Assembly: GCF_000027325.1 (NCBI RefSeq)
Contig: NC_000908.2
Location: 548,077-580,076 of the forward strand
Length of the DNA: 32,000 nucleotides
Reading direction: 5' to 3'
From: Mycoplasmoides genitalium G37
GTDB taxonomy: Bacteria > Bacillota_I > Bacilli_A > Mycoplasmatales > Mycoplasmoidaceae
Shown: positions 1-32,000 of the stretch, one piece after another
Layout of the letters: every line of letters starts with the position of its first letter
How positions within the stretch are numbered: position 1 is the stretch's first letter
Translations under genes and position numbers: made by a program
Notes under the pieces: generated by a model
Database searches by the model: none
Told to the model about the DNA's origin: nothing
The model's input: the letters and a program-made list of their open reading frames with translations, nothing else

Positions 1-775
1 AAGAACCAATTAGAATAGCAATAATCAGAATAAAACTATTTACATAAAAAAGAATTGATCCTACTGATCTATTTTTCTTACGAGCATAATATTGGGTTAA
101 GAAGTCCGCTCCCCCAGCAGAACCACCTAGTATGTAAAGTAATGAAACTGATATGCCATTATAAAAACCATAAATAGCTGCATAAATAAATGTGGAAATA
201 ATTACATTACCTTGGGAAGTATCACTTCATAAAAAAGGGACAAAACCGGCACTTTGATTTAAATCTTTCGCTGCTTTTCAAAAGTTAGTATCTGTTATAG
301 AAGCTAACATTGGTGGTAAATTATCAGAACCTGGAATAATACTGATTAAAAAACCAAATACGTTAGATGCAACAACAAAATGGGTTGAAAGAATAGTAAA
401 GTTTTTACCTATTTTTTTATAAGAAAAAATAATTAAAGGGATGTTGATAAAGACATATAAAAGCCAGTAAAGGATGTTAAAAATTAATAATCTTTGAGTT
501 TCATCAAAACTTTTTAACAAAACAAACACTAATCTAGCAAAACCTTGAGTTAAAGAACTAATTCCAAAGCTATATAAACCTGTTTTTTGAATAAAAATAA
601 GTAAAAGAAAAGCATTAATAATTGATAGTAAGTAAACTAATACATACTTTAATGGTTTTTTAGCCTCATAAAGATTGCTAAACATCAAAAAAGAGTTAGA
701 AATCCTTACGCGTTTAGAACCAGATGCGACTGTTATCTTTGATTCTTTTTTAAATAAGTTGTTAAAAAATTTCAT
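1..775 (-). CDS. Polytopic membrane protein, 3' end cut by the window edge (YitT/DUF161-like, tentative)
   Basis: Track ORF 278..784 stops at TGA (278-280). I read the same frame down to base 2 and found no TAA/TAG, so under code 4 the gene runs off the left edge. The sequence is strongly hydrophobic with multiple helices (e.g. GLYSFGISSLTQGFARLVFVLL). The track start at 784 is TTG; I prefer ATG 773-775 (MKFFNNLFKK). Family assignment is by eye only. Confidence 0.6.
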
Positions 776-790
776 TTGTAACAAACTTTT

Positions 791-1150
791 TTAAGACTTT
801 TTTTCTTTAATTTTTGCTGACTTACCAGATCTTTCACGCATATAAGAGATGTATGCTCTTCTTACTTTACCCCTGCGTTTTACTTCTATGTCTATATTAG
901 GGTTGTGGATTTGAAAGTTTTTTTCAATAGGAATTCCATCAGTGGTTTTTCTTACCATGAAAGTTTCGCTAATCCCTCTTCCCCTTCTTCTTAAAACAGT
1001 TCCAGTGAAGTTTTGAACTCGAACTTTTTCTTTTTCACGTAACTTAATAGCAACATTAACTTCATCTCCTGCTCCAAATTCAGGAACATATTCCTTTAAC
1101 TGTTTTTGTTCTACTGCATCAATTAATGCTTGTTTATTTATTTTTTTCAT
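791..1150 (-). CDS. rplS: 50S ribosomal protein L19 (bL19)
   Basis: 119-aa ORF with ATG 1148-1150 and TAA 791-793. The sequence GDEVNVAIKLREKEKVRVQNFTGTVLRRRGRGISETFMVRK is characteristic of L19. Confidence 0.97.
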   Translation of the reverse strand: MKKINKQALIDAVEQKQLKEYVPEFGAGDEVNVAIKLREKEKVRVQNFTGTVLRRRGRGISETFMVRKTTDGIPIEKNFQIHNPNIDIEVKRRGKVRRAYISYMRERSGKSAKIKEKKS

Positions 1151-1829
1151 TTTTATTTTCTAAGTATTTTTTGTATAAATCAGGTCTGTATTTTGCAGTT
1201 TTTAAGATTTGCTGTTCTTTACGAAATGATTCAATCTTTTGGTGATCTCCTGAAAGTAAAACTTCAGGAACTTTATCGCCTTTTAAATCGTATGGCCTTG
1301 TATAAACAGGAAAATCTAATAGATTATCATTGAATGATTCACAAATAAGACTCTGATCATTAATAACTCCTTTAATTAATCTAACAGTAGCATCAATAAC
1401 ACTTAGTGCTACAAGTTCCCCACCACTTAAAACAAAATCACCTAAAGAAACAATTTGATCAATATATTTATAAATTCTTTGATCAAAACCTTCATAGTGA
1501 CCAGATAACAAAATTAAGTGTTCGTATTTTGTAAGTTTTTTAGCACAATTCTGAGAAAATTGTTCACCTTCTGGGGAGAGTAAAACTACATGAGAATTTG
1601 GGGCTTTATAAAAATTTAAACAATTAATAATAGGTTCAGCTTTTAAAACCATGCCACTTCCTCCACCATAAGCCATATCATCCACAGTTTTATGTTTATC
1701 ATTGCAAAAATTTCTTCAATTTACTACTTCAAATTGAACTAAATTTGCTTTTTGAGCTTGTAACATAATAGAACTATTTAAGTAAGGCCAAATAGTGTTT
1801 TCAAAAAGTGTTAAAACAGTGATTTTCAC
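1134..1829 (-). CDS. trmD: tRNA (guanine37-N1)-methyltransferase TrmD
   Basis: The track shows only 183 aa from an internal GTG. The frame continues upstream through TGA 1716-1718 to GTG 1827-1829. This gives the N-terminus VKITVLTLFENTIWPYL, the TrmD-type MKI.VLTLFPE pattern. The AYGGGSGMVLK loop is present. 231 aa, TAA 1134-1136, overlapping the rplS start by 17 nt. Confidence 0.93.
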
Positions 1830-2116
1830 TACTTTTTAGGACTTGTTTCTTTCTTATTTTTACTTTCAATAAATTTCTTCCACAAACCAGATTCACTAAA
1901 TAAAGAACGGACTGTATCAGTTGGAATTGCCCCTTTATTAAGTCAATCTAAGGCAACAGTTTCATCTAATTTACACTTATTTTCCTTTAAAGCTGGATTT
2001 AGATGTCCAATTAAAGCGATATACTTTCCATTACGCTTTACTCGCGAATCAACCGCTACTATTCTATAAAGCGGATAGTGTACTCTTCCCATCCGCATCA
2101 ATCTTATTTTGACCAA
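1829..2116 (-). CDS. rpsP: 30S ribosomal protein S16 (bS16)
   Basis: Missing from the track because of a TTG start, one in-frame TGA and pieces under 60 aa. Hand translation gives MVKIRLMRMGRVHYPLYRIVAVDSRVKRNGKYIALIGHLNPALKENKCKLDETVALDWLNKGAIPTDTVRSLFSESGLWKKFIESKNKKETSPKK (95 aa). TTG 2114-2116, TAG 1829-1831. Confidence 0.92.
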
Positions 2117-2142
2117 TGATTTTTTTCTTAATAAAGCGGCTA

Positions 2143-2148
2143 ATTATA
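2143..2148 (-). promoter_or_regulatory. Candidate -10 box (TATAAT on the minus strand) for the rpsP-trmD-rplS operon
   Basis: Plus-strand attata at 2143-2148 reads TATAAT on the minus strand. It lies 27 nt upstream of the rpsP TTG start, at the edge of the only large non-coding gap. No -35 element was assessed. Confidence 0.3.
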
Positions 2149-2210
2149 ACTTTTTAAAGTTCTATTTTATCTATGCTTAAGAATAACTTAATCAGCTATT
2201 TTTTATTCGT

Positions 2211-2640
2211 CTAGTTAATAAATTTAATCATCCAATAAGGCCCGATTTTCATTTTGCATGTCATCTGCAAACTCATTATTTTTTTAGATAAATAAGTTCT
2301 TATCTTTATATCTAACAAAGTCTTAATTATTTTCTGTTGTTTAGCATATTATTTTAAGGCGTTAAACTTGTTTTCAGAATTAATGATGAAATAGTTGTTT
2401 TGCTATTCACAATAGCAAAACTTAAATTTGAATTATGTTTTTGTTTATTAATCTGTTCAATATGTTCTTCTCAAATTAACCTATATTTTTATCGGTTAAT
2501 TCTTTTTTAATTTCATATAAGTAGATTAATGTAGTTCCACTATTAACAAATTTTTGTTTATTTTTAAGGAATTCCAATAGTTTTTGTCACTTTCATTTGG
2601 GAGGAGAGATTTACCATTTTTAATTGAATTAATTACAAAA
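2211..2640 (-). pseudogene. Decayed gene remnant, possibly a type I restriction-modification specificity subunit (hsdS-like)
   Basis: No intact ORF exists in any frame even under code 4. The minus strand carries 35-46 codon open pieces in three different frames. They read FVINSIKNGKSLLPNESDKNYWNSLKINKNLL, LLEFLKNKQKFVNSGTTLIYLYEIKKELTDKNIG, WEEHIEQINKQKHNSNLSFAIVNSKTTISSLILKTSLTP and AKQQKIIKTLLDIKIRTYLSKKI. The G-x-S...YWN and EQxKI...L..I.. patterns resemble HsdS target-recognition and conserved coiled-coil regions. Judged by eye only. Confidence 0.35.
2397..2421. repeat. Perfect inverted repeat (hairpin) inside the non-coding gap
   Basis: gttttgcta (2397-2405) pairs perfectly with tagcaaaac (2413-2421). 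t2406/a2412 can extend the stem to 10 bp with a 5-nt loop. No U-run follows on the minus strand, and only a loosely T-rich tail follows on the plus strand. Confidence 0.5.
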
Positions 2641-2726
2641 TTTTTTTTAACAAATAATTAGTTGTTTAATAATCGAAATTATTAATTAGTTTTTTTAGCA
2701 TTCATACTGTAATTGGATTTTTCTAA

Positions 2727-4370
2727 TTATGAGTACTTTTCAATAAATTTGACCAACTTATTTTGTGGTGGATTAGCGAAATATTTATCCATAAACAGAT
2801 TAGTGTGAATTTGACCAAAAGCAATATTAATTAAACCTGCTAAGGCAGCATTTGCAGTTAACAATCAAATAAAAACTTCAATGTTATTTGTTTGAAGTGT
2901 TATTGCTTGAAAAATAAAAAGTAAAGGAATAAATACAAACAATCCGTGTGTTAAAGAGACAATTCAAGAATAAAGCACTCTGTTAGTATTTTGAAAATAT
3001 TGTTGACTATTAGCGCCTGTGGCTACAAAGAAAACTTGTGCTTGCACTATTAATGAAAAGTAATTTGCTAAATCCAAATTTTGATCTGAAACATCAAAAA
3101 AACTAGATAAGATCTGTTTTCCAAAAGCAACTGCTGTTAACAAATAGATTAAACTACCGAACGATATACAGATAATAACTGTATAAATGTTAATTTTTTT
3201 AATTTCATCATATTTTTTTTGTCCAAACTTATATGATGAAACTGTTCTAACTCCTTGTAATAAACCAAAAATAGCTGCTGAAGCTAAATTACTAATAGCA
3301 ATAGGTCCAGTTAAAAGTGTCAGATAAAAAACATCATTTTTATCAGTAGTTGCTTTTGTCAAATTAACCAAAAAACTCTCATAAAATGTAGTAACAATAG
3401 AAAGTGATCCATTTCTAAAAAAGGATGCCATTCCTATTAATGAAACTACAACTAGTAGATTAAAGTCAATTTTGTTTAATTTAATAGTTTTAAAAGTTAA
3501 ATAAGTAAGATTTCTTTTGTTTAAATAAATTAGATAAATAATATAAGCTAAAAAATTAATTAAGTATCCTAGTATTCCAGCCACAGCTGATCCTATTACT
3601 CCTAAAGAAGAATATCTAACTAATAAAAAAACTATTAATATGTTAATCAAATTAGCAATAGGCGGAACAATTGCAATAAAAAGTTGTCTTCCCTCTGATT
3701 GTGCTAAATAAAAAAACAACCTTGAAAGCATAGGAATGATGTTAAGACCAATCAAAATATAAACATATTCAGATGCTACATCAATAGCCTTTTTGTTAAA
3801 AAACTGTTGGAAGCTATTAGCTTGAAAATTTTGTTCAAAACTTGATTGATCAAGATTATAATGCAACCATTCTTTTGCAAAAGATAAAACCAAAAATTGG
3901 GTAATTAGTCCAAATACAGTTGTTGATATTAATCCGGTATTTCAAGCTTCCTGAATTTTATTTTGATCATTTCTACCAATTGCTTTAGAAAAAATAACTC
4001 CAGTTCCTAGAGGAATAAAAATATTAATGGCGTTTAACAAAACAATCAAAGGTTGACTAATATTTAAAACAGTTTTAATAAATTGTTTAATATTAAGTCC
4101 AGAGCTTAAAAAACTATCACTTTTATAAAAAGCAGAATTTTTAAATTCATCAATTAAACTCTGATCAGTAAAAATAGAATCAGGATTAAGTTCACTTCTA
4201 GGAACAAACTTAATCACCATGATTTGATCTATAAATACATAAGCAGCACTAAAAAGTGCAAAGAAAAAAGTTGGAACAGTAAATCTAAGAATAGTTAGAA
4301 AAAGCTGTTTTGATTCAAAAACATTTTTAATTAGGAGTTGTTTTTCAAAACGATCCCTTTTACTGTTCAC
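2727..4370 (-). CDS. MOP-superfamily (MATE/MurJ-like) polytopic membrane transporter
   Basis: Track pieces 2964..3893 and 3942..4370 share one frame. They join and extend through TGA at 3942, 2964 and 2865 to a real TAA at 2727-2729 (547 aa). There are many hydrophobic helices. The N-terminal region (LTILRFTVPTFFFALFSAAYVFIDQIMV) resembles MATE-type transporters. GTG start 4368-4370 lies directly after the msrB TAA. Confidence 0.7.
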
Positions 4371-4823
4371 TTATTTATTTTTAAAAAGATGGATGTAATC
4401 CTTGTATCCTAATTTTTCCATCTCTTCAAAAGGAATAAATTTTAAAGCTGCAGAATTAATACAATAGCGCAATCCACCTAATTCACTCGGTCCATCATTA
4501 AAAACATGTCCCAAGTGGCTATCACTGTTTTTAGCACGAACTTCAGTTCTTATCATTCCGTGAGATTCATCACGGTAGTTAGCAATTAAATTTTTATCAA
4601 TGGGTTTTGAAAAAGCAGGTCAACCACAACCAGATTTAAATTTATCAGTTGAAATAAAAAGTGGTTCACCAGATGTTATATCAACATAAATTCCCTTTTC
4701 AAAATTGCGGTTATATTCATTAATGTAAGGTGGCTCAGTGTGAGCATTTTGCGTTACATCAAACTGGAGTTTGGTTAAAGTACGTTTTAGCTCAGCTTCA
4801 CTCTTTTTTTGGTATTTACTCAT
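4371..4823 (-). CDS. msrB: Peptide methionine (R)-S-oxide reductase MsrB
   Basis: Track pieces 4371..4556 and 4620..4823 share one frame. TGA 4620-4622 supplies the Trp of the conserved SGCGWPAF motif. GHVFNDGP and RYCINSAAL motifs are present. 150 aa. Confidence 0.93.
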
Positions 4824-5221
4824 TTGGAATGTTGTTTATTTAAATATACATCAATAAATGGTTTTCCTACTTTGATCTTAGGATTAATCTCAATTATACC
4901 CTCATTTTTCTGTTTTAAATTAAGTTCTTTTTCAGAACATAACATGCCAACTGAATCAAAACCAGCTATTTTAGTTTTTTTGATAACTGTACCGCTAGGT
5001 AACACTCCACCTACTTGTACTAAAACTGTTTTCATACCAACTCTAACATTATTAGCTCCACAAACAATATCCAAGCTTTTTGTCAAACCAGTGTTAACTT
5101 TACACCTTTTTAGATGGGTGTTTGCAATAGGAATAACTGAAACAACTTCACAAACAACAAAAGGAACTTTATTTGCTAATGAAATAAGATCATAACCTAA
5201 AAGCTCACTTATTCTTTTCAT
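4787..5221 (-). CDS. tRNA-binding (OB-fold, CsaA/Trbp111/PheT-N-like) domain protein; C-terminal two thirds of a YtpR-like protein
   Basis: ATG 5219-5221. Domain signature: [40 protein letters not shown]...[14 protein letters not shown]. The track stop at 4820-4822 is TGA, and under code 4 the frame continues to TAA 4787-4789 (..[15 protein letters not shown]). This overlaps the msrB start by 37 nt. 144 aa. Confidence 0.8.
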
Positions 5222-5241
5222 TATTTTTAATGAAGGATAGT

Positions 5242-5472
5242 TTAGACCTTCATTAAAGCGGTGTGATAAAAAAACTTCTTAAAACTTTTTTTGATATTAA
5301 AAAAGTTAAAACCAGTAATTCTATTTGCATCATTAACAAAAAAACTTCAGTCTTTGTCATTTTGTTGGCGTAAAGTTGTTTCACTTCTACTTCCTATGAT
5401 GCCAAACATACAGTTTTTTAATGTTTCTTTACGATAAAAGATAGAAACAAAATCTTTAGATATATCAAACAT
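5242..5472 (-). CDS. 76-codon ORF resembling the N-terminal domain of YtpR-like proteins, out of frame with the downstream tRNA-binding ORF
   Basis: ATG 5470-5472 to TAA 5242-5244 with one TGA (5347-5349); not in the track. Sequence: MFDISKDFVSIFYRKETLKNCMFGIIGSRSETTLRQQNDKDWSFFVNDANRITGFNFFNIKKSFKKFFYHTAL... The TGFN.FN segment resembles B. subtilis YtpR (from memory). The two frames meet at a T7 run (plus-strand A7 at 5268-5274). Confidence 0.5.
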
Positions 5473-5481
5473 AAAAGTTAG

Positions 5482-6354
5482 TTATTCTGTTTGTATTAAA
5501 AAGGCATAACTATTGATACCTGTGTGTGTACAAATTACAGGTGAAAGCAAGTGCTCACTTACATCAACTGCATTGTTGAGAAGCGTAACAAATTCTTGCT
5601 TTATGAGTTGATTTTTATCAGTTTCAAACATTGTTGTCAACAAAGCCGCTCTTCTGAAATTAACTTCTTTTTTTAATAGCTTTTTTTCTAAAAATTGAAC
5701 TGCTAACTTATGAGCACTGCTAGCAGATTGTGCTTTGTTAAAAAACTGCAATTTGCCTGTTTCACCAAGGAAACTAATTAAGAGATGAAATTTAAAGCTT
5801 TTGATAATAAATGACTTTAAATTAGATAATCTTCCTCCAGCTACTAACGGTTTTGTATCAGTTACAAATAAAATTGCACCGCACTTATTACGGAAGTTAT
5901 AAACAAATTCATCTAAGCCTGCTCTTGAATACTGGTTGTTTTTAAGTCAAACCTTAATATCACTAATCAATCAAGCTATTAAAACTTCAACTATTCTGCT
6001 ATCTAAAACATGAAACTTGTCTTCAAATTCCTTTTCAACAATCTTTCAATTTAAATAGGAGGTTGAGATCTCTTTATCAATAGGGATTCCTATGATAAGA
6101 TCATAATCATTAATTATGCTCTTAACTTTGTCACGAACCTCTTCTTCAGAAGTTTGTGATGTTGAAAACTTAACACCTTTAGGGGCGTTAATCATCTTAT
6201 CAGTTAAGGTTTTAAGATCAATGTTAAAACCTGATTTGAATGTTTCTTGGTGTTCAGCAATTGTTTCAATAATATAAAGCGGTAAAACATAGAGATGACT
6301 ATTTTTATCTTCCTTTAGATTACTGACAGAATCAACTAAAAAAGCGATCCTCAC
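5482..6354 (-). CDS. DegV-family (fatty-acid-binding) protein
   Basis: Track pieces 5482..5751 and 6046..6354 plus the unlisted middle form one frame (TGA at 6046, 5971, 5947). I checked it codon by codon and found no TAA/TAG. The N-terminus (V)[12 protein letters not shown] is typical of DegV. 290 aa. GTG 6352-6354 shares one base with the tuf TAG. Confidence 0.85.
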
Positions 6355-7538
6355 TATTCTAGAACTTCTGTTACAGTGCCTGCCCCTACAGTTCTACCAC
6401 CTTCACGAATTGAGAACTTACTACCTTTTTCACAAGCGATAGGAGCAATTAACTCAACAGTAATAGAAGCATTATCACCAGGTAGAACCATTTCAGTATT
6501 TTCAGCTAAAGCAATAGAACCAGTTACATCAGTGGTACGGAAATAGAATTGAGGACGGTAACCGTTTAAAAAACCAGTGTGTCTACCACCTTCTTCTTTC
6601 TTTAAAGCATAGATCTCAGCTTTAAATTTCTTGTGCGGTTTAATAGAGCCTGGTTTTGCTAAAACTTGACCTCTTTCAACTTCTTTACGTTCAACACCAC
6701 GTAATAATACCCCAGCATTGTCACCAGCCATTGCTGAATCAAGTTCCTTTTTGAACATTTCAATTCCAGTAACAACTGCTTTTCTAATTGGTTTTAAACC
6801 AACAATTTCAACTTCTTGACCTACTTTGAGTTCACCTCTTTCAACTCTTCCTGTAACAACTGTACCTCTACCAGTAATGGTCATCGTATCTTCAATTGCT
6901 AATAAGAAAGGTTTATCTACTTCACGTGTAGGAGTTGGAATCCATTCATCAACTGCTTTAATCAAATCATGGATCTTAGCCTCCCACTTTGGATCACCTT
7001 CCAATGCTTTTAAAGCTGAGCCATAAATAATAGGAGTGTTCTTACCATCAAAACCATAGGAAGTTAACAGATCACGTACTTCTTCAGCAACAAGTTCTTG
7101 TACCTCTTCATCACTAGCAATATCACACTTGTTTAGAAAAACTACCATTTTAGGAACCCCTACTTGGCGGGCAAGTAAGATGTGCTCGCGGGTTTGGGGC
7201 ATCACACTATCAGTTGCTGAAACAACTAGAATAGCTCCATCCATTTGTGCAGCACCTGTGATCATATTTTTAATGTAGTCAGCATGTCCAGGACAGTCAA
7301 CATGGGCATAGTGACGTTTGTCAGAAGAATATTCTACGTGTGCAGAGTTAATTGTGATTCCCCTTGCTTTTTCTTCAGGGGCTTTATCAATTTCATCATA
7401 ACGCGTTGCAGCTGATTTTCCTTCCTTTGCTAAAACTGTACAGATAGCAGCTGTTAAAGTGGTTTTACCATGGTCAATGTGACCAATGGTACCAACATTG
7501 ACATGTGGTTTGGAACGGTCAAATTTCTCTCTTGCCAT
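6354..7538 (-). CDS. tuf: Elongation factor Tu
   Basis: Intact 394-aa ORF with [14 protein letters not shown] and NKCD GTPase motifs. ATG 7536-7538, TAG 6354-6356. Confidence 0.99.
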
Positions 7539-7590
7539 TTGTTTAAATTATGTTGTTAATTTTAAATAAGTTTAAGATAAGCTGGAGATA

Positions 7591-8376
7591 ATGCTTATAA
7601 TCTTCAAGGACTTAAATTTAGTGAAAACAAACAATTGCCAAATTATTGGCTGATGAAAACAACTTTCCTTACCACAAAAGACATTCTTAAGTTTCATTCC
7701 CTTATTTTTGGTCACTAGTGCTTTTGTTTTAACTGGAATTGTTGAAAGTCTTTTAACATTTGGAACTATTATTGAACAAATTGATAAATTCACTGATCAG
7801 ACTAATGTGATGTTATTAATTTATGCAGTTATCTACACTTTTAATCCAAAAAGTTGATTGTTAAAAAACCAACAATTCTTTTTAAGTGCATTAGCTTATA
7901 TATTATTTACTTTTATTGGCTATAACCTAATTTTGTCAATAGCTGGTATAGCTTATAAATCAACAAATCCATATAAGTTAACAAGTAGTATTTTTCTCCA
8001 TGTAATTGCACCAATAGCATTCTTCATAGCAAGTTTTATCAAAATAAAACATGAGAAAGATGTCAATATTAACATGTTCTTTAAAAGCCTATTATTATTC
8101 ATGATCTATCCTTTAATATATGGGCTTTATTTAGTAACTATTCCATATGTAAGGCATTATCTTTTTAATGGTAGGCCATCTACTTATACCATTTATGGCA
8201 GCATTACAAATACTAAAAATAATCCTTTTGCTTGATTAGTTGTATTTGCAGTTTTATTTATCTATTTCCCCTTGAGTTACTTAGCTATATATCTATTACA
8301 ACTTAAGTTAATAAAAAAAGCCATACAACCGCAATTTAATTTGCCTTTTACATTAAATAAATGAAAACAAAAATAA
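7591..8376 (+). CDS. Hypothetical multi-pass membrane protein
   Basis: Track ORF 7858..8235 is bounded by TGA on both sides. The frame is open from TAA 7573-7575 to TAA 8374-8376 (TGA at 7651, 7654, 7855, 8233, 8362). There are several hydrophobic helices. The start is uncertain: ATG 7591 (used here), or GTG 7621, which sits 20 nt after a plus-strand TATAAT at 7596-7601. The 3' end overlaps the galU start by 16 nt. Confidence 0.6.
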
Positions 8377-9239
8377 GAAAAGCAGTTATTCCTGCTGCTG
8401 GGTTGGGTGTTAGGTTACTACCAGCAACAAAAGCAATTCCCAAAGAGATGTTACCATTGGTAAATAAACCTACTATCCAATACATAGTAGAGGAAGCAGT
8501 TAAAAGTGGCATTGAACAGATTCTTGTCATTGTTTCATCCAAAAAAACAGCTATATTAGATCATTTTGATTATGATCTGATCTTAGAAAATGCCTTAATT
8601 CAAAAAAATAAATTGCAGGAGCATAAAGAGATTGAAGATATTGCTAATTTAGCACATATCTTTTTTGTTAGACAAAAAAATCAAGATGGTTTGGGAGATG
8701 CAATCTTGTTTGCTGAATCTTTTGTTGGTAATGAAGACTTTGCAGTATTGTTAGGTGATGATGTTGTTTTTAGTAAAGAACCTGCTTTAAAACAATGCTT
8801 GGAAGCTTATTATGAAACTAATTGTCAAACAATCGGTGTACAAGAAGTAGATCCTTGTCATGTTGATAAGTATGGAATTATCACCCCTGAAGGTGATTAC
8901 AAAAATAAAGATCTTATTAAGGTTTTAGCAATGACTGAAAAACCTAAACCAAAAGATGCTAAAAGTAATTTAGCAATCTTAGGGCGATATGTACTCAAAC
9001 CATCTATTTTCAAAGCACTTAGAAGTGTACCTTATGGAGTTGGTGGTGAGTTGCAACTAACTGATGGTTTAAATTTTTGTTTGAAAAATGAAAACTTTTA
9101 TGCAAGAAAGTTTACTGGTACTAGGTTTGATGTTGGCACAAAGAGTGGTTTTATTAAAGCAAATTTATTTACTGCTTTAAACAATAAAGATATTAGTAAA
9201 AAAGAAGTTTTAGAACTTTTAAATTTAGTTAAAGCTTAA
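8361..9239 (+). CDS. galU: UTP--glucose-1-phosphate uridylyltransferase
   Basis: Intact 292-aa ORF. The N-terminal KAVIPAAGLGVRLLPATKAIPKEMLP nucleotidyltransferase motif and the overall GalU pattern are present. Confidence 0.95.
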   Translation: MKTKIRKAVIPAAGLGVRLLPATKAIPKEMLPLVNKPTIQYIVEEAVKSGIEQILVIVSSKKTAILDHFDYDLILENALIQKNKLQEHKEIEDIANLAHIFFVRQKNQDGLGDAILFAESFVGNEDFAVLLGDDVVFSKEPALKQCLEAYYETNCQTIGVQEVDPCHVDKYGIITPEGDYKNKDLIKVLAMTEKPKPKDAKSNLAILGRYVLKPSIFKALRSVPYGVGGELQLTDGLNFCLKNENFYARKFTGTRFDVGTKSGFIKANLFTALNNKDISKKEVLELLNLVKA

Positions 9240-9651
9240 TACCATTTAAAGTTAAACCAAGGAAGTTTTCATTTCTAATCAATCGACTAAAAGGACACAT
9301 TTCATGGGCTTTTTGAATTAGTTTTTTACCAACTTCTTGGTCATTACTATTAGTAGTTAATTCAACACCAGCCTTAATGTGAAATAGTCCATTTTCTTGA
9401 TGGAGTTCTACTTTAACACTTACAACTGGTTTTTTTGAAAAACTAAATTGATGTTGTTGCATAACAACAATTACTGCTTGAGAAAAACAACTTGCATAAG
9501 CAGATGCAAATAACTGCTCAGGATTATTTTCTGTTTGAACTGATAAATCAGGTTTGGGAAAACTAAGTTTTGTTTGAAAACCATCTAAAGTTTTAACACT
9601 ACCTTCTCTGCCAGTTTCAGTTTGTGCAACAGTTTTATAAATCAATGCCAT
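9229..9651 (-). CDS. ohr: OsmC/Ohr-family organic hydroperoxide reductase
   Basis: The track ORF starts too early at 9711. ATG 9649-9651 gives MALIYKTVAQTETGREGSVKTLDG..., a 140-aa Ohr-like protein with two conserved Cys contexts (ASAYASCFSQA and AHEMCPFSR). TAA 9229-9231. Confidence 0.85.
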   Translation of the reverse strand: MALIYKTVAQTETGREGSVKTLDGFQTKLSFPKPDLSVQTENNPEQLFASAYASCFSQAVIVVMQQHQFSFSKKPVVSVKVELHQENGLFHIKAGVELTTNSNDQEVGKKLIQKAHEMCPFSRLIRNENFLGLTLNGIKL

Positions 9652-9682
9652 GTTAATTAATATAGATAATATTTTAGTAAAA

Positions 9683-10873
9683 ATGTTAAATAACATATTG
9701 CAATTTCTCAAAGAAAGAGAACTTTATTCACAAGCTAATTTTGAAACAGAACTAGATAACCATTTAAAAGAGAAAAAAAATAACTTTTATGTTGGTTTTG
9801 ATCCAACTGCTAATTCTTTACATATTGGCAATTATGTTTTAATTCACATTGCAAAATTATTAAAAGACATGGGGCATACTCCGCACATAGTTCTAGGGAG
9901 TGCAACTGCTTTAATTGGTGATCCTACTGGCAGAATTGAATTAAGGAAAATTTTAGAAGAAAAAGAAATTGTAAAAAACACCAAAACAATTAAAAAACAA
10001 ATCAAACAGTTTTTAGGTGATGTAATTATTCATGAAAACAAAGTTTGATTAGAAAAACTTAATTACATTGAAGTTATCCGTGAATTAGGTGCTTTTTTTT
10101 CAGTTAACAAGATGTTAAGCACAGACGCATTTAGTGCTAGGTGAGAAAAAGGACTAACTCTAATGGAATTAAACTATATGATCTTACAAGCATATGACTT
10201 TTATTATCTACATAAAAACCATAATGTCACTTTACAAATAGGTGGAAGTGATCAGTGGGCTAATATTTTGGCTGGTGCTAACTTAATTAAAAGAAAAAAT
10301 AATGCTAGTGTTTTTGGATTAACTGCTAATTTATTAGTTAAAGCTAACGGAGAAAAAATGGGTAAAACTAGTAGCGGAGCATTATGACTTGATGAAAATA
10401 AAACTAGTGTTTTTGATTTTTATCAATACTGGATTAACCTTGATGATCAAAGCTTAAAAAAGACTTTTTTAATGCTAACAATGCTTGATAAAAAAGTAAT
10501 AGATGAATTGTGTAATTTAAAAGGCCCAAAAATTAAACAAACCAAGCAAATGCTAGCCTTTTTAATTACTGAATTAATCCATGGCACTAAAAAAGCAAAA
10601 GAAGCACAACAACGATCTGAACTAATATTTAGTAATCAACCAGATCTTGATATTAAGTTAGTAAAAACAAGCACTAATCTAATTGATTATTTAGTTGAAA
10701 CTAAATTTATTAAAAGTAAATCAGAAGCAAGAAGATTAATTAGTCAAAAAGGTTTGACAATTAACAATAAACACGTTTTAGACTTAAACCAAATAATTGA
10801 ATGAAAAGAAGAGTTACAAATTATTAGAAAAGGTAAAAAAAGTTTTTTAACAATTAAAACTGTTAATTCTTAG
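9683..10873 (+). CDS. tyrS: Tyrosine--tRNA ligase
   Basis: The three track pieces share one frame and join through TGA at 10046, 10142, 10385 and 10802. HIGH-class motif (SLHIGNYV), KMSKS-class motif (EKMGKTSSG) and an S4-like C-terminus are present. Real stop TAG 10871-10873. I prefer start ATG 9683 (MLNNILQFLKERELY) to 9650, which would overlap the divergent ohr start. Confidence 0.93.
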
Positions 10874-11867
10874 CTAATTTATCTTTAACTTCTTTTTCTA
10901 TTTCAGTTTCAACACTTTTTTGACTAGAGCTTTTACTTTCTGGTTTTTTGATTAATTTGTTATGAAGTAAATCAACAACTTTCTGCATTGAATTTAATGT
11001 TTTGAAATCATAGCTTGCTTGGAGTTTAATGTTTGTAACTAGATCATCAAATGCTTCATTCACTTTTAGTTTAGTATCCATAAAGGTTGTAGGCACACTC
11101 ATAAACAAGTAAGTATGAACTGTGTCATTATAGACATTAAATTTGGCATATACATTCAAAGGATTAAAAAGCACTTTATTTAATACCTCTGTATCTAAAT
11201 TCTGAAAAGAAAAATTTGAATCTTTTTCAACAAAAAGTGAGATGTTTTCTTGCTTTTTGTTTTCAGTAAGTGCTTCAAACTGAGCCACATTCTTATTTAA
11301 AGAATAGTTAGCATCAGTTAAAAAGAAATGATTTTCACTATTAATTGCTGGTGTAATAGCAATCAAGCAAGCTACTTTTTCTGTTTTATTACTGCTTCTT
11401 TTAATTGCATAAATATGACCAAAAACAAATTCACTACCATCTTTATAAGTAACTTTAAATTGTCTTGGAAGTGGTTCAAAATTGTAAAGAGCAGTTGGAT
11501 AAAAACTTGGTAATATATCGCTGCTTATAGGACCTTGTTCAAAAAATTCAAATGATTCTATTGCCTTGAAATTACCCATCTCTTTTTGTCATAAATTAGT
11601 TCTGTTTTCTTTGTTAACTTTTTTTAATAGCTTGTTTCTTTTAAAAAGAGCAGCAAAATGGATAACAAATGCTAAAAACAAAACAACACTACCTAAAACA
11701 ATTAAAAAAAGTGATGCTATATTTGGTATTTCATTACGTGTATAACTATAAATACCAAATGAGATAGCAATAACACTAAAAAGACCACAAAGTCCAATTA
11801 CTCTTAGAAAAGCATTGAGTTTATTTGGTGTCAAAAAGAACTTGTTAAATTTAGTTAGATCTGACAT
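10863..11867 (-). CDS. Hypothetical membrane-anchored protein (two N-terminal helices plus a soluble domain)
   Basis: Track pieces 10863..11579 and 11589..11867 share one frame and join through TGA 11589-11591 (..RTNLWQKEMGNF..). ATG 11865-11867, TAA 10863-10865, 334 aa. I recognise no family. Confidence 0.65.
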
Positions 11868-12436
11868 ATTTGTATAAAAGATTGTATGAAAATATAAACC
11901 AAAGCAAGCTCAACAGTTGTTTTATTACAAGATCTTTTTCCTAAAAACTGCAAGTTGCCAAACTTAGCACGCATCTTTATTAAACGAAGATAGAGCTCAT
12001 CAAATTTTATATCAAGTATTTTGTATCTTTTGTTTGTTTTGGAAATAAAAGTGCAAAAGTACTTTAGAAAATAAAAAATCAGATCCCAAATTCGTTTTTG
12101 TCCTAAACTAATAGTTTTGTTTTTTAGTAATACTTCAGTTTGCTTTAAAACATTTTTAAAAGTAATAACAAGATCATCATTACTGTCATTTAAATAAGTT
12201 TGTATGTTTTCAATTCAAATCAAAATGTAGTGATATTCACTGTCAAACAATTGGGGATTATTTTTAATTACTGTAAAAAAATCAGTAATTGTTTTACTTT
12301 GATCATTTAGTACTTTAAAACAATTCCAAGCTTCATTACCATAACCAACTTCTATTGCATTTAATTCTTGCTTAAATGATAGTAAGTTAACCAAGAAGTT
12401 ATCAATAAAATCAACAACACTAACTGTTTGTTTCAC
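11855..12436 (-). CDS. Hypothetical 193-aa protein visible only under code 4
   Basis: Track piece 12215..12436 ends at TGA 12215-12217. I read the frame on to TAA 11855-11857 with no TAA/TAG across 194 codons of roughly 70% AT sequence. There is no competing plus-strand ORF. The start is uncertain (GTG 12434-12436 overlapping the ftsH end, or TTG 12392-12394). The 3' end overlaps the next gene's ATG by 13 nt. Confidence 0.5.
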
Positions 12437-14528
12437 TTTCTGGTTTTACTTCAGATTTATTTAGTTTTTGCTTTGCTTGTTGTTCTTGCTTTTGCAATAA
12501 GATTTCTGGTGGTAGTTTAGTGTTTTTATGGATGAAGTCAATATCACTTTTCAAAATAGTTTCAGCAATTAAAAGTGCTTCTACAAGCAATTCTAGTTCC
12601 TTACGGTTACTCTTAATGATTGTTTTTGCTTTCTTATACTGTTCTTCAATAATGAAATTAATCTCATTGTCAATATCTTTAGCAGTTTGTTCTGAATAAA
12701 GTTTTACATTAGAAGGGAGTGTCCCTTGACTTGGTACATATTGCACTTGACCTAATTTAGACATCCCAAGCTGGGTTACCATTGCTCTTGCAATATTAGT
12801 TGCTTTATAAAAATCGCTAGAAGCGCCAGTAGTAATTTCTAAATTACCATAGATTTCCTCTTCAGCAGCTCTACCGCCCATAGCAGTTGCTATCATTGCA
12901 AGTAAATCAGATTTTCTTTTTAGGTTAAGATCACCACTCTTAGGTGTTGAAAGTGTGTAACCCCCTGCTTGACCACGAGGAATAATGGTAATCTTTTGTA
13001 CTTCATCATTACTGTGGACATGTAAACCAACCAAGGCATGACCAGCCTCATGATAAGCAACTAGTTTTCTATCTTCATCACTAATTACACGTGACTTTTT
13101 AGCAGGACCAGCTATTACTCTATCAATTGCTTCATCAATGTCATTAATGTTAATTGTGGTACGGTTGTCTCTAACTGCTAACAATGTAGCTTCATTGATA
13201 ACATTTTCTAATTGAGCACCTGAAAACCCAGGAGTTCTCTTAGCAACATCTAAAAGACTTATCTTAGAAGAGAGATTTTTATTTTCAGCATGAACTTTTA
13301 AAATCCCTTCCCTTTCTTTAATATCAGGGAGATTGATTTGAATATGTCTATCAAATCTTCCAGGTCTTAATAATGCATCATCTAATACATCTAACCTATT
13401 TGTAGCTGCCATTACAACAACACCTGTTCTGCTTGTAAATCCATCCATTTCAGCTAACAATTGGTTTAAGGTTTGCTCAACAACAGAATAAGAAGAGAGT
13501 TCAACTCTACCCCGTTTAGAACCAACTGAATCAATTTCATCAATAAAAATAATACAAGGAGCAGCCTTTTTAGCTTTATTGAAAAGATCTCTAACTCGTT
13601 TAGCACCAACACCAACAAGCATATCTTCAAATCCAGAACCCGTTGATTGAAAGAAAGGAACACCAGCTTCACCAGCTACTGCTTTAGCTAATAATGTTTT
13701 ACCTGTCCCAGGTGGACCGTATAAAATTACCCCACGTGGGGATCTTGCTCCCATCTGGGCATATTTCAATGGATTTTTTAAATAATCAACTATCTCAAGC
13801 AACTCATGCTTTTCCTCTTGAAGTCCAGCAATATTGGTAAATTTCACAGTTGACTTAGCCAACTTAGCTTGGGTTTTGCCAATAGAAAAAATATTATCTT
13901 CTTCTCTGCCCCCTGCAGATATACCCCTAGCACTTCTTCAAAAGAGTAAAAAGAAAACTACAAAGATAATAATTGGTAGCAAGCCAAACAAACCATTTAA
14001 TACATCTCTAGCTCTAGTATCAGGAGCAATGAAAGTACCAAGGGTTTCAAAACCTGCAATACTCTTTGTGTTATTACTAGAACCACCATTCATCATGGTT
14101 CCATTACTATTAACGGTAATCTGACCATTACTTTGGTTAATTGATAAGTTAGCAATATTAAAGATAACATTGCCATTACTATTAACAGTTTTGTGAGCAG
14201 TAACAGTTAATGGACTATTTAAACCATCAAAGGTAATGGAAACTTGGAGAATGGTATCAGTAACATAAGTTGAACCATTTATTTGTTTAAATGTCAGTTC
14301 ATTACTAAAACCGCTTACTTTTGCTGTTAAAGTGCTGTTACTACCTCCATTTAATTTTCAGCTTTCAACTACTGCAGTAGCAGCTCTTGGACTGAAAATA
14401 TAAGCTAAAACACCAATAACAACAGCTAAAATGATGACTCATCAAAAGACTTTTCAAGCAGTTTTACGTGAAAAATTATTTTTTTCAGTAGTTGTTTGTT
14501 CTACTAAACCCTTATTTCTTTTTTTCAT
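12420..14528 (-). CDS. ftsH: ATP-dependent zinc metalloprotease FtsH
   Basis: The 480-aa track piece begins at an internal TTG. The frame continues upstream through five TGA codons to ATG 14526-14528, and I found no TAA/TAG. Two TM helices are present. Motifs: Walker A GPPGTGKT, Walker B IIFIDEID and zinc motif HEAGHA. 702 aa, TAG 12420-12422. Confidence 0.97.
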
Positions 14529-14687
14529 CTATGTTAGTTTTTGACCGATTTGGGTTTTTTTGGTTTGAACTACATTAACTGTAATTATACTGCCAATGGT
14601 AATGAAACTAATAAGTGTTAATAAAGTGACGAAAATTATCTTTTTATGTTTACTTAAAAGTGCAATAAAAGCCTTGAACCAACGCAT
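14529..14687 (-). CDS. Candidate small single-pass membrane protein (52 aa) abutting ftsH
   Basis: ATG 14685-14687 to TAG 14529-14531, giving MRWFKAFIALLSKHKKIIFVTLLTLISFITIGSIITVNVVQTKKTQIGQKLT. A basic patch precedes a helix of about 24 hydrophobic residues. The stop codon is immediately followed by the ftsH ATG, and the ORF starts 18 nt after the hpt stop. It is too short for statistical certainty. Confidence 0.3.
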   Translation of the reverse strand: MRWFKAFIALLSKHKKIIFVTLLTLISFITIGSIITVNVVQTKKTQIGQKLT

Positions 14688-14705
14688 AAAATTTTAATAT
14701 CTGTT

Positions 14706-15233
14706 TTAGGGATTGTCTGGTTCAAACACACCAACATAAGGTAGGTTACGATAAAAACCATCATAGTCAAGACCAAAGCCAACCAAAAAATTATCTTTTA
14801 CTTTAAAACAAGAAAAATCAATATTAATATCAAAGGCTTTGGGTTTAATCTTTTCAATTAAGCTAATTAAAGTTATTGATTTAGCATGCCTTGTTTTTAG
14901 AAGATCAATAACTAATTTAATAGATCTACCACTATCAACAATATCTTCTATTAAAAGGATGTCTTTATCTTTAGGGTCATGGGACATATCAAGCACAATC
15001 TTAGGTGGTTGTTTTTGTACATGTGAACCATGATAAGAAGCAACTGCCATAAAATCTAGTTGGAGGTCAAAACTAAATTTACTTATCACTTTGCCAAGGA
15101 AAGGGATGCAACCTTTTAGAATGCCAAGAACAATTACCTTTTTATTATTAAATTTAGCATTGCACCAATTAACTGCTTTTTGACAGCCTTCTTCTATCTG
15201 TTGTTCATTAATAACAATAGATTTAATACCCAT
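14706..15233 (-). CDS. hpt: Hypoxanthine(-guanine) phosphoribosyltransferase
   Basis: Intact 175-aa ORF. PRPP-binding motif ILLIEDIVDSGRS and the overall HPRT pattern are present. Confidence 0.93.
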   Translation of the reverse strand: MGIKSIVINEQQIEEGCQKAVNWCNAKFNNKKVIVLGILKGCIPFLGKVISKFSFDLQLDFMAVASYHGSHVQKQPPKIVLDMSHDPKDKDILLIEDIVDSGRSIKLVIDLLKTRHAKSITLISLIEKIKPKAFDINIDFSCFKVKDNFLVGFGLDYDGFYRNLPYVGVFEPDNP

Positions 15234-15234
15234 C

Positions 15235-15744
15235 TTATTTAGTTTTTTGACGTTCTACTAAAACAACAGCTAAGCAATTAATTTCATTACTGTCTAAAGG
15301 TTTTCTAACTTTGAGATTAATTGTTAATTCTGAAATTCTTAAAGCACTACAAATAAAAGCAAAGATAGCGTGTTTATAATCATCAACCTTTTGCTCTTGA
15401 GGAATCTCTAAGGAGATATCAATATTATTGATAATTCAGTTTTTTCTGATGAAATTGTAAGTTCTTGCTAAGACTCTTGGTGCTTCTTTTTTTGCAGTAC
15501 CTTTAAATTGGACTGTTGATTTTCCTTTATTGAAAACAATATGACCATCACCTAATGCAGTTGCACCAAATAAAGCATCAGCAACTGCTAATTGGATAAC
15601 ATCACTAACTTCATCACTGTTTTCAAGATCATAAATATATTTAGAATTCTCAAAATCAACACCGCCTAACCAAAATTTATTTTTACTTTCTTTCCTTAAT
15701 TTTATGTGGTATTTTTTGCTTCCTAGGCCAACTCTTAACTGCAT
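15235..15744 (-). CDS. IspF (YgbB)-fold protein with apparently degenerate metal site
   Basis: Track piece 15436..15744 ends at TGA, and the frame continues to TAA 15235-15237 (169 aa). By eye it aligns with MECDP synthase along its whole length: LGGV, SDEVSDVIQLAVADALFGATALGDGHIVF, NIDISLEIPQEQK and INLKVRK...CLAVVLV. Confidence 0.7.
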
Positions 15745-15916
15745 TGTTACAAATAATTATAATATCGCTCATCTTTAAATAACAGTGTTGTTTTGTAATC
15801 CAAAAAAAGTAAATTCAGGCAACAGTTTTTTGACTTCAAATATCCTTATTTAGACAAAGCAAAATTTATTAAAGTGAACCAAAATAAAATTGAAGTATAT
15901 CTCTAGATAAATAAAT
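15745..15916. promoter_or_regulatory. Divergent intergenic/promoter region (IspF-like operon leftward, ldh rightward)
   Basis: This is the only other sizeable non-coding spacer (172 nt). A minus-strand TATAAT (plus attata 15756-15761) lies 12 nt upstream of ATG 15744. A plus-strand TAAAAT at 15885-15890 lies 27 nt upstream of the ldh ATG. The hexamers are candidates only. Confidence 0.3.
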
Positions 15917-16855
15917 ATGAAAGGACCTAAAATTGCAATAGTAGGATCAGGTGCTGTTGGTACTAGTTTTCTATATGCTGCAATGACTCGTGCACTTGGT
16001 AGTGAATACATGATTATAGATATCAATGAAAAAGCTAAAGTTGGTAATGTATTTGATCTTCAAGATGCTTCCTCATCATGCCCAAATTTTGGCAAAGTAG
16101 TTGCTGGAGAATACAGTCAATTAAAAGATTATGATTTTATTTTCATTAGTGCAGGAAGACCTCAAAAACAAGGTGGGGAAACTAGGTTGCAGCTACTTGA
16201 AGGCAATGTAGAAATTATGAAAAGCATTGCCAAAGAAATCAAAAAATCTGGTTTTAATGGAGTTACATTAATCGCTTCAAACCCAGTTGATATCATGTCA
16301 TATACATATCTTAAAGTTACTGGATTTGAACCTAATAAAGTAATTGGCTCTGGTACTTTACTTGATAGTGCAAGATTAAGATATGCAATTGCAACTAAGT
16401 ACCAAATGAGTTCAAAGGATGTACAAGCATATGTTATTGGTGAACATGGTGATAGTTCAGTAAGTATTATTTCATCAGCTAAAATTGCAGGACTATCACT
16501 AAAACATTTTTCTAAAGCTAGTGATATTGAAAAAGAATTTGGTGAAATTGACCAATTTATCAGACGCAGAGCTTATGAAATTATTGAACGCAAAGGTGCT
16601 ACTTTCTATGGAATTGGTGAAGCTAGTGCTGATGTAGCTGAACAAATTTTGAAAGATACTAAAGAAGTTAGAGTAGTGGCTCCTTTACTTACTGGTCAGT
16701 ATGGAGCGAAGGATATGATGTTTGGAACTCCTTGTGTACTTTCAAGAAAAGGTATTGAAAAGATCTTGGAAATAGAACTTTCAAATACTGAAAAAGTTGC
16801 GCTTGAAAATTCAATTAAAGTTTTGAAAGACAACATTAAACTAGCAAAGCTTTAG
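15917..16855 (+). CDS. ldh: L-lactate dehydrogenase
   Basis: Intact 312-aa ORF. The Rossmann motif KIAIVGSGAVG, the GEHGDS catalytic-His segment and the substrate-binding R (DSARLRY) are present. Confidence 0.96.
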   Translation: MKGPKIAIVGSGAVGTSFLYAAMTRALGSEYMIIDINEKAKVGNVFDLQDASSSCPNFGKVVAGEYSQLKDYDFIFISAGRPQKQGGETRLQLLEGNVEIMKSIAKEIKKSGFNGVTLIASNPVDIMSYTYLKVTGFEPNKVIGSGTLLDSARLRYAIATKYQMSSKDVQAYVIGEHGDSSVSIISSAKIAGLSLKHFSKASDIEKEFGEIDQFIRRRAYEIIERKGATFYGIGEASADVAEQILKDTKEVRVVAPLLTGQYGAKDMMFGTPCVLSRKGIEKILEIELSNTEKVALENSIKVLKDNIKLAKL

Positions 16856-18129
16856 TTTTGATAGAAAACATTAGCTCATCTATAAAAAGAGTTTTCAAAA
16901 AATAACTCGTTACTTCTCTTAACAAGCATACTAATTTCACTGAGATTTTTAATCTTGTTTTGAGAAGTTTTTATTTTTAATTCATTTTTGTGCTTATTTC
17001 ATCCTTCATAAAAACCCTTAAATTGGTTATTGAATTTAGTAATGAAATAACTAGGAGTTTGATATTCTTTTACTTTTAATTCAAAATCAAGATCACGTTT
17101 TTCACAACTTTCATAAAACTTTACTTGAAATTTCAGAGTGTTAAGATAACTATCTAGTAAGGTTTTTAATATTGCATCTTTAGTTGTTTCAAATGTATTA
17201 ACTAAAAATGAGTGAAAAACATAATCATCTAACTTCACAAAACAAGTTAATAAACTTTTTTTAAACAACTGGTTTTTTAAAAGCGGTTTAATTACACTTT
17301 CAACATTCTTAAAGTTATGAAAATTAAAGTTGTCTTCTTCAATTAAAGCTTTAATCCGTTGAAAAACAAATCATAAGTTAAGTTCTGTAGCAATACTTCT
17401 ACCATCACTGTAGATTGATTGATACATGTGGTGTCTTGTTATCAAGAAGTTTTCAATGAAAGGCAAGCATTTTTCTTGAAAAACAATTTCATAAGTGCCC
17501 TGATTATCTACACATTCCATTCCATTGATAATTGATTGATAATCAACTAATGAGTGACTGGTACCTGTAAAATAAGCATCACGTAATAAATAATCCATTC
17601 TGTCTGTGTCAAGATCTGAAGAGATTAGCTGTCTCATCCACCAGTTAATAGGTTGAATATTTTGATTTTCATCAATTAAAGCGCCAATCAGATTTGGATC
17701 TATCTTATTAGCTTTTAAGATAGAGACAATAGGTTCACTATTAACTAACATTGAAGTAACCTTTTCATGAATAAAAAGTTGTTTTTTAAAATCAGGATTT
17801 TTAGCAAAATAGATTTCAAAAGCATGAGAATGAGGTCCATGACCAAGATCATGCAACAAACCAGCTACTAAAACAGTTTGTTTTTTAATTTGATCAATAT
17901 TTAAAAATGCAGAACTATTTAAGATCCTTCTTATCAGTTCATAAACTCCTAAAGAATGGGCGTACCTAGTGTGAACTCCACTAGGATAAAAATGGAAGTT
18001 AATTCCTAATTGTTTGATGTTTCTTAACCTTTGAAAAGCTTTTGTATTGACCAATTCATACATCCACTTTGTGTTTTCATCAAAAATAATTTCTCCTAAA
18101 ATAGGATCTTTAAAAAAGGTTTGTTGCAT
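16852..18129 (-). CDS. HD-domain phosphohydrolase (dNTP triphosphohydrolase/SAMHD1-like family)
   Basis: Track pieces 16999..17268 and 17371..18129 share one frame and extend through TGA at 17371, 16999 and 16876 to TAA 16852-16854 (425 aa). HD motifs RYAHSLGV and LLHDLGHGPHSH are present. Confidence 0.85.
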
Positions 18130-19564
18130 TAATAAATTGCTTAATTAAGTTTATTGCACTTTCTTTATCAAAAATTTCAATAATATGTGCTAAATCAGGT
18201 CCATGCTCCTTATTTGTAAAAATTAACCTTATTGGCATAAAAAGTTGTTTACCTTTTAAGTTAAACACTGCTCCTACTTTGTTAATAGTTGTTTTAATTT
18301 GCTCAGCTTTTCATTCTTCCAACCCTTGTAAAGATTTGGCAAGCTGTTCTAAAAAAAGTTTGATGTTTTTAAACAAAATATGACTTTTCTTAGCTAAGTT
18401 TTCAACACCTATTTTAGTGGCAAAAGATTCTCTTATCAATTCGTTTATTTGAACACCATGGGTTATTTGATTTTTAAAAAGTAAACTTATTTCCCTGTTT
18501 TTATCTTTTAAATAATCAACCTTAACATCCAAGTAATTATCAATGAAATTGAAATAAGCATTATCAGTTAATTGTTTAATGTAATTAGCATTGATTCATT
18601 GCAGCTTTTTAATATCAAAAAAAGCAGGAGCACTAACAACTCTACTTAAACTAAAGTTTTCAATTAACTGTTTCAAATTAAAAAACTCCTGGTTGTACTG
18701 TGGATGTCAACCTAAGAGTGCTAAGAAATTTAATAATGCTTCAGGTAGATAGCCTTGTTGTTTAAACTGCTCAATAAACTGAGTAGTTTTCTCATCACGT
18801 TTAGAAAGTTTTTTGCCACTTTCATCAACAATAACTGAAAGATGACCAAAGCGGGGAATTCTTTTAAAACCTAATGCTTGATATATAGCAAGTTGGTATG
18901 CAGTGTTAGAGATGTGCTCAGCTCCCCTTAAAACATCAGTAATTTCCATATCATAATCATCAATAACAACTGCAAAGTTATAAGTAGCAACACCATTAGC
19001 TTTAAGAATAACTATATCTGTTAACGCACTGCCGGGAATAGTAATTTGTCCCCTAACCAGATCATTTCAACTATATTCAGCTTCATTGTTTATTTTTAAG
19101 CGGATAGTAAAAGGATCATTTTTTTCTAAGTGATTAGTAATTTTCTTGGAATGTAAATTACGACAATGACCTAAGTATTTAGGGGTTTTGTGGTTATTAA
19201 TGGCTTGTTTTCTATCTGACTCTAATTTTTCTTTGCTACAGAAGCAACGATATGCCAGATTTTTTTCAATTAAATCAAATGCTAGTTTTTTATAAACTGC
19301 TAGTTTTTGTGATTGCAGATATGGACCATAATTGCCAGGGTTATAAACCGATTCATCTGCAATGACTCCAAGCCAACGCAAGTTATCAAATTGTGAATTA
19401 ATTCCTTCTTTTATGTTTCTTTCAGTATCAGTATCTTCTATCCTGATAATAAACTCACCATTAAAGTGCTTGGCTAGTAAAAAGTTAAAGATTGCTGTTC
19501 TTGTACCACCAACATGCAGATATCCTGTTGGGGATGGTGCATAACGTGTTCTAATTTTTTCCAT
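18110..19564 (-). CDS. gltX: Glutamate--tRNA ligase
   Basis: The three track pieces share one frame. I checked the gaps and found TGA only. HIGH-class motif ([11 protein letters not shown]) and KMSKS-class motif (KKLSKR) are present. 484 aa, TAA 18110-18112, overlapping the HD gene start by 20 nt. Confidence 0.95.
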
Positions 19565-20330
19565 TACAAATGTTTTGGTAAAGATTAAAGAGTTGACAAG
19601 GACTCAACTCTTGCGCTCTAATGCTAGTCTTTAAATTTTGCTTTTGAATAATGTTAAGTAAATAATCAACTGCAAAAAAATGCTTTAAGTTATTAATTAA
19701 CATCTTCCTTCTTTGATTGAAACATTGCTTTAAAAACAGACCAAACTTAAAGTCATAACTAACCGATTTATTTTTTTCTAATAATATTAAGGTTGAATCC
19801 ACCTTAGGTTTAGGTTTAAAAGCATGCCTATCAATTTTAAAAACTGTTGTAATAGTCAAATAGTATTGACAAAAAGCACCAAAGGCACTATAATCACTAG
19901 AATTAACCTTTGCCAGAAGCCGATTAGCAAACTCTTTTTGTGTCATTAAAACAAAGCTTCGAAGCTTTGATTCTAAAAACTTATTGATTATTGGAGATGT
20001 AATGCTATATGGGATATTACCACACAATAATGGACTTAAATTTTCAAAAAAACTATTAAAGTCCTTTTTGAGAATATCGCCTTTAACTAGTTGGTCTTCA
20101 GTTAATATCTTTTCAACTAGAAGATATTCAATTAAGCGTTTATCAATTTCTATCCCCTTGTAAGGTATTTTGAGTTTTAACAAATAATTTGTTAACGCTC
20201 CTTTACCAACACCTATTTCAACAATTGCTTGTGGATTTAAATTTTTAACAAAAGCAAAAATTCTTTTAATGACGCTTAAATTAACCGTAAAATTTTGACC
20301 TAATTTACGTGAAGGAAAAAAACTATTCAC
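19551..20330 (-). CDS. rsmA: 16S rRNA (adenine1518/1519-N6)-dimethyltransferase RsmA/KsgA
   Basis: 259-aa ORF. LGQNF, the SAM motif [11 protein letters not shown] and [10 protein letters not shown] are present. GTG start 20328-20330 overlaps the yidC stop by 8 nt. Confidence 0.9.
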
Positions 20331-21480
20331 GCTCTAAAATCAAATCTAATTTGGAATAATTTTGCTTTCTTTTTTCCCTTCTTTTGACAATGAAAACATG
20401 GGTTAAATAAGATTGTAATAAAGTAAACAAAGCATTTAAAAACCAATAAACACCAACTCCAGCAGCACTAAATGCAGTAATAGCAGCAAACACAAAGTAA
20501 AAAATTAATTGCATCTTTTTAGTTTTGTTGAGTTGTTCAATACTTTTTTGAGAATGGGCTTTCGCATTCTCATTACGCTTACTTGCCCACACTTGAGGAA
20601 GTTTTTGAGAGAGAAATTGGACTGGTAAAACAATCACTAAAAAGATGATGAAAGGTCAACCAGTTGTAGTGAAATTAGAGAAAATTTCTGTTAAAGGTAC
20701 TTTTGAAAGATCCCAAAAGTTAAATAAGATGATTGCTTTAATTGGTCTTAAAGTAGTAACAATCCTATAAATAATTAAAAAGATAGGTAAAGTTACAAAA
20801 ACTTGAACAAAAGCAGCAGATGATTTAATGTTGTGTTTTTTATAAAGTGACATTATCTCTAACTGTCTGTTTCTTTTACTTTGTAAATCTATTGCCCCTT
20901 TATATTTAGCGTTAATTTCTGCTAATTTACCTTGCACTTCATTCATCTTTTCAAGTGCTAAAGTAGAGTTTAAGGTAATCACAATAGTTATCAAGCGAAC
21001 TAATAGTAAAAGTACTATTAATGAAAGAATCATGTTAAACCCAAGTTCCACCCCGCTACCTAGTGGAACTCTGGTTGCATACATAATTGGTAAAACTATT
21101 TGCGCTGCAGGCCAGACAAATCATCCATAAAAAGGGCCATATGCTAAGGTGTAATCACTAAAGGTGAAATAAGGGCCAAAGTTATTTGAAATCAAATCAT
21201 ACCTATAATCACCAGTAGTACCAAATTTATAACCTATCTCAAGTCCTGAACCTAAGACTTGATTAGTACCTGTTCAGGGTTGTGCTAAGGTTTGAGTACA
21301 GCCCCAAAGCCCAACAATAGTTAAAAAAATAAAGATAAAAACCTTAATAACCTTTATGAAAATAGCTGAAAACTTTTTGAAGTTTTTTCAGTTGTTTTTT
21401 TCATTAACAACTGCTGCTGATCAAAAAGGATTAAAGGTGGTTTTTATCTCTTTATTTGTTTGCGCTAGTTTGATAGGCAT
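20323..21480 (-). CDS. yidC: Membrane protein insertase YidC/OxaA family
   Basis: Track pieces 20323..20637 and 20656..21084 extend upstream in the same frame through several TGA codons to ATG 21478-21480 (385 aa), and I found no TAA/TAG. It is polytopic, lies directly downstream of rnpA as in most bacteria, and has a basic C-terminal tail (KRREKRKQ). Confidence 0.88.
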
Positions 21481-21817
21481 CTACTTCTTTTATCCGCTTT
21501 AATAGTTGCAAAAAAAGTTTTTGTTTTTCTTTAAATGTTAATTCAATAAAGCCTTTGTTGACAATAACTAAAATATCTCAAGGTTCTAAATTATTACTAA
21601 TTTGTTGAAAGATACTACGGATCTGACGCTTAATTAGGTTACGTTGTACTGCTAGCTTATATTTAGTTTTTGCAATTGATATTGCAACCCTTCAAGTAGA
21701 ATGATTATTCTTAATAAAATAAGCGTTAATAAAGGTACCAAAGAACCTGGTTTTACTTTGAAGAATGGTTGTAAAAACCTTGCGTTCTCTTAAGCTGTGA
21801 CTCTTTTTAACGCTCAC
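21452..21817 (-). CDS. rnpA: Ribonuclease P protein component
   Basis: Not in the track. Hand translation from GTG 21815-21817 gives [69 protein letters not shown]... (121 aa, two TGA). This contains the RNR-type basic motif. TAA 21452-21454. It overlaps rpmH by 11 nt and yidC by 29 nt. Confidence 0.85.
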
Positions 21818-21953
21818 TGGAAACCGTGAGTTGAGCACGATTTTTAAAACGTCTTTGCCTTAAAACTTTACGTCCTTGTGCAGTTGCCATCCTAGCCATA
21901 AAACCATGGGTTTTAGCACGCTTTAATTTGCTTGGTTGGTATGTTCGTTTCAT
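21807..21953 (-). CDS. rpmH: 50S ribosomal protein L34 (bL34)
   Basis: Not in the track (48 aa). Sequence: [51 protein letters not shown] 21951-21953, TAA 21807-21809. Confidence 0.93.
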
Positions 21954-21978
21954 GAAACAATTAATCAGGTGATTATAA

Positions 21979-22914
21979 CTAAACTAAGGGTCTGACTAAT
22001 TGGTTAGATACTATTTTACCATCTGAAATTTTAATGATTCTATTAGCTATCCTTGTTAGGCTTACATCATGGGTAACCATTAGGATGGTTTGCTTATATG
22101 TTTTGTTAATTGTTTGTAATAAATTAATGATATTTTCCGCAGAATTACTATCAAGTGCACCAGTAGGTTCATCACAAAGTAATAGTTTAGGTTCTTTAAT
22201 AATAGCACGGGCGATGGCCACTCTTTGTTTTTGCCCACCTGACATCTCATAAGGAAATTTATACAAGATTTCTTTAATATCTAATTTTTCAGCCAACTCT
22301 TCTATATCAAGTCGTCTTTGATATTTGGGAATTAAGTTTTGTGAAATGGCAATATTATCATAAGCACTTAACAATTCAATCAGATTATAACGCTGATAGA
22401 CATAACCAAGGTTATTCTTTCGATAAGTTAAAAGTTGTTCACTAGTACATTTTTCTAATGGACAGTTTGCTACGATACAACTCCCTAACGAGATAGAATC
22501 ATAACCACCTATCAGGTTTAAAAGGGTTGTTTTACCTGATCCTGAAGAACCTAAAATGATTACTATTTCACCATAAGCTATCTGTAAAGAAACATCTGAA
22601 AGGATAGAAATCTCTTGCTTTGAATCATCATTATGAACATTTTTTCACATCTTATTGATGGTAATAACAATTCCCTTAGCTTGTTGAGCAAAAGGAGGGA
22701 TATATAAGGTATTGGCTTTTTGCTTTTTATTAGCTTTCTTTTTGAGCTTTAGCTCAGCTTTTTTAATGTTATTTAAAACTTTTTTATTCTTCTTAGGAGG
22801 TTTAGATTTACTCTTTTTGAAATAATCATCGAAATTGGCACTAAAAGAAGGACTTTTAACGTTATCTAAGATATCAATACATTCATTTCAAACAGTTTTA
22901 TTGCCTTTTTTCAT
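21979..22914 (-). CDS. ABC transporter ATP-binding protein with Lys-rich N-terminal extension
   Basis: The track shows only the last 131 aa. The frame is open upstream (TGA at 22645 and 22888) to ATG 22912-22914 (311 aa). Motifs: Walker [10 protein letters not shown], signature MSGGQKQR and Walker B LLLCDEPT. About 130 residues precede Walker A, including [13 protein letters not shown]...[11 protein letters not shown]. Confidence 0.9.
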
Positions 22915-22917
22915 TAA

Positions 22918-25900
22918 CTAAAACCCTTCCTTCAGTTCAGCTGAGCGTAACTTAATTCAAAAGTAAGAACCAATTACAAAGATAGTAACACCAAATAATA
23001 CTATCCCTACCATGTATGGCAAGAACTCAAATACATTAGTTAAAAAGACTTGTGCAACATTGAAAACAACCGCTTGGATACCAATTAAAACACCAGCTAA
23101 AACTCCAATAGAAATTAGTAATGCTAAAACAAATGCAGGGATAAAGAAGGTAAGTAAACTAATTAAATTTTGTACATCTCTATAGCCAATAGCCTTAAGT
23201 GAAATAAAGATTCTTTTCATCTCTTCTAACATTGAGATACCAAGTACAACACAAGTAATGAAAATGAAAGGAATAATAGTTCCTAAAAGAAACGCATCTA
23301 CTTGATTCACAGTGTTAAACAAAACTTCAGCATTATTTCTAATGATCTGAGCACTAGTTCCAGCTGCATCAATATTGAGTACAGGAGCAATAATGTTATT
23401 ACCAAAAATACTACTTGCATTTTGGGAAAGTAAATTAACACTATTTCATTCTGTTTTGTATTTATTAACTAGTTCTTTACGAAGCGATTCATAATTCATT
23501 GAAGTAGTATTAATAATCTGTTTTTCTTGTGCTAACTTATTAATAATTTCAGGATCAGTAGGTAGTATGGATGTAATAACTTTATCAAGTTTATTCCTTA
23601 CTAAATTTTGGAAATTATTACCAAAGTCAGTGAAATTACCCCAAACACCAATTATCGAGTTTAATACTAATGCCTTATTTAATAAAGAAGGTTTTAATTC
23701 TTTGGAAAATACACCATTAAAAGGAACATAACCGTTTGGTTTTACATAATCAATTTCATATTCATCACTACTTTGAGATTGGCCATTTGTCTTTTTAATA
23801 ACATCTCTAATAATACCTCTGCCCTGATTACCACTTAGTTTTAATAAGTTATTAGCAATGTGTTGGTTAATATAAAGTTCTTGTCCAAAAGCATCAGTAG
23901 AAACACCAACAACTTTAAATGCTACTGTTGAATTATTTAAGGGTGCTTTTAGAAATTTTTCAGAGTATCTTGTGGCAGTATTTTTCGGTTTTATATAAAC
24001 ATAATCACCAATATTAATGTTGTTAGCATATTGAAAACCAGCATTAACAATTACATTCATTTCCTGATCAGAACTAATTAAATTTCTTAAAGAGTTACCA
24101 CTACCATCTATCAGATTAACAAAACTTGATTCAGGGTTAATCCCTGTTAAAGTGTATGGTGAATTCTCATCAAGATTATCTTCTTGAAAACCAAATGGGC
24201 CTTCAACATAAGTGTAGGTTTCTTCTATGGCAGGGTCAACAGGAACAATCCCAAAATTTAACTTAGAATCTTGTTTTGCAAGTTCAAAATCCCCATAAAC
24301 TTTCAACATAAAACTAAGAAAGCTATCATTAAATTTAACCCCACCAGGATTAAATACATCAATTGTAGTTAGTACCCTACTAGCATCTAACTGAATTTGA
24401 TTAGTTCTAGGGTTTCTAATTAAAAACCCATTAGCATTTAAGTTATTGAAAAAGTCATCAGTTAATACTGAAATTAAAAACTGATCACTAGATGCTGAAA
24501 GTAACTGAGTAATCTGTTTAGGAATTGATTTTTCAACAATTTCCCAAGGGTTAATGTTAGAACCGCCAACCCTAATAGGAAAGTCAATAATCCATTTTGA
24601 TAGAGAGGCATGCCTAAAGAAATTCTCATCAGTGTTTAACTGTTGAGCACCACCATAACTAGGCAAAAGTAAGTTGCCCAATTCAAGCTCAGTTCCATCT
24701 GCTGCTTTTATTGGTTGATCCTGGCGGTTTTTAAGTTTTAAATTACTTGGTTTATAAGGGTGCTCATTTTGAGAATTTGCTTGAACACTTTCGTTATACA
24801 AGGTTTTAATACCATTATTATTATCAGTAACTCCAAAGTGTGAATAGGGTTGAATTGCATACCATCCAGATTGCTCTGTTGGTGTTTGTAAATTCAACTT
24901 ATAGTTAAAGTTTCTATTTAAGGAAGTGCTTGTTTGTGCTGCACTAAATTTTTGGGGAATAGTACCTGCAATCCCAATTAATAAAAGTGCAACTGAACTC
25001 AATCCTACATAGGTAAATAAACGTGAAAAACGTGAAACGATTAATGAAACCCTAAACTTGGTCAAGGGTGACATTGTATGACTTTTATGTTTTAAAAGAT
25101 GAAGAAGAACTGAAAACTTGGTCTCATTGCCTTGATCAATTAAGACATTAACAGGTTTACTAAACAACTGTTTAAAGGCAATTCAACTAATAAATTCAAA
25201 AACAAAAAAGGTTATAAAGAAAGAACCAAAAAACGATAACCAGTTAAAGCTATTTTCAGGTAAAGCAATAAACCAATACCTATTTATGATTCCCTTTACT
25301 TGTCCTTCTAGAAGAAAGGCAAATAAAACTCCTAAAAAACTAGAAACAATTGCAACAATACCAGCAAACACACTCATTCCAACAATAAATTTAGTTGTTG
25401 AAAATCCCCCTGCTCTGATAATAGAAAACTCAGTTTGATTCTTTTTAATAAATGACTTAATTAAAAGAATAATTAAATAAAGAGCAAGAATAATCAAAAA
25501 TATAGCAATAACAGTACTTACTATTGCCAAATAGCTTTGCACTAAATCAGGAAAATAGTTTCTTGCTGTTGTCAGATAATTAAACTTAGAAATATCTTTA
25601 ACATTAAATGCTAAATCACTTCTAGGAACATCTAGATATCCCTCTAATCTATTAGCAATAAACTGCACTGGGTCTTGGTCAGTGTGCTGTTTTAAATCTG
25701 TTGACTTAAAAGCATAATAATTTTCTTGGTTAGCTGCTGGTACAGCAAACAGAATACTTCTGTAAGCTTGATCATTAACAAAGATTAACGCTTCATCTTG
25801 GGTATTAGGCAACGGAGATTGTAAAGATAACACTGGGTAACCAGTTTCTACTGATTCACCTATACCTAAAATTGCAAATGTTAGTCCGTTAATACTAAAT

Positions 25901-28269
25901 TTATAACGATCAGGTAGATCATTTAACCAGTTAGGGAAATTGTTTGGTGTTTGCAATGCAGTTTTTCAAGCATATTCCCCTTCCTGGGGAAGAATTTCTT
26001 TATTGTGTCTAAACAACCATTGTTGAGAAACAACCGCTCCGTGTGCTTCAGGGGTTTGCACAACTAAATTTTGTTGATCAGTAGGTAATATTAATGGATT
26101 GACCCCATTTTTAACAGTAATAGGGATCTCAAGCATTTGGCGATTTGTCTCTATTAATTCATTAGGATCTTGAAAAGCAGGAGTAAAATAACTTAAAAGT
26201 GCAAGATAATTATTAGCTGCTTTTCGTTTATCTTCTTCCTTAAGATTATTAAATCCATTGGCATCTAAATTAGTTCATTGTTTTAAAGCATCTAAAGCAG
26301 TAGTTGGGATATTAGTAGCTTCTGGTAATTGGGCTTGAGCAATAATATTTGCTAACTTTGGATAAATGGGAAATTTAGTAGATTTTGGACTTAAAGCTTG
26401 GGTATTTTTTAAACTAGCAGTCATTCCACCACTACTGGTGCTTGGTTTAAATTCATAATCAATTTTTTGTAAAAATCCATTATTAGCATCTTGACCACCA
26501 TAAATTGTGTCTAAAGGGTTTGATTCATTTTGCTCAGGTTTAAATAACCAAGATTTAAGATCAACGCCATCAATTAAAGAAAGATCGTTGTATCTCTGTT
26601 CATCTTTGTTGGAAACTAAAAAACTTGCTGACTCTGCTGAACTAACATTGTTAGCTATTGCGATATTTTGCTTTGAATAATCAATGTTATTGAAAGCAGT
26701 GGCTTTTAAAAAATGATCACGGTACTTTTCTAAAAGATCAACTGTTTTTTTAACAAGATCCTCTTGAAAGATACTACGTCATTGATCAAGTACTGCTGCA
26801 TAAACTGCATCAAGGGTTTTTTCAGGAGTGTTATTGGACTGGTGAATTTTATTGTATGCAGTTTGAACATTTGAAAAGTTAGGATCAGCTATTCCATTAC
26901 TTGCTTGACTGTTTTGATTTTGAACTAATTGGAGATTGTTGCTTGAAGGTTGAAAAGAAAGATTATTATTTCTTACCATCATTCCATTCTGAGTTTTAAA
27001 GATTGTGTCTTTATCACTATCACTAAAACCTGGTAAGGAATTGAGAATTGTATCTTTCTCAGATTCAACTTTCTTTTTAAGTCAATCTTTATTAATTTTT
27101 AGTTCAAATTTCTTAAGTTGCTTAAGTTTATTTTCAAGATCTCAATCTCCAAAAGAGGAATTATTGGCTATAGTTTTAGCATTAGTTTCTAACCACTTTA
27201 ACTGTTCATTATCTAGCTTATTTAATTTAGAAATATCTAAATTAAAAGTTAATGTAAAACTTTGATTATCTTTACTTTCTTTTTGGGTTTGAAATTCTTC
27301 AACAATTTCTTTAAAAGGATTGACATCTTTCCAAAATTGAGAACCAGGATCGATTTCTAAATCAATTGGGATGTTTGCATAAAGATTGGGAAATCAGTTA
27401 GCAGCTTCATTACCACCTGTAAATAGATAGTTAGCAGATATATCAGTATTATCTGCTTTGGTCTCATCACTCTTAAACCAAACTTTATCTTTGTTATTGG
27501 TTTTATAAAGTGAATTAACAGTACTGTCTTTTTGTGGATCATTGTTTGTTTGTTGCTTTTGTGTAATTTTTACTTGTGTTCCTGTGCTTTTTCCTTTATC
27601 ACCAGGAAAACGCGCAATGCCAGCACGCAATGAGATAGTTTCTTTAATTAAACCATCAGCAAAATAACCTAGAAGGTTACCACTAGCATCATAAATAAGG
27701 TTTTGAGGGTCTGATATTATGTGTCTATTTGTAATGGAATCACTAATATCACTACCATTAAAAGAATCAGTATTATTAAAAGAAACTGCTAACCCTTTAT
27801 AAATTCTTTTTTCAGCAATATTGGCTTCTCCATATGCTTTTAAAATACCTCTTTTTCTTGCTAAAAAGAGTTTATCTTTTTCATTAACATCGCCTTTGCG
27901 GGGAATGGTTTTGTTTTGGTTATCACCACTACCATTACTTTGTCCTGAATCACTTCCAAAATCATTTTCTTGATAAGGAAAAAGATAGTTAATTTTTTTA
28001 TCATCTATCTTTATTTTGGAAAAATAACCACTATCATTAGTTAAACTGGCTATATAAACAGGATTAGCTTCCTTTAAAATAGCAGGAGCTACTATATCAG
28101 AAGAGTTAGTTTTAGATACTAATGTAGTGTAGGTACTAACTAAGTTGTTACTTAACTGAACAATAGATGTTTCAAGGAAAATAATGCTAAATAAAACAAA
28201 GATAATTCCAAATAATAAAAAGAAGAACTTTTTAAGCGATTTAAATATCTGTTTAAAAAAAGAAAACAT
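22918..28269 (-). CDS. Giant ABC transporter permease with two FtsX/MacB-type membrane modules (1783 aa)
   Basis: The five track pieces (22957, 23446, 25183, 26779, 27394 series) and the unlisted stretches all lie in one frame. I checked every gap and found TGA only. ATG 28267-28269, TAG 22918-22920. The layout is an N-terminal TM helix, a large hydrophilic domain, a TM cluster (..FSIIRAGGFSTTKFIVG..), a second large hydrophilic domain, and a C-terminal FtsX-like cluster (..ISLKAIGYRDVQNLISLL..). Confidence 0.88.
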
Positions 28270-28274
28270 CTCAA

Positions 28275-29129
28275 TTAAACTCAGTTAATTTGTTCGATGG
28301 TTTTTGGATTCTGATTTAAATAATCAACGATTATCTTGCCATCATGGATTTTAATTACCCGTTTAGCTAATTCCACTATCTTTTCGTTGTGGGTAACTAT
28401 TACTATAGTAGTACCTTTGTCACGATTATATTCCACAAAAAATTGCAATATTTTTTTGGAAATATCAATATTAACTGCTCCAGTAGGTTCATCACCAAAC
28501 AAAATTTTAGGTTCTTTAATTAAAGCCCGAGCAATAGCAACACGTTGTTGTTGTCCACCAGAGAGTTTATGAACTTTCTTATGTCTATGTTCTTTTAATT
28601 CCAAGCGTTCTAATAATTCTTCAAGATTATTATTAAACCTTTTTTTTAATGGTAGAGCAAGCTTAATATTATCATCAACGTCAAGATCACGCAATAAACC
28701 ATATTGTTGAAAAATATAACCAACGTTTTTATTTCTTAACGCGGTTAGTTTTGCATCACTACAACATATGGTGTTAGTTCCACAAACAAAACTATCGCCG
28801 CTAGTTGGTCGATCTAATGCGGAAATTAAAGAAAGTAAGCTGGTTTTACCACTACCAGATTTACCAAGAATAACAACAAATTCTCCTGGAAGAATTTTTA
28901 AATTAATGTGGTTACAAATAAGTTGGTTGTTAATGCCATTTGTAACAGCTTTACAAACTTCTTTGAAGTAAATATCATACTTTTTAGCTTCAAATGAATT
29001 AAGTGATTTTCTTTTGGGGTGCTTTTTATTTAACTTTTTAATTAATTTAGATGCTTTTTTACTAACAGCAAAATCTGATGATTTTAAGTAAATATCAAAC
29101 TTTTTGTTCTCTTTTGTTTTTAAAACCAT
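28275..29129 (-). CDS. ABC transporter ATP-binding protein (second ATPase of the module)
   Basis: Motifs: Walker [10 protein letters not shown], signature LSGGQQQR and Walker B ILFGDEPT. The track stop 28281-28283 is TGA; the real stop is TAA 28275-28277 (..EQINWV). I prefer ATG 29127-29129 to the track TTG at 29135. 284 aa. Confidence 0.9.
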
Positions 29130-29191
29130 AAACAATCATTAAGTCATCTAAAAAAATACCCTGAGAACACTATTAGAAAATTTTAATTTTG

Positions 29192-30505
29192 CTAAATTAC
29201 TAATGATGTAATTACATCCCGTAATGAACTGTCATTTTCAATCATTTTAGCAACTCTTTTAACTGCCATTAATACACTTGAATGACTTCTCTTAAATATT
29301 TTGCCAATTTGTTGAAATTGCATGTTGTACTTTTGACGCAAAAGGTAATTACACACATCACGAACACGGACAAGTTCTGCTTTACGATTTTCTGAAAGTA
29401 CACTGTCCATAGGAACATTAAATCTACGGCAAACGTTCTCTATTAATAAATAAGGATCAAAGCTCTTTTTATGAAACTTCTCAAATTCTTCAAAAAGAAT
29501 TTCTTTTAAATTTTCAGTATTTATTAAATTTTGTTTTGAAGTTTTAGCAAAAAATAATAACTTTGTTGCAATTCCATTTAAAGCACGCACATCGTTACCT
29601 GAAATTTGTGCTGCATCATGTCTTGCCTCATTAGTTATTTGGATGTTAGGATCTTTTTCTTTTAATTTAACAGTAAGTATTTCACAAAGTGAAGACAAAT
29701 TATGCTTTTCTATCTTTAGTAATAATCCTGATTTAAAGCGAGAAATCATTCTTGCATCAATATCAATTAGTTCATCAGGAGCCTTATCAGAAACTAAAAC
29801 AATTTGTTTTTTATTTAGAACTAGGTTATTAAAAATATTGAAAAGAATTTCTAAGGTTTTTTCTTTTCTGCCAAATATTTGAGTGTCATCTATTAAAACT
29901 AAATCTAAATTTTCATAATTTTTTTTTAGTTTTTCTATACCTTTATCCCTTTGATAAAAAGCATCAACAACTTCTTGGGCAAAATCACTTGAAACAACAT
30001 ACTTTACTCTGGCATTTGGAAAATTACGAAATTTTTCATTTCCTATTGCTTGTAGTAGGTGAGTTTTACCAAGACCGGTTTCTCCGTAAATAAAAAGCGG
30101 TGAAAATTCGTTATCTTGAGTTTCAGCTAATCTAACGCCTGCTTCATAAGCTCTTTTATTTCCTTCACTAATTACAAAGTTTTGAAAAGTATAGTTTTTA
30201 CTCAATCCAGAATTTTGATAAAGAGTATCACGACTATTTTCTTCTAATTTTGCTAAGTTAAAAAAGAAATCTTGCTCATTAACAAAATTAACACTTTTAA
30301 TTCCTTCATACAAACTTTCAGCTAAATGAATAATTTCAGAATTATCATTTAAGGAATTACGAGCAAATTCATTTTCTAAAAGAATTAAAAGAACATTATT
30401 TTTAAATACGAAACGATTAATGTCTTTAATGTATTTATCATGAAAACCTATTGTTTTTTCATAATGCTTTTTTAATAGAGATTTAAAGGCATTAAATTGT
30501 TCCAT
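29192..30505 (-). CDS. dnaA: Chromosomal replication initiator protein DnaA
   Basis: Intact 437-aa ORF. The AAA+ Walker A GETGLGKTHL, Walker B LVLIDDTQ and the C-terminal DnaA-box-binding helix-turn-helix region (IGKIFKRSHSSVLMAVKRV) are present. Confidence 0.98.
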   Translation of the reverse strand: MEQFNAFKSLLKKHYEKTIGFHDKYIKDINRFVFKNNVLLILLENEFARNSLNDNSEIIHLAESLYEGIKSVNFVNEQDFFFNLAKLEENSRDTLYQNSGLSKNYTFQNFVISEGNKRAYEAGVRLAETQDNEFSPLFIYGETGLGKTHLLQAIGNEKFRNFPNARVKYVVSSDFAQEVVDAFYQRDKGIEKLKKNYENLDLVLIDDTQIFGRKEKTLEILFNIFNNLVLNKKQIVLVSDKAPDELIDIDARMISRFKSGLLLKIEKHNLSSLCEILTVKLKEKDPNIQITNEARHDAAQISGNDVRALNGIATKLLFFAKTSKQNLINTENLKEILFEEFEKFHKKSFDPYLLIENVCRRFNVPMDSVLSENRKAELVRVRDVCNYLLRQKYNMQFQQIGKIFKRSHSSVLMAVKRVAKMIENDSSLRDVITSLVI

Positions 30506-31158
30506 TATTCTTCTATAACATTGTCAAGAATGATAGTTAAAATTCTCGAAATTGGGATATTAACTGCTTTGGAGTAATTTCTAACTTTTTGTCATACTCT
30601 TTGACTTGTATAGAAGTGTACACCTGTATCTAGTTTTTCTTGGCGTTCAACAGGAACTATTCCTGGTATTTTTGTTTTAGGTTGGGGAGGAATAGGCTGT
30701 GGTTGTGTGAATTGTTGTTGAAAATTTTGATTTTTTTGCTGTAAGAAACCATTATTATGATATTGAAAATTTTGTTCCTCTTGAAAATATCTCTCTTTTT
30801 TTGGTTTTCCAGAAAAATTTGATGAAAAAGATTTTTCTTCATTTCAATTTTCAAGATTATTTTCATTTTGTTGATTTATTTGCTCAGGCTGTTGAAATGA
30901 ATTATTTTTTGATCAAAAAGATTTTGGAAAGGTTTTTTCAAAAGCAGATAAAGGTCCAAAATCAAATGAAGATGAATCTTTGTCAAAAGATGTTTCTTCT
31001 CTTTTTGACAAATTTTGTTTTTGATTAAACTTATTTTTATTTTGGGGTGTTACTTTTTCTTTTATGGAAAACAAATCTTCTTCTAAAAGACTTTGTTCTG
31101 GGTCATCATCTTGTGCTAAATCAAAGAAAAAACGTTTCTTTTTGTTATTAATGGACAT
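30505..31158 (-). CDS. 217-aa code-4 ORF between parA/soj and dnaA: basic N-terminus, Q/N-rich linker, ribbon-helix-helix-like C-terminus (candidate ParA partner)
   Basis: The track shows only an 81-aa piece (30913..31158). The same frame continues through TGA at 30913, 30844 and 30592 to TAA 30505-30507. Hand translation: MSINNKKKRFFFDLAQDDDPEQ...FQQPEQINQQNENNLENWNEEK...QQQFTQPQPIPPQPKTKIPGIVPVERQEKLDTGVHFYTSQRVWQKVRNYSKAVNIPISRILTIILDNVIEE. The ATG overlaps the soj stop by 11 nt, and the stop shares a base with the dnaA ATG. Confidence 0.65.
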
Positions 31159-31957
31159 TGTAATTTGCTAAATTTAGGATTTCTTTTGTTATTTCTAAAT
31201 ACTCATTTAGATATTTTTTACTTGGTGATGATACTAATGATATTGGCAATTTTTCATAACCTACAGCTGCTGATGATTTTGATGTCAGAGAAACAAAATT
31301 TTTAGAAAAAGCTACATTATTTTTTTTAGCTTTTGTTTTAGCTAAATCTATTACTTCATTATGAAGACGAGTACGAACGTTAACTTTTGTAGGAACTAAA
31401 ATAGTTTTAAGATTTGTATTTTTTTCCTTAAATGTATCTATTGTTTCAACTATTCTCATCAAACCTAGCATCGAATATTGATCTGGTTCAAAGGGAATAA
31501 CTATGACATCTGATAAACTCATTGCAGTAGAAACTAAAGTTGCCATATTTGGTGGTGTATCTAATAAAACAAATTCATATCTTTTTGCTAGTTGCTTAAC
31601 TATTTCTGCTATATCTGAGGCCTTATATTTTTTACGTGATATGTCTATATCAGCAAAATTAAGTTCAAAATTACAAGGAAGAATATCAAGTCCCTCATAT
31701 ACAGATAGCAAGCAATCATCTATTTCAATGAAATTATTTGAACCACTGAATTTTGGAACCTTCAACAAAATGTCAATTAACGTGTTATTCAATCTTTCAG
31801 GGTTTTGTCCAAATGATGCAGAAACATTCCCCTGCCCGTCAAGATCAAGAATGACTTTTCGCCTTTCTGGACAAAGTTTAACCAATGATCCTGCAACATT
31901 AGTTGCCATTGTAGTTTTTAATACGCCGCCTTTATTATTTACAAAAGAAATGATCAT
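31148..31957 (-). CDS. soj: ParA/Soj-family partition ATPase
   Basis: Intact 269-aa ORF. The deviant Walker A with signature lysine (NNKGGVLKTT), Walker A' (ILDLDGQGN) and Walker B (VLLDTPP) are present. It has no N-terminal HTH extension, so it is the small ParA type. Confidence 0.93.
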   Translation of the reverse strand: MIISFVNNKGGVLKTTMATNVAGSLVKLCPERRKVILDLDGQGNVSASFGQNPERLNNTLIDILLKVPKFSGSNNFIEIDDCLLSVYEGLDILPCNFELNFADIDISRKKYKASDIAEIVKQLAKRYEFVLLDTPPNMATLVSTAMSLSDVIVIPFEPDQYSMLGLMRIVETIDTFKEKNTNLKTILVPTKVNVRTRLHNEVIDLAKTKAKKNNVAFSKNFVSLTSKSSAAVGYEKLPISLVSSPSKKYLNEYLEITKEILNLANYNVH

Positions 31958-32000
31958 ATATTTAAATGATTATAATATTTCTTTAATACTAAAAAAATAC

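Follow-up and report, generated by a model that had tools for sequence, protein, structure and literature searches.

A conserved gene between soj and dnaA of Mycoplasmoides genitalium encodes a candidate ribbon-helix-helix-type partner of Soj beside a phased hexamer array

Results

A 217-codon gene fills the gap between soj and dnaA

The DNA analysed here, referred to as the window, is a 32-kb stretch (32,000 nucleotides) of the Mycoplasmoides genitalium G37 genome. Its distal end carries soj and dnaA on the reverse strand, together with an intervening gene that we term X (Table 1). Translation with table 4, which reads TGA as tryptophan, produced a single uninterrupted X frame of 217 codons plus TAA. 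Under table 11 the same frame is broken at three TGA codons, leaving an 81-aa ORF; one public assembly carries this miscall. The ATG of X (31158-31156) lies 11 nt inside soj and its TAA shares bases with the dnaA ATG (TAATG).

These results bear out most of what an earlier note, made from the letters of this DNA, had claimed for the gene: one frame filling the soj-dnaA gap, an 81-aa ORF under the standard code, and a product comprising a basic N-terminus (MSINNKKKRFFFDL), a Q/N/F-rich linker and the C-terminal sequence GVHFYTSQRVWQKVRNYSKAVNIPISRILTIILDNVIEE. The note had also described the frame as hidden by its TGA codons, which calls for a correction. Two M. genitalium deposits labelled 'hypothetical protein' (AFQ03309.1 and WP_014894350.1) are 100% identical to the product, and MPN_687 of M. 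pneumoniae is 40% identical. We take the gene to be absent from the older G37 annotation. Since the frame is intact in eight M. genitalium variants and has orthologues in at least ten further species or lineages, X is a real gene, far beyond chance expectation. Of the seven within-species variants, six fall in the linker. The possibility that X is non-coding junk or a pseudogene is ruled out by its conservation and by proteomics.

Table 1 Features of the soj-X-dnaA locus (positions in the window)
Feature	Position	Strand	Basis or remark
soj, ParA-like ATPase, 269 aa, first gene of the operon	31148..31957	-	Pfam CbiA/AAA_31 on identical gene
Gene X, orthologue of M. pneumoniae MPN_687	30505..31158	-	Table 4 translation; deposited identical proteins
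N-terminal motif of X, aa 1-19, MSINNKKKRFFFDLAQDDD	31102..31158	-	All 15 aligned members
Linker of X, aa 20-159, low-complexity, predicted disordered	30682..31101	-	AF2 pLDDT <50 over most
Linker island of X, aa 65-81	30916-30966	-	Shared only with M. pneumoniae
In-frame TGA (Trp) of X, codon 82	30913-30915	-	
In-frame TGA (Trp) of X, codon 105	30844-30846	-	
In-frame TGA (Trp) of X, codon 189	30592-30594	-	
C-terminal domain of X, aa 160-217 plus stop	30505..30681	-	Family conservation, RHH-type matches, AF2
dnaA, 437 aa, third gene of the operon	29192..30505	-	ATG overlaps X stop
Putative -10 box TATAAT of the soj-X-dnaA operon	31969..31974	-	Inferred from sequence
Three promoter-proximal array units	31973..32000	.	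AATATTA 31973-31979; AGTATTA 31984-31990; (A)GTATT 31996-32000, cut by window end

The first gene of the operon is not the plasmid-style ParA of the earlier note, because the closest solved relatives of Soj are chromosomal ParA/Soj proteins (best E 1.7e-20). In all ten species its Walker A motif reads KGGVLKTT, with leucine in place of a glycine of the KGGxGK[ST] consensus; the signature lysine and the P-loop lysine are both present. This unusual P-loop may mean that ATPase activity is altered or lost.

The X family is syntenic, expressed and constrained at both ends

An exhaustive HMMER search recovered at least 15 family members, all from the Mycoplasmoides clade. The family has no Pfam model, and the full protein gave no match to Pfam or NCBIfam at E <= 10. 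A homologous-protein search with the family profile returned no match, while a single M. pirum sequence as query did give matches. Scanning genome contigs with the C-terminal profile identified four loci. An earlier scan of such contigs had picked low-complexity N-terminal patterns and confirmed nothing, and no relatives were found by scanning metagenome contigs.

The gene order dnaN(-), gap, soj, X, dnaA is kept in all 11 loci examined, with soj, X and dnaA overlapping or abutting. These loci include M. pneumoniae, M. amphoriforme, M. testudinis, M. imitans, M. alvi, M. pirum and three uncultured relatives; a homologue was also found in M. gallisepticum, whose locus is outside the 11. As in type Ib partition loci, X directly follows the gene of a Walker-type ParA (11/11 loci), with which it shares an operon.

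Every member shares a three-part build: an N-terminal motif, a variable disordered linker and a C-terminal domain of approximately 45 aa. The N-terminal consensus, [KR]3-x-F-[VIFT]-D-L-[SA]-x-D, is present in all 15 aligned members and is presumably the peptide that contacts Soj. Conversely, the linker ranges from 62 to 187 aa among orthologues, with unrelated compositions. Comparison of M. genitalium with M. pneumoniae, between which synonymous sites are saturated, gave pN values of 0.115 for the N-terminus and 0.169 for the C-terminus versus about 0.48 for the linker.

In M. pneumoniae, 111 mass spectrometry experiments have detected the orthologue MPN687, through 11 unique peptides, and its abundance is about 102 copies per cell. 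In this species soj, X and dnaA are annotated as genes 1-3 of 3 of operon 298. MPN687 is a fitness gene and non-essential, in the same class (F2) as soj, and dnaA is essential. A literature search found MPN687 in the main text of no paper. A syntenic ORF in relatives, strong constraint and proteomic peptides were among the checks that the earlier note had proposed for the gene, and each came out in its favour. X is a genuine, expressed gene under constraint at both termini, and in every locus examined it lies between soj and dnaA.

A possible ribbon-helix-helix fold in the C-terminal domain

The C-terminal domain consists of an extended segment containing an invariant H-F-Y, a first helix (A), an N-I-[KPST]-[IL]-S turn and a second helix (B). 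The serine of the turn, invariant in 15/15 members, aligns with the G-L-S-K-S turn of CopG, a ribbon-helix-helix (RHH) protein. Structure prediction was confined to AF2 of the monomer. For a 60-aa construct AF2 placed helices at residues 29-42 and 46-57 (pLDDT approximately 90) after the extended segment; the latter had a pLDDT of 54-69 and no strand by DSSP.

Matches to RHH-type families were consistent and sub-threshold. DUF6364 of Pfam, whose cut-off is 27.3 bits, matched 12/15 members (best E 2.4e-4) and gave 18.9 bits with the first of them; CopG_antitoxin likewise matched 12/15 (best E 0.007). Further sub-threshold matches were to RHH_3 (0.0045), RHH_5 and Antitox_RHH. No curated RHH family of Pfam was matched at its gathering cut-off, and the Pfam models ParG and Omega_Repress gave no match at all. 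Searching the PDB by sequence, once with the C-terminal 60 aa and once with a 15-sequence profile, revealed no RHH protein, only chance matches at E >=0.49. With Foldseek, at least 24 of the 36 PDB matches were RHH proteins (best E 1.9, rmsd approximately 8 Å), the top matches being CopG (first), Arc, ORF56, ParD, ParG (1p94) and CdbA. In hhalign comparisons, helix A, turn and helix B were in register with CopG (P = 8e-4), and the segment from helix through turn to helix B was in register with ParG (E 0.074, probability 0.8%).

The earlier note had read the C-terminus as RHH-like. The two helices, the Foldseek list and the 12/15 CopG_antitoxin matches speak for that reading, which gained no significant RHH match. 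On this profile and model evidence, we describe the C-terminus as an RHH-like domain, presumed to be dimeric and DNA-binding.

A phased array of palindromic hexamers lies upstream of soj

Upstream of soj, 350 to 400 bp are taken up by an array in which some 30 palindromic hexamers (ARTAYT) follow one another at exactly 11 bp. AATATT (z = 12.7) and AGTATT (z = 10.8) are the most over-represented hexamers in this region, and distances between hexamer pairs peak sharply at 11, 22, 33, 44 and 55 bp. In M. genitalium 31 units lie between positions -373 and -16 relative to the soj ATG; the array runs about 330 bp past the window end, as read from the M. genitalium locus sequence, which has one mismatch to the window in 3 kb. 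M. testudinis possesses 37 units, with 36/36 steps of 11 bp.

Ten species had sequence available upstream of soj, and in all ten the X family and an array of 9-37 units co-occur. Rayleigh power at 11 bp was 4-24 in nine of the ten, above 13 in five, and exceeded all 200 shuffles (maxima 3.6-5.7) in eight of those nine; the M. imitans array merely tied its shuffles. The arrays of M. imitans, M. alvi and M. pneumoniae are weaker or shifted, the M. pneumoniae peak lying at 11.3 bp. Elsewhere in the 32-kb window, no stretch of 400 nt showed the same phasing, and Rfam gave no family for either the M. genitalium or the M. testudinis locus. The array is thus a real and conserved feature, confined within the window to this one site; it has previously gone unremarked. 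It does not consist of DnaA boxes: ARTAYT is unlike TTATCCACA, and true TTTTCCACA/TGTGGAAAA boxes occur separately.

The last unit overlaps the putative soj -10 box, an equivalent of which (RTATTGTTATAATAT) is kept in five other species; a strict two-hexamer scan did not pick up this inferred promoter. The locus thus resembles type Ib systems also in its short iterated sites upstream of parA that overlap the promoter, to which binding of X is putative. The hexamer core is invariant, as are the strand residues H and Y of X. A palindromic core would suit a two-fold symmetric dimer.

Judged from the DNA, the array could be the binding site of X. Its location inside oriC means that it could instead serve DnaA-associated factors, DnaB1, SMC or DNA bending. 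At the furthest remove from our reading, the C-terminus would not bind DNA at all: X would be a co-transcribed disordered scaffold or a membrane- or protein-binding factor, and the array would have nothing to do with X, reflecting for instance curvature at oriC or the site of another protein. That every fold match is sub-threshold, and that the link between protein and array is not direct, is in keeping with this. Against it, four independent weak methods converge on the RHH class, the turn serine and the strand H-F-Y are invariant, and family and array occur together in every species with upstream sequence. We consider this explanation very unlikely.

The position of the array on the -10 box raises a further possibility, namely that X is an RHH autorepressor of soj-X-dnaA which sets DnaA and Soj levels, has no adaptor or segregation role, and uses its N-terminal motif for something else. 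Most RHH proteins are repressors, the top structural and Pfam neighbours of X are CopG, Arc and antitoxins, and X is translationally coupled to dnaA. An autorepressor, however, needs one or a few operators rather than some 30 phased sites over 350-400 bp, and the strictly conserved basic/F-x-D-L peptide on its long tether would be left unexplained. Moreover, repression and centromere binding coexist in ParG and omega, so autorepression forms a subset of the adaptor reading developed below. As a complete account of X we regard it as fairly unlikely.

The array occupies the origin region

The dnaN-soj gap that contains the array is the functional oriC of M. pneumoniae and M. gallisepticum. ChIP signals of SMC-ScpAB, DnaB1 and SsbB have been reported at oriC, their recruiter not being known. 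In M. pneumoniae SMC-ScpAB maps to about nt 1-100, and hence within roughly 200 bp of soj. Yus 2019 examined 128 proteins by ChIP-seq. According to the literature M. pneumoniae possesses no ParB, and reviews describe mycoplasmas as having no par loci or no ParB. Our literature search returned no paper joining RHH, ParA and mycoplasma, a general ParB review excepted.

This setting would also accommodate an origin-organising or replication-initiation accessory, in which X binds the array and the target of its N-terminal peptide is not Soj but DnaA, DnaN, DnaB1 or SMC-ScpAB. In favour are the location of the array in a functional oriC, the ChIP signals there of factors with no known recruiter, and the constant position of X directly upstream of dnaA. 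Yet X is equally always directly downstream of soj, the usual position of a ParA partner; MPN687 is only a fitness gene where dnaA is essential; and the motif is unlike the clamp-binding consensus QL[SD]LF. We judge such a role rather unlikely.

Discussion

A candidate centromere-binding adaptor for Soj

We prefer the reading in which X acts beside oriC as an adaptor for Soj and binds a centromere through an RHH-type domain, a proposal on which we are evenly balanced. The C-terminal ~45 residues of X would dimerise as a ribbon-helix-helix, each dimer reading one palindromic ARTAYT hexamer. With about 30 hexamers one helical turn (11 bp) apart, X could coat one face of the DNA cooperatively, and the coated array upstream of soj would constitute a centromere-like complex beside oriC. 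Since the final array unit overlaps the soj -10 box, the same complex would also auto-repress soj-X-dnaA and thereby influence the supply of DnaA. The long disordered linker may present the N-terminal basic-F-x-D-L-acidic peptide to the Soj-ATP dimer, where it would stimulate the Soj ATPase. We infer an RHH dimer, its binding to the array, a contact with Soj and any part that X plays in segregation, in SMC loading or in controlling DnaA. In favour of the reading, the abundance of MPN687, some 100 copies per cell, matches about 30 dimer sites. Overall, the interpretation offered in the earlier note is partly supported.

A broader proposal, possible but doubtful, is that the Mycoplasmoides clade, to which the minimal-genome models M. 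genitalium and M. pneumoniae belong, has replaced ParB-parS with a chromosomal RHH system in which X coats the lattice, activates Soj by means of its N-terminal peptide, takes over from ParB in recruiting SMC-ScpAB to oriC and couples these functions to dnaA expression. If true, plasmid type Ib or archaeal SegAB logic would be at work on a bacterial chromosome.

The literature leaves open both the role of the conserved Soj and what brings SMC-ScpAB to oriC. X and the 11-bp site lattice at the soj promoter are a concrete candidate for both, and could explain how the minimal bacteria of Mycoplasmoides manage without ParB. The candidate is testable in organisms for which tagged-protein ChIP-seq, transposon mutants and quantitative proteomics exist. 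It would be one of few examples of a plasmid type Ib-style centromere-binding protein at work on a bacterial chromosome, and would also matter for minimal-cell and whole-cell models, which treat gene X as unknown.

Comparison with known partition systems

Like ParB/Spo0J, X is encoded beside soj near oriC, and its basic N-terminal peptide leads into a few hydrophobic residues; the corresponding Spo0J peptide is SGLGRGLEALL in Thermus thermophilus, and we take residues 1-20 of Bacillus subtilis Spo0J to be KGLGKGINALFNQVDLSEE. The presumed roles, Soj activation and possibly SMC recruitment, are also alike. Homology of the two N-terminal peptides was considered and rejected, the resemblance being loose and an analogy only. 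X is mostly disordered, and the Pfam/NCBIfam comparison (E <= 10) revealed no ParB/Srx CTPase domain, HTH or ParBc. The candidate site comprises about 30 hexamers, whereas that of ParB is the 16-bp parS palindrome. X does not belong to the ParB family.

McdB, the partner of the ParA-like McdA, shares with X a largely disordered and compositionally biased sequence with a charged N-terminus. It has no RHH and binds carboxysomes rather than DNA. SegA-SegB of Sulfolobus couples a chromosomal ParA orthologue to a small, lineage-specific RHH protein that binds DNA site-specifically and is not a ParB. This system differs from soj-X in being archaeal, in its binding motif and in having neither an N-terminal K/R-F-x-D-L nor a linkage to dnaA and oriC.

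In delta-omega of pSM19035 and ParA-ParB of pB171 par2, RHH proteins cover numerous short repeats that are contiguous and overlap promoters, and they activate the ParA ATPase through an N-terminal tail. Both systems are plasmid-borne, no sequence similarity to X was found, and their repeats are contiguous heptads or 6-bp units rather than palindromes spaced by 11 bp.

In ParF-ParG-parH, the type Ib system of plasmid TP228, arrays of short repeats upstream of parF serve as centromere and operator. There, as in soj-X, the gene of a small Walker ParA precedes, in one operon, that of a small protein whose N-terminal tail is flexible and whose C-terminus is an RHH (RHH-like in X); the ParG structure 1P94 is in the Foldseek list of X. 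Several features separate the two. Sequence homology to ParG is not detectable (hhalign E 0.074; no Pfam ParG match), and X is 2-3 times longer owing to its disordered linker of 60-190 aa. The array upstream of soj consists of palindromic hexamers spaced by 11 bp, as opposed to the ACTC boxes of TP228. Furthermore, soj-X lies on the chromosome beside oriC, fused to dnaA, instead of on a plasmid, and its ATPase has a nearer relative in chromosomal Soj than in ParF. In our preferred reading X, as the DNA-binding partner of Soj, would be more like the plasmid type Ib partners ParG and omega than like canonical ParB.

A constrained and expressed protein is encoded between soj and dnaA

The window has a G+C content of 30% and TGA is read through, indicating that it uses the Mycoplasma genetic code. 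Within it X, the ORF between soj and dnaA, forms one 217-codon frame ending in TAA, in which codons 82, 105 and 189 are TGA. As the earlier note had proposed, reading TGA as Trp leaves this frame uninterrupted, while only the first 81 codons remain under the standard code; this 81-aa truncated call is present as such in one public assembly. The frame fills the soj-dnaA gap, overlapping soj at its start and the dnaA ATG at its stop (TAATG), and no convincing promoter or terminator was found between the three genes. Over 3 kb, the window and a public M. genitalium contig (L010) are identical but for one base.

The gene is not truly hidden, as the earlier note had described it: X had already been deposited as a 'hypothetical protein' of 217 aa, identical or near-identical, from several M. 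genitalium strains (AFQ03309.1, WP_014894350.1). Its M. pneumoniae orthologue, MPN_687 (MPN687; 250 aa), aligns over the full length with 40% identity. Given these deposits the reading frame is already known.

Constraint and detectable peptides, on which the proposal had been made to depend, are both evident. Between M. genitalium and M. pneumoniae, synonymous sites of X are saturated (pS 0.7-1.0), and non-synonymous divergence is 0.115 for residues 1 to 20 and 0.169 for residues 159 to 217, compared with about 0.48-0.49 in the linker. Among eight M. genitalium variants the frame is never broken, and six of the seven variable positions lie in the linker. MPN687 has been observed by MS in 111 experiments (11 unique peptides), at about 102 copies per cell and with a half-life of 7.4 h, and is the second of three genes in operon 298, soj-MPN687-dnaA (Dataset EV2, PMC12494982). 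Both MPN687 and soj belong to fitness class F2, and dnaA is essential (essentiality table, PMC12494982). A literature search found no mention of MPN687 in the main text of any paper retrieved.

Coordinates of features in the window and in the loci compared (L010, M. genitalium contig; other loci, related species or lineages)
Feature	Sequence	Position	Strand	Remark
X	window	31158-30505	-	
soj	window	31957-31148	-	last 11 nt overlap start of X
Linker island of X (aa 65-81)	window	30916-30966	-	
TATAAT	window	31969-31974		
Array unit AATATTA	window	31973-31979		
Array unit AGTATTA	window	31984-31990		
Array unit (A)GTATT	window	31996-32000		cut by window end
Four strict AATATTA/TAATATT heptads	window	4020-4095		within coding region
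Palindromes	L010	2600-2627 and 2687-2713		outside window, about 490-600 nt upstream of soj ATG
Hexapeptide-repeat transferase gene	L003	1607-2146		
Hexapeptide-repeat transferase gene	L006	1733-2275		
Hexapeptide-repeat transferase gene	L008	1903-2445		
Hexapeptide-repeat transferase gene	L009	1933-2475		

X defines a syntenic family with conserved termini

A word-indexed search with X retrieved two species only. Exhaustive HMMER searching with its C-terminal 58 residues revealed 13 further small proteins (127-216 aa), all matching at the extreme C-terminus. The named members derive from M. pirum, M. amphoriforme, M. testudinis, M. alvi, M. gallisepticum and M. imitans (the last from DNA), and the remainder from uncultured relatives; no relatives were found in the JGI metagenomes searched. 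Proteins with 'HFYT' repeats, whose match was confined to the strand region, were discarded as unrelated.

Three parts are common to all members: an N-terminal motif, [KR]3-x-F-[VIFT]-D-L-[SA]-x-D; a low-complexity linker of 62 to 187 residues, unrelated in composition between members; and a C-terminal block with the consensus EExLxKGFHFYSNDRVMNKVKKxAKEKNIKLSKLITMILDKxIKEE, with invariant L, H, F, Y, R, K, S, T, I, D and I. One linker island, FDFGPLxxFxxxFxKSF, is conserved in M. genitalium and M. pneumoniae only, forms weak helical turns in AF2 models and possibly represents a short linear motif specific to this lineage.

The anticipated synteny was found in M. pneumoniae and other relatives: in 11 of 11 loci examined, dnaN (on the opposite strand) is followed by a gap of 0.7-2.2 kb and then by soj, X and dnaA. 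A gene for a 180-aa hexapeptide-repeat transferase is inserted between dnaN and the palindrome and array region (see below) in M. testudinis, M. pirum and two uncultured lineages, and is absent from M. genitalium, M. amphoriforme and M. imitans.

The X C-terminus resembles ribbon-helix-helix proteins, and Soj resembles chromosomal ParA

The earlier note had likened the X C-terminus to ribbon-helix-helix (RHH) centromere binders. Every method that we applied points to this fold, although each match falls below significance. Pfam searches with 15 C-terminal domains gave sub-threshold matches to DUF6364 (12/15, best E 2.4e-4) and CopG_antitoxin (12/15, best E 0.007), together with RHH_3 (0.0045), RHH_5 and Antitox_RHH. 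AF2 predicted full-length X to be disordered apart from two C-terminal helices and, when supplied with the 15-sequence alignment, modeled the C-terminus as an extended segment followed by helices at 29 to 42 and 46 to 57 (pLDDT about 90). Foldseek matches in the PDB had E values of 1.9 or worse and comprised CopG (seven chains), ORF56, Arc, ParD, Rv0298, YiiF, CdbA, ParG (1p94), MazE-mt9, TacA, MatP and NikA, with RHH proteins accounting for at least 24 of 36. Alignment of the family profile by hhalign placed helix A, the turn and helix B in register with CopG (P = 8e-4) and, weakly, with ParG (E 0.074; sequence checked against 1P94). PDB sequence searches with the C-terminus returned no RHH protein. 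Taken together, we consider an RHH fold likely. Under a gapless alignment to CopG, the H and Y that are invariant in the strand would face DNA, and the two F would form the core.

The ATPase had been described as a 'plasmid-style ParA'. This is unsupported, as M. genitalium Soj has its closest solved relatives among chromosomal ParA/Soj proteins (8ray, E 1.7e-20, followed by Soj of H. pylori and T. thermophilus), and neither ParF nor delta was detected at E < 1e-5. It is the partner, X, rather than Soj, that looks plasmid-like. The Walker A motif of Soj reads KGGVLKTT instead of KGGVGKTT (M. genitalium residues 9 to 16), a Gly-to-Leu change immediately before the catalytic Lys. As all ten species examined share it, the change is, judging from sequence, a lineage feature and not decay.

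A phased hexamer array lies upstream of soj

The window includes just 43 nt of sequence ahead of the soj ATG. Upstream of soj, nine related loci and L010 are crowded with A-R-T-A-Y-T hexamers: AATATT occurs 132 times versus 47.6 expected from dinucleotide shuffles (z = 12.7), and AGTATT/AATACT 64 times versus 18.7 (z = 10.8). Immediately upstream of soj, strict heptads reach 7 to 11 per 250 nt, compared with 0 to 1 elsewhere. Site-to-site distances peak sharply at 11, 22, 33, 44 and 55 bp, and TRF independently called 11.7 copies of an 11-bp repeat.

Rayleigh power at period 11, computed over the 400 nt preceding soj, was 4-24 in nine of ten species (best period 10.9-11.1), whereas 200 shuffles per species gave a mean of about 1 and maxima of 3.6-5.7. 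Power exceeded every shuffle in eight species, M. imitans achieving only a tie (4.2 versus 4.1). M. pneumoniae was at shuffle level at exactly 11 bp (0.2), with a peak of 11.9 at 11.3 bp. In the rest of the 32-kb window, taken in 400-nt stretches, power at period 11 never exceeded 4.1. Chaining yielded 37 units in M. testudinis (36/36 steps exactly 11 bp), 31 in M. genitalium (-373 to -16 of the soj ATG) and 23 to 35 in other species, with shorter or shifted arrays in M. pneumoniae (only 335 nt available), M. imitans and M. alvi. The array terminates on a conserved element, RTATT(G)TTATAAT, which is probably a -10 box. Its final three units (AATATTA, AGTATTA and the cut (A)GTATT) fall inside the window. 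A cluster of four strict heptads elsewhere in the window lacks 11-bp phasing and is probably due to chance.

The array repeats a two-fold symmetric 6-bp core at every helical turn and overlaps the promoter of the operon, as would be expected of a site to which symmetric RHH dimers bind cooperatively; from this we infer its link to X. That X is a non-DNA-binding protein and the array unrelated to it seems very improbable. That X is purely an autorepressor we consider unlikely.

The array adjoins the replication origin

Functional oriC is the soj-dnaN gap in M. pneumoniae (PMC12494982); the M. gallisepticum oriC also occupies this gap, where 'short repeats' have been drawn without interpretation. 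SMC-ScpAB is located at the M. pneumoniae oriC and, because this species lacks ParB/Spo0J, 'other components could recruit' it (Yus et al. 2019). Its ChIP-seq signal at genome nt 1-100 (PMC12494982) lies about 95-195 nt ahead of the soj ATG, close to or between phased hexamer arrays. An origin or replication accessory role for X, recruiting something other than Soj, is a further reading that we rate as distinctly unlikely.

The oriC gap also contains a pair of perfect palindromes, spaced by about 86 bp, adjoining DnaA-box-like TTTTCCACA/TGTGGAAAA, with equivalents in seven other loci (L002, L003, L004, L006, L007, L008 and L009). In most species these read AAGAATTAAATAT-AA-ATATTTAATTCTT and TAACTATATTAC-TAY-GTAATATAGTTA, and in M. 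genitalium TATAATTAAGCAT-AA-ATGCTTAATTATA and TTACATATGTAC-TAT-GTACATATGTAA. Rfam gave no match to them. Although the arms vary by species, their complementarity stays perfect, suggesting selection for a hairpin, a cruciform or a dimer site.

A model for X and its relation to known partition systems

The best-supported model, to which we give an even chance of being correct, casts X as Soj's RHH-type centromere-binding and adaptor protein. C-terminal dimers would coat the ARTAYT lattice beside oriC and repress the soj-X-dnaA promoter, and the disordered linker would tether the basic/F-x-D-L N-terminal peptide, allowing it to engage Soj-ATP. With about 30 dimer sites to fill, about 100 copies per cell would be a reasonable stoichiometry. 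The existence of the ORF is not new, having already been annotated. What appears to be new is the definition of a family that no Pfam model covers, its conserved N-terminal motif and RHH-like assignment, the soj-X-dnaA gene order universal to the Mycoplasmoides clade, and a conserved hexamer lattice with 11-bp spacing.

If true, the model would place a ParA-RHH module, type-Ib or SegAB-like, on a bacterial chromosome, fused to dnaA, and would touch directly on an open question of minimal-genome biology. T. thermophilus Spo0J carries the sequence SGLGRGLEALL; its likeness to the X peptide is loose and does not amount to evidence of homology. The array upstream of soj has parallels in the type-Ib plasmid arrays parH, the omega heptads and parC, and the N-terminal peptide of X has analogues in the basic tails at the N-termini of ParG and ParB.
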